Source: Ignavibacteriales bacterium
GTDB taxonomy: Bacteria > Bacteroidota > Ignavibacteria > UBA10030 > UBA6906
Direction of reading: 5' to 3'
Length of the DNA stretch: 64,000 nt
Assembly (NCBI GenBank): GCA_037441705.1
Contig: JBBIRR010000024.1
Location: 1-64,000, forward strand
This document shows, piece by piece, positions 1 to 64,000 of this stretch. The notes under the pieces were generated by a model. That model was not told the origin of the DNA, ran no database searches, and saw only the letters and a program-made list of their open reading frames with translations. The first letter of the stretch is position 1, and each line of letters starts with the position of its first letter. Made by a program: the position numbers and the translations under genes.

Positions 1-2425
1 CGTTCGTCGGACCGCTCGGAATCTGCGTCGTGAACACGCCGCGTGCATGCGTACCGACGGCAAGCGTTCGGTCCGACTCTCGATAATCCAGATAGCCGAT
101 GAGAATGTTGCCGATCTCGTTTGCTGCGGCCTGAATCCAAACGGTGGAAGAACCGTTCAGTGCGTCGGTCATCAGCACGCCGATGCTGGTGGCAAGAAAC
201 ACATAGAACTGATTACCGACATAGAACATCGTCGCCCACCGAATCGAAGGCCCATCGGGTCCGGCAAGATTGCCTTCGACATCGGTCCAGGTCTGCCCGC
301 CGTTTGTGGTGTACCACAGATTCTGGAAGTTGTAATTGCCGAATGCCACAAGCGCTTTGTTGGAGTTGGTGGGATCGACAGCAACGCAGCGAACGAAGCC
401 GCCCTGCGCCGTTCCGCCGTTCAGATTCGGAGGTGTTACATCCGTTACGGTTGGTGTTGTAGCGTTTGCGCTGTCGACGCGCTTGACAATGCCGTCGGTC
501 GTCCCGAAATAAACGACGTTAGGTCGGTTCATCTTCGAAACACCAATACAACTCACTGCACGTGTCCACCCGGAGGGCTGGCCGACGTCCGTCATCGTCA
601 ACGCAGTCCAGCCAACCGTACTTGTGCCGTTGGGTGCGTTGCTATTGCGCCAGAGGCCGCTCCACATCGTGGGGGAACTGGACTTGCCGGCGCCGTAGTA
701 GAGGATAAGCGAATTGTTGGGATCGAGAGCGATAGGGTTGACAAACAACGCGCGTGTCGAGCCGGATGGCGTCATCGAGCCTGCACTCGTACCCGCGCGC
801 GTCACTTTGTACAGAGGCCCGTTCTGCGATTGTGTGTACATGCGGTTATCGGCGATGGGGGCCATCTCCACCACCGTTCCGTCGCCGCCTGTTACCATCG
901 TCCAATTCGACAAGCCCGCTTGATTCGTCCACTGCGAGCCGTTATCCTGCGCGCCGGCCACGATGGCGTTGTCGCCGCTATCGGGACCGATTGCCACCGA
1001 GTAAAATTGCGTGACGTTGTACCCGTTGTTGAGATTGTCCCATACCACAGTCGCGGCGCCGATGTTGTTGCAGCGCGAGATACCGCCGTCGTGTCCGGAG
1101 TAGTACACATTAGGATTGCCGGGCTTGAATGCGCCCGAATGCAAATCCGGGTGATGATTCTGTCCGGGCCAGTACGGGTAGCCGCCGATCGTTGTCGTGG
1201 CGGAGGAGGTCGCAAACCCGTTCGTCGAACGATACAAATTCGTTCCGCCGATCAACACAAAGTTCTCATCGTCCGGCTTGACGTGGACGAGTTGATCATA
1301 GCCGGTTTGCGTACTCAAGTCGCCCGGCAGATTGCCACCGCGATTTTCCCATGTCCCGCCGCTTGTCGAGTGTGTGTACTTCCACAGTTGATGGCCTGCC
1401 GTAGCCGGCGTGTTATTCGCCGATTCGATGAAGACGTACACAACGTTGGGATTGGATGGTGCGAGGCCGAACACGATGCGCCCCGTACTCGTCGGAAATG
1501 TCGCGGGCTTGATGTCGGTCCACGTCACGCCGTCCTCCGAGCGCCAGATGCGCGGCGAACCGCCCTGCTTGGTGTGTGCATACACCACGCCGGTTGAAGT
1601 GACAACCACGTCGGTCGAAAACCCTTGCGTGTTAACCAATCCCGAATCCGATGGCTGGACGAGCGCCCAGGACGTCCCGCCGTTTGTCGAACGATAAATG
1701 CCGTTCCATGTCGCAGCATACACTTCATCCTGAGCGAGATTGGCAGGATTGACGGCAACGTTCCAGACGTAATCGAACGTGTCTGTCTGTTGTGGTGTGC
1801 CGGAGGAGGTGGACGGCAGAAGTGCCCAGCTTTCACCGTTGTCGGTGGATTTGTAGATGCCGTCGCCGCGATAGAATGCACCCCAGCGCGTATTGTTGGT
1901 GGTCGAACCGCGAAACTCTCCCGTCCCGACGTACCAGATGTGTGTCTTTCCCGGACGAACATCCTGAGCAATGCAGCTCGTGGTGTGAATCTGATTCGGA
2001 TTCAATGTGAGGCGCCACGAAGCCCCGTCGTTCGTCGTCTTCCAGATGCCGCCGGCAACGGCACCTGCGATAAGCGTTCCGACGTTGGCAACGTCGGCAG
2101 CAAGCACTCGCGATCGCCCACCGACGTTGTTTGGCCCACGTTCAACCCACGTCAACTCTTGCACAGCCAATCCTTTTTGCAACGCCGCCTGCTCGAGCGT
2201 GGGGAGTCGTTTTGCCAACCGAAGCTCGCGCCGATAGATGTCTTGCGGAATTGCGTTCGCAACAGGGTCGCGCTGAATCAGAAACTCCATCTCATCGCGC
2301 GCACGGGGGTTGTCGGGCGAACCCGCAGAAAGTAGAGCGCCCTCATGGTGAGGAACGGATGATCCGACAACCATCAATACAATGAAGAGAAGGACTCCAA
2401 TGGAAATGATGGGGCAAGACTTCAT
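1..2425 (-). CDS. Secreted BNR/Asp-box (VPS10-like) beta-propeller protein, 3' end runs off the window
   Basis: Translated by hand: ATG at 2425 with GGAGG upstream; MKSCPIISIGVLLFIVL signal peptide; WVERGPNNVGGRSR; repeated S/T-x-D-x-G-x-S/T-W boxes. Not in the ORF track because its stop lies outside the window. Confidence 0.85.
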   Translation of the reverse strand, partial: MKSCPIISIGVLLFIVLMVVGSSVPHHEGALLSAGSPDNPRARDEMEFLIQRDPVANAIPQDIYRRELRLAKRLPTLEQAALQKGLAVQELTWVERGPNNVGGRSRVLAADVANVGTLIAGAVAGGIWKTTNDGASWRLTLNPNQIHTTSCIAQDVRPGKTHIWYVGTGEFRGSTTNNTRWGAFYRGDGIYKSTDNGESWALLPSTSSGTPQQTDTFDYVWNVAVNPANLAQDEVYAATWNGIYRSTNGGTSWALVQPSDSGLVNTQGFSTDVVVTSTGVVYAHTKQGGSPRIWRSEDGVTWTDIKPATFPTSTGRIVFGLAPSNPNVVYVFIESANNTPATAGHQLWKYTHSTSGGTWENRGGNLPGDLSTQTGYDQLVHVKPDDENFVLIGGTNLYRSTNGFATSSATTTIGGYPYWPGQNHHPDLHSGAFKPGNPNVYYSGHDGGISRCNNIGAATVVWDNLNNGYNVTQFYSVAIGPDSGDNAIVAGAQDNGSQWTNQAGLSNWTMVTGGDGTVVEMAPIADNRMYTQSQNGPLYKVTRAGTSAGSMTPSGSTRALFVNPIALDPNNSLILYYGAGKSSSPTMWSGLWRNSNAPNGTSTVGWTALTMTDVGQPSGWTRAVSCIGVSKMNRPNVVYFGTTDGIVKRVDSANATTPTVTDVTPPNLNGGTAQGGFVRCVAVDPTNSNKALVAFGNYNFQNLWYTTNGGQTWTDVEGNLAGPDGPSIRWATMFYVGNQFYVFLATSIGVLMTDALNGSSTVWIQAAANEIGNILIGYLDYRESDRTLAVGTHARGVFTTQIPSGPTN

Positions 2426-2471
2426 GGATGCCTCCTTGGATAAGTGACACAGAAAGTATGAGTCAGACACG

Positions 2472-2981
2472 CTACCAGCGCGGGCGGGCAGCGCCGCCCG
2501 GAAACTCGTACAACTTCAAATCCTTTGCCGTCATCATCTTCGTCAGGAGAAGAATCTGTCCCGTGTGCATCGAAAAATGTTCGACGACATGATAGAGAGC
2601 GTACATGACCGTCACCTCGTTCCCCTGGATGGTACGCTGTTCGCCGAGCGCTGCAGGTTCGAGCGACCGAAGAACTGTGACAGCCCGCTGGACCGTCTGC
2701 GCGAGGCGATCGAGCAGTTCTGCCTTCGGTAGCGGAGTGCGTTCGGAGAATTCACGGTCGCGATCTCGCTTCACGTTCTGTTTGCCGATGCCTCCGACGA
2801 TCCACTGCATCACGTTGCCGCTGAGATGCAGCATCAAGTTTCCAATGCTGTTGGAAGCTTCGTTCGGACGCCACCATACCTGTTCGTCGGAAAGGTGTTC
2901 GAGGGCGATGCGAATGCGCGGCAGAAACTCGTCCTGAAGAAACGCAGCAGAATGTGTGATGAACAAGCGATTCGAGTCCAT
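2472..2981 (-). CDS. DinB/DUF1572-family protein
   Basis: SNSIGNLMLHLSGN and HVVEHFSMHTGQI motifs of the DinB/YfiT fold. Confidence 0.8.
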   Translation of the reverse strand: MDSNRLFITHSAAFLQDEFLPRIRIALEHLSDEQVWWRPNEASNSIGNLMLHLSGNVMQWIVGGIGKQNVKRDRDREFSERTPLPKAELLDRLAQTVQRAVTVLRSLEPAALGEQRTIQGNEVTVMYALYHVVEHFSMHTGQILLLTKMMTAKDLKLYEFPGGAARPRW

Positions 2982-2992
2982 GATTCGGAACG

Positions 2993-3556
2993 TTACTTCT
3001 TGAAACGCACGATATACGATTTGATGTCGGGATCGTTCAAGCCGACCTCATACTCGCCGATGCCGACGCCGTTGAGCGTGCTGTGCGCGCCGAACACGAC
3101 GGCACAACGCAATCCATTCCTCTCGATCACATCAATAATGATGGATGCGTGACCCCGCCAGCGACCGTTGTAACGCTTCCAGAACTGAACGAAATCGCCG
3201 GGGAGCGCATCCTCCGGCCGAATGACCTCCCCTTTCTGCATTTCAACGAGCGCAGTCTGAATCCCCCGAATCCGCTTGTCGTCCCGATTCACCAAGCGTT
3301 CGAGGTGGCGGCGTCGAACGTTGCTGATCATGATCGCCGAGCGTTCCTCAGGATCCAACTCACGACCAAGCAAATTCTCCACAACGGCAACCATGAACTG
3401 CACGCAGTTCACTTGTTTGCGATGGGTCCGATGACCGTAGCGCCAATCGCGATACTGCGTTTCAGCCAGCCGCACACCGACCAGCAGCGGATGCTCGCTG
3501 CTCAGCGCCTCGAGAGGAAGCAAACAAAGAGCAAGGACACCGACACGGAACGACAT
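2993..3556 (-). CDS. Secreted NlpC/P60-like Cys-His hydrolase (putative)
   Basis: Signal peptide from MSFRVGVL; NCVQF, LPGDFVQF and GHASII follow the NlpC/P60 motif order. Confidence 0.5.
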   Translation of the reverse strand: MSFRVGVLALCLLPLEALSSEHPLLVGVRLAETQYRDWRYGHRTHRKQVNCVQFMVAVVENLLGRELDPEERSAIMISNVRRRHLERLVNRDDKRIRGIQTALVEMQKGEVIRPEDALPGDFVQFWKRYNGRWRGHASIIIDVIERNGLRCAVVFGAHSTLNGVGIGEYEVGLNDPDIKSYIVRFKK

Positions 3557-3996
3557 CGTAACAACGCCCCCCCGATTGAAATGATTCTCGTTGCTGTGCG
3601 TTCGTGATTGCCCGCCTCTCCCCTTCATACAACCGCTCTGCCCAGGGGTACCACCGGTTGCGTGAAATATGGTACGGAGAAGAAGTGGGATGTGCAACTT
3701 TCATGATGAAAACACAACAATTTGGGATATGGCTATCCTCGTTAGCTTGTCTCGTCGGCTCTTTGGAAGAAGGCTGAAAGCCACGAACAGAAACGGCCGC
3801 GCTGCTCCATCTCACCCACTTTCACACTTGGGCCGATCTCATTGGCTTTCGGGCACCAACTACAAGACCCTCCTCGACAAGAGAAGACGCGCTCTCATGC
3901 TATACTCTTCGGGTAGGACAGCACTCATTTTTCTGCCGAGTCGCAAGCGGCGATCAAGCTCACGAGAACTGGTCCTCATGAACTGACCAATCTTGC

Positions 3997-5022
3997 ATGT
4001 CGTTCGACTCCGAACAACTGCGAACGCTCATACATCAGGCCGCGTGTGGAACGATCAACCGGCAGCATCTGAGCAAACTCGTGCAGATCGCCCGTGTCAT
4101 GTGCGAGGCGCATCTGCGCTACGTACGCCCTTCGGCATTGCGATTCGGTGCAAACCAAGGCTTAACGCCTACCGAGCTTGCGTATGATTGCCTGGGCACT
4201 GTGTTTGCGCGTGACGCAACAGGTTGCTTCCACTTCATGCAGAGCCTGGTTGCAGCGTTACATGCGCCGCTCGACGAGATTCCGGGTGATGAGTTAGTCG
4301 CGGCATTGAGGGCGTCCATTGCAAGCATAACCGATAGACACCTTGCACAGCTCTACGCCTTCAACGATCCGTCGGGTACAAAGATCAAGCGCAACATCCG
4401 CAACGCGCTGAAGAACAAGAACTCATGCATGTCGCTCTCCCGTGACTTCCGCGGGACCATCCTGCAGCCCACCCACGGCGATCCTTTGGATGAATATGAT
4501 CCCTTCCCAGTCGAGGATCTCCAAGCGCCTTTTCCTTGAGCGGCACGATACTTCCATACCGTCCCCGAACTCCTGGAGATCGTCCATGCAATCGTCACGG
4601 AGCAAAACACCTATCGCCGCTCGTTGGTCCTCACCGATCTTGTGAGTCTCTTCAAGCTCGTGTACGTCGAACGGGAGGAAGCCTCCGATCATAATATAAC
4701 ACCGACTTTCGAAGGTCTCTCCGATGTGGAAGTGGCTCGCATACTACTTCAGGTACAGCGAAGCCTTCAAGAAAAAATTCTCGTTACGTATCTCGCAAAA
4801 GGAAAAGTCAGCCGGAGAGAGGCGGAAGGGATGTTTCTCGCGCTCTGCGACATGATGAAAGACTGGACCTCAGACGGACGCACTACCAGCCTTTTCTGGT
4901 ACGCGCACCAACATCTTGGTGTGAGCGAAGAAGAGTATCACAATACCTTACGGACGAAGATGGAGTATCTCTTGCGAGAAGTAAGAAGCGAACTTGCGGC
5001 ACGTTTGAGGGCGGAGCTATGA
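3997..5022 (+). pseudogene. ~340-codon sigma-factor-like/regulatory protein interrupted by one in-frame TGA (4537-4539)
   Basis: ORFs 3997-4539 and 4624-5022 share a frame with only one stop between them; the gene lies directly upstream of a zf-HC2 anti-sigma gene. Confidence 0.5.
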
Positions 5023-5075
5023 GAATTCTGCAACGTCCATGCGATGCCGCAATAATTGGTATAGACATTCTTAAC

Positions 5076-6585
5076 ATGCGATAGACAACTCATCGGTTTC
5101 CATCCCAGCGAACGACAACTCGAGGCACTGCTCCTTCACCCCGAACGTCTTACCGGCGAGACCCGGGACGCAATGCGTCAGCACATCAGCAAATGCGCCC
5201 TGTGCCGGGACCACTGGGAAACACTCAGTCTGGTGTATAAGAACATTGACGAGGAAGTGAAGAGTGAACCCACACAGCGCGACCGCGAGTTTGCGGGACG
5301 TCTGCTTGCGGAAGAGGAACGCCTCGCCCTGCCGGAACGAGGAGTGGTCCGCCACGAGGAAACGGGCTTACGCGATATGCTGGAGACGTATGCGCAAGCA
5401 CTTGAGCTGCGCCGCCCCTCGGCAGTGCAGCGGTTCATCCATTGGGTGAAGATTCATCCAGTACGCTTCGCAACCGCAAGTGCTTTCAGCCTCGCCACAC
5501 TCGCACTGCTGACGATAACCGTGACGAGGACATCCAGGGATCCAAACCCATTGTACGCCGAAGTGAAGAACGCAGTCCTTCGCGTGTATAACAAAGAAGG
5601 AGAAGTTCTCTGGTCGAAGCCTGCACTGAAGATCCCCAACGGAAGCACACGATTCGGATTTGAACATTCCTACTACGGCCCAAAGTTTGCGACGGTAGAT
5701 GACATTGACGGGAATGGCAGCAATGTCCTGTTGATTACGGGACTTTCGCCAACGGGCCAGCACGGCCTTGATTCCCTCTATTGCTTTGAGGGTGATGGGA
5801 CATTGCGATGGAGGATCGGAGCAGGCAAGTTTGCCACGTTCGGCAAGAAAGGGGTGGGTTTGTTCGGTGAGCCTGCCTTTGTTTCTCATCTTGTCCTAAA
5901 AGAAAGGGGTACGCCCGTTCGCCTTGTTGCTCTGGTTGGCAGCGCCGGATTCTCCCCTGTAAAACTCATTGAACTCGACACTCGAACAGGGCGCGAACTG
6001 CGCGCCTACCATCATCGCGGTGGGCTTAGTGTTCTTCTTGCTATGGATGTTGATAGGGATGGAAAACAGGAATTGATCGTCGCGGGGGTCAATGACGGAT
6101 TCAACCGTGCATGCATCTCTGCACTCGACCCGGATAGAATTGCCGGTCACGCTCCGGTTCCAGACGAGCTGATTCCCTTGGAGGAGATTCCTGAGGCGGC
6201 TGAGAAGTACTACGTTCTTTTGCCGGTTTCCGATTTGGGAAAGACAAGAGGACGTACTCCGTACAGTGTGATAAACCAAGGATCAGTCTCTGGCATCAAC
6301 ACGCTCGTTGTGCACGCTCAAGAACACACTGAGAGAGATTCGACTCCCGAAGTTGTACCGAGTGTGGTGTACATCTTGGGGGACTCGATGCGCATTCTTA
6401 ACGTTACGGGAAGTGATCCATTCTATGCTATCTACAGGAGGCACTTTCCCGATAAACCGGACATCAAGCTTGATCTCGCCTACCGGGACGCCCTCAAGGA
6501 CTCCGTCCTTTACTGGAACGGCGACACGTTCGTCCACACGCCGACGATGAACAAGAGATACGTTGCCGCAAAGATGCTGCCGTAA
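5076..6585 (+). CDS. zf-HC2 anti-sigma-like membrane protein with periplasmic beta-propeller (FG-GAP/PQQ-like)
   Basis: HPSERQLEALL...HISKCALC, one TM helix, DIDGNG/DVDRDGKQE repeats. The ATG at 5076 is one base out of frame; the first in-frame ATG is 5173. Confidence 0.65.
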
Positions 6586-6873
6586 GCAACAGTGTCCTGG
6601 TCTCCGTCTCCCATCGCTCGCATTTGTCTTTTGTCTGTGAATACTATCCCTGATTGGCTATATTTGAGACGAACAATCAACCAACGAACGTGGGCGAACG
6701 ATATCCGAACGGATTTGATTATGGCAAACCCGCCGACTACTGCACCACAACCGACGGCTGGCATCACAACGCACTTTCTTAGCCAGAGCGCTCCGCGAGA
6801 TGCTGCATTTAGCGGGTGATGCGACGGTCTGGGAAACCATCACGCCCTGACCTTGACCCGCGAACCGCGTACC

Positions 6874-7083
6874 TCACGTTCCCGCTTTTCCTGATTCCGA
6901 CCCATAACTCTTGCGCAAAAGGGTAGCGTATGCCAGGATGTCGATCCCCGCTTTCTTTGCCTCAAGCGAGAGGATCTTTCTCGCAATGTGTACCTGCTGC
7001 AACGCCGGGTCGTGCGGAAACTCCCGCTCAATAGACTCGCGTATCGTCTTCAGTTCATCTTCGGTAAGAGTTTGCCTCTGCAT
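6874..7083 (-). CDS. Small protein, probable partner/antitoxin of the upstream PIN gene
   Basis: 69 aa, AAGGAG RBS, immediately after the PIN stop. Confidence 0.55.
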   Translation of the reverse strand: MQRQTLTEDELKTIRESIEREFPHDPALQQVHIARKILSLEAKKAGIDILAYATLLRKSYGSESGKAGT

Positions 7084-7095
7084 TGCATCTCCTTA

Positions 7096-7551
7096 TCAAA
7101 GTAATTCGGGCGGTGAGAGGATCTCGACGTAACGATAGCCTCTTCTGGACGAGAGCAATCGAACAGCATCTTTTGTTCTTCGTCGAACGATATGCTTGAA
7201 GTTCCCACTGAGCAGGAAGTCCATGCCGTGAGCGATTGCAAAAGCTATGTGGAGTCCGTCCTCCTCATATGCTTCCGGGATAGCTCCATCTGCCACCAGA
7301 CTGAGAGCAATTTGCCGCACTTCATCGGATCCTTCAATCACATCAAACCCAGCAACAGAAGCTAACATTGCTTGTCTGAGCGCCTCCGCCGGTGTGGCGT
7401 TGATTTCGGCAAGAGTAAGCTCAGAAACGTAAACGGAAAACTCATTTGCTCGATGGAAGAACTCCTCCGTAAGAGACTGTCTCTCCGGATTTTGGGAATC
7501 ATGAAGGGCCGAGACGACCGATGTATCAAGATAGACTTTGTATTTCGGCAT
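7096..7551 (-). CDS. PIN-domain (VapC-like) nuclease
   Basis: MPKYKVYLDTSV...DGLHIAFA...LSGNFKHIV. Confidence 0.85.
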   Translation of the reverse strand: MPKYKVYLDTSVVSALHDSQNPERQSLTEEFFHRANEFSVYVSELTLAEINATPAEALRQAMLASVAGFDVIEGSDEVRQIALSLVADGAIPEAYEEDGLHIAFAIAHGMDFLLSGNFKHIVRRRTKDAVRLLSSRRGYRYVEILSPPELL

Positions 7552-7811
7552 GGCGTTATGGCTCTCTACAGGTGAAATGTACACTTTTTGGTCGAATGAA
7601 AGCAATGCACTGACCTGCGACTTGACGCTGAGTGTTTTCCCCCCCAACCGTCTACATCCAACCCCAACCCCCGAATTATCCAACAACCTTAGCCCAAGAT
7701 TTTTTTTGAGATTTTTTCTGTGGAGGTGTTGGAGTGTTGGAATGAATGGGTCAAGGAATCTGCTCGGTATCCGAGACTCCTTCCAACAACTTTTCAAACG
7801 GAGATTTGGTT

Positions 7812-8003
7812 ATGAAAACTCTGCTTCTTTCCGCGTTTGCAACTGCCTTGGTCATGGCACTCTATGGCTGCGGCGTCACGCAGATGGCCGGTGACCTCGC
7901 CCGTTCGGGTCAGAAAGATGTTGAAGTATCATGTTTCTTCGCGGACAATGGTTCACGTATTCCGGCAAGCGTCATTTGCTCGACAAATAGTGAAAGGATC
8001 TAA
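7812..8003 (+). CDS. Small lipoprotein, possibly truncated
   Basis: MKTLLLSAFATALVMALYGC lipobox, GGAG upstream. Confidence 0.45.
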   Translation: MKTLLLSAFATALVMALYGCGVTQMAGDLARSGQKDVEVSCFFADNGSRIPASVICSTNSERI

Positions 8004-8004
8004 C

Positions 8005-9258
8005 ATGCGAGGAATTATTGCGTTATTGGCTTTCGCGGTGCTTTCTCCGGCCAGATCTCAAACCGACATATGGCAAGATATGACGCCATCAGTTCCCGGT
8101 CACATCGCGGTTAACAAGAACACGGGACATGTTTTCGTTGGATACCAAGGACGTTACACGTTGTTCACCGAAAGTCCCGGGGCTGGAGTTTTCCGATCAA
8201 CCGACAACGGTGCGAATTGGCAAGTTGTGAATTCAGGTCTTACCAGTACGAACATTGTGGGACTGCATTGCACTTCAAATGGAATTCTGATCGCCGGTAC
8301 TCATCTGGACCGAGTCTTTCGTTCAAGCGACAACGGCTCGACTTGGACGCAGGTCCCGGTGACTGCTCGACTCAGTTGGTTCGCCAGCAAAGGGGACACA
8401 ATATTCGGATCGGATGGTTATTGGTGCCGTGGGGTTTTCCGTTCGACGAATGGCGGGGTGACATGGATGCAAGTGAATTCTGGGCTCGATCCATGTGTGA
8501 ATGGACTGACGATAAGTGCTGCAGGAAATGTCTTTGCCGCAACAGGGACAAGCGGTGTCTATCGCTCGACGAATTGGGGAGCCAATTGGATTCCGACAAA
8601 TTCGGGGATTACCAGTTCAAATTGCAGCCCCATCACTGCAACAGCGAGTGGTCACGTTCTCGTGGGTACAGTCACTGATGGAGTTTTCCATTCTAGCAAT
8701 GAAGGAAATTCATGGACGGCTGTGAACTCCGGCCTGCCAAGCCTCAATGCCATTCGCTTGGCTGCCAACTCGGCTGGCCATATCTTTGCAGGGATCCATC
8801 CCGCCGGGCTTTTCCGATCGACAAACAATGGGTCGTCGTGGTCTGCCTTTAATCTGGGCATTATCGACTCAGTCCGCGACGTGGGAAGCATCGAGTTCGC
8901 TCCCGCTGGTTACGCATGGATCCAAACGACGGGTAGGATTTATCGAAGCATCGACCCTATACTCTCTGTTAGACTACAGTCTCCTGAACCACCAACTTCC
9001 TTCTGGTTAGGACAAAACTATCCGAACCCGTTCAATCCGAACACAACCGTAGAGTTTGGGTTGCCGTCAGAATCAGCTGTCTCAATCAAGGTTTTCAATG
9101 TCCTTGGGCAGGAAGTGGCAACAATCTTAGAGGACCATCTTCCCGCAGGTACCTACAAGGTAGCGTGGAATGCACAGCCTTTCGCAAGCGGTACGTATTT
9201 CTATCGGTTGGTGGCCGGCTCGCATTCGGAAGTGAAAAAACTGATGCTGCAGAAGTGA
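8005..9258 (+). CDS. BNR-repeat protein with T9SS type A C-terminal domain
   Basis: Signal peptide, repeated RSTDNGANW-type boxes, QNYPNPFNP...KKLMLQK. Confidence 0.9.
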   Translation: MRGIIALLAFAVLSPARSQTDIWQDMTPSVPGHIAVNKNTGHVFVGYQGRYTLFTESPGAGVFRSTDNGANWQVVNSGLTSTNIVGLHCTSNGILIAGTHLDRVFRSSDNGSTWTQVPVTARLSWFASKGDTIFGSDGYWCRGVFRSTNGGVTWMQVNSGLDPCVNGLTISAAGNVFAATGTSGVYRSTNWGANWIPTNSGITSSNCSPITATASGHVLVGTVTDGVFHSSNEGNSWTAVNSGLPSLNAIRLAANSAGHIFAGIHPAGLFRSTNNGSSWSAFNLGIIDSVRDVGSIEFAPAGYAWIQTTGRIYRSIDPILSVRLQSPEPPTSFWLGQNYPNPFNPNTTVEFGLPSESAVSIKVFNVLGQEVATILEDHLPAGTYKVAWNAQPFASGTYFYRLVAGSHSEVKKLMLQK

Positions 9259-9266
9259 TTCAGGCG

Positions 9267-9494
9267 ATGGTATCCTCGACAGCAATTGAGTTTTCGCTAC
9301 CGAGATCTAGACGCGCAACACTCAAAGTGTTTGACCTGCTCGGCAGAGAAGTCACGACACTGGTGGATGAGCAATTGGCGGCCGGAAGCTACAAGCGCGC
9401 ATGGAACGCGGCAGGGTTTCCCAGCGGCGTGTATCTGTACCGCCTCCAAGCCGGCGAGTTCGTTGCCACCAAAAAACTTCTTCTGTTACGCTGA
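9267..9494 (+). pseudogene. Orphan T9SS C-terminal domain fragment
   Basis: STAIEFSLP...KVFDLLGREV...SGVYLYRL...KKLLLLR, with no YPNPFN start, passenger or signal peptide. Confidence 0.7.
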
Positions 9495-9531
9495 GGCATT
9501 CTACGCCACACATCATCAGAAGGTGACCCCC

Positions 9532-10740
9532 ATGCTCAAATCCCTCATCAACAAAATCGAAGAGCTGTACGTCTTCAACATCTCGCAGTTTTTCTGGCAC
9601 ATTTTTGTTGCGCTGGCGGCGATGGGTATCGTCGGCGGAGTGCTTCTGCTTTTGTGGGGAATCATCCCCGCATTCAAATCTTCAGTTACAAAGGAGGAGT
9701 ATCCTCCGATGGTGACTGTTACCGCTGATGAGCTGAAGGCGGCACTTGCTCCGGCAAAGCGAACGGAACGCGAAGCACAATGGCAAGCACCACCGCAACA
9801 AGCCGTCGCACCGCCGGTCTCTGCTGAGGCATCACCGGAGGAAATCGCCTATCGTGCCTCGCTCGACGAAATGCAGCGCCTCATACCACCCGCAAAATAC
9901 AGTTGGGGGGCTGAAGGATACTATGAGTACCCATACGGATACCAGTATCCGCAGTATGCGCGGTGGATACGACGCTCCCCCGCCGTTCTGGATAGACTGG
10001 AGTCAGCCTTCTCGCAGGCAGGAATCACGACGTTCAGTGAGAAGAAGCAATTGCTGGACACACACATTGTTGTCGTCCGGCAGTTCAAAGAGGAGGCGCG
10101 CCTGCCAGTATGGAAGGCACTCATGACCTGGAACGGACGCAGTCTTTCACAGGCAATTTCCAACGCAAAGCTGTTAGGCACATTTGTGCCCAAGTTCTCT
10201 GCCGATCGCAGCGAATATGTCACGAAACTGGCAACATTCGGCGACAAGAATCCCAATGACGGCTACGCGTTGGTGGAATACATCGGGAAAGTGATCGAGA
10301 AGTTCCCCCAGGAGAAGCGCAATGATGCCCTCGCCGCGCTCATCAACGCGTACAATCGCTATTTCAATAATCGTGTCCGCGAGCAGATCGAGATAACGGA
10401 TAGCTTCTTCCCCATGTTGACGAGCTTCTCTAACGATCAAGCCGTGAAAGCGCTTGAGACATACTATCAACTCGCCGCGGAAAAGAACTACGAACGCAGC
10501 CAGACGATTGCGGCCATCGAAGCGAGGTATCGCGCCGAATTGATGAGGGCAGAGGCAGAGTACGAGGCTGCAAGAGCAAAGAAGGCTTCGTGGAGGCTCA
10601 ACGGACTGTATGGGATTGTAGGCGGGATTGTTGTCGTTGCGACCATTGCGCTCGTTCTGGTGCTTCTCTCGATTCAACGATATGTGCGACAGATTAACGA
10701 GCGGCTGAACACGACTGCCACGGCAACCGTCAAGCAGTGA
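9532..10740 (+). CDS. Hypothetical two-TM membrane protein with a large helical loop
   Basis: N- and C-terminal hydrophobic segments; AAGGTG RBS. Confidence 0.75.
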   Translation: MLKSLINKIEELYVFNISQFFWHIFVALAAMGIVGGVLLLLWGIIPAFKSSVTKEEYPPMVTVTADELKAALAPAKRTEREAQWQAPPQQAVAPPVSAEASPEEIAYRASLDEMQRLIPPAKYSWGAEGYYEYPYGYQYPQYARWIRRSPAVLDRLESAFSQAGITTFSEKKQLLDTHIVVVRQFKEEARLPVWKALMTWNGRSLSQAISNAKLLGTFVPKFSADRSEYVTKLATFGDKNPNDGYALVEYIGKVIEKFPQEKRNDALAALINAYNRYFNNRVREQIEITDSFFPMLTSFSNDQAVKALETYYQLAAEKNYERSQTIAAIEARYRAELMRAEAEYEAARAKKASWRLNGLYGIVGGIVVVATIALVLVLLSIQRYVRQINERLNTTATATVKQ

Positions 10741-10816
10741 CAACGTGCGCGGTGAAAAGGAGATTTGTTGATGAAACCGTCGTAACGCTCAGCAACCGCC
10801 GCCTTTGCTCGCAGCA

Positions 10817-10855
10817 CAAAAACAAATCGGTCCCGCTGCGCGTGCAACGGGACCG
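10817..10855 (-). terminator. Rho-independent terminator
   Basis: CGGTCCCGTTGC-ACGC-GCAGCGGGACCG followed by ATTTGTTTTT; the G.U pair forms only on the minus strand. Confidence 0.85.
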
Positions 10856-10886
10856 TCTACAGAACTGAAGCCTTGCAAAGCTCTCG

Positions 10887-10925
10887 CTAGCAAGCTTTGC
10901 GCGAGGCTCCTATGTTAATCTTCAA
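10887..10925 (-). CDS. 12-aa micropeptide MKINIGASRKAC (TTG start)
   Basis: GAGGTG Shine-Dalgarno 8 nt upstream of TTG; TAG stop; lies between a promoter and a terminator. Confidence 0.55.
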   Translation of the reverse strand: MKINIGASRKAC

Positions 10926-11012
10926 GTGAGAACCACCTCGCTTTCCCAGGGTCACCACATCGTACCGAATATCCCCCTGAAGAATACCCGGTACAGCGTG
11001 AACTCCGTTTAC

Positions 11013-11041
11013 AATGTACTTTGCCCATCACACAAAGTCAA
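11013..11041 (-). promoter_or_regulatory. Sigma70-type promoter for the small transcript
   Basis: TTGACT-17 nt-TACATT. Confidence 0.6.
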
Positions 11042-11071
11042 GTCTTGATCGTGCATGCCATCACAGGCGCT

Positions 11072-11620
11072 TCAGCGTGCAGCTTCGATCGTTGGCGTGT
11101 AACTCCCCACGTACACACGATCGCTCGGCGTGCGGCAATCGCGAAAGTAGTTTTCGAGCGAGAATCGTACCGAGCTGAAGGCGATCTCGTTCCACCGCAC
11201 GTCGGACTCACGAAACAGTTGTGTACGTTCCGTCTCCGCCCCCGGGAAGAAATCACGATTCTTCAGGCGCGCGAGAAAGAAGAGATACACCTGCCCGATA
11301 CTGGGGATGCTGTACACCGAAAAGAGCCGAACGATATCCACTTCAGCGTGTGCTTCTTCGAGCGTCTCGCGCACGGCACCCTCTTCGACGGTTTCGCCTG
11401 TTTCGAGAAACCCTGCCGGCAGTGTCCAATAGCCGCTGCGGGGTTCGTTTGCGCGTTTGCAGAGAAGCACCTGTTCTTCCCATACCGGTAAACATCCGAC
11501 AATGAGCCGTGGGTTTTCGTAGTGAACCGTGTTGCACGCGTCGCACACGAAGCGCGGACGATGATCGCCGGGTGGTACGCGCCGCTGCACGGGCTTGCCG
11601 CATTCGCTGCAGTAGTTCAT
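11072..11620 (-). CDS. Nudix hydrolase with N-terminal zinc ribbon
   Basis: MNYCSECG...CDAC; [21 protein letters not shown] Nudix box. Confidence 0.9.
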
Positions 11621-12027
11621 GCCTCCTCGACCATCGGGCGCGCAGTCGTTGCCAGAAAGAAGCGTCCGATCATGACATCGAACGTTTCGCCGTCTTCCCG
11701 CTGCATTCGGAACGATCCTTCCATCGTTCCCCATTCCGTATCCAGCGGACAGAAACTCGTGTACTCGAAGTGTTCACCTGGTCCCAGGCTGGGAAACTTT
11801 CCGACGACGCCCGGACCCTGGACATCCTCCCGGTCGCCGCTGCCGTTGATGATGACCCAATGGCGCGAGAGCAATCGAACCCGCTGCGTTCCTTCGTTGG
11901 TGATGCCGATGCGATACGCAAACACGTATTTCCGTGCAGCAGGCTGCGATTGATCCGGCATGTACAAAGCCGCTGCACGCACGCGAACGCCTTCGGTAAC
12001 CGTCTCCGATGAGAGTTTGGTGGGCAT
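11617..12027 (-). CDS. apaG: ApaG protein
   Basis: YVFAYRIGI...LLSRHWVII...GPGVVG...YTSFCPL...GTMEGSF. Confidence 0.92.
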
Positions 12028-12047
12028 GCTTCCCTCAGAATGATGCA

Positions 12048-13424
12048 TTACTCAATGTAATCGAGATGTTTGCTGATCAAGATGTCAGCCCGATGGAGGT
12101 CGAGGTCCTCGGGCCGCGTAATTGTTTCCGATAATTGATCTAAGATCTGTTCCTGAATCGCACCGCGCGCCTGGGCGACGGAGTAAGGAATCCGCCGGAA
12201 CGTCACCATCGTGTACTTCGGAATGAACAGGCCCGGATAATGCCGTGCGAGAATGCGCTCGATCTGCTTCTTGAGCTGAAACTTCGCTCGCGCTACATGG
12301 TCGCGCATTTCCACAAAGTTTTCAACTGCGAGATCGGCAATGGCGTCGGTATCCTTCTTCCTCATCTTTTCGAATTCGGTGTAGAGTTGGTCCCATCTCA
12401 CTTTCTCCGGCGAGCGACCGATCGACATCTGCCGCTCGAGCAGGAGATTCAGGTACGTGCAATCTTCGAACGCACAGTTCATCCCCTGTCCAAAGAAGGG
12501 AACGATGGCATGCGCCGCATCGCCGAGCAACAGCACTTTGCCATCCACATGCCACGGCAGTCCTTTGACCGTGACCATCGATCCGGTGGGATGCTCGAAA
12601 AATTCCTGAACGAAGTCGGGCATCAAGGGCACCACGTCGGGGAATTGCTCTTTGAAGAATGCGAGCACTCGTTCTTCCGTGTTGAGAGTCTCAAAGCTGA
12701 TCTCCCCCTTGTGGGGAAAGAAGAACGTGCAGGTAAAGCTGCCGTCAAGGTTCGGCAGCGCGATCAGCATGTACGTTGTGCGGGGCCAGATGTGCAGCGC
12801 ATTTTTTTCGATGATGTGCTTGCCGTTGGGTCCCGACGGAATCGTCAGCTCCTTGTAGCCGTAGTCCAAATACTCGAGGGTGAACGTGCTGATGCCCTTC
12901 TCCACCATCGCCGTGCGGATGGCAGAGGCCGAGCCGTCGGCACCGATGACCGTCTTCGGAAGAACGGTAAACTCCTCTCCCGTCTGTTCATGGACGATCT
13001 GCACTTCGCCTGTCTCGAGATTCATGCCCGTGCAGCGCGCGTTGAAGTTGATGTGCAGGTTCTTGTGTTTCTCGGCGGCGTTCATCAAGAACTTGTTCAG
13101 TTCCGCTCGCGACACGGCGTAGATCACCTCCTGCTCGTCGAGGCCGTACCGTTGAAGGAACACCTCACCGCTCACAGGATGCACCATGCGTCCGCGCATC
13201 GGGATAGCGATGCGCAACACTTTCTCGGCGAGCCCCACTTCCCGCAAGGCGTGAATGCCGCGCACGGAGAGCGCAAGGTTGATCGAGCGGCCGCCGCCGA
13301 CGTCGGTTGTACGCATATCGCCGCGGCGCTCGTACAACTGCACGTGAAAATTTCTGCGTGCGAGGTAGATGCCCAGAAGCGAACCGGCAAGGCCCGCCCC
13401 GATGATGACGACGCTGTTTTTCAT
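12048..13424 (-). CDS. kmo: Kynurenine 3-monooxygenase
   Basis: GAGLAG, GRSINLALSVRG, ALHIWPR, GDAAHAIVPFFGQGMN. Confidence 0.93.
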   Translation of the reverse strand: MKNSVVIIGAGLAGSLLGIYLARRNFHVQLYERRGDMRTTDVGGGRSINLALSVRGIHALREVGLAEKVLRIAIPMRGRMVHPVSGEVFLQRYGLDEQEVIYAVSRAELNKFLMNAAEKHKNLHINFNARCTGMNLETGEVQIVHEQTGEEFTVLPKTVIGADGSASAIRTAMVEKGISTFTLEYLDYGYKELTIPSGPNGKHIIEKNALHIWPRTTYMLIALPNLDGSFTCTFFFPHKGEISFETLNTEERVLAFFKEQFPDVVPLMPDFVQEFFEHPTGSMVTVKGLPWHVDGKVLLLGDAAHAIVPFFGQGMNCAFEDCTYLNLLLERQMSIGRSPEKVRWDQLYTEFEKMRKKDTDAIADLAVENFVEMRDHVARAKFQLKKQIERILARHYPGLFIPKYTMVTFRRIPYSVAQARGAIQEQILDQLSETITRPEDLDLHRADILISKHLDYIE

Positions 13425-13443
13425 TGTGCGCTTCCCTCTGCAG

Positions 13444-14730
13444 TCACGTCCATGAAAACTGTCCAAGGATGTCGGCAAATCTCCACACATCCGCAAACGA
13501 ATTGTACAGCGGCACGGGCGCGAGACGGATGACGTTCGGCTCGCGCCAGTCGCACACAACGCCGTGATGTGTCAAGTGCTCGAAGAGTGCTTTCCCGCCC
13601 TTGCTTACCAGAAGAGACAACTGACAGCCGCGTTGCTGAGGATCGCCGGGTGTGATGATTCTGAAACGCCCTTCGCCATGGCGGCGAAGCAAGAACTCTG
13701 TGTAGCTCGTCAAGCGTATGCTCTTTTCGCGCAGCGCCTCCATGCCGACCTCTTCGAAGATCGCCATCGACGCGCGAAGAGACGCAAGCGGGAGAATCGG
13801 TGGATTGCTCACCTGCCAACCCTCGGCACCGGGAATCGGATCGAACGTCGGACCCATAGAAAAACGGATGTGTTTGTTCTGTCCCCACCATCCGGCAAAG
13901 CGCGGCAGGTCGGGACGGTGTGCGTAGCGCTCGTGCACGAAACACCCTGCGATGCTTCCGGGTCCCGCATTGAGATATTTGTACGAACACCAGACGGCGA
14001 AATCTACATTCCACTCATGAAGCTTCAACGGAAGATTGCCTGCGGCATGGGCGAGATCAAACCCGACGAGACAGCCCTGCGCCTGAGCGGCGCGCGTGAT
14101 GCGCTCCATGTCGAACGCCTGACCCGTGTAGTAGTTCACGCCGCCCAGGAGCACAAGCGCGATTTCCTCGCCGTCTGCTTCAAGCACATCTTCGATGTCT
14201 TCTGTGCGCAGCGTGGCTTCGCCGAACCGCGGCTGAAGTTCGATGAGCGATCGTTTGGGATCGAAGCCGTGAAATCGGATTTGCGATTCGACAGCGTAGC
14301 GATCCGACGGGAAGGCATGTGCCTCGATGACGATCTTGTGCCGGCGCGTCGTCGGGCGGTAGAACGAGACGAGCATGAGATGCAAGTTCACCGTCAGCGT
14401 ATTCATCACCACCACCTCGATGGGTTTGGCGCCGACCAGCCGCGCTGTTTGCTCCGTCAGCAATTCGTGGTACGGCATCCACGGATTGCGCGCGTGGAAA
14501 TGCCCCTCGACTCCCCATCGTGCCCAGTCCTCTAACTCCTGCTCGACGTATGTCCGAACGGTTGTCGGCTGCAACCCGAGCGAGTTGCCGCACAGATAAA
14601 TCACCTCGTTGCCGTCCCGACCTTTGGGAATCAAGAAGCGGTCGCGATAGTGCCTCAGCGGATCGTCGGCATCAAGCTGCTCGGCAAAACGCCTGTCATC
14701 GGAGAATGTCATGTGGTGGTTCTTACTCAT
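13444..14730 (-). CDS. kynU: Kynureninase
   Basis: YLCGNSLGLQP, DLAHAAGN, WCSYKYLNAGPG, AGWWG. Confidence 0.95.
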   Translation of the reverse strand: MSKNHHMTFSDDRRFAEQLDADDPLRHYRDRFLIPKGRDGNEVIYLCGNSLGLQPTTVRTYVEQELEDWARWGVEGHFHARNPWMPYHELLTEQTARLVGAKPIEVVVMNTLTVNLHLMLVSFYRPTTRRHKIVIEAHAFPSDRYAVESQIRFHGFDPKRSLIELQPRFGEATLRTEDIEDVLEADGEEIALVLLGGVNYYTGQAFDMERITRAAQAQGCLVGFDLAHAAGNLPLKLHEWNVDFAVWCSYKYLNAGPGSIAGCFVHERYAHRPDLPRFAGWWGQNKHIRFSMGPTFDPIPGAEGWQVSNPPILPLASLRASMAIFEEVGMEALREKSIRLTSYTEFLLRRHGEGRFRIITPGDPQQRGCQLSLLVSKGGKALFEHLTHHGVVCDWREPNVIRLAPVPLYNSFADVWRFADILGQFSWT

Positions 14731-15934
14731 CAAACTCAAAATCTTCCAGCTCGGGGATATTGGTAAATGCAATCCGCGTGGGGGCCGCGTGCCCGCTCAC
14801 ACCGCCGAAATGCACCGCCATCTTTCCGTACTTCGCATTCAGTTTGTCCATAGCGAGCGCCAGACCCGTTCGCTTCTCTTCATCAAACATTCCAAAGTTG
14901 TGGAGATGATCGGGGACGAGGTTGTACAGCGTGACGCCGACCGCCAACGGCTTTGCTCCTTTCGGAAATCCATTCCACAGCTTCTGAAGCGCTTCGAGCA
15001 ACGTCAACGTGTCGTTGCACTCCACAAAGTTGACGTGTGTTTCCCATTTCGGCCGATTGAGGAATTTGACGAACAGGGCGAGACTCGAGCACCAGTAGTT
15101 CAGGCGCCGGAGACGCGCTGCCGCTTTATGCACGAGTTTCTGTGCAACGGCGTATGCACCCTCCGGAGTTCGTTCCTTCGGCGGCAGAACGTGTGAATGC
15201 CCTACCGTTCGCCGCTGCGTTTCAAAACCTTCGACATCCTCGCCGCGCAGCAGATGGTAGAATCGCGCGCCGACCACCCCGCCCCAGATTTTTCGCATCG
15301 TTTGTTCCGAACATTCTAACAGTTGCTTTGCGGTGTAAATCTCGTACGCCTGCAAGCGTTTCTCCATCCTCGGCCCGATGCCGGGAAAATCTCGCGTCTG
15401 CAATGGGTAGAGAATGTCGGGCAAATCCTTTTGCTCGATTACGACAAGCCCGTCCGGCTTCTGCATGTCGCTGGCAACTTTTGCCAGAAAGCGGTTCGGC
15501 GCCAGACCAATGGAGCAGCGAAGCGTCGAGCCCACTTTTTCTCTGATAGTTTGTTTGATGAGCAGAGCAAGTTTCGTTGCCTTCTCAACATCCTGCTGAC
15601 TTCCAGTGAGTTTGCACGCCATCTCATCAATGGAAACCACAGCGTGAATAGGAATGCAGGCCTCCACCGCTTCGACAATCCGATGATGATACCGGACGTA
15701 TTCCTCATGCCGCGCCTGCACCAGGATCAAACCCGGACACATCCTCTTGGCCTCATCCACCCGCGTTCCCGTCTTGACACCGAACGCCTTCGCTTCGTAA
15801 CTCGCAGCGATGCAGAACGTCGTATCGGCCATCAGCGGAACCACGGCAACAGGTTTGCAGCGCAGTTCCGGTCGAAGTTCCTGCTCGACAGAGGCGAAGT
15901 AGGAGTTCAAATCCAGAAACAACCAGCTCACCAT
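14723..15934 (-). CDS. dinB: Y-family DNA polymerase (Pol IV/DinB)
   Basis: LDLNSYFASVEQ, AASYEAKAFGV, SIDE, LAKVASDMQKPDGL. Confidence 0.9.
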   Translation of the reverse strand: MVSWLFLDLNSYFASVEQELRPELRCKPVAVVPLMADTTFCIAASYEAKAFGVKTGTRVDEAKRMCPGLILVQARHEEYVRYHHRIVEAVEACIPIHAVVSIDEMACKLTGSQQDVEKATKLALLIKQTIREKVGSTLRCSIGLAPNRFLAKVASDMQKPDGLVVIEQKDLPDILYPLQTRDFPGIGPRMEKRLQAYEIYTAKQLLECSEQTMRKIWGGVVGARFYHLLRGEDVEGFETQRRTVGHSHVLPPKERTPEGAYAVAQKLVHKAAARLRRLNYWCSSLALFVKFLNRPKWETHVNFVECNDTLTLLEALQKLWNGFPKGAKPLAVGVTLYNLVPDHLHNFGMFDEEKRTGLALAMDKLNAKYGKMAVHFGGVSGHAAPTRIAFTNIPELEDFEFDE

Positions 15935-15941
15935 GGAGTCA

Positions 15942-16955
15942 TCAATCCATCCTTCCTCCATTTCTTCCCAACCAGCGCAGCGCATTCAGCGAGTAGAGCT
16001 TCTCTTTCGTTTGATGATCGAGATCGGTCATCTGCTCGATGAGGCTGCCGGGTCGCTGCTCGCCGAGCGGGAACGGATAATCGGAACCGAGAACAACATG
16101 GTCGTCGCCCACCAGCTCGAGGATGTACTTCAGCATCCTTCGATCGTGGACGAGCGAGTCGAGATAAAACCTGCCGAGATAGCGTCGGGGATTGTGCGGA
16201 TTGTCCACGCCACACAGGTCGGGGCGAACGTTGAAGCCGTGTTCGATGCGGCCGAGCGTGCCGGGGAACGCGCCGCCGCCGTGTGCGAATGCCACGCGCA
16301 GATTCGGCAGGCGTTCGAAGACACCGCCGAAGATCATCGTGCAGATGGCAAGCGAGACTTCCGCCGGCATGCCGACGAGCCACGGCAGCCAGTACTTCGG
16401 CATGCGGTCCTTCCCCATCATATCCCAGGGATGGACGAAAACGGCGGCGCCGAGTTCCGCCGCGGCTTGAAAGATGGGAAAGAGATGTTTGTCGTCCAGG
16501 TTCCAATCGTTGACGTGCGTGCCGATTTCGACGCCGGCAAGATGAAGCTCCTTGACGCATCGTTCGAGTTCCTTCACGGCAAGCTCGGGCGCCTGCATCG
16601 GGATCGTTCCCAACCCGATGAAACGATCCGGCGCGGACGCAACAACGCTTGCAATGTGGTCGTTGAGAAATCGCGAAAGGTCCAGTGCATCCTGTCCTTT
16701 CGCCCAGTAACTGAACATCACCGGCACGGTGGAAAGAACCTGAACGCTCACCCCCTGCTTATCGCAGTCGTGCAAGCGAACGTGTGCATCCCAGAGATTC
16801 TCCTCCACGTCGCGGAAATGTTTGTCGTCAATCATCATTCTCGCACAGCCCGGGGCGTAATGCTCCATGCGCACCCAGCCGCCGTAGCCGTACTTCTCCT
16901 TCAAGTCAGGCCAGTTCTTCGGAAGAATATGCGTGTGAATGTCTATCTTCATCAT
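15942..16955 (-). CDS. nbaD: 2-amino-3-carboxymuconate-6-semialdehyde decarboxylase (ACMSD)
   Basis: IDIHTH, FVHPWDM, PWLVGMPAE, AHGGGAF, GSDYPFPLGE. Confidence 0.92.
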   Translation of the reverse strand: MMKIDIHTHILPKNWPDLKEKYGYGGWVRMEHYAPGCARMMIDDKHFRDVEENLWDAHVRLHDCDKQGVSVQVLSTVPVMFSYWAKGQDALDLSRFLNDHIASVVASAPDRFIGLGTIPMQAPELAVKELERCVKELHLAGVEIGTHVNDWNLDDKHLFPIFQAAAELGAAVFVHPWDMMGKDRMPKYWLPWLVGMPAEVSLAICTMIFGGVFERLPNLRVAFAHGGGAFPGTLGRIEHGFNVRPDLCGVDNPHNPRRYLGRFYLDSLVHDRRMLKYILELVGDDHVVLGSDYPFPLGEQRPGSLIEQMTDLDHQTKEKLYSLNALRWLGRNGGRMD

Positions 16956-17154
16956 CGAATCTGTGAACAAGAAGAGGAAGGGCGCGCAGGCTGCTCAACC
17001 TCCACGCAGCTGAACGCTCCACGACACAGCGGCCAGCAAACGGTCCGTCAACGCCCGCCGCACCGAGAACAATCTACCACCTCCCGGTTCGAGTGGCAAC
17101 GCAGAGACGTCAACGCAAGCGACCAATGCTCGCCTGCGTCGACGCGTTGTGGCA

Positions 17155-17679
17155 TTACGCCGGCTTCGGCGGCCGCTCCATTTTGGTGCCGCAGTTCTTA
17201 CACGTGCAGTTGGCTTCGTTGCCGTAGAAGCGATCGAAGATCGGCGGCAGTTGTGTAACAATGTTGGTGAGCTGCACATACTCTTCATACAACTTGCTGC
17301 CGCATTTTTCACAATACCAGAGGAAGCCATCGAGTTCGCCGGGCTGACGCTTCCGTTCAATGACCAATCCGACCGTATTTGCAGGGCGCTGCGGCGAGTG
17401 CGGCACCTTCGGCGGCAGCAGGAAGATCTCACCCTGCCTGATCGGGATGTCCTTAGGCTTGCCGTCGTCAATCACTTTCAGCGTGATGTCGCCCTCGAGT
17501 TGGTAGAAGAACTCCTCGCCTTCGTCATAGTGATAGTCCTTGCGCGCATTCGGTCCGCCGACCACCATGATGATGAAGTCGGCATCCTCATACACCAACT
17601 TGTTGCCGACCGGCGGCTTGAGAAGATGACGATGTTCGTCAATCCACGCCTTGAAGTTGATAGGGGGTGTGAGTGCCAT
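17155..17679 (-). CDS. nbaC: 3-hydroxyanthranilate 3,4-dioxygenase
   Basis: [24 protein letters not shown], CxxC pairs. Confidence 0.95.
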
Positions 17680-17706
17680 AGAGCCTCCGTATTATGTTTG
17701 TAGAGT

Positions 17707-17991
17707 TCATAGGGGTTGGCTGCGCTCGGTGTCTGCCACATAGCAGACGAAGCCTGAAATCATCCTTGAGATTTCGTCGCATGCTCCGTAGAGGGCTTTG
17801 AAAAAGCATCGGTGATGTAGTGTTGGCCGAGAGCAACGAACAGCAATGATTGAACCTCAGCTACAGATTCTTGGGAGATAGAAAGGAAGCGAGCAAACTC
17901 CCTTGTTCGTTCTACGTGCAAACCCTTCGGAAACAAACGCCCGCGCCTTCTGCCACGCCATAATATCTTCAAATGGTTCAAACTTCGCCAC
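17707..17991 (-). pseudogene. Four-helix-bundle (IVP/S23-like) protein remnant
   Basis: MAKFEPFEDIMAWQKARAFV is joined directly to EGFARRTNK, then shifts frame to EFARFLSISQESVAEVQSLL. Confidence 0.75.
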
Positions 17992-18079
17992 GGGGACCTC
18001 CGCTGTAATGGATTGGCTCCCCTGAATTCTCACACTCTACAACTCTATACCCTCTATAAACTCGACAACCTCCATAAAC

Positions 18080-18496
18080 TCACAACGTTGCGATCACCTT
18101 AAGTTCAATGGCGATCGGTGTCGGCAGCGCGCCCACCTCGACGGTCGTACGGCACGGCTGATTATCTTTGAAGTACTCGGCATAGATACGATTGAAGGTG
18201 GCGAAGTCCTTTTTCATGTTCGTAAGAAAAACCGTGACGTCCACAATCTTGTCCCAACTCGATCCGGCATCCTCCAGAATCATCCTGACATTCTTGAAAA
18301 CAGAATGGCATTGGGCTTCAATGTCGTAGGAGAGGATGGTTCCGTTGGCGTCCAGTTCGACGCCGGGAATCTTGGTGAAGCCTTTTTCTCGCGGCCCGAT
18401 CCCCGAAAGAAAAAGCAAATTGCCGACACGCCGTGCGTGAGGGTAAGGCCCTACAGGCTCAGGAGCGCGTGAAGAGATGAATTCGTTCGCAGACAT
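18080..18496 (-). CDS. RidA-family protein, likely 2-aminomuconate deaminase
   Basis: APEPVGPYPHARRVGNLLFLSGIGP, PCRTTVEV; operon context. Confidence 0.85.
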   Translation of the reverse strand: MSANEFISSRAPEPVGPYPHARRVGNLLFLSGIGPREKGFTKIPGVELDANGTILSYDIEAQCHSVFKNVRMILEDAGSSWDKIVDVTVFLTNMKKDFATFNRIYAEYFKDNQPCRTTVEVGALPTPIAIELKVIATL

Positions 18497-18580
18497 TTGC
18501 AATCGAATATCCTTCAAGAGGAACGGTCAAGAGACGCCAGACGTTGGTTCGCATCTTCTGCATCAATCCAACTTCCATTG

Positions 18581-20023
18581 CTATAATGCAACACAGATAT
18601 TTTTTGGTTCGGTGAAAAAGCGCAGTGCTTCCCATCCTCCTTCACGACCGACGCCGGAGTTTTTCATCCCGCCGAACGGCGTTCGCAGGTCACGCACCAT
18701 CCAACAATTGACCCACACGATGCCGGCTTGAAGCTCTGCTGCAATACGATGCGCCCGAGCAAGATTGTTCGTCCAGAGAATCGCCGCCAGGCCGTACGGT
18801 GTGCTGTTCGCGTATGCGAGGACCTCTTCCTCTTCGTCGAAGGGAATCAGTGTCACAATGGGACCGAAGATCTCTTCCTGGTTCGTCCGACAATTGTATG
18901 GCAGCCCTTCGATCACCGTCGGTCCGAAGAACCAACCGTACTTGCAGCGACCATCAAGATAGACACGCTTGCCGCCGCAAAGAATCTTTCCGCCCTCCGA
19001 TTCAGCAAGCGTCATGTACGAAAGAATCTTGTTGAGATGAGGAAGGGAATTGATCGCACCGATGTCGGTTGTTCGTTCGAGCGGATCGCCGACCCGCAAC
19101 TGTTTGGTGCGGACGACAAAATCCTCTTTGAATCGCTTGTACAGCGGGCGCTCGATGAAGATGCGCGAGCCGCAGAGGCAAATCTCCCCTTGATTCTGAA
19201 ACGACGAACGGATGGTTGTCTCCAACATCTTCTCGTACTCGCAGTCCGCGAAGATGATGGTGGGATTCTTTCCCCCCATCTCTAACGAGAGTTTCTTGAA
19301 CATCGGAGCGGCAACCCGCGCGATCTCGCCGCCCGTTTTGGTTCCGCCGGTGAACGTGATGGCAGTGATCTCCGGATGCGCTGTGATTGCAGCCCCGGCT
19401 TTGGTGCCGTAGCCGTGCACGATGTTCAACACGCCGGGCGGGAGCTTCGCTTCGATGCACAAGCGCGCAAGCATCGAGGCAGTCATCGGCGTCAGCTCGG
19501 ATGGCTTTCCGACGACGCAATTGCCCGCCGCGAGTGCGGGAGCGATCTTCCAGGTGAAGAGGTAGAGAGGCAGATTCCAGGGAGAGATTGCGCCCACGAC
19601 ACCCAACGGCTGACGCAGTGTGTAGTTGATTGCCGTGTTCTCCATCGGGTGTGCTTCACTGGCAAATGCGACGATCGCCGAGGCGAAGAACCGGAGATTG
19701 CGCGCCGCGCGAGGAATGTCGATTTCTCTCGCGAGCCACACCGGTTTGCCCTGGTCCATGGATTCTGCAAGGGCAAGTTCATCGAGGTCACGCTCGATCA
19801 GGTCGGCAATGCGTTGAAGGACGCGCGCACGTTCTTCGGCGGGCATTCTCGACCACGAAGAAAACGCTTTGCGTGCCGCGTCAACCGCCAGCTGAACGTC
19901 GCGCTCATCCGAATCCGGCAACATCGAGTACACTTCCCCTGTTGCCGGATTGTAATTCTGGATGTACTGCCCGGACACAGGGGCGAAGAATTTGCCGTCG
20001 ATGTAGTTGCGAAGTTGTTCCAT
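18581..20023 (-). CDS. 2-aminomuconate semialdehyde dehydrogenase (ALDH8-like)
   Basis: SPWNLPLYL, LEMGGKN, GEICLCGSR, RDLRTPFGG; operon context. Confidence 0.88.
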   Translation of the reverse strand: MEQLRNYIDGKFFAPVSGQYIQNYNPATGEVYSMLPDSDERDVQLAVDAARKAFSSWSRMPAEERARVLQRIADLIERDLDELALAESMDQGKPVWLAREIDIPRAARNLRFFASAIVAFASEAHPMENTAINYTLRQPLGVVGAISPWNLPLYLFTWKIAPALAAGNCVVGKPSELTPMTASMLARLCIEAKLPPGVLNIVHGYGTKAGAAITAHPEITAITFTGGTKTGGEIARVAAPMFKKLSLEMGGKNPTIIFADCEYEKMLETTIRSSFQNQGEICLCGSRIFIERPLYKRFKEDFVVRTKQLRVGDPLERTTDIGAINSLPHLNKILSYMTLAESEGGKILCGGKRVYLDGRCKYGWFFGPTVIEGLPYNCRTNQEEIFGPIVTLIPFDEEEEVLAYANSTPYGLAAILWTNNLARAHRIAAELQAGIVWVNCWMVRDLRTPFGGMKNSGVGREGGWEALRFFTEPKNICVAL

Positions 20024-20094
20024 AACGAATCGTCATCCACGAAGCACACGAAATGGCCGAAGGCCGTCGCCATTCCCTCTGCCGTGAGAGCAAC

Positions 20095-20883
20095 CTATAG
20101 GCACAGCGTCCTTCCGCCATCCACCGGCAGGTTGATACCGTTGATGTACGACGCGGCCGGCGTTGCAAGAAACGCTACCGCCGCGCCAAACTCCTGCGGC
20201 ATGGCAAAGCGCCCGGCGGGGATTTCGGCGATCATTGCGCGAGTGATCTCTTCAACCGATGTTCCTGTTTTCTCCGCCTTTGCACGAATGAGTGAGTCAA
20301 GCCGGCTCGTTTTCGTCATGCCCGGCAGCACATTGTTCACCGTAATCCCGAACGGCGCCAACTCACCGGCAAGGGTCTTCGCCCACGATGCCACCGCACC
20401 GCGAATCGTGTTGGAAACACCGAGTCCGGCAATCGGTTGCTTCACGGACGTGGAGATGATGTTGATGATGCGTCCGTAGCCTGCGGCTTTCATGCCGGGG
20501 ACGACGGCTTGCACGAGAATATGATTGCAGACGAGATGTTGTGCAAAGGCCTTCGTGAACTCTTCTACCTGCGCTTCAACAATCTCTCCGCCGGGAGGCC
20601 CGCCCGAGTTGTTGACAAGAACATGAATGGGCGCGTGCCCCGCGAGATACTCGTGTACTCGTTCCTTCAGAACAGAAGGCTGAGTAAAGTCAGCAACGAT
20701 ATAGTCGTGCTGCTGACCTTTCGACGCGTCCAGCTCCTTGCATACACTCTTGAGGGCCTCGCCGTTGCGCGCCAGAAGAGTAACCGAACACCCTAACAAC
20801 GCAAGCTCGACCGCGGATGCTTTACCCAATCCTTGCGTGCTGCCGCAGACAAACGCCCGTTTGCCGGTCAGGTCCAGATTCAT
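20095..20883 (-). CDS. SDR oxidoreductase
   Basis: GSTQGLG, NNSGGPP, GRIINI, SNTIR (atypical YxxxK). Confidence 0.9.
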   Translation of the reverse strand: MNLDLTGKRAFVCGSTQGLGKASAVELALLGCSVTLLARNGEALKSVCKELDASKGQQHDYIVADFTQPSVLKERVHEYLAGHAPIHVLVNNSGGPPGGEIVEAQVEEFTKAFAQHLVCNHILVQAVVPGMKAAGYGRIINIISTSVKQPIAGLGVSNTIRGAVASWAKTLAGELAPFGITVNNVLPGMTKTSRLDSLIRAKAEKTGTSVEEITRAMIAEIPAGRFAMPQEFGAAVAFLATPAASYINGINLPVDGGRTLCL

Positions 20884-21932
20884 TTCTCAGCCACCTCAGT
20901 CGCTGCGTTCACCGTGTGCCAGAATGCAACATGCTTCTTCACCTCTTCGGGAAGGTCGGGCAGCTCGGAGCGCGGGATCAGGTAGTTGGAGATGGTGAGC
21001 AAATCGGAGAACACTTTGTGCGGCTCGAGCGTCCCTTTGAGGTACTCGTAGCCCGATGACCCTCCCGTGCCGGTCTTCGTGCCGATCATGCGCTGCACCA
21101 TCAAGGCGTGGTTGTAGCGCCACGCGGTGAATTGCTCGTCCATCTCAATCAGCGCCGTCAGCAGCTCGAACGGCGGATGCAGAATCGGCTCGTCGCGATA
21201 GAGCGAGATGAACAGCGCCGCCACCATGGCTTTGCGCGAGAAGCGTCGCTTGTTTTCCCTTCTCAAGCTTTCGTGAACCGCATCGTCCAGAATTGCTTTG
21301 AGATCAATCTCGGCCATGCGGAGCCCTTCGCCCGAACGCCGAACGGCCTTCTCATACTCTCCCAAGAAATCGAAGCCATGAAACGAGAGAAACGGCGTCC
21401 GTTCCAGCCAATCTTCGATGACGTCAAACAACGTCGGTTCCTGCTCCGATTGCCGTACGATGCGCTGGTGTTCTTCGGAAAGATTCGCATAGTACGGCTC
21501 GCCGGGCTTGTACACATGACGATGCGACGGTCGTACGCCAATGCGGTTCTCCACCAACCGGAACTGATAGCTCTGAAAACCCGAAGCCGGATAGAGCAGG
21601 TCTCGAAACTCCAGAAAATCCAACGGCGTCATCGTTTCCAGAATCCGAATTTGTGCAAGAAGAAGCTTCTGGATCTCCGCTATCCGATGCAGCCGATGCA
21701 CGGCAATATGCACCTGTCGCTCATCAACCAAGTCCGAGTGAAATGCCTGGATCACGGCATCCAGTTCATACAGGATTTGCTTGAACCACAACTCGTACGC
21801 CTGGTGGACGATGATGAAGAGCATCTCATCATGCGCGGGACGTCCATGCCGGGCACTTTCCGGCTGCTGACATGAAAGCAGCTTCTCGAGTTGAAGATAA
21901 TCGCTATAGTACAACGGCGGATGGGATTTCAT
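20880..21932 (-). CDS. kynA: Tryptophan 2,3-dioxygenase
   Basis: YSDYLQL, HDEMLFIIVHQAYELWFKQ, SGFQS, GTGGSSGYEYL. Confidence 0.95.
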   Translation of the reverse strand: MKSHPPLYYSDYLQLEKLLSCQQPESARHGRPAHDEMLFIIVHQAYELWFKQILYELDAVIQAFHSDLVDERQVHIAVHRLHRIAEIQKLLLAQIRILETMTPLDFLEFRDLLYPASGFQSYQFRLVENRIGVRPSHRHVYKPGEPYYANLSEEHQRIVRQSEQEPTLFDVIEDWLERTPFLSFHGFDFLGEYEKAVRRSGEGLRMAEIDLKAILDDAVHESLRRENKRRFSRKAMVAALFISLYRDEPILHPPFELLTALIEMDEQFTAWRYNHALMVQRMIGTKTGTGGSSGYEYLKGTLEPHKVFSDLLTISNYLIPRSELPDLPEEVKKHVAFWHTVNAATEVAEK

Positions 21933-22069
21933 ATCAACCCTGAAACTGAATGGAGGAGTGCTCAGGTAGGTAATCAAAAGTCTTGGACAAAAGCAAGACG
22001 TGATTTACTCACGAAGCAAATCGATTGACTTTCGACGGCAACTGTGCAAAATTTTTTGGGCGTGTTACC

Positions 22070-22325
22070 ATGGACAGATTCCAGAAGCTCATTGAACAGA
22101 TTCTTCTTGCCCAGTCGGACGCGAACATAGCGTTCGATGACTTATGTGGATTGCTGGAATGATTGGGCTTCGAAAAGCGCGTTCGTGGCGCGCATTATAT
22201 TTTTCGGCGACCTGGAATTGAAGAACGTATAAACCTCCAACGTGATTGGATCGAAAGCAAAGCGATATCAGGTGAAGCAGGTTCGCAATCTCTTACTCAA
22301 GTACCAGCTGACGAAGTTGCCATGA
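22070..22325 (+). pseudogene. hicA: HicA toxin, inactivated
   Basis: SDANIAFDDLCGLL, then TGA at 22160, LGFEKRVRGAH, a frameshift near 22247, then KAKRYQVKQVR. Confidence 0.8.
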
Positions 22326-22537
22326 ATTCCAAATATGAAATCATCTTTTACTGGAGCATGGAAGACGAGGTTTTCATCGCCGAGGTTCCCGACCTTCCCG
22401 GATGCATTGCTCATGGAGATACGCAGGAAGCAGCTTTGCAGAATGTGAAGGAGGCTATTCAACTCTGGATTGATACCGCAAAAGAATACGGTGACCCCAT
22501 TCCCGACCCAAAGGGCAGGCGGTTGACGCTAGCATAA
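22322..22537 (+). CDS. hicB: HicB antitoxin
   Basis: YEIIFYWS...AEVPDLPGCIAHGDTQEAAL...PIPDPKG. Confidence 0.9.
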   Translation: MNSKYEIIFYWSMEDEVFIAEVPDLPGCIAHGDTQEAALQNVKEAIQLWIDTAKEYGDPIPDPKGRRLTLA

Positions 22538-22567
22538 ACAGCCACCAACAACGCCGTGCTAAAACAC

Positions 22568-22596
22568 AAGGGACTCTCGCGAGTCCCTTATCTTTT
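22568..22596. terminator. Probable bidirectional terminator
   Basis: AAGGGACTC-TCGC-GAGTCCCTT between convergent genes. Confidence 0.6.
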
Positions 22597-22622
22597 CGAT
22601 TCCATCAAGCCGGGCAAAAGCC

Positions 22623-24173
22623 TCAGCGCACCAACATGAGTTTCTTCGCATCCGAGAAACTTCCTGCCTGCAGTCGGTACACGTACATTCCGCTTGCGAG
22701 CCTCCCGGCATCGAAGCGTGTCTTGTAGGAGCCGGCTTCCAGGGTCTCCGATACGAGAGTTTCCACTTCACGTCCGAGGAGATCATACACCTTCAGCGTC
22801 ACGAATTCCTTCTGCGGAAGGGCAAACTCGATCGTGGTGGCTGGGTTGAATGGGTTAGGATAGTTTTGCTTGAGCGCGTAGACTTCAGGCAGCAGATTCG
22901 GTGTCTGTTCTACGTTTGTCGTTGCGAAGTAGCTATCATAGTACACTTTCCGCTGGGCGCCATCGAGTCCTACCCAGAGGACACCAAGCTCGCCCGATCC
23001 GGCGTAGTATTCAAAGATGCTCGGGATGTAGTTTCGCGGTGACCACGTGAGCGGATGATCGCTGATGCGCCGCCGCCCGGAAACGGTCGAAGGAGATCCT
23101 TTAGCGAGAAAGCCATACATCACTTTGTCGGTGTTGTTATCTACAGTTGCTCCGAGACTGTCGGCGTAGTAGATAAAGTCCACCCCGCCCGCACCGACGA
23201 TGTAGTTGGTGACATCGAACCAGTATTCATCAATCGCAGCATTGCCCGCAGCAAGGAACGGCGCATCGAAGGAGACGCCGGAATTCGTACTCACGCGGCA
23301 CTGGATATCAATCGCCCCGGTAGAGCCGCGCGTGTTGAAGAACCAGACCACGTTGTCCACCTTGACAGATTTGTACTCGCCGCGGAATACGGTTGTATCG
23401 GTTTCCACATCAATGAATGCAATGGACGAAAGGTTTCCCGGAGCAACCTCCCGATACCGAGCTTGCCTGATAACCGACCTGAGCGTATCGGGTTTCACAG
23501 GACCGAAGTAGTTCAAAATGAGTGTATCAAGACCGGCGGCCCGGGTGTTCAAGAACACACGCGGGTATGATCCGGCACTGGTCACCGTCCCTCGCTGAGG
23601 CCAGGTGGCACCAAAATCGGCTGAAGCAGCGCGGAAGATCCGGTTGTCGGGAAGGTAGTCGTAAAAGATATACATCCCTCCCTGACTCGAAGTTGCGACA
23701 TCAAAGTCGCGGATATTCGTCGAATCAAACTGTCGAATCGTGGCAGTTTCGATATTCCAGTAGTACACCAACCCATTGCCGCCAAACGAACTGGTCAGGA
23801 AGAAAAGGTAGAGCGAATCGTTGGAAGCCCGGACCATTTTCTGCTTGGTGACGACAAATGCAGGCTGCACAGTTTGGAACATTGACCAGGTCGCTCCAAA
23901 ATTCGTTGTTTTGTACACAACGATACCGCGATTGGAGACGATACCGGTATCGGGGACGGCAACGTACCCGGTTCCGTTGGCCCTACCTGCACCGATAGGA
24001 TTGGCAAGCGGTTCCCTGTTCGTGATGGCAACGTCGCCACCCCACTCAGGATTGGCGACCGGCAAGAACTCCCCTGGTACCGGCACGACTCTGAGATTGC
24101 GAGCGACCTCTTGAGCATGCCCAAGAAGAACGGCAGCAACCATCAGCATGCAAACGTTTGCAAGCAAGCGCAT
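22623..24173 (-). CDS. Secreted protein with BNR-like boxes and T9SS C-terminal domain
   Basis: Signal peptide; TTNFGATW; QNYPNPFNP...KKLMLVR. Confidence 0.88.
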   Translation of the reverse strand: MRLLANVCMLMVAAVLLGHAQEVARNLRVVPVPGEFLPVANPEWGGDVAITNREPLANPIGAGRANGTGYVAVPDTGIVSNRGIVVYKTTNFGATWSMFQTVQPAFVVTKQKMVRASNDSLYLFFLTSSFGGNGLVYYWNIETATIRQFDSTNIRDFDVATSSQGGMYIFYDYLPDNRIFRAASADFGATWPQRGTVTSAGSYPRVFLNTRAAGLDTLILNYFGPVKPDTLRSVIRQARYREVAPGNLSSIAFIDVETDTTVFRGEYKSVKVDNVVWFFNTRGSTGAIDIQCRVSTNSGVSFDAPFLAAGNAAIDEYWFDVTNYIVGAGGVDFIYYADSLGATVDNNTDKVMYGFLAKGSPSTVSGRRRISDHPLTWSPRNYIPSIFEYYAGSGELGVLWVGLDGAQRKVYYDSYFATTNVEQTPNLLPEVYALKQNYPNPFNPATTIEFALPQKEFVTLKVYDLLGREVETLVSETLEAGSYKTRFDAGRLASGMYVYRLQAGSFSDAKKLMLVR

Positions 24174-24277
24174 AGAACCTCCTTATGATGGGTAAAGGGA
24201 CGGATGGAATAGTTCCGTGGTGGTGGTCCACACGAGGATATTAGGCAATTATGGCCTCTCATGCAACTTTTGTGTGT

Positions 24278-25198
24278 TCACAACATCGTCATGATGTGAC
24301 GCTCAACACTCCTTGCCAATGCGTCGAGATGATATCCCCCTTCCAGTACGGATACAATCGGCGCAATGCCATTCACCAAGGAAGTCATTCTCGCATAAGA
24401 TTCATCAGTAAGCCTCATGCCGCCGAGCGGGTCATCGCGGTGAGCATCGAATCCTGCGGAGATGATGAGCAGGTCCGGCGTGAACTCCTGCAGCGCAGGG
24501 AGGATTTCTCGATCAAACGCTTCCACGTAGCGCTCTTCGCCCGTACCGGCGGGCAGGGGAATATTCAGCGTAAAGCCTTTCCCCCTCCCGACTCCCCGCT
24601 CTTCCCGCGACCCCGTACCCGGATAAAATGGATACTGATGCAGGCTGATGTAGAAAACTGTAGGATCATCCTCAAAGATATGTTGGGTACCATTCCCGTG
24701 GTGCACGTCCCAATCAAGAATAGCAACTTTCTGCACGCCGTGCCGACGTTGGGCATAGCGCGCACCAACTGCAACGTTATTGAACAGGCAGAAGCCCATC
24801 GCCCGGTCACGCTCGGCATGATGACCCGGTGGACGAACGGCGCAGAACGCAGCGTCGATCTTTCCTTCTTGAACAGCATCAACGGCCGTGATAACCGCAC
24901 CCGCCGCAAGCACTGCAGCATCGAACGATTCTCGCACGGCGTGCGTGTCTCCTTCATCCAACATGCCGCCGCCGCGCAAGCATACCTCCTTCAATATCAC
25001 AAAGTGCTCGCGACTGTGAACCGCAAGAATATCGTCTTCCTTCGCAGGACTTGGTTGGAGGTGCGTGAGGTTTTGCCACAGGGGCGTCTCCTTCAAGTGC
25101 TGCACAAGATGGCGAAGCCGTTCGGGACGTTCCGGATGTCCCGGCGGCGTGCGATGCGCGAGAAACTTTTCGTCATAAACAAATCCGATGCGTGCCAT
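24278..25198 (-). CDS. Histone deacetylase family protein
   Basis: HPERPER, RPPGHHA, GFCLFNN, DVHHGNGTQ, SAGFDAH, LEGGY. Confidence 0.93.
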   Translation of the reverse strand: MARIGFVYDEKFLAHRTPPGHPERPERLRHLVQHLKETPLWQNLTHLQPSPAKEDDILAVHSREHFVILKEVCLRGGGMLDEGDTHAVRESFDAAVLAAGAVITAVDAVQEGKIDAAFCAVRPPGHHAERDRAMGFCLFNNVAVGARYAQRRHGVQKVAILDWDVHHGNGTQHIFEDDPTVFYISLHQYPFYPGTGSREERGVGRGKGFTLNIPLPAGTGEERYVEAFDREILPALQEFTPDLLIISAGFDAHRDDPLGGMRLTDESYARMTSLVNGIAPIVSVLEGGYHLDALARSVERHIMTML

Positions 25199-25327
25199 GA
25201 ACCGATGTATCGCGTGGTGAAGGATGATGGAAGTCTGTGATACAAGATAACAAGTATGAGCAGAGATTCAATCATCTTCGGAGAGTGATTCTATTCCTTC
25301 TGGGATTCATTGCTTCACGCGCACACA

Positions 25328-26026
25328 ATGAAATTCTCGACGAAGCTTCTTGGGGGAAAGCTCGTCAAGCGGTACCGACGTTTCCTGGTGGACGTCCAGC
25401 TTGAGGATGGTTCTACGGTCACTGCTCATTGTCCCAACTCGGGAACGATGGTAGGCTGTTGCGAGCCGGGACGGCCCGTCTTGCTCTCTGAAAGCAAAGA
25501 TCCTCACCGACGCAACGCGTACACGTGGGAGATGATCAACATGAACGGAACGTGGGTTGGTGTCAATGTCTCCGTGCCGAGAAAAGTCGTGGCCGAGAGC
25601 CTTCGCCAGAAACACATCCCTCCCTTTGCCGCCTTCACCGACCTGACACTCGATGCCGAGTATGGACACCGAAAGACAGTTGACATTCTCATGCAGGGAC
25701 CCGATCAGAATCTCTTCATGAACGTTTATCATGTGGCGTGGGTCGAGAACGGCGTTGCCAGGTTTCCCGAAACCCCGAACGCGCGCGCACGCAAGGGGCT
25801 TGCTGACCTGACCGAAGTCGCCGAACAGGGGCATCGAGCCGTTGCGTTCTTCTTTGTTCAGCGTGGGGATTGCGGCGTGCTTGCCCCCGCCGTTGATGTT
25901 GATCCGGAATTTGGCAAAATTGTCCGCAAAGCACAGCGGCAGGGCGTTGAACTGATGGCGTATCGCGCCGACGTGAGTCCCGATGGCATCTTCCTCGGCG
26001 TGCCTATCCCCTGCGCTCTCGATTGA
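25328..26026 (+). CDS. sfsA: DNA/RNA nuclease SfsA
   Basis: RYRRFLVDV, AHCPNSGTM, FPETPNARARK, FFVQR. Confidence 0.88.
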   Translation: MKFSTKLLGGKLVKRYRRFLVDVQLEDGSTVTAHCPNSGTMVGCCEPGRPVLLSESKDPHRRNAYTWEMINMNGTWVGVNVSVPRKVVAESLRQKHIPPFAAFTDLTLDAEYGHRKTVDILMQGPDQNLFMNVYHVAWVENGVARFPETPNARARKGLADLTEVAEQGHRAVAFFFVQRGDCGVLAPAVDVDPEFGKIVRKAQRQGVELMAYRADVSPDGIFLGVPIPCALD

Positions 26027-26045
26027 TCCGAACGCCAAGCGCGGC

Positions 26046-26450
26046 ATGTCTGTTTCTACCGATCAACTCAAAGAAGTTCTTTCTGATATCGTTGAAGGAA
26101 AGATTGTCAAGCGGGCGCGGCATGAGCTGCGCTGGGAAACGCGTGACGTCTCCTCCGAATTCGTTGACGTACTTGTCGAGCACGGCTACCGCGCATCAAC
26201 CGTTGCAACGATCGATGTGCAACCGGGCGAACGCGTGCCTGCGTTCTATCTCGAAAATGCCACCGCCTACTTCGGCTGGGTGTTCTGGGAAAAATTCACA
26301 CAGCTCCGCCTGAGAAAACTCTTCGGCTCCGTTGTCCGCAACGCCAAAGGCGACTGGGCAATTCAAATCTCCGACAAACGTAATACCGTCATCTATGCTA
26401 ATCCGTCGCTGAAGTCGGAAATGGATATCGAAAGTCCTTCCGGCTTTTGA
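26046..26450 (+). CDS. Hypothetical protein
   Basis: Co-oriented ORF filling the gap between sfsA and the glycosylase gene. Confidence 0.7.
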   Translation: MSVSTDQLKEVLSDIVEGKIVKRARHELRWETRDVSSEFVDVLVEHGYRASTVATIDVQPGERVPAFYLENATAYFGWVFWEKFTQLRLRKLFGSVVRNAKGDWAIQISDKRNTVIYANPSLKSEMDIESPSGF

Positions 26451-26457
26451 TTCGCCG

Positions 26458-27312
26458 ATGCCCGAACTCCCCGACCTTCTCTACATCCAGAAATACCTCC
26501 GCAGCGAAGTTTGCGGACGGACGATCACTGCTGCTGTCGTCAAGCAGCCGGTCGTCCTGCGTGTGGCGATTGATGAACCGTTCGATAAGGCTGTGACGGG
26601 AAAACGAATCCAGGCATGCGAACTCCATGGACCCTTTCTTCGGCTCGAGCTTTCGGAAGACCGGGATCTGGTGTTGAATCTCATGCTCGCTGGAAAACTG
26701 CAACACCAGAAGCCAAACGACAGGCCCGAAGGGTTTCTCTGTTTCTCGCTCACGCTCGACGACGAATCAAAACTCAACCTCTGCGATGAGCAAAAGATGG
26801 CGAAGGCGTATATCGTTAGGAGAGGCGGCGTCAGCGTCATCCCAAAATACACGGAGCAGGGCGTTGGGGTGTTGAGCAAAGAGTTTACGCTTCCGCTGTT
26901 CAAGCAGCTTGCGGCTGCTCACGCCGGCAAGCAGGTGAGAGTCTTCATCAACGACCAGACCATCCTCAGTGCCATCGGCAACGCCTATGCCGATGAAATC
27001 CTTTTCGAGGCACGCATCCACCCCAAGACGTTCGTCCGGAAACTTTCGGACGAGGAGTTGGAACGTCTCTACCACGCTATCGGTTCTGTTCCGCAGTGGG
27101 GGATCGCCCACGTCGAGCAGGCGGCGCAACCCATTCATGTCAAAGTCCGTACGCACATGCGGGTCAGGAACAGGCGGGGTGAACCCTGCCCGCGCTGCGG
27201 CACAACGATCCGGCGAGAAGGCGTGCGCGGCTTCGACGTGTTCTTCTGCCCGACGTGTCAGCCCCCATCGCGGCGACATTTTCTTGAATGGAATACGCGA
27301 CATCAACCATAA
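26458..27312 (+). CDS. Fpg/Nei-family DNA glycosylase
   Basis: MPELP N-terminus, IGNAYADEILF, CPRCG...CPTCQ zinc finger. Confidence 0.9.
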   Translation: MPELPDLLYIQKYLRSEVCGRTITAAVVKQPVVLRVAIDEPFDKAVTGKRIQACELHGPFLRLELSEDRDLVLNLMLAGKLQHQKPNDRPEGFLCFSLTLDDESKLNLCDEQKMAKAYIVRRGGVSVIPKYTEQGVGVLSKEFTLPLFKQLAAAHAGKQVRVFINDQTILSAIGNAYADEILFEARIHPKTFVRKLSDEELERLYHAIGSVPQWGIAHVEQAAQPIHVKVRTHMRVRNRRGEPCPRCGTTIRREGVRGFDVFFCPTCQPPSRRHFLEWNTRHQP

Positions 27313-27330
27313 CAATCATCACCTAAAGGC

Positions 27331-29007
27331 ATGAATCAGCAAATCCTTGTTCTCGCAATCCTGTTCATGACAGGGTTCAACGGCGCGGCGCAGCAAGCCC
27401 ACTATACACCGCCTGCTGCGGCACAAGAAGTGCTCAAGCTCATCACCACAAACTCCCTCATGGGACACATTCGCTTTCTTTCGGATGATCTGCTCGAAGG
27501 GCGCGCGCCCGGCACGCGCGGCGACAAACTCGCGCAAACATACATCGCCGCACAGATGGAAGCTCTCGGTTTGCAGCCCGGCGGGAATGACGGCACATTC
27601 ATCCAACGCTTCCCCATCCTCTCGCTAACCGCAGACCCGTCGCTTTCGATCACAATCGCATCCAAGGACCGGGTGATGACACTGCAGTATGGCAGCGAGT
27701 TTGTCGGGGCGGCGGGAGTTCAGCAACCGCTCGTCGAAGTGCGTGATGCCGAGATTGTCTTCGTAGGCTACGGCATCGTGGCTCCCGAGCAAAAATGGGA
27801 CGACTACAAAGGAACCGACGTGCGCGGAAAGGTACTGCTCTTTCTCAATGACGACCCGCCGTCCGCCGATCCATCATTTTTCGGCGGGAAGGGCCGGACA
27901 TACTACGGCCGCTGGACGTACAAGTTCGAGATTGCGGCGGAGAAAGGCGCGGCCGGCGCTATCGTCATCCACACGAGAGAATCGGCAGGCTACGGATGGA
28001 ATGTGGTCGAAAACTCATGGACCGGCGAACAGTTCGAGCTGGAACGACGCGCCGACGCCGCGGCCACTCGCTTCAACGGCTGGACGTCCACAGCGACAAC
28101 GGAGAAGATTCTTGCGCAGGCAGGGTACTCGCTCTCCGAGCTGACCAAACGTGCGGCGTCTCGATCATTCAAGCCCCTTCCCCTCGGCCTCCGGCTCTCA
28201 ACGACCATCCGCACTGCCATCAAGCGGAGCGAAACGGCAAACGTTCTCGGCGTGCTTGCCGGCGCCGATTCCGTACTCAAGCACGAGGCAATAATCCTGA
28301 CGGCTCACTTCGATCATCTCGGCATCACCAAACCTGTCAACGGTGATTCGATCAACAACGGTGCGCTCGATAATGCAACCGGGGTGAGTGCCCTGCTCGA
28401 GATTGCCCGCCTGTTCGCTTCGATGCCTGAACGCCCGCGGCGTTCCCTGGTATTTGCAGCCGTCGGCGCTGAAGAATCCGGCACACTCGGTTCTCAGTAC
28501 TACGTCGAAAATCCAACGTTCCCTCTTCAGAAGATCGCCGCCAACATCAACATTGACGGCCTGAACATCTTCGGTCGCACAAAAGATGTGGTGATGATCG
28601 GACTCGGGAAGTCCACGATTGACAGCACGCTCAAAGCGGTTGCTTCATGGCAGGGACGCGCGGTCAAACCAGATCAGTTCCCCGAGCAGGGGTCGTTCTA
28701 CCGCTCCGATCAATTCAACTTTGCCCGCGTCGGCATTCCCTGCATGTACCTCGATGGCGGCGTTGAGTATCTTGGAAGGCCGGCGGATTTTGCAAAGCAG
28801 AAAGTTGACGAGTACATCATGCGACACTATCATCAGCCGAGCGATGAGATCCATGATGATTGGGATTTGCGCGGCGCAGTGGAGGACGTGCAGCTCATGT
28901 TCCTCGTCGCTAACGAGCTTGCAAATGCCGCCGATATGCCGCGCTGGAACAAGGGAGACGAATTTGAAGCAGCGCGGCTGCGAATGCTCGGGAATACCCT
29001 TCGCTGA
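27331..29007 (+). CDS. M28 metallopeptidase with PA domain
   Basis: TAHFDHLG, NGALDNATG, AEESG, RSDQF, YHQPSD. Confidence 0.92.
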   Translation: MNQQILVLAILFMTGFNGAAQQAHYTPPAAAQEVLKLITTNSLMGHIRFLSDDLLEGRAPGTRGDKLAQTYIAAQMEALGLQPGGNDGTFIQRFPILSLTADPSLSITIASKDRVMTLQYGSEFVGAAGVQQPLVEVRDAEIVFVGYGIVAPEQKWDDYKGTDVRGKVLLFLNDDPPSADPSFFGGKGRTYYGRWTYKFEIAAEKGAAGAIVIHTRESAGYGWNVVENSWTGEQFELERRADAAATRFNGWTSTATTEKILAQAGYSLSELTKRAASRSFKPLPLGLRLSTTIRTAIKRSETANVLGVLAGADSVLKHEAIILTAHFDHLGITKPVNGDSINNGALDNATGVSALLEIARLFASMPERPRRSLVFAAVGAEESGTLGSQYYVENPTFPLQKIAANINIDGLNIFGRTKDVVMIGLGKSTIDSTLKAVASWQGRAVKPDQFPEQGSFYRSDQFNFARVGIPCMYLDGGVEYLGRPADFAKQKVDEYIMRHYHQPSDEIHDDWDLRGAVEDVQLMFLVANELANAADMPRWNKGDEFEAARLRMLGNTLR

Positions 29008-29031
29008 ACATACTCACAACTGGAGACAACG

Positions 29032-29535
29032 ATGATTCGCACCATTTCCGACTTCGAACACCTCTGGTCCGCCGAGCTTGAGCGGACGCAGAAGGTTTTC
29101 AAACATCTCACCAACGAATCACTGACAAGAGTCATCCACCCCGAGGTACGGACATTGGGCCGCCTCGCCTGGCACATCACAACAATGATCCCCGAGATGG
29201 GCGGAAAAATGGGACTGACGCTCGCAGGCCCGAAGGAAAACGACCCCATGCCGGCAACCGCGAAGGAAATCTTCAGGGGCTACAGCGAAGTGGCAATCTC
29301 ATTGCTGGAGGAAGTGAAAAAGAACTGGACGGATGCCACGCTGGAGGTTGTTGACGACATGTACGGTCAGAAATGGAAACGCGGGCACTCGCTGCAGGGA
29401 TTCATCGTTCACGAAATTCATCACCGCGGCGAAATGATCGTGTTGATGCGCATAGCCGGACTCGCGGTCCCCGGCCTGTACGGCCCGACGCGCGAGGAGT
29501 GGGCACAGTACAGCATGCAGCCGCCGGAGGTGTGA
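29032..29535 (+). CDS. DinB-family protein
   Basis: RTLGRLAWHI, HEIHHRGEM, PGLYGP. Confidence 0.85.
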   Translation: MIRTISDFEHLWSAELERTQKVFKHLTNESLTRVIHPEVRTLGRLAWHITTMIPEMGGKMGLTLAGPKENDPMPATAKEIFRGYSEVAISLLEEVKKNWTDATLEVVDDMYGQKWKRGHSLQGFIVHEIHHRGEMIVLMRIAGLAVPGLYGPTREEWAQYSMQPPEV

Positions 29536-29551
29536 AGCTGGCTATTCGTCT

Positions 29552-30322
29552 ATGAACTCAGTGCCCTCGTTCGACAAGGATCATTTTTCGAAACAATCAG
29601 CCGAGTACGCCCAATACCGGCCGGGCTATCCGAACGAATTGTTCGCATACCTCGCCTCCATCACACCCGAACACGAGCTGGCGGTTGATTGTGCAACCGG
29701 CAACGGGCAGGCGGCGGTCGGGCTTGCGCGGCATTTCGAGCGCGTGATTGCGATCGACAGAAGCGCGGAACAGCTTGCACACGCACCCCATCATCCGAAG
29801 ATCACCTACCGGCTCGGAAGTGCGGAAGCCATCGGCCTGCCAACGCGCTCGGTCGATCTTGTTGCTACGGCGCAGGCGCTGCACTGGTTCGCGCTCGATC
29901 CATTCTACGACGAAGTTCGGCGGGTGCTGAAGCCAGGCGGCGTTTTTGCTGCATGGACGTACTATCTGAACACAATAACGCCGGCAATTGACGCCATCAT
30001 TCGTCACTATCATGACGAAATCCTCCGGACGTACTGGCCGCCGGAACGGAAGTTTCTCACGGACGGCTACCGTTCACTCCCCTTCCCGTTTCGTGAACTC
30101 ACACCACCTCGCATTGAAATGGTAAGCGAATGGACGTTGGATCATCTCATCGGCTACCTGCGGTCATGGTCGGCAACGCAGAGATACATCGACCAGAACA
30201 ATGCAAATCCGCTTGACCTTATCACGCAGAAACTCTCCGACGCATGGGGCAGCCCGACGGAGATGCGCCGTATAAGCTGGCCGCTCACGCTGCGCATAGG
30301 CAGCGCAGGAGAGAGGCTCTGA
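29552..30322 (+). CDS. Class I SAM methyltransferase
   Basis: DCATGNGQ, AQALHWF, LKPGG. Confidence 0.9.
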   Translation: MNSVPSFDKDHFSKQSAEYAQYRPGYPNELFAYLASITPEHELAVDCATGNGQAAVGLARHFERVIAIDRSAEQLAHAPHHPKITYRLGSAEAIGLPTRSVDLVATAQALHWFALDPFYDEVRRVLKPGGVFAAWTYYLNTITPAIDAIIRHYHDEILRTYWPPERKFLTDGYRSLPFPFRELTPPRIEMVSEWTLDHLIGYLRSWSATQRYIDQNNANPLDLITQKLSDAWGSPTEMRRISWPLTLRIGSAGERL

Positions 30323-30383
30323 CCTCACGTTTGTCTGTCCGCTGCATTGATTCGCAGGGAGGCTTTGCGTATCATTAAACGGC

Positions 30384-31067
30384 ATGCCGAACGATACGCT
30401 CATTGATGTGAGACGATTTCGATTCCGTGAACCGGTGAACGGCCTCACCCACGCAGCGGGCGCGTTGCTTGCCGTGGTTGCATTGCTGGTGCTGGTAGGC
30501 GCCGCTGCGGGTGCCAATAAGCCGCAGCATGTCGTCGCTTTTTCCATTTACGGGTCAAGCCTCATCCTCTTGTACACATCGAGCGCGTTGTATCACCTTC
30601 TCCCTGCAGGCGAGCACATGGTTCTCGTTCTTCGTCGGATCGATCACATGATGATCTATGTGCTTATTGCGGGAACGTACACACCCATCTGCATGATTGC
30701 TTTGCCGGACGCGTGGGGAACGGCGATCCTTCTCGTCATCTGGCTCGTAGCCGTTGCCGGCATGTTCTTTAGCGCGTTCCGGCTGGACGCCCCGCGATGG
30801 CTTTCTACATCGCTTTATGTCTTGATGGGATGGATGGCCGTTGTTGCCATCGTTCCGTTGGTTCGAGCGCTGACGGTGGAAGGACTGGTCTGGCTGTTTG
30901 CAGGCGGGGCGTTTTACACCGTCGGTTCGGTGATGTACGGCATGAAGAAACCGAATCCGCTCCCGGGCATTCTCGGCTTTCACGAAATCTGGCACCTGTT
31001 TGTGTTGGCAGGAAGCTTCTGTCATTTCATGCTCATGCTCCGATCAATCTTGCCGATGACGGAATGA
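30384..31067 (+). CDS. trhA: Hemolysin III/PAQR membrane protein
   Basis: SALYH, DHMMIYVLIAGTYTP, FHEIWHLFV. Confidence 0.9.
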   Translation: MPNDTLIDVRRFRFREPVNGLTHAAGALLAVVALLVLVGAAAGANKPQHVVAFSIYGSSLILLYTSSALYHLLPAGEHMVLVLRRIDHMMIYVLIAGTYTPICMIALPDAWGTAILLVIWLVAVAGMFFSAFRLDAPRWLSTSLYVLMGWMAVVAIVPLVRALTVEGLVWLFAGGAFYTVGSVMYGMKKPNPLPGILGFHEIWHLFVLAGSFCHFMLMLRSILPMTE

Positions 31068-31648
31068 AACGAATGATACCGTGGCTTGCATGTGCCGCCG
31101 GGCTTCTGTTCGGAAGGGGATTCGCGCAAGAGCCGGAAGAATCTCTTCGGCACCTGCCCACGCCGGCGTTAGATGCAGCCGAAGCGACAGCTCGCTGTCC
31201 GCAGGATGTTGATACGCTGCTGCAGGTACTTCTGCGCGAGCTATCGCTTCATGCCGATCGGGACGGCAGTAATGAGGATGCAGCGAATCAGCATCTTCGT
31301 TTGCAGATGGCGTTCTTCAGCAAAGCGCAGAAGGAGCTTGAGCGGAACATTCTTGCCGCCGGAGAGCAAATTGACAAAGACATCCGAAATTGTCCACGAG
31401 CTGCAAACCAGAAGGGCGAGCGCGTGTACGATCCGGCATGCGTCGAGGCAGCAGAACAGCGGGGCCGCCGTCAGCGCATTGAAGCAGTGGATCACTACCT
31501 TTCGTCAATTCATCACCTCTGGCCCGCATATCTTGATTCGACTCGACGCATCATTGCGGAGACAAGGAATGGGAAATGGCGTATCGTTCTTCGCGTGGCC
31601 ACCGATATCGCGACAATCACACAAACGGCAGCCGAATTCGCGCGATAG
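31064..31648 (+). CDS. Hypothetical secreted helical protein
   Basis: Signal peptide MKRMIPWLAC; ATGA overlap with the upstream gene. Confidence 0.65.
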   Translation: MKRMIPWLACAAGLLFGRGFAQEPEESLRHLPTPALDAAEATARCPQDVDTLLQVLLRELSLHADRDGSNEDAANQHLRLQMAFFSKAQKELERNILAAGEQIDKDIRNCPRAANQKGERVYDPACVEAAEQRGRRQRIEAVDHYLSSIHHLWPAYLDSTRRIIAETRNGKWRIVLRVATDIATITQTAAEFAR

Positions 31649-31715
31649 GCGAGAACCGTCGTAGAATTCACGCGGCCCGTTGAGCGTTACCATTCATTCA
31701 AGGAGGAACCCCATC

Positions 31716-32699
31716 ATGAAAAGAATGCTCACCGTACTCGTGCTCTGCACAAGCATTGCAACAGCACAGCACAATCTCTCTCGTCCCGTTCATACCTACT
31801 CGATTGTTGCACGCGACACTGTCACGGGCGAAATGGGGGTCGCTGTGCAATCGCATTGGTTCAGTGTCGGCTCAATAGTGACGTGGGCGGAGGCGGGCGT
31901 GGGCGCGGTTGCTACGCAGTCATTCGTTGATCCGGCCTACGGGCCGCTGGGACTCGATCTGATGCGTGCCGGAAAGACGGCACAGCAGGCTCTCCAATCG
32001 CTGCTTGCATCGGATCCGGGCAGGGACGTTCGGCAGGTGGCGATGATTGACGCGAACGGAAACGTTGCCGCTCACACCGGAAGCAAATGTATCCAGGGCG
32101 CGGGACATATTGTGGGCCGCAATTACTCCGTGCAAGCCAATCTCATGCTCAACGACAAAGTCTGGCCTGCCATGTCGAAAGCCTTCGAGACGGCTCAAGG
32201 CAACCTTGCCGATCGCATGATGGCCGCCCTCGATGCCGCCGAGGCGGTCGGAGGAGACATACGCGGAAAGCAATCTGCCGCAATTCTGATCGTCAAACCG
32301 AAATCCACCGGACGCTCCTGGGCCGACCGTGTGATGGAATTACGTGTAGAAGATCATGAGGAGCCGCTGAAGGAGCTTCGACGTTTGATCCGCGTGCATC
32401 GCGCGTACGAGCACATGAACGCCGGCGATCTGGCCGTCGAGCACGGCGATGTCGATGCTGCACTCCGTGAGTATGGGGCCGCCGAAGCAATGTTTCCCGA
32501 AAACCTTGAAATGAAGTTCTGGCACGCGGTCGCGCTGGTTAATGTTGGAAGAACGAAGGAATCCCTCCCTCTCTTCAAAACGATTTTTGCGAAAGATATG
32601 AACTGGGCGACTCTCGTGCCGCGGCTGCCCTCTTCCGGCATCTTGAATGCCGACGAGAAGACGATCAAGGAAATCCTTTCCGTCGCGCCGAAAAAATAG
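31716..32699 (+). CDS. DUF1028 (Ntn-hydrolase-like) protein with TPR-like tail
   Basis: HTYSIVARD, GVGAVATQS, GGDIRGKQSAA. Confidence 0.88.
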   Translation: MKRMLTVLVLCTSIATAQHNLSRPVHTYSIVARDTVTGEMGVAVQSHWFSVGSIVTWAEAGVGAVATQSFVDPAYGPLGLDLMRAGKTAQQALQSLLASDPGRDVRQVAMIDANGNVAAHTGSKCIQGAGHIVGRNYSVQANLMLNDKVWPAMSKAFETAQGNLADRMMAALDAAEAVGGDIRGKQSAAILIVKPKSTGRSWADRVMELRVEDHEEPLKELRRLIRVHRAYEHMNAGDLAVEHGDVDAALREYGAAEAMFPENLEMKFWHAVALVNVGRTKESLPLFKTIFAKDMNWATLVPRLPSSGILNADEKTIKEILSVAPKK

Positions 32700-32715
32700 C
32701 GCTCTGGATGAAAGC

Positions 32716-34218
32716 ATGACACCACAACCACAACCGTCTGTCCTCCGCTCGTTCCCCAAAGTTTTCTGGGTTGCCAACGTGATGGAGCTGTTCGAGCGAG
32801 CCGCGTACTACGGACTCAACTCCGTCCTCGCCATCTATCTCACCAACTCCATCGCGGAAGGCGGACTCGGCTTCTCGGAGCAATCCGTCGGGTTCCTGCA
32901 GGGACTCATTTACGCTCTCACGTACATCATTCCGATCCTTGGCGGCGCGCTCGCAGACCGCTATGGGTACAGACGCATGCTGCTTGTGGCGTTCTCGTTC
33001 CTCACCGCCGGTTACTTCCTCAGTGGACAGGCGAGCGCGTACGGTGTGGTGTTCTCCGCGCTTCTCGTGATGGCTACCGGGGCGGGACTGTTCAAGCCCA
33101 TCATCTCGGGAACCCTCGCCCGAACGACGAACGAGTCCAACTCCGGCTTCGGATTCGGCGTGTACTATTGGATGATCAACCTCGGCGCATTCCTCGCGCC
33201 GCTGGTGGTCAATTACATCAAAGGATTTTCGTGGAGTTACGTCTTCATCGCTTCGTCGCTGTACTGCGCGCTCATGCTGATTCCGACTCTTTTCCTCTAC
33301 AAAGATCCACCCAGACCGGAAAGCACAAAGACGTTGAAGGAAGTGCTGAGCGGCGCAGCAATGGTGCTGGGCGATGCGCGCTTCATGCTGATGATCTTCG
33401 TCTATTCCGGATTTTGGATTCTCTATTTTCAGAATTTTGGCTCGGTACTCTGGTTCCTGCGCGACTTCATTGACCCAACTCCGGTGAATACCCTCTTCGC
33501 ATCGCTCGGTCTCGGCATGACATTCGACGCGGAGTTCGTCACCATCATCAACGCCGGAACGATCATCCTCCTACAAGTCGTCGTCAGCCGCATCGTCAAA
33601 GACATCAAGCCTCTGCCGACAATGATCAGCGGAATGATCATCGGTGCCCTCGGATTCGTCTGTCTTGCCTTTGCACACAACGCCTGGATTTTCATCCTCG
33701 GCATCGCCGTCTTCTCCATCGGCGAGATGACTGCGCATCCCAAGTACTACAGCTACATCGGCCTCGTCGCCCCGGCAGACAAGAAGGCGGTGTACATGGG
33801 CTATGCATTTTTGTATGGAGTGATTGGCAGTCTCGTTGGCTCCAACCTCGGCGGCGTACTGTACGAAGAGATGCTCAAACCTATCGTCGGGCAGTCCGGA
33901 GTCGAGCTGGTGTACAGAAACTTCTGGTTGATGTTTGCCCTGTTAGATGTTGTGGCCGTTGCGGGATTGCTGTTGTACAATCGCTACTTCGCTGCGGACA
34001 CGCCTGCAACCAACGCGAGAGCACGACAGATCATGCTTGCCATCTACTCAGTCCTTATCATCCTTGGCGGATGGTTTTTCTACAGCTCGACGTTTGAGGG
34101 AGAGACTGTCGCGTACAAGACTCTTGTGCAATCAGCAATCATGTTGGTGCTTGGAGCAGGAGGCGTGTACATAAGCATGAAGCAACGACAGTTACCGATC
34201 TCGCACAATAGCAACTAG
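32716..34218 (+). CDS. MFS/POT-type peptide transporter
   Basis: ELFERAAYYG, GGALADRYG, many TM segments. Confidence 0.88.
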   Translation: MTPQPQPSVLRSFPKVFWVANVMELFERAAYYGLNSVLAIYLTNSIAEGGLGFSEQSVGFLQGLIYALTYIIPILGGALADRYGYRRMLLVAFSFLTAGYFLSGQASAYGVVFSALLVMATGAGLFKPIISGTLARTTNESNSGFGFGVYYWMINLGAFLAPLVVNYIKGFSWSYVFIASSLYCALMLIPTLFLYKDPPRPESTKTLKEVLSGAAMVLGDARFMLMIFVYSGFWILYFQNFGSVLWFLRDFIDPTPVNTLFASLGLGMTFDAEFVTIINAGTIILLQVVVSRIVKDIKPLPTMISGMIIGALGFVCLAFAHNAWIFILGIAVFSIGEMTAHPKYYSYIGLVAPADKKAVYMGYAFLYGVIGSLVGSNLGGVLYEEMLKPIVGQSGVELVYRNFWLMFALLDVVAVAGLLLYNRYFAADTPATNARARQIMLAIYSVLIILGGWFFYSSTFEGETVAYKTLVQSAIMLVLGAGGVYISMKQRQLPISHNSN

Positions 34219-34317
34219 AACCTGCGCCTCGCGCTGCGATGCGCTCGTTCCCATGCAGGCTTGAATTCGTACATGTTTCTGTGTAGCTTCTTGTGTAAGA
34301 ATTCGGAGTAGTTACTC

Positions 34318-34518
34318 ATGCCGACAAATCTCGCAATAGATCAGGACCTCTTGGAGCAAGCTCTGAAATCCGGAGGGCGTAAGACAAAACGAGAAACTGT
34401 CAACGAAGCTTTGGCCGAATATGTTCGACGTCGAAAGCAGCAAGAGATTCTCGACCTCTTTGGCAAGATAAGCTACATGAAGGGCTATAACTACAAGCGG
34501 CATCGGAAGCGAACATGA
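34318..34518 (+). CDS. VapB-family antitoxin
   Basis: MPTNLAID...KTKRETVNEAL. Confidence 0.85.
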   Translation: MPTNLAIDQDLLEQALKSGGRKTKRETVNEALAEYVRRRKQQEILDLFGKISYMKGYNYKRHRKRT

Positions 34519-34916
34519 GCGTGCTCGTGGATACAAGTGTGTGGTCGTTAGTTCTACGGAGGACAGCGGCGCGCAATACCCGTTGGAAGGAGGAGATGAA
34601 AGAACTCGTACGCCAGTCACGCGTCAGAATGATCGGCCCAATTCGGCAGGAAATCTTGTCCGGTATTCGTGAACGCAAGGAATTTGAGTTGCTCAGGGAG
34701 CGTCTGTCGGCTTTCCCCGATGTTGAAATCGTAACCACAGATTATGAACGGGCTGCGGAACTTTTCAATGCATGTCGTGCCAGAGGGGTTCAGGGATCTC
34801 ATACGGACTTCTTGATTTGTGCCGTCGCACTACACCACGATTGGGAGATCTTTACCAATGACTCGGACTTTCGACGATATGAAAGGATTGTGAGCATCAA
34901 GCTTTATCGAATGTGA
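34515..34916 (+). CDS. VapC PIN toxin
   Basis: VLVDTSVW, QEILSG, DFLICA, TNDSDF. Confidence 0.9.
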   Translation: MSVLVDTSVWSLVLRRTAARNTRWKEEMKELVRQSRVRMIGPIRQEILSGIRERKEFELLRERLSAFPDVEIVTTDYERAAELFNACRARGVQGSHTDFLICAVALHHDWEIFTNDSDFRRYERIVSIKLYRM

Positions 34917-34992
34917 GTCACTTGGACAATCCTCGCACAACGATTCTCCGCATTCTAACAGTCACACTTAATCCTTCGCAGTCGGTCAATCT

Positions 34993-36108
34993 ATGCCGCT
35001 CCCCTTCTCGGGCATTCTGGAACTGGATCCAAAGCGCTTCGGCTTCGTACGGCCGTTATCCTTGACGATGAGGCAAGCGCGGGGCGATGTATTTGTGGCG
35101 ACGTCACTCATCGCGCAACTACAACTGCGTGCGGGAGCGTTCATTGAAGGAAACGCCACAGAGCGCAAAGGGAAAAGCCCGGAAGCGCAAGCGATTGAGC
35201 GCATCAATGGGCTGACGCCCCGCGAATGGTCGAAGGTGAGAGAGTTCTCGGAACATGAAGTCGTTTCGCCGAACGAGGTCATCAAGCTCGAAGGCGCCGA
35301 TGCCACTCCCGCCGGACGTCTCGGCGCGATTCCGATGCGCGTGGTGGATTTGTTCTGCCCGGTCGGCAAGGGACAGCGCGCTTTGATCGTGTCTCCTCCC
35401 AAAGCGGGCAAGACGATGTTGATGCAGCAGCTTGCACATGCCATCAGCTACAATAATCCCGAAATCGAGTTGTTAGTGTTGCTGATTGATGAACGTCCCG
35501 AAGAAGTGACGGACATGAAACGCTCGATCAAAGGCGAAGTCTTCGCCAGCTCCAGCGACAGCGAACGGGGAATGCATGTCCGGCTCGCTCAACTCGTGCT
35601 GGAGTACGCAAAGCGCAAAGTGGAAATCGGGAAGGATGTCGTCGTCCTGCTGGATTCTCTGACTCGACTGGGGAGGGCATTCAACATCCATCAGAGGAGC
35701 AGCGGAAGGACGCTCTCGGGCGGTGTGGATGCGCGTGCACTGGAAATCCCGAAGCGCATTTTCGGCGCTGCACGCAAGTGTGAGGACGGCGGGTCGCTCA
35801 CCATCATAGCGACTGCACTCGTCAACACGGGTTCGCGCATGGATGAGTTGATTTTTCAAGAGTTCAAAGGGACGGGAAACATGGAATTGGTTCTCGACCG
35901 CGACCTTGCCAACGAGCGTATTTTCCCCGCTATCAACCTTGCACTTTCAGGAACGCGACGCGAAGAACTCCTCTTCGGCGAAGCAACAGCGCAGCACCAG
36001 AAGCTCCGCCGTGCCATCGCCCGCATGTCGCCCCGCGAAGCGATGCTCGCCGTCCACAAGCTTCTGGCGCAGTACCCGACGAACGAGATGTTGCTGGCAA
36101 AGCTATAG
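34993..36108 (+). CDS. rho: Transcription termination factor Rho, short form
   Basis: FGFVR, SPPKAGKT, IDERPEEVTD, DSLTRLGRA, EFKGTGNME, SGTRREELL. Confidence 0.9.
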   Translation: MPLPFSGILELDPKRFGFVRPLSLTMRQARGDVFVATSLIAQLQLRAGAFIEGNATERKGKSPEAQAIERINGLTPREWSKVREFSEHEVVSPNEVIKLEGADATPAGRLGAIPMRVVDLFCPVGKGQRALIVSPPKAGKTMLMQQLAHAISYNNPEIELLVLLIDERPEEVTDMKRSIKGEVFASSSDSERGMHVRLAQLVLEYAKRKVEIGKDVVVLLDSLTRLGRAFNIHQRSSGRTLSGGVDARALEIPKRIFGAARKCEDGGSLTIIATALVNTGSRMDELIFQEFKGTGNMELVLDRDLANERIFPAINLALSGTRREELLFGEATAQHQKLRRAIARMSPREAMLAVHKLLAQYPTNEMLLAKL

Positions 36109-36111
36109 CTT

Positions 36112-36217
36112 TCCACCAAGGCCACGAAGGTGCACGAAGGGAAAACACTATTGGTCTCAATAAAAACTACCCAACAACCCTCTTCGTGGTTCCGTGTCCT
36201 TCGTGGATGAACATACA
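36112..36217. repeat. ~105-bp palindromic REP-like element, copy 1
   Basis: TCCAC..CACGAAG..CACGAAG arm, AAAAACTACCCAACAACCC core, CTTCGTG..CTTCGTGGA arm. Confidence 0.85.
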
Positions 36218-36267
36218 GCAAGGCTCTTTTCGTTCTTTTCCATTTACCAATCTCCAAAAGGTGGGTT

Positions 36268-36598
36268 ATGGAACTGATCTTCAAAGAGGAAGTTTACGAA
36301 ATTATCGCAGCCGCCATCGAGGTGCACAGAGAAATGGGGCCGGGTTTCTTGGAACCCGTGTATCAGGAATGTCTAGAATACGAATTGACGGACCGTCGCC
36401 TCCCGTTCAATTCCCAAGCTGAATTGAAGATTCGTTACAAGAAAAGGTTTCTCAAGAAAAAGTATGTTGCCGATTTCATAGTCGTGACAAGATTATTGTC
36501 GAACTAAAAGCAGAGGATTCGCTGACGACTAAGGATCAGTCTCAGCTACTCAACTATCTCAAGGCAACGGGCTTGCGGGTCGGCGTACTGAGAGGCTG
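36268..36598 (+). pseudogene. GxxExxY protein, frameshifted and truncated
   Basis: GPGFLEPVYQE; frameshift near 36485 to DKIIVELKA...LLNYLKATGLRVG; the usual INFG tail is missing. Confidence 0.85.
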
Positions 36599-36706
36599 TC
36601 CACAAAGAACACGAAGATGCACGAAGGCGAAACGGTATTGGTATCAGCAAAAACTACCCAACAACCCTCTTCGTGGTTCTTCGTGTCCTTCGTGGATGAA
36701 CATACA
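36599..36706. repeat. REP-like element, copy 2 (direct repeat of 36112-36217)
   Basis: Shares AAAAACTACCCAACAACCCTCTTCGTGGTTC and GTGTCCTTCGTGGATGAACATACA with copy 1. Confidence 0.85.
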
Positions 36707-37044
36707 TGACACAAGAAGAGGCGCTGAGTCATATTGAGCACGAGATCGCCACGGCACACGAGGCAATGCGCAAAGGAAATGACGGGATGGCACGCGTTTG
36801 TGCGCGCCGGGCAGCAGGCGTTGCAATCACCTTCTGGCTCGAAAGCCATCCCGGTGTTCGGTGGGGCATGGACGCAATGAGTCAGCTTCGCGCGCTGCAG
36901 ACGGATGAGTCCTTTCCGCCCGAGGTTCGCTCCGCCGCAGCCCGACTTACGACGAAAGTCACCGAGCAGTTCACCTCACCCTTCTCCACTCACCCCGTTG
37001 ACGACGCACGAGTGATTGCGGACTACTTCCTGCGTGAGCATTGA
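36706..37044 (+). CDS. Hypothetical protein
   Basis: 112-aa ORF, GNDGMARVCARRAAG. Confidence 0.7.
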   Translation: MTQEEALSHIEHEIATAHEAMRKGNDGMARVCARRAAGVAITFWLESHPGVRWGMDAMSQLRALQTDESFPPEVRSAAARLTTKVTEQFTSPFSTHPVDDARVIADYFLREH

Positions 37045-37125
37045 ATGCAACATCCCCCACGGGCGTGCTCAGCCTCCGGTCAGGAGGCCGAGCTCCGGTA
37101 TTCATCGCCAACACACACATCCCCC

Positions 37126-38598
37126 TCACCACGAATACCGAATCGTATACGTCACCACTTTCTCTCCATCTTTTGCGATTGTCACGGGGAACTTGATCGT
37201 CGCCTGATCAACCTTTTCCCACTCTGCATTTGTCTTTACAATCTCCCACTCACTCCACCGCCAGGGATGCTCGTACACCTGCACCTCAACAGGCTCGTTT
37301 TTGTGGTTGCGGACTTTGATCTCGATGGTTTCCTCAACAACTCTCCCGCTGGAGATGGACTTGAAATCCTTTTGCACACGCTCGCCGACGAGATCAAAGG
37401 CATTGCCGAGATAGAGTTTCAGCTCTTCGTCTTTCGGGGTGTGGTCAATCTCATCTTCACCGATGAACTGTTCCTTCCCGTCCGTATCGCGCTTGTACAC
37501 GCGTACCTTTCCTTTCGGCAGAGCGATGCCGAGGCCTGACTTCTCATCGTTCCTGAATGTCACGAACACGCCTACTTTCGGATTGGATTGCTGACCGAAG
37601 CTGCCCTGCGAGCGATATGAGTAGTTGTGTGCCCAGTAACGCCAGTTGTCGGCAAGTCCGTCGTAGATGAAGACTTTTTTGGCGGCGACGTTCTTGCTGG
37701 ACGTCAGCTCGATTTGCTTTGTCTCGTTATTCGCCAGATCGGTCTTGCGCTGGAGCGAGTAGAGTTTGTACTCGAACAGTTCCGACTGCGTGAACTGCGG
37801 CCGGGCGGCCTCTGCCGCGGTGGACTTCATCATCATATCATGCTCGAATCGTTGACGCACGAGATTGACATCGCCCGCGACCAACTTCAATCCGGCGTTC
37901 TTGAACGTCGTACCCGAGTTGTTTGTCAACGTCACCCAGCCGGTCAGATCAAGCTTCGAATCGCTCTTGTCCAACACGGCGACATAGTTGCACGACCACG
38001 ACATTTGTCCGGCCAGATAGCTCAGTTCCGTCTTATGCACTCCCTCCTTCGTATTGGAAATGAGCCACTCGAGCTGCGGCCGGAGGATAAGTCCTTCGGG
38101 CAGACTCGGCAAGACGATACGTCCCGCAGGATTGATTTCGATTTTGCCGTTGATCTCGGCAATCATCCCGCCGCTGTATGAAACGTTCCCGAAACCTGTC
38201 GGAAATCCCGTGGCCAGAAGCTTGCCCGTGACCGTGTACTCCTTTTTTGTCGCCTCGTCGAGCCGAATAAACTCGACCTGCTTACCGATGTACTTCTCCA
38301 TCAGCTTGGCCTGACTCACAAGATCGAACTGATAGTTTTGTTCGAGAACTTTCACGGCAGTTGCATCGGTACGACTAACGAAGTGAACGGAGGTTCCGTC
38401 AATCGTGGACGGAATGTCGGGCACCGTCACCCTGCTCACGCCGCGTGCGAGCGTGAACGTACGCTCTTCTCGAATCAACGAAAGATTTTGATTGTAAATG
38501 GTAAGGTCAACCGCTGTGCGCTCGCCCGACGGCCCTGTCTGTGCGTGCACGCCCGTAGCCAGCAGAAGTATGATCGCAATGGCCAATGGTCTTTGCAT
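37126..38598 (-). CDS. DUF4139/DUF4140-domain secreted protein
   Basis: LTIYNQN, VLEQNYQFDL, LVAGDVN, LPKGKVRVY, GEDEIDHTP. Confidence 0.88.
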   Translation of the reverse strand: MQRPLAIAIILLLATGVHAQTGPSGERTAVDLTIYNQNLSLIREERTFTLARGVSRVTVPDIPSTIDGTSVHFVSRTDATAVKVLEQNYQFDLVSQAKLMEKYIGKQVEFIRLDEATKKEYTVTGKLLATGFPTGFGNVSYSGGMIAEINGKIEINPAGRIVLPSLPEGLILRPQLEWLISNTKEGVHKTELSYLAGQMSWSCNYVAVLDKSDSKLDLTGWVTLTNNSGTTFKNAGLKLVAGDVNLVRQRFEHDMMMKSTAAEAARPQFTQSELFEYKLYSLQRKTDLANNETKQIELTSSKNVAAKKVFIYDGLADNWRYWAHNYSYRSQGSFGQQSNPKVGVFVTFRNDEKSGLGIALPKGKVRVYKRDTDGKEQFIGEDEIDHTPKDEELKLYLGNAFDLVGERVQKDFKSISSGRVVEETIEIKVRNHKNEPVEVQVYEHPWRWSEWEIVKTNAEWEKVDQATIKFPVTIAKDGEKVVTYTIRYSW

Positions 38599-38770
38599 GT
38601 CTCTTCTCCTTGTGGATGGTTGATGATAAATCGCCCAACTGTCTTGAGCGGTGAGAGCCGGTACGTTGCATCCGATACTCTTGCGTTCTCAATTTTCCTC
38701 TCACATCAGGAATTGCTATCTTCCATCGTTCACCTCACACCAATTAATGATATTAACAGTCGAAAGGTAA

Positions 38771-39337
38771 ATGGCAGCGTCCCTGCTTTTCCTGAACACC
38801 GACGCCAAGATTCTCGACCTGATTCGCAAGGGGGACGACGAAGGGCTGGTCATGCTCTACAAAGCCAACCGCACACCGATTCTGACGTACGTTCTCCGCA
38901 ACAGCGGGACGGAAGCCGACGCCGAAGACTTGCTGCAGGAGGCATTGATTGTTCTGTGGGAAAGGATACGGACGAATCGGTTCGAATACAACGCTCGGCT
39001 CAGCACGTTCATTTACGCAACCGTCAAGAACATGTGGCGCCGCCGACTTGCGCGCAGCAGGCGCGAGTCGCCCGCCGATATCGAGCAGGATACAGGACAC
39101 ATCGAGAACGCCACGGCATTGGACATCATGATCGAAAGCGAAGAAGCCCGACGCGTGCACGAAGCGTTGGAGCGCCTCGGCGAACCGTGCCGTACGCTCC
39201 TCATCTTGTTTTATTGGGAAGATCGTTCGATGGAGGAGATTGCCGCTGCGCTGCACTTTGCCAACGCTGAGACGGCGAAGTCCAAGAAATATCAATGCAA
39301 GAAGGCCCTGCAACGGTTACTGAAGGAACGGGTGTGA
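38771..39337 (+). CDS. ECF RNA polymerase sigma factor
   Basis: DAEDLLQEA, STFIYATVKNMW, SMEEIA, KSKKYQC. Confidence 0.92.
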   Translation: MAASLLFLNTDAKILDLIRKGDDEGLVMLYKANRTPILTYVLRNSGTEADAEDLLQEALIVLWERIRTNRFEYNARLSTFIYATVKNMWRRRLARSRRESPADIEQDTGHIENATALDIMIESEEARRVHEALERLGEPCRTLLILFYWEDRSMEEIAAALHFANAETAKSKKYQCKKALQRLLKERV

Positions 39338-40350
39338 TGGATGCCGAAGAACGACACTGGACCGAAGACAGCGAGCTTATCGAGCGGTTCGTCCTGAACC
39401 GCCTTGAGCCTGGGGAGCGGAACGAGCTTGAGGATCATCTGCGGATTTGCGAAGTATGCAAGCAAGCCGTTCGCGCTGAGCAACTTCTCATTGCCGGCAT
39501 TCGGCGCAGCGGGCGAGAGCGCTTCAAAGCGGAACTTGCCGCCACACTGAGTGCGGTCGAAGAGTCCAACATTCCCTGGCCTCACATCCTGAGTGCGGTT
39601 GCCGTGGTGGTTATCGTTATTAGCGTTGTGTTCTACAATCGTTGGTTCGAAGTCATAAAGCCTCCGGAGATCGAAAGCGTCATCGAATCATCCGAAGGAC
39701 GGGAAACGAAAGAAGGCGAGCCGTCGCTGAAGCAAAGCCAGGCTGACATTCGGGAAAAACCTTCGCCTGTCGAAGAGCGACAACATCCAAAGCCACCGCA
39801 GCCGAGAAAACCCGCCGCGAGGATCGAGCGACCTGCAGAAACGCCGGCCGCGCGTAACGAACGTCCTGCGGCAGGTGCACGCGCAATTCAGGCCCCAAGA
39901 ATGGAGGCGTCCCGCTCCATGACCTCGACGCTTGCCGCTACTGGTGAACTCTGGCTTGATGCGCACGTTGTCGAGTCCACGGCGGACATGCTGAACGCTC
40001 CTGCAGGAGAAGAGGCACCGGCTCAGCTTTTCAAGCCTGAACAGAAAGAAGGTGAAAGGCCACTGGCAGAGGCGCAGCCAGCGTTCTTTCATCTCAAACA
40101 AGAACCTCTTGCTGCGCTCCCCGCGTCGCGGAGAAAAGCACCGCAGGAGGCACCAACTGTAACGGCCCGCCTTCAGCTGCGGGGCGATACCACCGACGTG
40201 ACGCTCTACCTCGACCCGCCGGTGGCCGCAACCGATCTGGAGCGCGCTCGCATCGAACTGTCCGCCGATTCACTCATCGTCACACTTGCCGATCGGCGCA
40301 TCGTCTGCCCACTGCCGGAAGGCTGGCGCGAGAAGCTGCGACCGAAGTAG
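39337..40350 (+). CDS. zf-HC2 anti-sigma factor
   Basis: HLRICEVC, TM helix, Pro-rich linker; coupled to the sigma gene. Confidence 0.82.
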   Translation: MDAEERHWTEDSELIERFVLNRLEPGERNELEDHLRICEVCKQAVRAEQLLIAGIRRSGRERFKAELAATLSAVEESNIPWPHILSAVAVVVIVISVVFYNRWFEVIKPPEIESVIESSEGRETKEGEPSLKQSQADIREKPSPVEERQHPKPPQPRKPAARIERPAETPAARNERPAAGARAIQAPRMEASRSMTSTLAATGELWLDAHVVESTADMLNAPAGEEAPAQLFKPEQKEGERPLAEAQPAFFHLKQEPLAALPASRRKAPQEAPTVTARLQLRGDTTDVTLYLDPPVAATDLERARIELSADSLIVTLADRRIVCPLPEGWREKLRPK

Positions 40351-40440
40351 CGATCTCCAGCCCGTTCGCACAGCATGACGGGTTTGTTTCTTCGCTCATA
40401 CGTTACTATATTTTCCCAACCTTCATTCCTTCGATATGAC

Positions 40441-41142
40441 ATGAGGTCAGCAATGCGTACCGAGTGGTTGGCGAAGTTCAAAAAGGGGGGAGCCTACGAA
40501 TCATACCTCACACGCGCATGGACCAAGTTTCTGATCTTTGTGGATAAGTACTCCATCATTGTTGCCGGCGTTGTCATCTATCTCTATTTCCTTCTCAGCT
40601 CGTTCAATTACCTGCGCAGCCGTGAATCCATGACGGGGTTCTTCGACTTCATCCTGCAATTCGATTCCATGATTCTGTTGTGGGTCATTGCCGCGGTGGT
40701 CATCCAGTTGCAGAAGTATCGAAAGCAGACGCGTGAGCAGGAAGAATACCGGCAGAAAGTTCAATTGGAATTCGACCGGCAGCGAACCAAGCTGCAAGTC
40801 CTGGATGAAATCACGTCTCTCTTGCAGGACAACATCAACAACCCGCTTGCAATTATCTCCGTCAGCTCGCAGAATCTGCATCGCAAGCACGAAGGGGATG
40901 CGGAAACGGTCGGCTGGCTGGATCGGATAGAGAATGCCTTGCAGCGCGTCCACACCACAATCAACGACATCAAAGCCTATCAGACGCAGAAGATTGTCCA
41001 GGAATCGATGTCGGCGGTAGACGGCGTGCAGCCCGAAACGGCGGACGTGATGGCGAAACTTTCCAGAATCGCAGGGGCAAATGCGAAGATGAGCGAGACC
41101 GAACGTCGCGAGAGTGTTACCGCCGAGAACGCTCAGCTCTAA
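40441..41142 (+). CDS. Membrane protein with degenerate HisKA-like domain
   Basis: Two TM segments, coiled coil, QDNINNPLAII; no HATPase domain. Confidence 0.7.
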   Translation: MRSAMRTEWLAKFKKGGAYESYLTRAWTKFLIFVDKYSIIVAGVVIYLYFLLSSFNYLRSRESMTGFFDFILQFDSMILLWVIAAVVIQLQKYRKQTREQEEYRQKVQLEFDRQRTKLQVLDEITSLLQDNINNPLAIISVSSQNLHRKHEGDAETVGWLDRIENALQRVHTTINDIKAYQTQKIVQESMSAVDGVQPETADVMAKLSRIAGANAKMSETERRESVTAENAQL

Positions 41143-41186
41143 CCAACGCTGAGTAGATCGCCGACGGCACGCTCGTGCCGCTCCGT

Positions 41187-42395
41187 CTACTCGAGCAACT
41201 CCACTTCAACCTTGCTTCCCTTTCGTACGTTCGTGACGTTCTCCGGCAGGATGATGAGACAGTTGGCCTTCCCAAGCGAGCTGACCATGCCTGAGCTTTG
41301 CGATCCCGTTGTTACCACATGCAAGGCGCCGTTGGTCACGGCCGCAATGCCGCGCACGAAGTGACGCTTGCCATCCCGCTTTGTCAGAGGTTCATCCAGG
41401 ATTGCGGTGAGGCGCAAGCGTTCGCGGCCGGTCTGCCCGAGCATGGCAACGAGCGCAGGCCGAACGAATTGAAGAAACGTTACTCCTGTGGAAACAGGAT
41501 TGCCGGGCAAACCAAAGACAAGTGTGCGGTCGAACGTTCCGAACAGCAGCGGCTTTCCGGGCTTGATGTTGACGCGCCAGAACTTGATGTCTACGCCGAG
41601 CTTCTGTAGGACTTCTCCAACGAGATCGTACTTGCCCACCGAAACGCCGCCGGTGATGAGCAGGATATCGCCGTCGAGCCCTCGTTCGATCGCTTTGCGC
41701 AAGCGCCTCTTCTTATCGCCCACAATTCCCAGCAGTCTCGGTTTTCCTCCTGCCTGGCGAACGTAGCCGTGCAGAACGTACGTGCTGCTATTCCGGATTT
41801 GTCCTTCCCGTGGCTTCTCGCGCACCGGCACAAGCTCGTCGCCCGTGGCAAGAATGTTCACTTTTGGTTGCCGCACCACGCTCACTTTCGCGCAGCCGAG
41901 TGCAGCAAGTATCCCCAACCGCGCGGGCGTAAGCACCTCTCCCCTTTTCAGCACACGGGTCTTCTGGCGGATGTCTTCGCCTGCGCGACGAACGTTTGCA
42001 CCGCGGCTCACGGGGCGCTCACATCGGACATGCTGCTCATCCGGCATACTCACAAGTTCGATCGGAACGACGCTATCTGCCCCGGCGGGAATCTTCCCTC
42101 CGGTCATGATGCGAACAGCCTGGCCGGGGCGAAGTTTCGCGCGGAACACGCTTCCCGCGCGTGCCTCACCCACAACGGTCAGCGTCACAGGCTTGCGCGC
42201 AGAGGCACCTGCCAGATCAGCAGCAGCAACAGCAAAGCCATCCATCGAGCTGTTGTCAAACGGCGGAATATCTTCAGCAGCAATGACGTCTTCTGCTAGC
42301 GTGCGTCCGAGGGCATTGCGAAGTTTGATTCGTTCCGCATCGAGCGGCTGCACAACCTTGAGAATAATCGAAAGAGCCTTGTCAGCGTTCAGCAT
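41187..42395 (-). CDS. moeA: Molybdopterin molybdotransferase
   Basis: PPFDNSSMDGFA, IMTGG, TGDEL, TGGVSVG, GLPGNPVS. Confidence 0.95.
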   Translation of the reverse strand: MLNADKALSIILKVVQPLDAERIKLRNALGRTLAEDVIAAEDIPPFDNSSMDGFAVAAADLAGASARKPVTLTVVGEARAGSVFRAKLRPGQAVRIMTGGKIPAGADSVVPIELVSMPDEQHVRCERPVSRGANVRRAGEDIRQKTRVLKRGEVLTPARLGILAALGCAKVSVVRQPKVNILATGDELVPVREKPREGQIRNSSTYVLHGYVRQAGGKPRLLGIVGDKKRRLRKAIERGLDGDILLITGGVSVGKYDLVGEVLQKLGVDIKFWRVNIKPGKPLLFGTFDRTLVFGLPGNPVSTGVTFLQFVRPALVAMLGQTGRERLRLTAILDEPLTKRDGKRHFVRGIAAVTNGALHVVTTGSQSSGMVSSLGKANCLIILPENVTNVRKGSKVEVELLE

Positions 42396-42517
42396 GGCAG
42401 AAGAGATTGCATCATGGTCACCCGTTCCGGATGGAATCTGTTCAATCTTCCTGTCAAATGCAAAACAGGGATGCCGTCAGCAGCATCCCAGCCAACCGCG
42501 TGGCCCGATTTGCTTGC

Positions 42518-42988
42518 TCAGTTCCGGGACGTCCGTCCGCCATGGTCGCCGATCAGCATCCACCTATCGCCCTGTTTCATCAGCACATCCGTCCACCGCC
42601 CGGAGTTGGTTTCTTCCTTCCCGTCGGCGCTCTTTTCAACCGACGTCCAGAAGTAGTGAACGATCGCTACGTTGCCGAAGATCGAAATCTCCGTAGGCGT
42701 GAGATTGGAAAGCAGTACCTTCGAGCTTTTCATGGCATACTCCACGAATTTCCTCACCGTGGCACGATCCGAGGGCACCGGCGCTGTGTATATCCATCCC
42801 CGATAGTCGCTGTGAAAATAACTCATGAACGTCTCAATGTCTCCTTTGTCGAACGCAGCGTTGTACGCTTCGACGGTCTTCCACACTTCCTTCTGTGCTG
42901 CCGACCATTCGTGTGCCCAGGCCGTTGCCCAGAGAAGCAGCAAGCACATGGCCGCAGCGGCGCGACGCAAACTCGTGAAGGATGTCAT
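42518..42988 (-). CDS. Secreted NTF2/SnoaL-like (DUF4440) protein
   Basis: Signal peptide; GNVAIVHY; GRWTDVLMKQGDRW. Confidence 0.8.
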   Translation of the reverse strand: MTSFTSLRRAAAAMCLLLLWATAWAHEWSAAQKEVWKTVEAYNAAFDKGDIETFMSYFHSDYRGWIYTAPVPSDRATVRKFVEYAMKSSKVLLSNLTPTEISIFGNVAIVHYFWTSVEKSADGKEETNSGRWTDVLMKQGDRWMLIGDHGGRTSRN

Positions 42989-43171
42989 GGCGATACCTCC
43001 CATTGTGTTGGTTTATGATGTATGAGATGTGATTTGATGAAGCGTCAACGGAAGTGGAAATGCGAGTCACACAATTTCTCTGACGTACCATACGAAGAAA
43101 CCGTGCCCGGCGGATTGAGGAAGATAGAATAAAGGAGGGATGGAGAACCCAGAATCAACTGAAGAGGGTGA

Positions 43172-43729
43172 TCAGATAGTCATCTGCCGCCGCATCAGTC
43201 GCTCGCACTCCACGCAAAACTCCTCGCCCTTGAGATCAATATCCTCAACATACGTCGAAGTGTGCATAACGCATGCCTGCGAGAGACAGTGCACAAGTCC
43301 GAACGTGTGGCCTACTTCGTGGATAGACTCCTTGATCAACCTGCGGATAAGTAAAGGACGATTCGGTGGGAGACCGTACAGTTCGTTCTGCAATCGGTAG
43401 TACGACGCCACCGCCACCTGTCCGTTGAGTTCCGCCTCGCCAAAGACATACGTCAGTATCGGAATGAAGAGATCGGAACAGGTAATTGCGAGGTACGTTG
43501 CATTGGGTCTTGTATCGGCAGGTTCTCGCGCGATAAACGTGTCATGAATATACTGCAGAATGGAGGTGGAGTTGTACTGACCGCGGTCCGGGTCGTAGAA
43601 ACGTTGCAGCGGGACGTTTCCCTTGGCGAGCACGATATCGGCACGAAATGCTTTCTGGAGGGGGTAGATAAGTTCACGGACAATGCCGATCTCGGCGTTC
43701 CCGATCGGAAGAAGCCGGATCGCCTTCAT
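43172..43729 (-). CDS. Archaemetzincin (M54) zinc protease
   Basis: RGQYNS, DLFIPILTYVFGEA, HEVGHTFGLVHC...CVM...CVEC. Confidence 0.9.
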   Translation of the reverse strand: MKAIRLLPIGNAEIGIVRELIYPLQKAFRADIVLAKGNVPLQRFYDPDRGQYNSTSILQYIHDTFIAREPADTRPNATYLAITCSDLFIPILTYVFGEAELNGQVAVASYYRLQNELYGLPPNRPLLIRRLIKESIHEVGHTFGLVHCLSQACVMHTSTYVEDIDLKGEEFCVECERLMRRQMTI

Positions 43730-45072
43730 CGGTTCCGCTTCAGTCCGAACTTCTCGATCTTGTGATAGAGCGTCACCCGGTCGATGTCGAGGATGGCGGC
43801 AGCACGGCTGATGTTCCATCCCACTTCTTTCAGGATGGTCTCGATGTGCATGCGCTCGACATCCTCCAGCTTTTTGCCGGGGCACGGCACCTGCGACGCT
43901 GTGTGGACAGGAAGGTGATGCTTCTCGATGACCGAGGATGTGGTCACCACCATCGCTCGCTCGATGGCGTTTTCCAGCTCACGCACATTGCCCGGCCAAT
44001 GGTAGGCCTTCAGCGCATGCATGGCCTCAGGACTGAATCCGTGCACGGGTTTACCCATTGCTTTCGAGTACTTCTCGAGGAAGTAATGCGCCAGCTTCGC
44101 GATGTCGCCGCGCCGGGCGCGCAGCGGCGGCAACTGAATCAGGAACACGTTCAACCGGTAGTACAGATCTTCGCGGAAAGTGCCGTCCTTCACCGCCTGC
44201 TCGAGATTCGAGTTCGTCGCACAGATCACGCGAAAATCCGACCGGATCACTTCGCTTCCTCCCACGCGCATGAACTGCTTCGTCTCGATGACGCGCAGAA
44301 GATCCATTTGTGTTTTGGGACTGATATTGCCGATTTCGTCGAGGAACAGCGTGCCGCCATCAGCAAGCTCCACTTTTCCTTTGCGGCGGTACTGTGCTCC
44401 GGTGAAGGCGCCTTTCTCATGGCCGAACAGTTCACTCTCCAGCAGCGTCTCCGTCATGGCCCCGCAATTGACGGTGACGATAGGGAAATACCGGCGTGGA
44501 CTGAGGTTGTGGATTGCGCGGGCGATCAGTTCCTTGCCCGTGCCGCTTTCGCCGCGAATCATAACCGTGGTGTCGGTCGGCGCGACGGTCCGCACCATCT
44601 CCATCACCTTTTTCATTTCTTCCGACTCGCCGATGATTTCATCGTGCCCGACCATTTCGCTGACGATATTCTTGAGCTTGAGGTTCTCGCGCATCAGCGA
44701 CCGTTCCTTCAGCGCTTTGGCGATGAGATGATCCAGATAATCCGGATCGATCGGCTTGGTGATATAGTCGTACGCGCCTTGTTTCAACGCCTTCACTGCG
44801 GTATCCACGCTGGCAAATGCGGTGATAATGATGACAATGATGTCTTTGCTCAGGTCCTTGACGCGCTGCAGCAACTCGATCCCGTCCATCCCCGGCATTT
44901 TGATATCCACCAGCATGATGTCCCAGCACGCGTCGCGGAGTTTCCGCAGAGCCTCGGGCGCGCTTTCAGCCGCATCGGCACGGAATCCGTCCTCACGGAA
45001 CCACTTGGTGAGCGACTCCCGAACAATCAATTCATCATCTACGACTAAAATGCCAACGTCTTGCTTGTCCAT
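43726..45072 (-). CDS. Sigma54-dependent NtrC-family response regulator
   Basis: REC domain, GESGTGKE, GAFTGA, Fis-type HTH. Confidence 0.95.
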   Translation of the reverse strand: MDKQDVGILVVDDELIVRESLTKWFREDGFRADAAESAPEALRKLRDACWDIMLVDIKMPGMDGIELLQRVKDLSKDIIVIIITAFASVDTAVKALKQGAYDYITKPIDPDYLDHLIAKALKERSLMRENLKLKNIVSEMVGHDEIIGESEEMKKVMEMVRTVAPTDTTVMIRGESGTGKELIARAIHNLSPRRYFPIVTVNCGAMTETLLESELFGHEKGAFTGAQYRRKGKVELADGGTLFLDEIGNISPKTQMDLLRVIETKQFMRVGGSEVIRSDFRVICATNSNLEQAVKDGTFREDLYYRLNVFLIQLPPLRARRGDIAKLAHYFLEKYSKAMGKPVHGFSPEAMHALKAYHWPGNVRELENAIERAMVVTTSSVIEKHHLPVHTASQVPCPGKKLEDVERMHIETILKEVGWNISRAAAILDIDRVTLYHKIEKFGLKRNR

Positions 45073-45103
45073 ATTTCACCTGTAAAAGCTTCATTGACCT
45101 CGG

Positions 45104-46759
45104 TTAGGTATTTCCAGCATTGCTTACCTGCGACGGCATCCTGTTCGAAGCTTTGGGCTGCCGACGCGGAAGCGTAATGGTGAACGTTGCTCCTTTCCCC
45201 ACCTGCGACTCTACGTCGATGTGTCCGTGATGCCGCTGCACGATCCCGTACACAATCGAGAGTCCGAGTCCAACGCCCTTCCCTTCCGATTGCGTTGTGA
45301 AGAACGGCTCAAAGATGTGTGACTTCACCTCATCGCTGATGCCGATGCCGTTGTCGGTGACCCGGATGCAGATCATTTCCGGATCAGAGGCCTGTTCCAC
45401 CGAAACCTCCACTTTGCCGGGACACGACCGGTCGCTCCTGCTCGCAACGGCATCCACCGCGTTGCTGACAAGAGCCAGCACAGCCTGTTGAATCTGATTC
45501 GGGTCGCACTCCACCCGATCGTCGGCGAGCGTCTTGCCGGTCAGCTCAACTTCCCGCATTCGCGCATGATGCGACATCAGCAGGACACACCGATCAACGA
45601 TGCTCGAAAGGGAAACAACCTGAAGCGACACGCTTCCCTGGCGTGCAAACACCAGCAGGTTTTTCACGATGGTGCCGCATCGTTGGGCTTCGTCGGCGAC
45701 AAGTTGCAACTCGTTGCAATAGACCTCAAGTTCATCGGGCTGTAAGGAGGACTTCTTCAGACGTTTGATGAGCAGCCGCGCAAACGTGAGAATACCTTCC
45801 AGCGGATTGTTCAACTCGTGCGCAACACTTGAGGCAAGATTCCCCAAGGAAGCCATCTTCTCCACACGCACGATATGACGATGTGCTTTTTCCAGCTCGG
45901 CAGTTTTTTCCTGAACTTTTTGCTCCAACGTATTCGACCACGCCGTCAGCTCCTTGCGCGCTTGCTCAAGGTCGTACGACATTGTATTGAACGTTTTTGC
46001 CAACAATCCAAACTCATCATCCGACGAGGCGTCTAACCGATGCTCGAGAATACCGGACGAGATCATCTGCATGCCTGCAACCAGCTTGCGTACGGGGCGA
46101 CGAATGACGAGCCAGATGAATCCGCCGGAGGTCGCGGCAACAATAAGGGCAGCGGCAATGGAAAGCAGCAGCAACTGCGTCTTTGCTGCACTCATCTGCT
46201 GATCAATCTGTGCAAGCGACATCTTCACATCAAGGACCCCGAGGATGGTTTTCTCCGGAGGATGGGCATGACACGCGGCATCCGAGCACTGTCGCTCGTT
46301 GCGGATAGGCGTAATCAAACCCAGCACGCGCTGACCGTTGGGCTTGGTGAAGATGCGCGACAGTTTCCCCTGCGGAGGTTGAGCATGCGCAAGCTCCTGA
46401 CCGGCATGGCAACTGATGCACGCCTCGGCATTCACATCCACGCGCGAATGAATGTCGGACGAAACGGTCGCAAAGACCACCTCACCGATCTTGTTGTAGA
46501 TGCGGATGCCTTCCATGCCCGGCTCATCGCCCACGGCAGCCACGATGTGTTGGACCTCTTCCTTCCTGTTCAGCAGCATGCTGTGGCGCGTCGATCGTGC
46601 GATCACGTCGCTCACGCGTTGTGCGCTCAACTCAACATGCTCCATCAGATGCGTCTGCTGGACGTCCACCGTGGCAATAGCCAATGCGCCCAGCACAAAC
46701 GTCTGCACGGAAGCAATGATGAGAAACAGGCGGAAGGCAATGGTTTTCGTAAGTCGCAC
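45104..46759 (-). CDS. Sensor histidine kinase with periplasmic heme-c motif and HAMP domain
   Basis: CISCH, CSDAACH, HELNNPL, DNGIG, GVGLGL. Confidence 0.92.
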   Translation of the reverse strand: MRLTKTIAFRLFLIIASVQTFVLGALAIATVDVQQTHLMEHVELSAQRVSDVIARSTRHSMLLNRKEEVQHIVAAVGDEPGMEGIRIYNKIGEVVFATVSSDIHSRVDVNAEACISCHAGQELAHAQPPQGKLSRIFTKPNGQRVLGLITPIRNERQCSDAACHAHPPEKTILGVLDVKMSLAQIDQQMSAAKTQLLLLSIAAALIVAATSGGFIWLVIRRPVRKLVAGMQMISSGILEHRLDASSDDEFGLLAKTFNTMSYDLEQARKELTAWSNTLEQKVQEKTAELEKAHRHIVRVEKMASLGNLASSVAHELNNPLEGILTFARLLIKRLKKSSLQPDELEVYCNELQLVADEAQRCGTIVKNLLVFARQGSVSLQVVSLSSIVDRCVLLMSHHARMREVELTGKTLADDRVECDPNQIQQAVLALVSNAVDAVASRSDRSCPGKVEVSVEQASDPEMICIRVTDNGIGISDEVKSHIFEPFFTTQSEGKGVGLGLSIVYGIVQRHHGHIDVESQVGKGATFTITLPRRQPKASNRMPSQVSNAGNT

Positions 46760-46966
46760 GGGCGTTCCGGCATGTCGGATTTTTCCACGTTGAGAAAACT
46801 CACGTTACATGCCACCGTGTCAGGAAAAGAGTGGCTGAAATATTAGATTTTCTTCAAAGGTGGGATCGCCACACTGCTACCTTCTGTCGGATTTTCCTAC
46901 AGTTGGGAAAGATTTACTACGGAAGGGAATGCGTGAAGCGGCTAAGCTTCCGCTGCCTCCTGCACG

Positions 46967-48733
46967 TCATCGGATGAGAAGAAGTTTGCGCACAGCCGCG
47001 AAGGGTTCTCCTGACCCGGCGGTTGCAAGAAGTCTGCACACGTAAACCCCGCTGGCAACCGAGCGACCGTCGTCGCCGGTTCCATCCCACTGCACGATGT
47101 ACGAGCCGCTCTCGCGCGTGCCGTGCAGCAGCGTCCGTACGCGGCGCCCTCCGAGGTCGGAGATCGTGATGAGAATATCGGCTCTCTGAGCAACATCATA
47201 GCGGATGGATGTTGTAGGATTAAATGGATTGGGTGTATTAGGATGCAGCGCAAAGTGCTTAGGGGCAGAACTCATCGGAACGGAGGTCGGCGGGCGATTC
47301 TCGAAAAGGAAAATCAAATCATCCTCCTCATCGATCCCCGTCATGTCCATGTCGCCATCGTTGTCACGGTCGTGCAGTGTGGCGCACGATCCGGCTCGTG
47401 ACGAAGGAAGAGTTCTGCGATTGACCAGCGTTCCGCTCCCGTTGTTCTCGTACACACTCCAATTGCGCCCCGAGTAGTTGCTGGTCACCAGGTCCAGATC
47501 GCCATCGCCATCAATATCGCCGACATCAATGGCAAGCGGAAACCCGCCGGTAGGATACGTGACCGCTGCCGACAACCCACCCGCGCCGTTTCCGAAAATC
47601 ACGGCACAGTTGGCCGATCCGGAGTTTGCCGAGACGACATCCACATAGCCATCGCGATTCATGTCGCCAACGGCAATCATCCACGGGCCGCTGCCCCCTG
47701 CCGCGACCTTGGTCGAGTAGGTAAACCCACCGACGCCGTTCCCAAGCAGTAAAATAATCTCGCTTGATGCATACGCGCCGACGAAGAGGTCGAGGACGCC
47801 ATCGCCGTTTGCATCTGCCGTGGCACATGCGGTTTCGGCATTGCCATTGGCTTCCATAACGCTGCGCGGACCAAACGTTCCGTCACCGTTGTTCAACAAC
47901 ATGGCGATGTTGTTACCGGAGCGGTTCGCCGTTACGATGTCCGGGTCGCCGTCGCCATCAAGGTCGGCGACGCTCAAGCCCCGAATGCCTCCTGCGGCCT
48001 GATAGTTTCTGATGGAGAGGAACCCGCCGGTACCGTTGCCGAGAAAGACCGTGACACTATCTCCCGTCGAGTTGCCCACAGCGATGTCCATGTTTCCGTC
48101 GGCATTAAAGTCGGCGCTTTCATTCGTGCTCGGCCGTGAGCCGTTCGGAATGGGATGGACGGTGAATGCCGAGTAGTATCCCGAGCCGTTGTTCAGAAAC
48201 ACGCGGCAGTCGTTGGAGATTTCGTTCGGGACAAAGAAGTCGGAGAAGCCGTCGTTGTTCAAATCCGCACCGTGGGCGCCGTACGTTTGAATGTGCGCCT
48301 CCCCCTGCCGCCGAACCGCCACGCGTCCCACTTCGACGAGAGCAAGATAGCCCGGTTGTGTCTTCACCCAATAATTCCATGCATAGCCTTTTGCAAGACT
48401 ATCGCCCGCCTGACTGCGAATGCCTCTTGACAGCGACACCGTTATCCAATCCCCCGCCGACGGGAACCGTGTTGGCGTGAAGCGGATGCGCGTGTTGTTG
48501 TTCTCCATCTGGAACGTGCCGTGCATGACGCCGGACCACTTGCCGAACACCGAAATCGTGGACGAACTCACCGTGGCAGGATTGATCGGAACATCGAAGG
48601 TGATGAGGATGGAATCGCTGCGTTCGGCGCTGAGCGATTGTGCAGGAGGTGAGACAGCAATTACTATCGGCGCAGACGCCAGAAGCGGAAACGTCGAAAG
48701 CATCAATGCAGCGAGCAACGATAGCGATCTCAT
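46967..48733 (-). CDS. Ig-like plus FG-GAP repeat protein with FlgD/T9SS C-terminal domain
   Basis: DxDGDGxxD repeats; PNPFNP; WDGTGDDG. Confidence 0.9.
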   Translation of the reverse strand: MRSLSLLAALMLSTFPLLASAPIVIAVSPPAQSLSAERSDSILITFDVPINPATVSSSTISVFGKWSGVMHGTFQMENNNTRIRFTPTRFPSAGDWITVSLSRGIRSQAGDSLAKGYAWNYWVKTQPGYLALVEVGRVAVRRQGEAHIQTYGAHGADLNNDGFSDFFVPNEISNDCRVFLNNGSGYYSAFTVHPIPNGSRPSTNESADFNADGNMDIAVGNSTGDSVTVFLGNGTGGFLSIRNYQAAGGIRGLSVADLDGDGDPDIVTANRSGNNIAMLLNNGDGTFGPRSVMEANGNAETACATADANGDGVLDLFVGAYASSEIILLLGNGVGGFTYSTKVAAGGSGPWMIAVGDMNRDGYVDVVSANSGSANCAVIFGNGAGGLSAAVTYPTGGFPLAIDVGDIDGDGDLDLVTSNYSGRNWSVYENNGSGTLVNRRTLPSSRAGSCATLHDRDNDGDMDMTGIDEEDDLIFLFENRPPTSVPMSSAPKHFALHPNTPNPFNPTTSIRYDVAQRADILITISDLGGRRVRTLLHGTRESGSYIVQWDGTGDDGRSVASGVYVCRLLATAGSGEPFAAVRKLLLIR

Positions 48734-48811
48734 GATTGGCTCCACAATGTCAAAGGACGAAACGCAGGAACAGCCGAAGTGTAGAGAAAATCCGGAAGGG
48801 AATCAAACGCA

Positions 48812-48845
48812 AAGCGGGCGGCGCCTGTCGTGCACCGCCCGCTTG
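48812..48845 (-). terminator. Probable terminator hairpin
   Basis: AAGCGGGCGG...CCGCCCGCTT downstream of the YCF48-like gene. Confidence 0.5.
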
Positions 48846-48868
48846 TAGGAATCAGCCCGTACATTGCC

Positions 48869-50401
48869 TCACTTCGTCAGTACGAGCTTCCGGGTCTGTA
48901 CAAACGACCCGGCCGAGAGTTTGTACATGTACACTCCGCTTGCAAGTCCCGAGGCATCAAACACCCGACGATAGCTGCCTTCGCGCAATTCTTCGCTGAC
49001 TAACGTCGCTACCTCCTCGCCTAACATGTTGTACACTTTCAGCGAGACGAATCCTGCTTTCGCAACACCAAACTCGATCGTCGTGGCCGGATTGAACGGG
49101 TTGGGATAATTCTGCTTCAGCTCGAACGTCGCCGGCAGTTCTTTTTCGCCGACGCCCGTCAGCACGTCGACCGAAATCGGCTCGGAAAAATGAAGCGAGC
49201 CGTCGAGATCAATTTGCTTGAGGCGGTAGTAGAGACGACCCGCAGGAACGTTCACATCGGTGTAGGTGTAGACCTGCGGTTCGTTCGTCGTACCGTGTCC
49301 GGGCACGAAGCTCCCCGGCAGCGACACAAAGCCGGTGGGGGCATTCATCGCGCGCTGCACTTCGAAGCCGTAATTGTTCACCTCGCTGAGCGTTCGCCAA
49401 TCAAGCCGGACCGAGTTGCCGTTGATCACCGTCGCGGTAAACGACGCAAGCTGCACTGGCAACGGATTGAATCCGTACTCGCGAATCGTGCTGTTCATGC
49501 CAACGGCGTATCCATGTTGCCCGCCGAGGAACCACAGACCGCGCAGCGTTTCGGTCGTGAATGAGTTCTGCACCTCCCACGTCGCGCCACCGTCGGTTGT
49601 CCATTTCACAAGGCCTCCCGCGCCGGCGATCCACCCCGTATCTGCATTGATGAAATAGACCGCATAGAGATTCTGCGTCGTTCCACCATCCTGGATGTAC
49701 CATATGTCGCCGCCCGAGGTTGTTTTCTTGATTCGGCCGTTGGCACCCACTGCCCATCCGACGGAAGGACTGACAAACTGCACGGCGTTCATCGCCAGGG
49801 GATCATTGAGCCACTGCATTTGCCATATTGCGCCGCCGTTCATGGATCGCAGCAACGTTCCGTCACTGCACGTCATGAACAACGTGTTCGGGGCAGGACT
49901 CCAGCCTCCGGTGACATCGGCAGTCGTCGGAAGCGGTTGGACCGTCCAGGTAGTCCCACCGTCCGTGGTCTTGAGAAATGTTCCGTTGGCGCCTCCTGCC
50001 CATCCGATTTGTGTGTTGCGGAAGTACACGCAGTTCAACTGCGCGCTCGTGCTGCTTGCTTGCGGCACCCACGTCGCGCCGCCATCGGTGGTCTTGATGA
50101 TCACTCCGTTGCTGCCGACAACCCAACCGGTGGAGGCATTCACAAACCAGAGGTGGACAAGATCTGCCGTCGTGTTGCTGACCTGTTGCTGCCACGTTGC
50201 GCCGGCGTCCGTCGTTTTGCTGATTGCTCCTCCACTCCCTACTGCCCAACCCGTTACGTCATTCGCAAACCGTACTGCGAAGTAGTTTGCAGCAGGATCG
50301 GCGAGCAGAACCCTCCACGACTCCGCCGCAAAGAGCTGTGACGTCCACAAGATGCTGACCATAACCAACAGGCAGGCGTTCACCGATCGGTTATTTGTCA
50401 T
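48869..50401 (-). CDS. YCF48-like beta-propeller protein with T9SS C-terminal domain
   Basis: GWAVG..KTTDGGATW repeats; PLPVQL; YPNPFNP. Confidence 0.92.
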   Translation of the reverse strand: MTNNRSVNACLLVMVSILWTSQLFAAESWRVLLADPAANYFAVRFANDVTGWAVGSGGAISKTTDAGATWQQQVSNTTADLVHLWFVNASTGWVVGSNGVIIKTTDGGATWVPQASSTSAQLNCVYFRNTQIGWAGGANGTFLKTTDGGTTWTVQPLPTTADVTGGWSPAPNTLFMTCSDGTLLRSMNGGAIWQMQWLNDPLAMNAVQFVSPSVGWAVGANGRIKKTTSGGDIWYIQDGGTTQNLYAVYFINADTGWIAGAGGLVKWTTDGGATWEVQNSFTTETLRGLWFLGGQHGYAVGMNSTIREYGFNPLPVQLASFTATVINGNSVRLDWRTLSEVNNYGFEVQRAMNAPTGFVSLPGSFVPGHGTTNEPQVYTYTDVNVPAGRLYYRLKQIDLDGSLHFSEPISVDVLTGVGEKELPATFELKQNYPNPFNPATTIEFGVAKAGFVSLKVYNMLGEEVATLVSEELREGSYRRVFDASGLASGVYMYKLSAGSFVQTRKLVLTK

Positions 50402-50680
50402 TGTGAGTCCCCCCTATGTTTGTGAGTGATGTTGAGAGATGTGTTTGACTGAAGTTTGCAGGGGAAGAAAGTGATGCACTTTCGCTGTGCTAATATGGCA
50501 AATTGAAGAAGCTTCAATAATGACTTGAATCACGGGTAGAGCACACTTTTTGCGACTCACGCGATGTGAACGGCGTCGCGCGAAAACAGAAAGGCGAATC
50601 AGCACAGAGGTAACACGCGACAACGTGTGCTCTGCTGGATGTCAGCACATCGCGGCACACGCGGACCCATCAACGCACGC

Positions 50681-51319
50681 TTACAAACGGCCGGCCCATC
50701 GTTCAACAAACACTTTCGGCACTCGTACTTCATTTCCGTTCACGCGACTGGGAATGGGATCGGGAAAGTATTTTGCGCAGCACGCGTATGCTTCCATTGT
50801 CATCATATCCCAATTGGACGGACAGCGTGCACAGAAGATTTTGTTGTCTTTGATGGTAAATTCCGACGAGCCGCAATGTTCGCTCAAGCTTATTGCGGTA
50901 ACAAGCTGGCCCGTCGGCGCTATGTAGGCCATGACGCTGCGCGGCGTTTGCCCTCCCCGATACTCGAAGCGCACGAGCCGGTGTCGCTTGACATCATCCA
51001 ACGAAAAGACAAGGTCTCCACCATCCTCACGGAAGGCGATCAACGTCATACTCACCGGATCGGAACCGAAATCAGCGGGGGCGGCAACCACAGGCTGCTG
51101 CTGGATCACCGAGTGAACCGAGGGATTGAGGTATTGAATGAACATGTACGTTCCGGCTATCAGGACGAGGGGGAAAACAACCAGGGCAACACGCTTCGTG
51201 ACCGATGGCTGCTTCGACGGAGCGGCTGCGGGTTCGGCTACCGGTTGCACACTTGCTCCGCAACTCGGACAAAACTTTGCTGTTGGTGTCAGCTCGTACT
51301 CACAATTGCTACACTGCAT
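50681..51319 (-). CDS. Zinc-ribbon/TM/DUF2318-like Fe-S protein
   Basis: CSNC...CPSCG, TM helix, HCGS..CARC..ACC..PDPIP. Confidence 0.7.
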   Translation of the reverse strand: MQCSNCEYELTPTAKFCPSCGASVQPVAEPAAAPSKQPSVTKRVALVVFPLVLIAGTYMFIQYLNPSVHSVIQQQPVVAAPADFGSDPVSMTLIAFREDGGDLVFSLDDVKRHRLVRFEYRGGQTPRSVMAYIAPTGQLVTAISLSEHCGSSEFTIKDNKIFCARCPSNWDMMTMEAYACCAKYFPDPIPSRVNGNEVRVPKVFVERWAGRL

Positions 51320-51444
51320 GCGAACCTCTGTGTTTGGTTTTCATTCTCCCATAAGATACGCAGGCGGGAGCCGAGGAGCAATTCGGCTCCACGAGTTCAA
51401 GAACCAGCTGACATACCTGTTGACGTCCAGAGCATGCCCTCCGC

Positions 51445-51473
51445 TTGACGCAAAGGAAAGAATCTTGTAGATT
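51445..51473 (+). promoter_or_regulatory. Sigma70-type promoter of the trp leader
   Basis: TTGACG-17 nt-TAGATT. Confidence 0.65.
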
Positions 51474-51482
51474 GGCGCTGTG

Positions 51483-51554
51483 ATGAAACGTCTGGACAGA
51501 CATACGAGAACAGGATGGTGGTGGCGCAATCCCGTTGAGGTTTGCCCGCCATAG
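51483..51554 (+). CDS. trpL: Trp leader peptide MKRLDRHTRTGWWWRNPVEVCPP
   Basis: Three consecutive TGG codons upstream of a terminator and trpB2. Confidence 0.85.
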   Translation: MKRLDRHTRTGWWWRNPVEVCPP

Positions 51555-51574
51555 CGTAAACGAATTTCTGCTGT

Positions 51575-51614
51575 AAGGTGGGAAGACCTCACGGTGTTCC
51601 CACCTTTTTGTTTT
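51575..51614 (+). terminator. Attenuator terminator
   Basis: AGGTGGGAA-GACC-TCAC-GGTG-TTCCCACCT followed by TTTTGTTTT. Confidence 0.85.
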
Positions 51615-51740
51615 CCTCCGTTGTTTGACAATGCTGGCGGAATGAAATCGAGTGGGGGCATCGTGAACCGTTACCCGTCTGGTCATGTACCACACTATGT
51701 CATCATTCACCAACATCTACTCACAAACTCCGGAGGACCT

Positions 51741-53102
51741 ATGTCCCAAATAAAGTTCCTGCTCGCCGAGGACGAAATCCCCACGTCCTACTACAACATC
51801 CAGGCGGATATGCCGACACCGCTTGCACCCGTACTCCATCCGGGGACTCGCCAGCCTGTTGGGCCTCAGGACTTGCAGCCCATCTTTCCGATGTCTCTCA
51901 TCCTTCAGGAAGTAAGTCGGGAGGCGTTCATTCCCATTCCCGATGAGGTGCGTCGCATCTATCAGCTTTTTCGCCCAACGCCTCTCGTTCGTGCACGTCG
52001 GTTCGAGGAGCGGCTGGGCACCACAGCGCACATCTACTACAAGTACGAGGGGGTAAGTCCGGCAGGCAGTCACAAACTCAACACCGCGCTCGCGCAAGCC
52101 TACTTCAACGCGAAGGAAGGGGTGAAGCGCCTCACCACCGAAACCGGCGCGGGACAATGGGGAAGCGCATTGAGCATGGCATGCAATTTCTTCGGACTCG
52201 AATGCAAAGTGTACATGGTAAAGGTCAGCTATCAGCAGAAACCGTATCGCAAGGCGCTGATGCACACATTCGGGGCAAGCGTCGTACCGAGTCCGAGCAC
52301 CGATACAAACGCCGGGCGCAAAGTCTTGGAGGCAGATCCCAATTCACCCGGCAGTTTGGGGATCGCCATCAGCGAGGCGATTGAAGATGCAGCGACACGC
52401 AACGATACGAAGTACTCACTCGGCAGCGTACTGAACCACGTGCTGGTTCACCAGTCCGTCATTGGGCTGGAGGCACTGAAGCAGATGGAGAAAGCCGGAG
52501 AATATCCGGACGTCGTGATCGGGTGCTGCGGCGGCGGATCGAACTTCGCCGGTATTGCCTTCCCCTTCGTGCGTGACCGCATCAAGGGACGGAACGTGCG
52601 CGCGATCGCGGTGGAGCCTGCATCGTGCCCGACGCTCACCAAAGGCACGTTCACGTACGACTTTGGCGACACGGGCCAACTGACGCCCTTGATTCCAATG
52701 CACACACTGGGGCATACGTTTGTGCCGCCGTCCATCCACGCCGGCGGGTTGCGCTATCATGGCGTGGCGCCGCTGGTGAGCAGGCTGTATCTCGACGGCT
52801 TGATCGAGGCTCAGGCATACAAGCAGCTCGAAGTGTTCGATGCGGCAAAGGAATTTGCGAGAGCGGAGGGAATCATCCCCGCGCCCGAATCTGCCCATGC
52901 GATTCGTGCGGTCATCCACGAGGCTACGAGAACGAATGGGAAGCCGAAAGTCATTCTGTTCAACCTGAGTGGTCACGGTCATTTCGACATGCAGGCGTAC
53001 GAAGACTTCTTTACACAGAAGCTCCAGGACTATGAGCTTCCCAAAGAACAAATCGCCCAAGCTCTTCAAGCCATTCAGATGATGCCGACGGTCGAAGCGT
53101 GA
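51741..53102 (+). CDS. trpB2: TrpB2 (type 2 tryptophan synthase beta)
   Basis: [42 protein letters not shown]. Confidence 0.93.
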
Positions 53103-53118
53103 CCTGATCAAGACACAG

Positions 53119-53154
53119 AAACCCTCGGTGATATTGAATCGTCGCCGAGGGTTT
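53119..53154. terminator. Hairpin after trpB2
   Basis: AAACCCTCGGTGA...TCGCCGAGGGTTT. Confidence 0.55.
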
Positions 53155-53228
53155 CGGCATCCCCCGGTTGAAGAAGTCACCCGAATCTCCTACTATGGAA
53201 CGGCAGACAGCCTACCGGAAGAACTCTC

Positions 53229-54098
53229 ATGAGGGTGGCATTTCAAGGCATACACGGGGCGTACAGCGAACTGGCGGCACGGAGGTTTTTCGGCCCACGC
53301 TGCCGAACGTTGCCTTGTGAACGATTCGATCAAGTCTTTGATGCGGTCGAGCGGAAGAAGGTGGACCGTGCGGTGGTTCCGATTGAAAACTCTCTCGCAG
53401 GAAGTATTCATGAGAACTACGATCTTCTCCTGGCGCACACGCCGCATATTGTGGGAGAGATTCATTTGCGCATTGAACACGCACTAATGTGTCATCCGTC
53501 CGCGCGCCTGCGCGATCTTACAACGGTCCGGTCGCATCCGATCGTCTTCGAACAATGCAGTCGGTTCCTGGCACGATATCCTCGTCTCAAGCGGGAGGCT
53601 TTTTTCGATACAGCAGGCGCCGCACAATCCATTGCTTCGAACAACGATCGTTGCGTGGCAGCGATTGCCGGCGTGCATGCGGCGCGTTTGTATGGCTTGA
53701 AGATCCTTCACCGCAACATCGAGAACCGTCCGCACAACTTCACTCGCTTCCTGATTCTGGCGAGAGGTCCCGCCGTGCCTCACCATAACACCCGTACAAA
53801 AACCAGCATTGTCTTCATGCCGAAGACAAACGAGCCGGGTGTTCTCTTCCGCTGTCTGGGCGTGTTCTATGTCCGAAGCATTGACCTCTTGAAGATCGAA
53901 TCGCGACCCGATCCCGACTCGCCGTTTGAGTATATGTTCTATCTGGATCTGGAGGGAAGCCTCAAGCAGCGACGAGTTGCAGAAGCACTGGAGCACTTGC
54001 GTGAGATGTCGAAGATGTTTCGTATTCTGGGCACGTATGCGATGGGGAGGGGAAATTTCTATGGTGCCGCCGGCACGCGCAACGGGGCGAGACGATGA
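53229..54098 (+). CDS. pheA: Prephenate dehydratase
   Basis: VAFQG..GAYSE, PIENS, NFTRF, KIESRP ACT domain. Confidence 0.93.
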   Translation: MRVAFQGIHGAYSELAARRFFGPRCRTLPCERFDQVFDAVERKKVDRAVVPIENSLAGSIHENYDLLLAHTPHIVGEIHLRIEHALMCHPSARLRDLTTVRSHPIVFEQCSRFLARYPRLKREAFFDTAGAAQSIASNNDRCVAAIAGVHAARLYGLKILHRNIENRPHNFTRFLILARGPAVPHHNTRTKTSIVFMPKTNEPGVLFRCLGVFYVRSIDLLKIESRPDPDSPFEYMFYLDLEGSLKQRRVAEALEHLREMSKMFRILGTYAMGRGNFYGAAGTRNGARR

Positions 54099-55153
54099 GA
54101 GATAGCGGCGCACAGAAGGGACGCGGGGCATCGTTCAATCCTCCCAATCGGTTCGAATCGAGGCACGTGGAGCCGCTGGACATTGATCTGACGTATGAGG
54201 ATGCCGCCCCTTCGGTGCGCACAATGTTTTACCGCGATGCATCGCGTACCATTCTTGCGAAGAACGATTCGCCCGATCTCCCCTTCACGTACAGCATCAA
54301 CCCCTATCGCGGATGCGAACACGGATGCATCTACTGCTACGCGCGACCTTCGCATGAGTATCTCGGCTTCTCCGCCGGTTTGGATTTCGAGTCCAAAATT
54401 ATGGTGAAGCTCGATGCGGCAGCGCTCCTCGAGGAGGAGTTACGCACGAAGAGCTGGCAACCGCAGATGGTCGCTTTCTCCGGCAACACGGATTGCTATC
54501 AGCCCGTCGAGCGAAAACTTCAACTCACACGACAGTGTCTTGAAGTTTTTCTCCGCTATCGCAATCCGGTCGGGGTGATTACGAAGAACGCCTTGGTGCT
54601 GCGCGATCTCGATATCTTTCAGGAGATGGCGAGATTCAACCTCGTCCACATCATGATTTCGATAACGAGTTTGGATGAAGAGTTGATTCGAAAGATGGAG
54701 CCACGTACTTCGACGGCGGAAAAGCGTTTATCCACCATCGAGACGCTTGCAAGGAGCGGCATCCCGGTGGGTGTGAACGTCGCGCCCGTCATCCCGGGCC
54801 TGACGGACGAAGAACTTCCCGCCATACTCAAAGCCGCCGCCGAGCATGGCGCACAGAGCGCGGGCTACATCTTGCTGAGACTACCGGGTGCGGTCAAGAG
54901 CCTCTTCGTCCGCTGGCTGGAACGCGAGCTGCCGCTGCGCGCAGGGAAAGTGCTGCACCGCATTCGCGAAACACGACACGGGGAGCTTTCCGACGCACGC
55001 TTCGGCTCACGCCTCAAAGGCGAAGGCGAAATCGCCGAGACGATACGCAAGCTGTTCGCTCTCAATGCACAGAGGTACCATTTGAACAAGCGATGGAGCG
55101 GACTTTCGACGGAACATTTTCGGAAGGACGAGGGTCAGTTGGACCTTTTTTGA
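54095..55153 (+). CDS. PA0069/Rv2578c-family radical SAM protein
   Basis: SINPYRGCEHGCIYCYARPSH. Confidence 0.92.
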   Translation: MRDSGAQKGRGASFNPPNRFESRHVEPLDIDLTYEDAAPSVRTMFYRDASRTILAKNDSPDLPFTYSINPYRGCEHGCIYCYARPSHEYLGFSAGLDFESKIMVKLDAAALLEEELRTKSWQPQMVAFSGNTDCYQPVERKLQLTRQCLEVFLRYRNPVGVITKNALVLRDLDIFQEMARFNLVHIMISITSLDEELIRKMEPRTSTAEKRLSTIETLARSGIPVGVNVAPVIPGLTDEELPAILKAAAEHGAQSAGYILLRLPGAVKSLFVRWLERELPLRAGKVLHRIRETRHGELSDARFGSRLKGEGEIAETIRKLFALNAQRYHLNKRWSGLSTEHFRKDEGQLDLF

Positions 55154-55629
55154 TTCACCCAATCTAACTGTTCCCTCAGCAGCTGAACCTTTGCTTGACG
55201 GTCAAGCTGCCGCAGATCGAACACTTCATCCGCCTGCACGTTCGACCCGACAACAAATCCCGCAACACCTCCGAGCACAAGCCCAAAGGCGATACTGTAG
55301 AGATCGGCTTCGCCTTGCTTCACCGCCGTAGGCTTCAGCGCGTAGCCGATGGCCCCTCCGGCGGCAGCGCCAATCAGCACGGCAGGAAGAATTGCTGAGC
55401 GCTGCTCGCGACGAAGCTCGACAAGCGAATCTACCAAAAACCACTCCGAGAGATTCGATCGTGTCGTAACGATGAGTGAATCTTGGGTGACGCGCGTGAG
55501 CGCTACCTGAGTGAACCTCTCACCGCTGGAAAGCACCACCGACCAGTCCTGTGCCACCGCAGCGGATGTCATAAAGAGACATAGAGTCGCAAGCAACATG
55601 CAGGTACTACTCTTCCGTGAGGTTCCCAT
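55135..55629 (-). CDS. Hypothetical protein with glycine-zipper TM segments
   Basis: Signal peptide; GAAAGGAIG and GGVAGFVVG. Confidence 0.65.
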   Translation of the reverse strand: MGTSRKSSTCMLLATLCLFMTSAAVAQDWSVVLSSGERFTQVALTRVTQDSLIVTTRSNLSEWFLVDSLVELRREQRSAILPAVLIGAAAGGAIGYALKPTAVKQGEADLYSIAFGLVLGGVAGFVVGSNVQADEVFDLRQLDRQAKVQLLREQLDWVNQKRSN

Positions 55630-55722
55630 GGAGTGTCCCCCGTAGTGAAATGGATGTACGACCGGGCGCCGCGAATGGGTTGGTGAACGACCTTACCCGG
55701 CTCCCGCAGCTGCAACGCTCAA

Positions 55723-56103
55723 TTACTGTCCTATCAGCGCCTTGTACGCGGCAGCATCAAGCAGGCTGCTGAGTTCGGCCGGGTCGGAGAGTTTGACCTT
55801 GATCATCCATCCGGCGTTATAGGGATCTTTGTTGACCAGCTCAGGAGTTTTCTCCAATGCTGAATTGATTTCGACCACCGACCCCGAGACGGGCGAGTAG
55901 AGATCGGAGACGGCTTTCACCGCTTCGATCGTTCCGAAGGTATCGTGCGCCTTCAGGGTCTTGCCGACGGCAGGCAGAACAACGAACACGACATCGCCCA
56001 GCTCGCCTTGCGCATAATCGGTAATGCCGATCGTGCCCGTGTCGCCATCAATTCTAATCCATTCATGATCCTTGGTGTACTTAAGGTCTTCCGGGAAGGT
56101 CAT
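55723..56103 (-). CDS. gcvH: Glycine cleavage system H protein
   Basis: [31 protein letters not shown]. Confidence 0.96.
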
Positions 56104-56200
56104 TGCCGAGTGTCCTTTCTCGATTGCTTGTTGGTTCAGGGTGATGAGGAACGCTGCATCAGCACCGCAAGGAGCAACCTCGCATGCGTGCTCAGAAAAT

Positions 56201-57547
56201 TCAATCCAGTGGACTGAACTGGAACGTCTCAAGAAAACTCGTGTCGAACGCGCCGGACTTGAAGCGTTCGTCGCGCATTACCTGGCGATGGAACGGGATG
56301 GTTGTTTTGATGCCCTGGATGGTGAATTCATCGAGGGCACCGGTCATTTTCTGAATGGCCCCTTCCCGCGTTTGGGCAAAGACAATCAGTTTCGCGAGGA
56401 GCGAGTCGTAGTACGGCGGCACGACATATCCCGCGTAGCAATGTGTGTCGACGCGTACGCCGAACCCGCCGGGCATGTGGAAGTCGGTGATCTTTCCGGG
56501 ATTGGGCCGGAATCCGTTTTCGGGATCTTCCGCGTTGATGCGGCATTCGATGGCATGCCCTTCGGGACGTACCTTCTTGCGCGGGAGTTTTTCGCCGGCC
56601 GCAACACGAAGCTGCAGCTTGATCAGATCATGACCCGTTACTTCTTCTGTTACGGGATGTTCGACCTGAATGCGGGTGTTCATCTCCATGAAGTAGAAGT
56701 TCTTGTCCTTGTCCACAAGGAACTCAATCGTGCCGGCACCTTCGTAGTTGACAGCCTTGCAGCCCTTGACCGCGGCGTCCCCCATTCTTGCCCTGAGGTC
56801 TTCATCCACAAAAGGCGAGGGAGATTCTTCGATCAGCTTCTGATGTCTGCGTTGTACCGAGCAGTCGCGTTCGCCAAAGTGAATTACATTGCCATGCTGA
56901 TCGCCGAAGACCTGGATTTCGATGTGCCGCGGCTGCTCCACATACTTTTCGATATACACTGCGGGATTGCCGAACCCTTGCTCGGCTTCGTGCCGGGCGG
57001 TCTGGAGTGCGTTTTCTAATTCCTCCTCTTCACGCACGATGCGCATACCGCGGCCACCGCCGCCTGCAACTGCTTTGATGATGACGGGAAAGCCGATTTC
57101 GTGTGCAATCCTTTTTGCCGCATCAAGATCTTCCACAACACCATCGCTGCCGGGCACAACGGGGACGCCTGCTTTCTTCATCGTCTCTTTTGCAAGCGCC
57201 TTATCGCCCATTGCGGCAATCATCTCGGCATCGGGACCGATGAACTTGATGCCCGATGTCTTGCAGATATCTGCGAAGCGAGCGTTCTCGGCAAGGAATC
57301 CGTACCCGGGGTGAATGGCCTCAGCCCCGGTGATTTCGGCTGCGGCAATGATGCGCGGAATTTTCAGGTAGCTCTCTCTGCTGGGCGGGGGACCGATGCA
57401 CACCGCCTCATCGGCAAACCGGACGTGCAGTGAATCGCGGTCGGCTTCCGAATACACCGCGACAGTCTTGATCCCGAATTGCTTGCAAACACGAATAATC
57501 CGGAGGGCTATTTCTCCTCGATTGGCGATCAGGACTTTCTTGAACAC
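56201..57547 (-). CDS. accC: Biotin carboxylase
   Basis: [28 protein letters not shown]. Confidence 0.97.
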
Positions 57548-57574
57548 ATGCTCTCCTGCAGTGAGACAGCAACG

Positions 57575-58072
57575 TTAGAGTGGCTCGATCAGAAAGAGTA
57601 CCTGACCATATTCGACAGGTTGGGCGTTCTCGACCATGATTTGCACGACCCGACCCGCAATATCCGATTCGATTTCGTTCATCAGCTTCATCGCCTCGAC
57701 GATGCACAGAACCGTTCCCTTCTCTACCGTGGATCCGACCTGAACGAATGGCGGTGCATCGGGCGCCGGAGAACGGTAGAACGTTCCGACGATGGGCGAG
57801 CGGACTTCATGGTATTTCGGCACCGCTGCCGGCGTCGGCGTTGGAGCCGCGGCAGGAACCTCGGCTGCCGGCGCGGTTGGCGGAGGAGCCGGAGGCACTA
57901 CTTGATGCGGAACGGCATGCGCTGGAACATGAACAACGGTCTGTTGAGGATTGACAGTTGGTTGGAGGGTCTTTGCAATGCGGATTTTTTTCCCATCTTC
58001 CTCAATCTCTATTTCATCCACTTTACTTTCGGAGACAAGTTCAATGAGCTTGGTAATGTATTCAATATCCAT
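57575..58072 (-). CDS. accB: Biotin carboxyl carrier protein
   Basis: [17 protein letters not shown]. Confidence 0.97.
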
Positions 58073-58110
58073 GGGGACTCCTGAATGGTGACTGCGTGGC
58101 AGGAAGACGC

Positions 58111-58674
58111 CTAACTCTTCACCCGCTCAATGTACTCCCCCGTACGCGTATCAATTTTGATCGTGTCTCCCTCGTTGATGAAGAGGGGAACATTCACCGT
58201 TGCTCCTGTTTCCACTTTTGCAGGCTTCGTGCCCGGATTGGCGCTGTCGCCTTTGACACCGGGGACGGTCTCTACCACCTGAAGCTCAACCGTGATGGGC
58301 AACTCTATTCCGGTGATTTCGTTGCCGTTCATCAGAATGTCGACAACAATACCGTCTTTCAGAAACGCGGCGCCGTCACCAATCTGCTCTTTTTGAACGG
58401 TGATCTGCTCGTACGTTTCCTGATCCATGAACACGTACCCGGTGGCGTCGTGATACAGGTACTGGAACTGTTTGCGCTCGATCCGCAAGATGTCAATTGA
58501 TTCGCCGGCGCGAAACCGGTTCTCGATCACCTTGCCGCTTTTGAGATTCTTCAGCTTCGTGCGGACAAACGCGCGCCAGTTCCCCGGATTGACGTGCTGG
58601 AATTCAATGATCGTCCACGGCTCGTTGTTGTATTTGATGACCAAACCCGGTCGGAAATCAGATGTCGAGGGCAT
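58111..58674 (-). CDS. efp: Elongation factor P
   Basis: [35 protein letters not shown]. Confidence 0.96.
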
Positions 58675-58833
58675 ACGTCCTTTTCAAAAAATCGCTTGAA
58701 CCAAGAATGAACGTTAGAAGTTTCAATAGATTGGGTGAAAAATATACCCACATTGCCGTTGAAAGTCAAGAAAACCGGGGATGCACAAACCGAGCGCGTT
58801 GCTTCGCAGAGAAAGTTTTGCTACTCTGTTTGC

Positions 58834-59169
58834 GTGAAACGATTCTTGAAGCAGACAGCCGTTGTTCTGTTGGCGGCTCTCGTCACGGGATGTTCGAGGG
58901 GAAGCGAGCAGCGGGCCGTCCTAGACGACGAGCGGTTCGAAAAAATCTACATCGAACTCCTCGACTCCACGCAACAGATCCGTGCCGCGGCAGTGGACTC
59001 CGCTGCACATCCCATTGCACTGCGTGTTCTTTCCCGGCACGGAGCCACCGTCGAGCAGTTCAGAGCGACGATTGCTTACTACAACAACGACACGCAGCGT
59101 TGGAAAGACTTTTTCCTGCGTGTGATTCAGAGGTTGGAGAAACGTCGAAGCAACACGGCCAGTCAGTAG
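58834..59169 (+). CDS. DUF4296-like lipoprotein
   Basis: GTG start, LVTGC lipobox, helical body. Confidence 0.6.
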   Translation: MKRFLKQTAVVLLAALVTGCSRGSEQRAVLDDERFEKIYIELLDSTQQIRAAAVDSAAHPIALRVLSRHGATVEQFRATIAYYNNDTQRWKDFFLRVIQRLEKRRSNTASQ

Positions 59170-60182
59170 CGGCGCCTTCCGGGAGTCTTCGTCACTTCGC
59201 CCATCACCACAGGCTGCTCCTTCTGCACTCTCAGGAAGCGCATGACATCGTCCGCGTTCCGGCGGCTGACAATGATCACCAGCCCAATTCCCAGGTTAAA
59301 CGTGCGGCGCATGTCATCTTCCGAGACGTCGCCGAGAGATTGAATGAGGGAAAAGATGGGCGGACGTGCCCATGCCTTCCAATCAATTTCCACGTGCATG
59401 CCGCGCGGGATAATCCGCATCGTGTTTCCTTCAATGCCGCCGCCCGTAATGTGGGCAAGTCCGTGAACAGGAAATTTCTCGAGCAGTCGTATAATGACGC
59501 GCAGGTATGACCGGTGAACGGCAAGAAGGGCTTCGCCGAGTGTTGTGTTCAGCTCAGGCACATGTTCCTCCAGCGCAAAGCGCTCGAGCAGTACCGCCCG
59601 TGCGAGCGAGTAGCCGTTTGTGTGGAGTCCGCTCGAAGGCAGGCCGATCAGGACATCGCCGACTCTGATTTTTCTTCCATCAATGATTTTCTTCTTTTCC
59701 ACCACGCCGACAATGGTTCCAGCAAGGTCGTACTCGCCCGGTTTGTAGAAGCCCGGCATCTCCGCCGTCTCGCCACCGATGAGTGAGCATTGGTTGAGCC
59801 GGCAGGCGTTCACGAACCCGTCTATCACCTGACGCGCTACGGCAAGGTCGAGCTTCCCGCATGCGAAGTAGTCCAGAAAAAAGAGCGGCTTGGCCCCGCA
59901 GACGAGAATGTCATTCACGCAATGGTTGACCAAATCCTGCCCCACGGTGTCATGTTTGTTCAGCTTTTGCGCAAGTATGAGCTTGGTACCTACACCATCG
60001 ACGCTCGAAACAAGCACGGGACTTCGGTATCCACGAAAATCGGCCTTGTAGAAGGCGCCGAACAGTCCTACCCCCCGAAGGACCGACCGGCTAAAAGTGG
60101 ATTTGACGGACTGCTTGATGTGGTCCACCAATTGTTCACCTTTTTGGATGTCGACGCCGGCGTCCGCATACGTCTGAGTCAA
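59163..60182 (-). CDS. purM: Phosphoribosylformylglycinamidine cyclo-ligase
   Basis: YADAGVDI, DGVGTK, GGETAEMPG, SSGLHTNG, HITGGG. Confidence 0.96.
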   Translation of the reverse strand: MTQTYADAGVDIQKGEQLVDHIKQSVKSTFSRSVLRGVGLFGAFYKADFRGYRSPVLVSSVDGVGTKLILAQKLNKHDTVGQDLVNHCVNDILVCGAKPLFFLDYFACGKLDLAVARQVIDGFVNACRLNQCSLIGGETAEMPGFYKPGEYDLAGTIVGVVEKKKIIDGRKIRVGDVLIGLPSSGLHTNGYSLARAVLLERFALEEHVPELNTTLGEALLAVHRSYLRVIIRLLEKFPVHGLAHITGGGIEGNTMRIIPRGMHVEIDWKAWARPPIFSLIQSLGDVSEDDMRRTFNLGIGLVIIVSRRNADDVMRFLRVQKEQPVVMGEVTKTPGRRRY

Positions 60183-60316
60183 CTTACACCTCGCAGAAGA
60201 GAAACGTTATGAGTGGCTGATGCGCGAGGAACTTACACAAAAATCGCGAAGATTTCCCTTGAAAAATGCCATTGCCCTCATTATATTCTTACGCAAGTTG
60301 TTACGACTACGCTTGA

Positions 60317-60973
60317 ATGGCACTGGTTGAGTTTCGGGACTCACAGAGGAAAGTTCATGTTGGAAAAATCTTTTGCGTCGGACGGAACTACGCTGCTCAC
60401 GCAAAAGAGATGCGCGCTGCAACCCCCGAAGCGCCCGTAATTTTCTTGAAGCCGCCAACAGCACTCCTGCACAACGGCGGCAAGATTGTTCTTCCCCCGT
60501 TCTCACAAGAGCTGCATTACGAAGTGGAGATGGTCGTGCTGATAGGGCGAGAAGGAAAGAACATTCCGACCACCAACGCACGAGCGTATGTGGGTGGTTA
60601 CGGCGTCGGGTTGGATATGACGCTGCGCGATGTGCAGACGGAAGCGAAACAAAAAGGGTTGCCGTGGAGCATCGCGAAAGGATTCGATACCTCCGCTCCG
60701 GTTTCCTCATTCGTTGAACCCGAGTGCGTTCCTGACCCGCATGCACTCGACATTTCCTTGAAGGTCAACGGCGCCATTCGGCAACATGCCAACACGCGCG
60801 AGATGATTTTTTCGATTGAAGAGATTGTGGCCTTCATCTCTTCGATCTTCACGATAGAAGCAGGAGATCTCATTTTCACCGGTACGCCCGAGGGAGTGGG
60901 ACGGGTCGTCTCGGGCGACCGGCTCGAAGCTGCACTCGAGTCCGTCGGTACATTGCAGGTCAGCGTACAATAA
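60317..60973 (+). CDS. Fumarylacetoacetate hydrolase family protein
   Basis: CVGRNYAAH, HYEVE, DMTLRD, TGTPEGVG. Confidence 0.93.
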   Translation: MALVEFRDSQRKVHVGKIFCVGRNYAAHAKEMRAATPEAPVIFLKPPTALLHNGGKIVLPPFSQELHYEVEMVVLIGREGKNIPTTNARAYVGGYGVGLDMTLRDVQTEAKQKGLPWSIAKGFDTSAPVSSFVEPECVPDPHALDISLKVNGAIRQHANTREMIFSIEEIVAFISSIFTIEAGDLIFTGTPEGVGRVVSGDRLEAALESVGTLQVSVQ

Positions 60974-61001
60974 TCCCCTCACGATCTGTTACGAGACTGT
61001 T

Positions 61002-61823
61002 ATGGCACACACCATCGCAATCGCAATCCCCAAAGGCGGCGTCGGCAAGACCACAACCGCGATCAACCTGGCTGCAAGTTTAGCGCTGTGCGACCATCGA
61101 ACGCTTCTCATCGATCTCGATACGTCCGGCGCGGCAGGATTAGGGTTGGGGTTCACAGAGGCAAACACACGCGCGGGCGTCTTCGAAGTGTTCAATTTCA
61201 TTGCGGGCCTCAATCACACGGTGCACAAGACGGAGATTCCGAACTTGCATGTGGTGCCGGCAAACGTGCATACGCTTCTGCGCGAAGAACGGCTGATGAA
61301 ACTTGCCGACAATCGCTTGATTCTGAAAAACGCCCTGCGCACTGTGGATAAGGACTATGATTTTGTGATTGTGGATTGTCCTCCGTTTCTGCGGGGCCTC
61401 ACGACCAACGCCTTAACCGCTTCCGATTCCGTCATCATTCCCGTCAAGTCCGGACATTTCGCGCTCGACGCCGTTGACAAGTTCTTCAAGTATATCGACT
61501 GGGTGCGGGAGGTGGCCAACAAGCTTATCCAGATCGAAGGCATCCTCCTGACGATGCACGAATCAAACTCGAAAGTCACGGACATCACCACGCGCGAGCT
61601 TCATGCGAAGTACCGCAAGCATGTGTTCGAAACTGTCATCCCGCGCAGCGCTGCGCTCTCTGAGGCAAGCTTCTACGGCAAACCCGCACTGTTGTACGAC
61701 ATCAATTCCCTCGGCGCGCAGGCGTATCTTGAGCTGGCTCGGGAGATCAGCGGGCGAACGACCGTCCAACCGCTCGCGCCACAAACTCCCGACAAGATCG
61801 TTCACTTCAGTCAACAGGCCTGA
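61002..61823 (+). CDS. ParA-family ATPase
   Basis: KGGVGKTT, VDCPP, LSEA. Confidence 0.9.
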   Translation: MAHTIAIAIPKGGVGKTTTAINLAASLALCDHRTLLIDLDTSGAAGLGLGFTEANTRAGVFEVFNFIAGLNHTVHKTEIPNLHVVPANVHTLLREERLMKLADNRLILKNALRTVDKDYDFVIVDCPPFLRGLTTNALTASDSVIIPVKSGHFALDAVDKFFKYIDWVREVANKLIQIEGILLTMHESNSKVTDITTRELHAKYRKHVFETVIPRSAALSEASFYGKPALLYDINSLGAQAYLELAREISGRTTVQPLAPQTPDKIVHFSQQA

Positions 61824-61994
61824 TGGCAGAGCGCCGCAAACGTCGCTGCGGCGCTTTCCGCTCGTTTCTGTCCATCCGCATCGCGTTGATTCTCACTCGT
61901 CGAAGGCGTACATTGAGTTCAGTCGTGTGAGGATCTGCGTCTTCCTCTTGCGTCAAGACCTTTCTATCTCACTGTGGTATCGTCGGAGAAGTAC

Positions 61995-64000
61995 GTGAAC
62001 GAGTTCAGCACATCCACCCTAACAAAAGTCTATTCTCCCGCGGAAGTGGAGAAAAAGTGGTACGAGTACTGGGAGCGCAACCGGCTGTTCCATGCGCGCG
62101 TCAATCCTGAAAAGAAGCCTTACACCATCGTCATTCCGCCGCCCAACGTGACGGGCGTCCTGCACATGGGACACATCTTGAACAACACGCTGCAGGACGT
62201 CTTCATTCGCTACAAGCGGATGAAAGGATTCGAGGCATGCTGGATTCCGGGAACCGACCACGCAGGAATTGCGACCCAAAACGTCGTCGAGAAATCGCTG
62301 ATGAAGGAAGGCAAGACCCGTCACGATTTGGGGCGAGAGAAGTTCATCGAGCGAGTGTGGGAATGGAAACGGCAGTACGGCGGCGTCATTATCAAACAAC
62401 TCCGTACCCTCGGCTGCTCGTGCGATTGGGAGCGCGAGCGCTTTACGATGGATGAAAGTCTGTCTACAGCAGTCCGCGAAGTGTTTGTCCGACTCTACGA
62501 CGATGGCTTGATTTATCGGGGTAACTACATCGTCAACTGGTGTCCGAAGGATCATACGGCCATCAGCGATGATGAAGTGAACTACTCGGATCAGACGGGA
62601 AAACTCTACTACATAAAATATCCGATTGCCGGAACATCCGACGCTGCAATCGTTGCCACGACGCGACCCGAAACCATGTTCGGCGACGTTGCTGTTGCCG
62701 TCAACCCCACCGATGAACGTTATGCTCACCTCATCGGGAAAATGGTGACGCTGCCGCTCGCCAACAAACCGATTCCCATCATCGCCGATGAGTACGTGGA
62801 CAAGGAGTTCGGGACGGGCATGGTGAAAATCACCCCCGCTCACGATCCCAACGATTACTGGGTCGGGCAACGACACAACTTGCCCCAGCCGATCGTGATG
62901 GACATTTCCGCGCGGATGAACGACAACGTGCCGCCGAAGTACCGGGGGCTTGATCGCTACGAGGCACGTAAGCTCGCTCTGGCGGATCTCGATGCCCAAG
63001 GGTTGCTGGTGAAGACGGAGGATCATACGTATGCGGTCGGACGATGCTACCGCTGCGAAACCGTCATCGAGCCGTATCTCTCGGATCAGTGGTTCGTCCG
63101 CATGAAGCCGTTGGCTGAACCTGCGCTGAAGGTTGTGCTGGACGGAACGATCAAGTTCTACCCGAATCGGTGGGTCAAGGTGTACGAACATTGGATGACG
63201 AATGTCCGCGACTGGTGCATCTCGCGCCAGCTCTGGTGGGGACACCGCATCCCCGTCTACTATACCGCCGACGGACGATTCACTGCGGCGCGCTCAGAGC
63301 AGGAAGCGCGCCTGCGCCTGGGCGTCCAGCCCGACGACCCCCTTCGTCAGGACGAAGACGTGCTGGACACGTGGTTCTCGTCGTGGCTCTGGCCGTTCTC
63401 GGTTCACGACTGGCCGCAGCACGAAGCGACAGGCAAGGCACAGGACCTTGCGTACTTCTACCCTACCGATACGTTGGTGACCGCGCCGGAGATCATTTTC
63501 TTCTGGGTCGCGCGCATGATCATGTCGGGCCTGCGCTTTGCTCCGAGCTTCACCGGCACACATGAACCGTCGAAGAATATTCCCTTCCGCGATGTGTACT
63601 TCACAAGCATTGTGCGTGACGCGAAGGGCCGCAAGATGTCCAAGTCGCTCGGCAATTCTCCCGAACCGCTCGACCTCATCGCCGAGTATGGCGCCGATGC
63701 CGTGCGTTTCACGATTCTGTTCCTCGCCCCGCTCGGACAGGATATTATCTATGCAAAAGAGAAAAACGAAATCGGTCGGAACTTCGCAAACAAAATCTGG
63801 AACGCCGGGCGGTTCCTGCTGATGAATCGGGACCAGCTGGGCGAAGCGCCAAAGACGGCGGAGTTCAATACGGATCACCTTGACCTTGCCGACCGCTGGA
63901 TTCTCTCTCGCTTCCATTCCACGCTGCTCGATGTCGAGGACGCGATGGAGAACTACGAGATCAACAAGGTCACCAAAGTGATCTACGATTACTTCTGGCA
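61995..64000 (+). CDS. valS: Valine--tRNA ligase, 3' end runs off the window
   Basis: GTG start; PPPNVTGVLHMGH, DHAGIATQ, WCISRQLWWGH, KMSKSLGN. Confidence 0.97.
   Translation, partial: MNEFSTSTLTKVYSPAEVEKKWYEYWERNRLFHARVNPEKKPYTIVIPPPNVTGVLHMGHILNNTLQDVFIRYKRMKGFEACWIPGTDHAGIATQNVVEKSLMKEGKTRHDLGREKFIERVWEWKRQYGGVIIKQLRTLGCSCDWERERFTMDESLSTAVREVFVRLYDDGLIYRGNYIVNWCPKDHTAISDDEVNYSDQTGKLYYIKYPIAGTSDAAIVATTRPETMFGDVAVAVNPTDERYAHLIGKMVTLPLANKPIPIIADEYVDKEFGTGMVKITPAHDPNDYWVGQRHNLPQPIVMDISARMNDNVPPKYRGLDRYEARKLALADLDAQGLLVKTEDHTYAVGRCYRCETVIEPYLSDQWFVRMKPLAEPALKVVLDGTIKFYPNRWVKVYEHWMTNVRDWCISRQLWWGHRIPVYYTADGRFTAARSEQEARLRLGVQPDDPLRQDEDVLDTWFSSWLWPFSVHDWPQHEATGKAQDLAYFYPTDTLVTAPEIIFFWVARMIMSGLRFAPSFTGTHEPSKNIPFRDVYFTSIVRDAKGRKMSKSLGNSPEPLDLIAEYGADAVRFTILFLAPLGQDIIYAKEKNEIGRNFANKIWNAGRFLLMNRDQLGEAPKTAEFNTDHLDLADRWILSRFHSTLLDVEDAMENYEINKVTKVIYDYFW

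Follow-up and report, generated by a model that had tools for sequence, protein, structure and literature searches.

A structured RNA gene on the minus strand

Does the minus strand between positions 11041 and 10817 of the window (the whole 64,000-nt stretch of DNA analysed) encode a functional RNA, a very short peptide, or both? An earlier note, made from the sequence of this stretch, had proposed a dual-function small RNA with a 12-residue peptide, and all of the parts listed there beforehand (promoter, 5' hairpin, Shine-Dalgarno sequence, 12-codon ORF and terminator) are present on the minus strand where they had been placed. The sigma-70-type promoter consists of TTGACT (11041-11036) and TACATT (11018-11013) on either side of a 17-nt spacer, with a predicted transcript start at about 11006, and it is the only sigma-70-like site on either strand between 10000 and 12000, against 0.7 expected. 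P1, the 5' hairpin (10995-10961), has 14 pairs, identified by folding and by covariation among 48 sequences, and carries CAGGG in its apical loop; this loop sequence (10979-10975) can pair with CCCUG (10951-10947) as a pseudoknot, spanning 10947-10979, that lies 7 nt upstream of the Shine-Dalgarno (SD) region. The latter, GAGGUGGUUC (10930-10939; most relatives read (A)AGGAGGUGAUCC), has the core GAGGTG at 10939-10934, 8 nt 5' of the start of the mini-ORF (10887-10925), which runs from a TTG at 10925 through 12 codons (MKINIGASRKAC) to a TAG at 10889-10887.

Codons 5-8 of the mini-ORF contain an anti-SD strand, AUAGGAGCCUC (10903-10913), that is a potential partner of the SD and start region. 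An alternative hairpin, P3 (10867-10910), pairs GGAGCCU with AGGCUUC and has an inner helix, GCAAAGCUU/GAGCUUUGC, with the stop codon in its apical part. The intrinsic terminator (10818-10855) is a strong one, with a 12-pair stem at 10855-10828, nine pairs of which are G-C, and then a T tract. The 196-nt transcript has a minimum free energy of -82.1 kcal/mol, against -61.8 +/- 4.0 for 200 shuffles (z = -5.1), none of which was as stable.

One detail of the earlier drawing did not survive comparison. The stem drawn there, CUCGC/GCGAG plus GCAA/UUGC, is fully paired only in the source genome (G000); the nearest relative (G003) keeps eight of the nine pairs, and the remaining eight of the ten same-genus copies break it at 4-6 of nine. 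The conserved hairpin is instead GGAGCCU/AGGCUUC with its inner helix.

Known RNA families and distribution

The RNA family is absent from Rfam 15. At the gathering score there are no matches in the whole window; at E<=10 the region 10650-11200 matches two snoRNA models only, at 14-16 bits, and at E<=0.1 a set of 18 diverse homologous loci gives noise only, with 6S absent from both searches. The sole Rfam match overlapping the element, CC2171 in locus L035, scores 28.9 bits against a cut-off of 75. No Rfam riboswitch aptamer model matches the window, the region or the 18 loci, and the 6S model RF00013 finds nothing in the whole source genome. The earlier note had named 6S as the kind of family whose detection would speak against it; the Rfam comparison returned no family, 6S included, and the earlier picture is upheld of a structured small RNA, so far unannotated, that stands alone between a promoter and a terminator of its own. 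We know of no described family for such an RNA, and the titles and opening parts of abstracts returned by a full-text literature search do not describe it.

Full-length copies (89-208 bits) were found with a covariance model, R1, in 17 of 68 genomes of the same family, with carriers in genera g1 (10/12, counting G000), g34 (4/5), g10 (2/2) and g42 (1/1). A search pattern made up only of the pseudoknot strand, the SD and GGAGCCUC, with no start, stop or frame feature, matched 34 genome contigs and 28 metagenome contigs, and the record titles of the matched contigs name Rhodothermales/Rhodothermia, Ignavibacteriae, Chlorobi, Calditrichota and KSB1. All 34 of the genome loci were confirmed by R1, 33 at full length and one cut by a contig end. 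The element-carrying loci thus total 79 (17 + 34 + 28), of which 48 were taken into alignments A3 (314 columns) and A4, leaving out duplicates and near-duplicates, L045 (cut by the contig end) and L047 (large insertion). A second model, R2, was built from a trimmed 134-column alignment, and the 46 distinct windows used below comprise every different 42-nt ORF window in the scanned loci. The homologous sequences are related, and thus all such counts overstate independence. The promoter scores at least 8/12 in 29 of the 48 aligned members, and in 24 of those 29, as in the source copy, 3-6 nt separate the end of the -10 box from the first model position. A sigma-54 promoter was considered for the copies that we call clade B and set aside, as its spacing is unfit.

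In a sample drawn from across the phylum, 7 of 151 genomes gave matches, two of which were rejected, and this patchy distribution argues against a housekeeping role. Several candidate copies were discarded: L011, L031 and L032 (23-41 bits) have terminator-like parts only, L030 (in G067) is weak at 27 bits, and L101 and L102 (26-29 bits) are coding-looking sequence without the SD/ORF module. Plasmids and phages gave no match by blastn at E<=1e-3, and viral contigs gave no pattern match, so a mobile-element origin found no support in these collections.

Covariation in the 5' domain and terminator

Covariation supports P1 and the terminator. Among the 48 sequences, 13 of the 14 pairs of P1 have changed on both sides and 91.6% of its cells are paired, and 10 of 10 terminator stem pairs covary. 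Consensus pairing reaches 95.7% of cells, against 39-53% when the partners are slid by 1-3 columns, and the observed covariation was reached by none of 500 shuffles. The loop-to-linker pseudoknot is supported by one varying pair: four of its pairs are invariant, while the fifth is A-U in 43, G-C in one, G-U in one and unpaired in three of the 48. In G076 the pseudoknot has changed on both sides (CGGGG with CCCCG). The evidence from the pseudoknot strand is limited by the search pattern, which fixes CCCYG in 31 of the 48 sequences. Conserved bases in the 5' domain are confined to the loop and pseudoknot and to a 5' UUCACGC motif. P1 is a plain helix with covarying pairs, and beyond that motif there is no obvious conserved single-stranded seed. 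A pairing of UUCACGC with the SD was considered and dropped, its covariation being inconsistent.

A conserved frame with a fixed stop

The mini-ORF carries what appear to be real comparative signatures of translation, and strong ones. Over 13 codons in the 46 distinct windows there are no in-frame stop triplets, against 59 in the +1 frame and 52 in the +2 frame. Even the variable codons -5 to -2 have none in frame, against 29 and 28 in the other frames, and 2000 shuffles of these codons gave a mean of 16.4 stops and a minimum of four. A stop lies seven codons after GGA in 46 of 46 windows (UAG 36, UAA 9, UGA 1), and at this fixed position in every locus read (39/39 and 28/28). Gap columns are missing altogether from columns 87-134, from the ORF start to 4 nt past the stop, against 15 in columns 1-86. 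Mean entropy at the three codon positions of codons +2 to +6 is 0.74, 0.66 and 1.52; over the four N-terminal residues it is 1.14, 1.36 and 1.52, with little periodicity.

The start codon is more changeable. A start-type codon lies 5-8 nt from the SD across copies, and TTG gives way to GTG in G076 and to ATG in the Rhodothermales with the frame kept. In 17 of 46 distinct copies, AUU, AUA or AUC is the sole start candidate at the right distance, and six of those 17 also have an AUG directly 5' of GGA, too far from the SD. Translation in these 17 copies, lacking a canonical start at the right distance, would thus need a near-cognate start. It is reasonable to expect from these comparisons that ribosomes do translate the mini-ORF.

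The peptide itself is for the most part not conserved. Only G-A-S is invariant, and the codons for these residues double as the anti-SD strand, which bears on the arrest peptide that the earlier note also considered. The last four residues read GDAC, GEAW, GNQR, VKHR, VSKL, APIR, SEAN or EKLC, and other lineages have Trp, Arg, Asn, Leu or Ser in place of the terminal Cys. A Cys-terminal peptide, which the earlier note took as a defining trait, is thus a lineage-specific one; of its proposal of a dual-function small RNA and micropeptide, the ORF half gains comparative signatures of translation, but the peptide half is weakened by this lack of conservation. The further suggestion of a RiPP-like precursor is not supported, as no neighbouring gene is shared between lineages and the four C-terminal residues vary.

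Two mutually exclusive pairings of the ribosome-binding site

The 3' end of the 16S rRNA of the source genome reads ...GGAUCACCUCCUUUCU, and complementarity to this tail extends to as much as 13-16 nt; 36 of 48 copies match it exactly over at least 11 nt, whereas the source copy has 6 nt plus wobble pairs. SDs of the GGAGGTGATC type are no rarity in this genome, the 10-mer occurring 31 times on both strands, once within the 16S gene.

The ribosome-binding site and start codon are able to pair with codons 5-8 of the ORF (AUAGGAGCCUCC), and the same codons are able to pair instead with an SD-like strand 15-19 nt 3' of the stop. RNAalifold picked the SD/anti-SD helix on both a 10- and a 37-sequence alignment. 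Across 48 sequences this SD hairpin is 96.9% paired, with 4 of 12 pairs changed on both sides (for example UCCUG/CAGGA in G008), in an alignment (A3) fitted to a model that already contains the helix. The SD and anti-SD are nearly invariant, and six of the 12 pairs therefore do not vary and are uninformative either way. In the 62 loci found by pattern, the search itself fixes GAGGUG and GGAGCCUC; the 17 model-derived copies, which provide a free test, have GAGGUG in 17 of 17 and GGAGCCUC in 16 of 17.

For P3, the outer helix is only 80.4% paired in the 48-sequence alignment, two of its ten pairs having changed on both sides, and support for P3 comes mainly from per-sequence folding. Constrained folding gives the SD hairpin in 46 of 48 sequences and P3 in 34 of 48; all six anti-SD bases pair 3' of the stop in 34 of 48, and in 31 of those 34 the 3' strand of P3 starts 15-19 nt beyond the stop codon. 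The modelled energy difference between the masked and the open state has a median of -5 kcal/mol and a range of -10.8 to +2.1 in these constrained folds. In unconstrained minimum-energy folds of 37 sequences the anti-SD mostly pairs either upstream or downstream, roughly equally often, with few sequences split between the two. The two folds may interconvert in vivo. A second ORF 3' of the SD-like strand was also considered and rejected, as its AUG, 11-12 nt downstream, occurs in some lineages only.

A translation-dependent switch and its alternatives

On balance we lean slightly towards an independently transcribed RNA of about 190 nt whose translated, self-masked mini-ORF makes it a translation-dependent switch. 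What the comparisons establish is the conserved gene, P1, the terminator, both alternative pairings and the kept frame and stop. The 5' domain is a long hairpin, and its loop would be held in a pseudoknot just upstream of the ribosome-binding site. In the masked fold, a very strong SD and the start codon would be paired with codons 5-8 (AUAGGAGCCUCC, an anti-SD look-alike); in the open fold, codons 5-8 would be paired with an SD-like strand (CGGAGGCUCC-type) about 15-19 nt past the stop, the two folds being mutually exclusive. A ribosome capturing the open fold would have to unzip P3 fully to reach the stop, and so translation would remodel the RNA. How much of the RNA is translated should then be a steep function of how many free, initiation-competent 30S subunits are available. 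Selection would maintain the switch and the translation, as such, of a fixed-length frame, and most of the peptide sequence would not be kept. As to what the switch is for, our guess is that it sets how active or how stable the RNA itself is, the RNA serving as a regulator or a sensor of translation capacity.

We think it rather unlikely that the locus is instead a functional micropeptide gene of 12-13 residues (x4-[IM]-G-A-S-G-[ED]-A-[CW]) in which RNA structure merely tunes the amount of peptide. The stop-free frame, the fixed stop and the third-position variability would all be expected of such a gene, and G-[ED]-A-[CW] recurs, spelled with differing synonymous codons (GGU/GGC/GGA, GAA/GAG/GAC/GAU, GCC/GCU and UGC/UGU), in copies of the Ignavibacteria type, of clade B and of the Rhodothermales; there are also redox or iron genes among the neighbours, namely ferritin at four loci, rhodanese at four and the bacilliredoxin-type PF06491 at two. 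However, the sole invariant residues, G-A-S, are encoded by the anti-SD strand, there is wide divergence in the last four residues, the four N-terminal residues show little periodicity, and a conserved partner gene is absent. Changes in codons +3 to +6 are moreover mirrored in the non-coding 3' strand of P3, so that RNA pairing explains part of the constraint.

A more specific form of the switch, which we regard as unlikely, is a dedicated sensor of translation-initiation capacity, with the SD locked by a mimic of the 16S tail and with folds flipped by the ribosome to expose CCUCC or GGAGG acting in trans. The near-cognate starts AUU, AUA, AUC and UUG are of the codon kind that IF3 discriminates against. 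A long, locked SD together with the near-cognate start that often accompanies it would then allow translation only when free, permissive 30S subunits are abundant, and the exposed strand might act on the ribosome-binding sites of other mRNAs or on ribosomes. Such a translation-driven RNA switch, if real, would be without a described counterpart.

It is distinctly unlikely, in our estimation, that the RNA is an untranslated mimic of a start site, a decoy for the 30S subunit (through its long SD) or for an RNA-binding protein, with an incidental ORF. The match of at least 11 nt that 36 of 48 copies make with the 16S tail is far beyond ordinary SD length, the canonical start at the right distance is missing in 17 of 46 copies, and one RNA combines an SD with an anti-SD look-alike and a further SD-like strand, all of which would suit a decoy. 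Yet a decoy would have no need of an open frame with a fixed stop, whereas in-frame stops number none against 59 and 52, the stop is kept in 46 of 46 with three different stop codons, and the ORF is free of indels; nor are GGAGGTGATC-type SDs rare in the source genome, given the 31 copies of the 10-mer.

We considered the gene neighbourhood with respect to a cis-acting leader or attenuator, in which translation of the ORF would decide terminator formation and the readout would be a downstream gene (rhodanese in the source genus, ferritin in KSB1-type genomes). Some lineages do have same-strand genes beyond the terminator: rhodanese in G001, G010, G004 and L035, ferritin in L047, L049, L051 and L052, and NHL-repeat genes in L043, L053 and L054. 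In the source window, however, the next gene (9286-10740) is on the plus strand and convergent, as the earlier note had seen in finding that no same-strand gene follows, and the downstream genes are likewise convergent in g34, g10, g42 and many other loci, about half in all, which largely refutes the attenuator reading. In L049 and L047, the ferritin gene has its own TTGACT-17-TATAAT-type promoter after the terminator of the element; none was picked out in L051 or L052. The terminator hairpin persists in both the masked and the open modelled states in 10 of 10 representatives, and 9 of 10 keep it when the ORF is forced to stay unpaired, as judged by energy-model folding, and no antiterminator is apparent in the modelled folds of these ten. 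The earlier judgement that this is not a simple attenuator agrees with both the convergent gene and the persistent terminator, and we regard attenuation as very improbable.

The upstream neighbours in the source window are genes for kynureninase, a KMO-like FAD monooxygenase, ApaG and Nudix, so that the earlier description of the locus as the end of a kynurenine operon is loosely apt here, but the neighbour synteny holds only within the genus and the flanks differ between lineages. No Pfam family was found to be common to the neighbours of all lineages.

Membership of a known class of global regulator RNA, whether as a divergent 6S RNA or as a sponge that titrates CsrA through GGA motifs, can be dismissed almost entirely: the 6S slot of the source genome looks empty in the RF00013 search, the genome encodes CsrA and the RNA bears several GGA motifs, but Rfam was unmatched at every threshold tried, and the fold is a 5' hairpin, pseudoknot, local hairpins and terminator, lacking an end-to-end closing stem, and not a closed rod with a central bubble. 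CsrA is encoded in 34 of 68 family genomes independently of the RNA, which is present without a CsrA match in g10 (0/2), g42 (0/1), G002 and G004, while g7 (4/4), g38 (6/6) and g30 (2/2) are CsrA-positive without the RNA, apart from one weak 27-bit match in g38; we reject a CsrA sponge on this lack of co-occurrence. The three or four GGA-containing motifs are, furthermore, paired with one another (SD with anti-SD, anti-SD with SD-like strand) or in the pseudoknot and not displayed in loops.

Comparison with known systems

To our knowledge, almost no regulatory RNAs have been studied by experiment in Ignavibacteria-type bacteria, Rhodothermales, Calditrichota or KSB1. These lineages share a compact and easily recognised RNA family of about 190 nt with a clear and testable architecture. 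Should translation be confirmed, the mini-ORF would be among the shortest conserved bacterial ORFs, with selection acting on the act of translation and not on the peptide, and it would offer a direct handle on the readout of ribosome supply or initiation fidelity in these phyla. Coding/non-coding hybrids of this kind can escape both surveys of "non-coding" RNA and surveys of small ORFs.

Dual-function (coding) small RNAs include SgrS/SgrT, RNAIII/delta-haemolysin and SR1/SR1P. Like them, the RNA described here is a short, independent, structured transcript that ends in a terminator and has a small, probably translated ORF; unlike them, it has only 12-13 codons and a poorly conserved peptide, and no base-pairing seed or target is known. 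Its most conserved elements are the ribosome-binding site, the ORF-internal anti-SD and the SD-like strand, which suggests that it is its own translation on which the RNA acts. For the dual-function class there is a review, PMC12310071.

Unlike the leader of a transcription attenuator, the RNA has no conserved downstream gene, run of regulatory codons or antiterminator, and its alternative pairing would control the ribosome-binding site and not the terminator. Leader-peptide attenuators are exemplified by the trpL type and by Bacteroid-trp in Rfam. The likeness to these, and to rnTrpL, presented as a trans-acting attenuator RNA of Sinorhizobium with a peptide, peTrpL (PMC7968998), lies in a tiny ORF preceded by an SD, in alternative hairpins of which the ORF is part and in a terminator about 35-50 nt after the stop, as well as in conservation of translation rather than of the peptide.

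In masking the SD with an intramolecular anti-SD that an alternative fold removes, and in placing a pseudoknot immediately 5' of the SD, the RNA resembles SD-sequestering switches, though the sole "gene" controlled here is a frame of 12-13 codons. Such switches include type I toxin mRNAs (hok, tisB, aapA1) and the pseudoknot riboswitches near the SD (preQ1-II, SAM-II). A type I toxin mRNA was rejected, as the peptide has 12-13 residues and is hydrophilic, in agreement with the earlier note, and there is no other promoter-like site between 10000 and 12000 and no antisense partner was seen there. The SD switch does resemble a riboswitch expression platform; P1 is a plain helix without the conserved internal loops or bulges that would hint at a ligand pocket, and the Rfam riboswitches are unmatched.

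Very short genes and minigenes are known in the bar minigenes of lambda and in mccA, the 7-codon gene for the microcin C precursor. Those are tied to a phage or to a biosynthetic operon, unlike the present element, which has no phage, plasmid or viral match and no conserved neighbour; what they share with it is a strong SD in front of a very short ORF that is followed at once by a hairpin or terminator.

Organization of the RNA gene

The element was found on the minus strand of the window as the earlier note had described it, with promoter, 5' hairpin, ribosome-binding site, 12-codon reading frame and terminator all present. The promoter (TTGACT-17-TACATT, 11041-11013) is the sole sigma-70-like site in 10000-12000 (1 found, 0.7 expected). 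It is followed by a 5' hairpin of 14 pairs (P1, 10995-10961), a Shine-Dalgarno (SD) sequence, GAGGUG (10939-10934), and, 8 nt further on, a UUG start at 10925, which opens a mini-ORF of 12 sense codons (MKINIGASRKAC) with its UAG stop at 10889-10887. A second hairpin separates this stop from a terminator of 12 pairs (10855-10828) and its T tract. The 196-nt transcript has a folding energy of -82.1 kcal/mol, as against -61.8 +/- 4.0 for shuffled sequences (z = -5.1), and none of 200 shuffles folded as well. We infer transcription, the transcript ends and translation from sequence.

The earlier note took the RNA to be unannotated, and the element indeed matches no known RNA family: with Rfam 15, nothing in the 64-kb window reached the gathering level, the element region gave just two snoRNA models (14-16 bits) at E<=10, and 18 diverse homologous loci gave nothing relevant at E<=0.1. 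We found nothing on this RNA in the openly available full-text literature, covered through titles and the beginnings of abstracts. As far as literature and database searches show, the family is undescribed.

Distribution

BLAST located the element in nine of the 11 other genomes of its own genus. A covariance model, R1, built from an alignment (A1) of the ten genus copies, was run on 68 genomes of the family: full-length copies (89-208 bits) turned up in 17, spread over four genera, and one further match was weak. A scan with a pattern that combined just three elements (pseudoknot strand, SD and GGAGCCUC) and contained no start or stop codon gave 34 loci in species-representative genomes, 28 in metagenomes and none in viral contigs, and R1 confirmed all 34 genome loci. 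In the titles of these records, submitters assign the genomes to Rhodothermales/Rhodothermia, Ignavibacteriae, Chlorobi, Calditrichota/Calditrichia and KSB1, or enter them as unclassified or "Bacteroidota" MAGs; the labelling is partly inconsistent, members of one GTDB genus appearing as Chlorobi, Ignavibacteriae and Chitinophagales. Of 151 genomes drawn from across the phylum, a broader model, R2, matched seven: four in the same family, one strong Rhodothermales-type copy, and two weak matches that were rejected as coding sequence. The distribution is patchy, with 0 of 31 and 0 of 22 genomes matched in the large families sampled with R2, and there was no match in plasmids and phages. The element is a real RNA family, present in several Bacteroidota-related (FCB-group) lineages.

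Conserved structure

In A3, an alignment of 48 sequences fitted to R1 and thus biased towards its structure, both-sided changes occur in 13 of the 14 pairs of P1 and in all ten of the terminator stem, paired cells reach 95.7% overall vs 39-53% with slid partners, and none of 500 shuffles attained the observed covariation. The P1 loop (CAGGG) forms a pseudoknot with CCCUG, located 7 nt 5' of the SD. Across the 48 sequences, four of its pairs do not vary, while the fifth is A-U in 43, G-C in one, G-U in one and unpaired in three; genome G076 has a double change, CGGGG/CCCCG.

The 16S rRNA of the window's genome (G000) ends GGAUCACCUCCUUUCU, and the SD region in most copies reads (A)AGGAGGUGAUCC. 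In 36 of 48 copies an exact complement of the 16S tail spans at least 11 nt; the window copy has just 6 nt plus wobble pairs. Counting both strands, this genome contains 31 copies of the 10-mer GGAGGTGATC, which suggests that long SD sequences are in use in the organism, in contrast to the Bacteroidia proper.

Two mutually exclusive pairings are predicted around this SD. On both 10- and 37-sequence alignments, RNAalifold predicts a helix between GGAGGU..UCCUAU, which is the SD with the first two AUN bases, and AUAGGA.GCCUCC, which is ORF codons 5-8 (the anti-SD). The helix is 96.9% paired, with both-sided changes in four of 12 pairs (UCCUG/CAGGA in genome G008, for example). Alternatively, codons 5-8 pair with a downstream strand, AGGCUUC in the window and CGGAGGCUCC in most phyla, to form a hairpin (P3) with the stop codon within its apical part. 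The stem originally drawn in the earlier note did not hold up, pairing fully in G000 alone and in 8/9 pairs in G003; P3 as redefined keeps at least 10 of 13 pairs in all ten same-genus copies. Copies of the KSB1/Calditrichota type (loci L037, L049, L051, L052, L058, L071 and L082) carry an extra hairpin of about 15-60 nt inserted right after the stop, inside the P3 loop, with ORF length unaltered.

When all 48 sequences were folded under constraint in the masked and the open state, the SD hairpin formed in 46, the anti-SD was wholly paired downstream of the stop in 34, and the 3' strand of P3 started 15-19 nt past the stop in 31. By median, the masked state was the more stable one by 5 kcal/mol (individual differences from -10.8 to +2.1). 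An SD/anti-SD duplex this long would probably suffice to offset such a modelled margin with ease.

Evidence for translation

In 62 of 79 loci the search pattern itself dictates GAGGUG and GGAGCCUC, which counts against the evidence; none of the following start, stop and frame features was part of that pattern. A stop is present at the seventh codon after GGA in every locus read (39/39 and 28/28). Among 46 distinct 42-nt windows, whose sequences are related, a point that counts against this evidence, the stop is UAG in 36, UAA in nine and UGA in one, and the 13 codons before it are free of in-frame stop triplets, whereas the other two frames hold 59 and 52. The A/U-rich, variable stretch from codon -5 to codon -2 likewise has none in frame, as against 29 and 28 out of frame; shuffling gave a mean of 16.4 stops and a minimum of 4 in 2000 trials. 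Alignment A4 has no gap column from the ORF start to 4 nt past the stop (columns 87-134) and 15 in columns 1-86, and large insertions lie after the stop. Mean entropy by codon position over codons +2 to +6 is 0.74, 0.66 and 1.52. The start codon varies with the frame kept (UUG 22, GUG 2, AUG 5).

Proposed reading and alternatives

The element is best read, from these sequence comparisons, as a putatively translated mini-ORF RNA that would mask its own ribosome-binding site, a reading that is readily testable. It is a variation on the dual-function sRNA and leader-peptide theme. That the product is a functional micropeptide seems unlikely to us. The Cys-terminal peptide of the earlier note holds for its own genus, "clade B" and the Rhodothermales, but copies in genera g34, g10 and g42 end in Trp or Arg and those of other lineages in Arg, Leu, Ser, Asn or Cys; variants of the last four residues include GDAC, GEAW, GNQR, VKHR, VSKL and APIR. 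Only G-A-S is invariant, and its codons double as the anti-SD, while changes in the C-terminal codons are matched by changes in the non-coding P3 strand. Because the peptide varies and these codon changes are matched in P3, we think that translation of a fixed-length frame, along with the putative RNA switch, is under stronger selection than the peptide.

A decoy that binds ribosomes without being translated would sit well with the 17 of 46 windows in which AUU, AUA or AUC is the sole start candidate at the right SD distance, which count against translation, but it leaves the preserved frame and stop unexplained. Attenuation was rejected, as the earlier note had anticipated: downstream genes are not conserved across carriers, and the terminator is predicted to persist in the modelled masked and open states of 10/10 representatives and the ribosome-covered state of 9/10. 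The peptide is short and hydrophilic and there are no partner genes, which speaks against the RiPP-like precursor the note had proposed and against a type I toxin, in agreement with its remark that the peptide is not hydrophobic like type I toxins. A CsrA sponge was rejected, CsrA being present in 34 of 68 family genomes without tracking the RNA, and so was 6S RNA, given the wrong fold and no match to RF00013 in the whole of G000 (scored 100% complete).

Genomic context and promoters

Upstream of the element in the window, a same-strand gene run (11072-15985, minus strand) encodes a DinB/IMS-type polymerase, kynureninase, a KMO-like FAD monooxygenase, ApaG and a zinc-ribbon Nudix protein. Downstream is a convergent ORF of 484 residues (9286-10740, plus strand) with a hydrophobic stretch at its end and no Pfam match, itself preceded by a gene (7837-9258, plus strand) whose product carries a Sortilin/BNR-like repeat and a T9SS C-terminal sorting domain (Por_Secre_tail). 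The own-genus order is ApaG-Nudix-RNA-(rhodanese)-(unknown)-DUF1572, with ApaG-Nudix-RNA kept in eight of ten copies; the upstream genes differ in G004 and G008, and in G004 an IS1595-family transposase fragment (L019:1214-1837:-) lies immediately upstream of the RNA in place of the usual Nudix gene. A convergent amidohydrolase gene is 3' of the RNA in g34 and a convergent prfC in g10 and g42; neighbours in other lineages include NHL-repeat proteins, a sulfatase, peptidase M1, Lnt and others, and convergent genes make up about half of those downstream. The RNA is a stand-alone unit whose neighbours vary by lineage.

Promoters scoring at least 8 of 12 precede 29 of 48 copies, 24 of the 48 having one at the same position as the window copy. 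At that position, "clade B" and Rhodothermales copies have no such promoter. The "clade B" loci (L043, L053, L054, L059, L064, L070 and L075) mostly have in common a TTATGGCCGTCGAT-like motif some 45 nt 5' of the RNA, with a small hairpin after it; the spacing does not suit a sigma-54 promoter.

Four loci, KSB1-type or unclassified, have a ferritin gene immediately 3' of the RNA on the same strand (L049:1577-2209:+, L052:1774-2283:+, L051:763-1350:- and L047:798-1307:-), the other neighbours differing (hydantoinase, cytochrome b, metallo-beta-lactamase, DUF5131). In L049 and L047, past the terminator of the RNA, the ferritin gene shows a promoter of its own, of the TTGACT-17-TATAAT type. Rhodanese genes are found near the RNA in G001, G010, G004 and L035, and bacilliredoxin-type PF06491 genes in L062 and L065; together with the ferritin linkage, these may point to some link with iron or redox functions.
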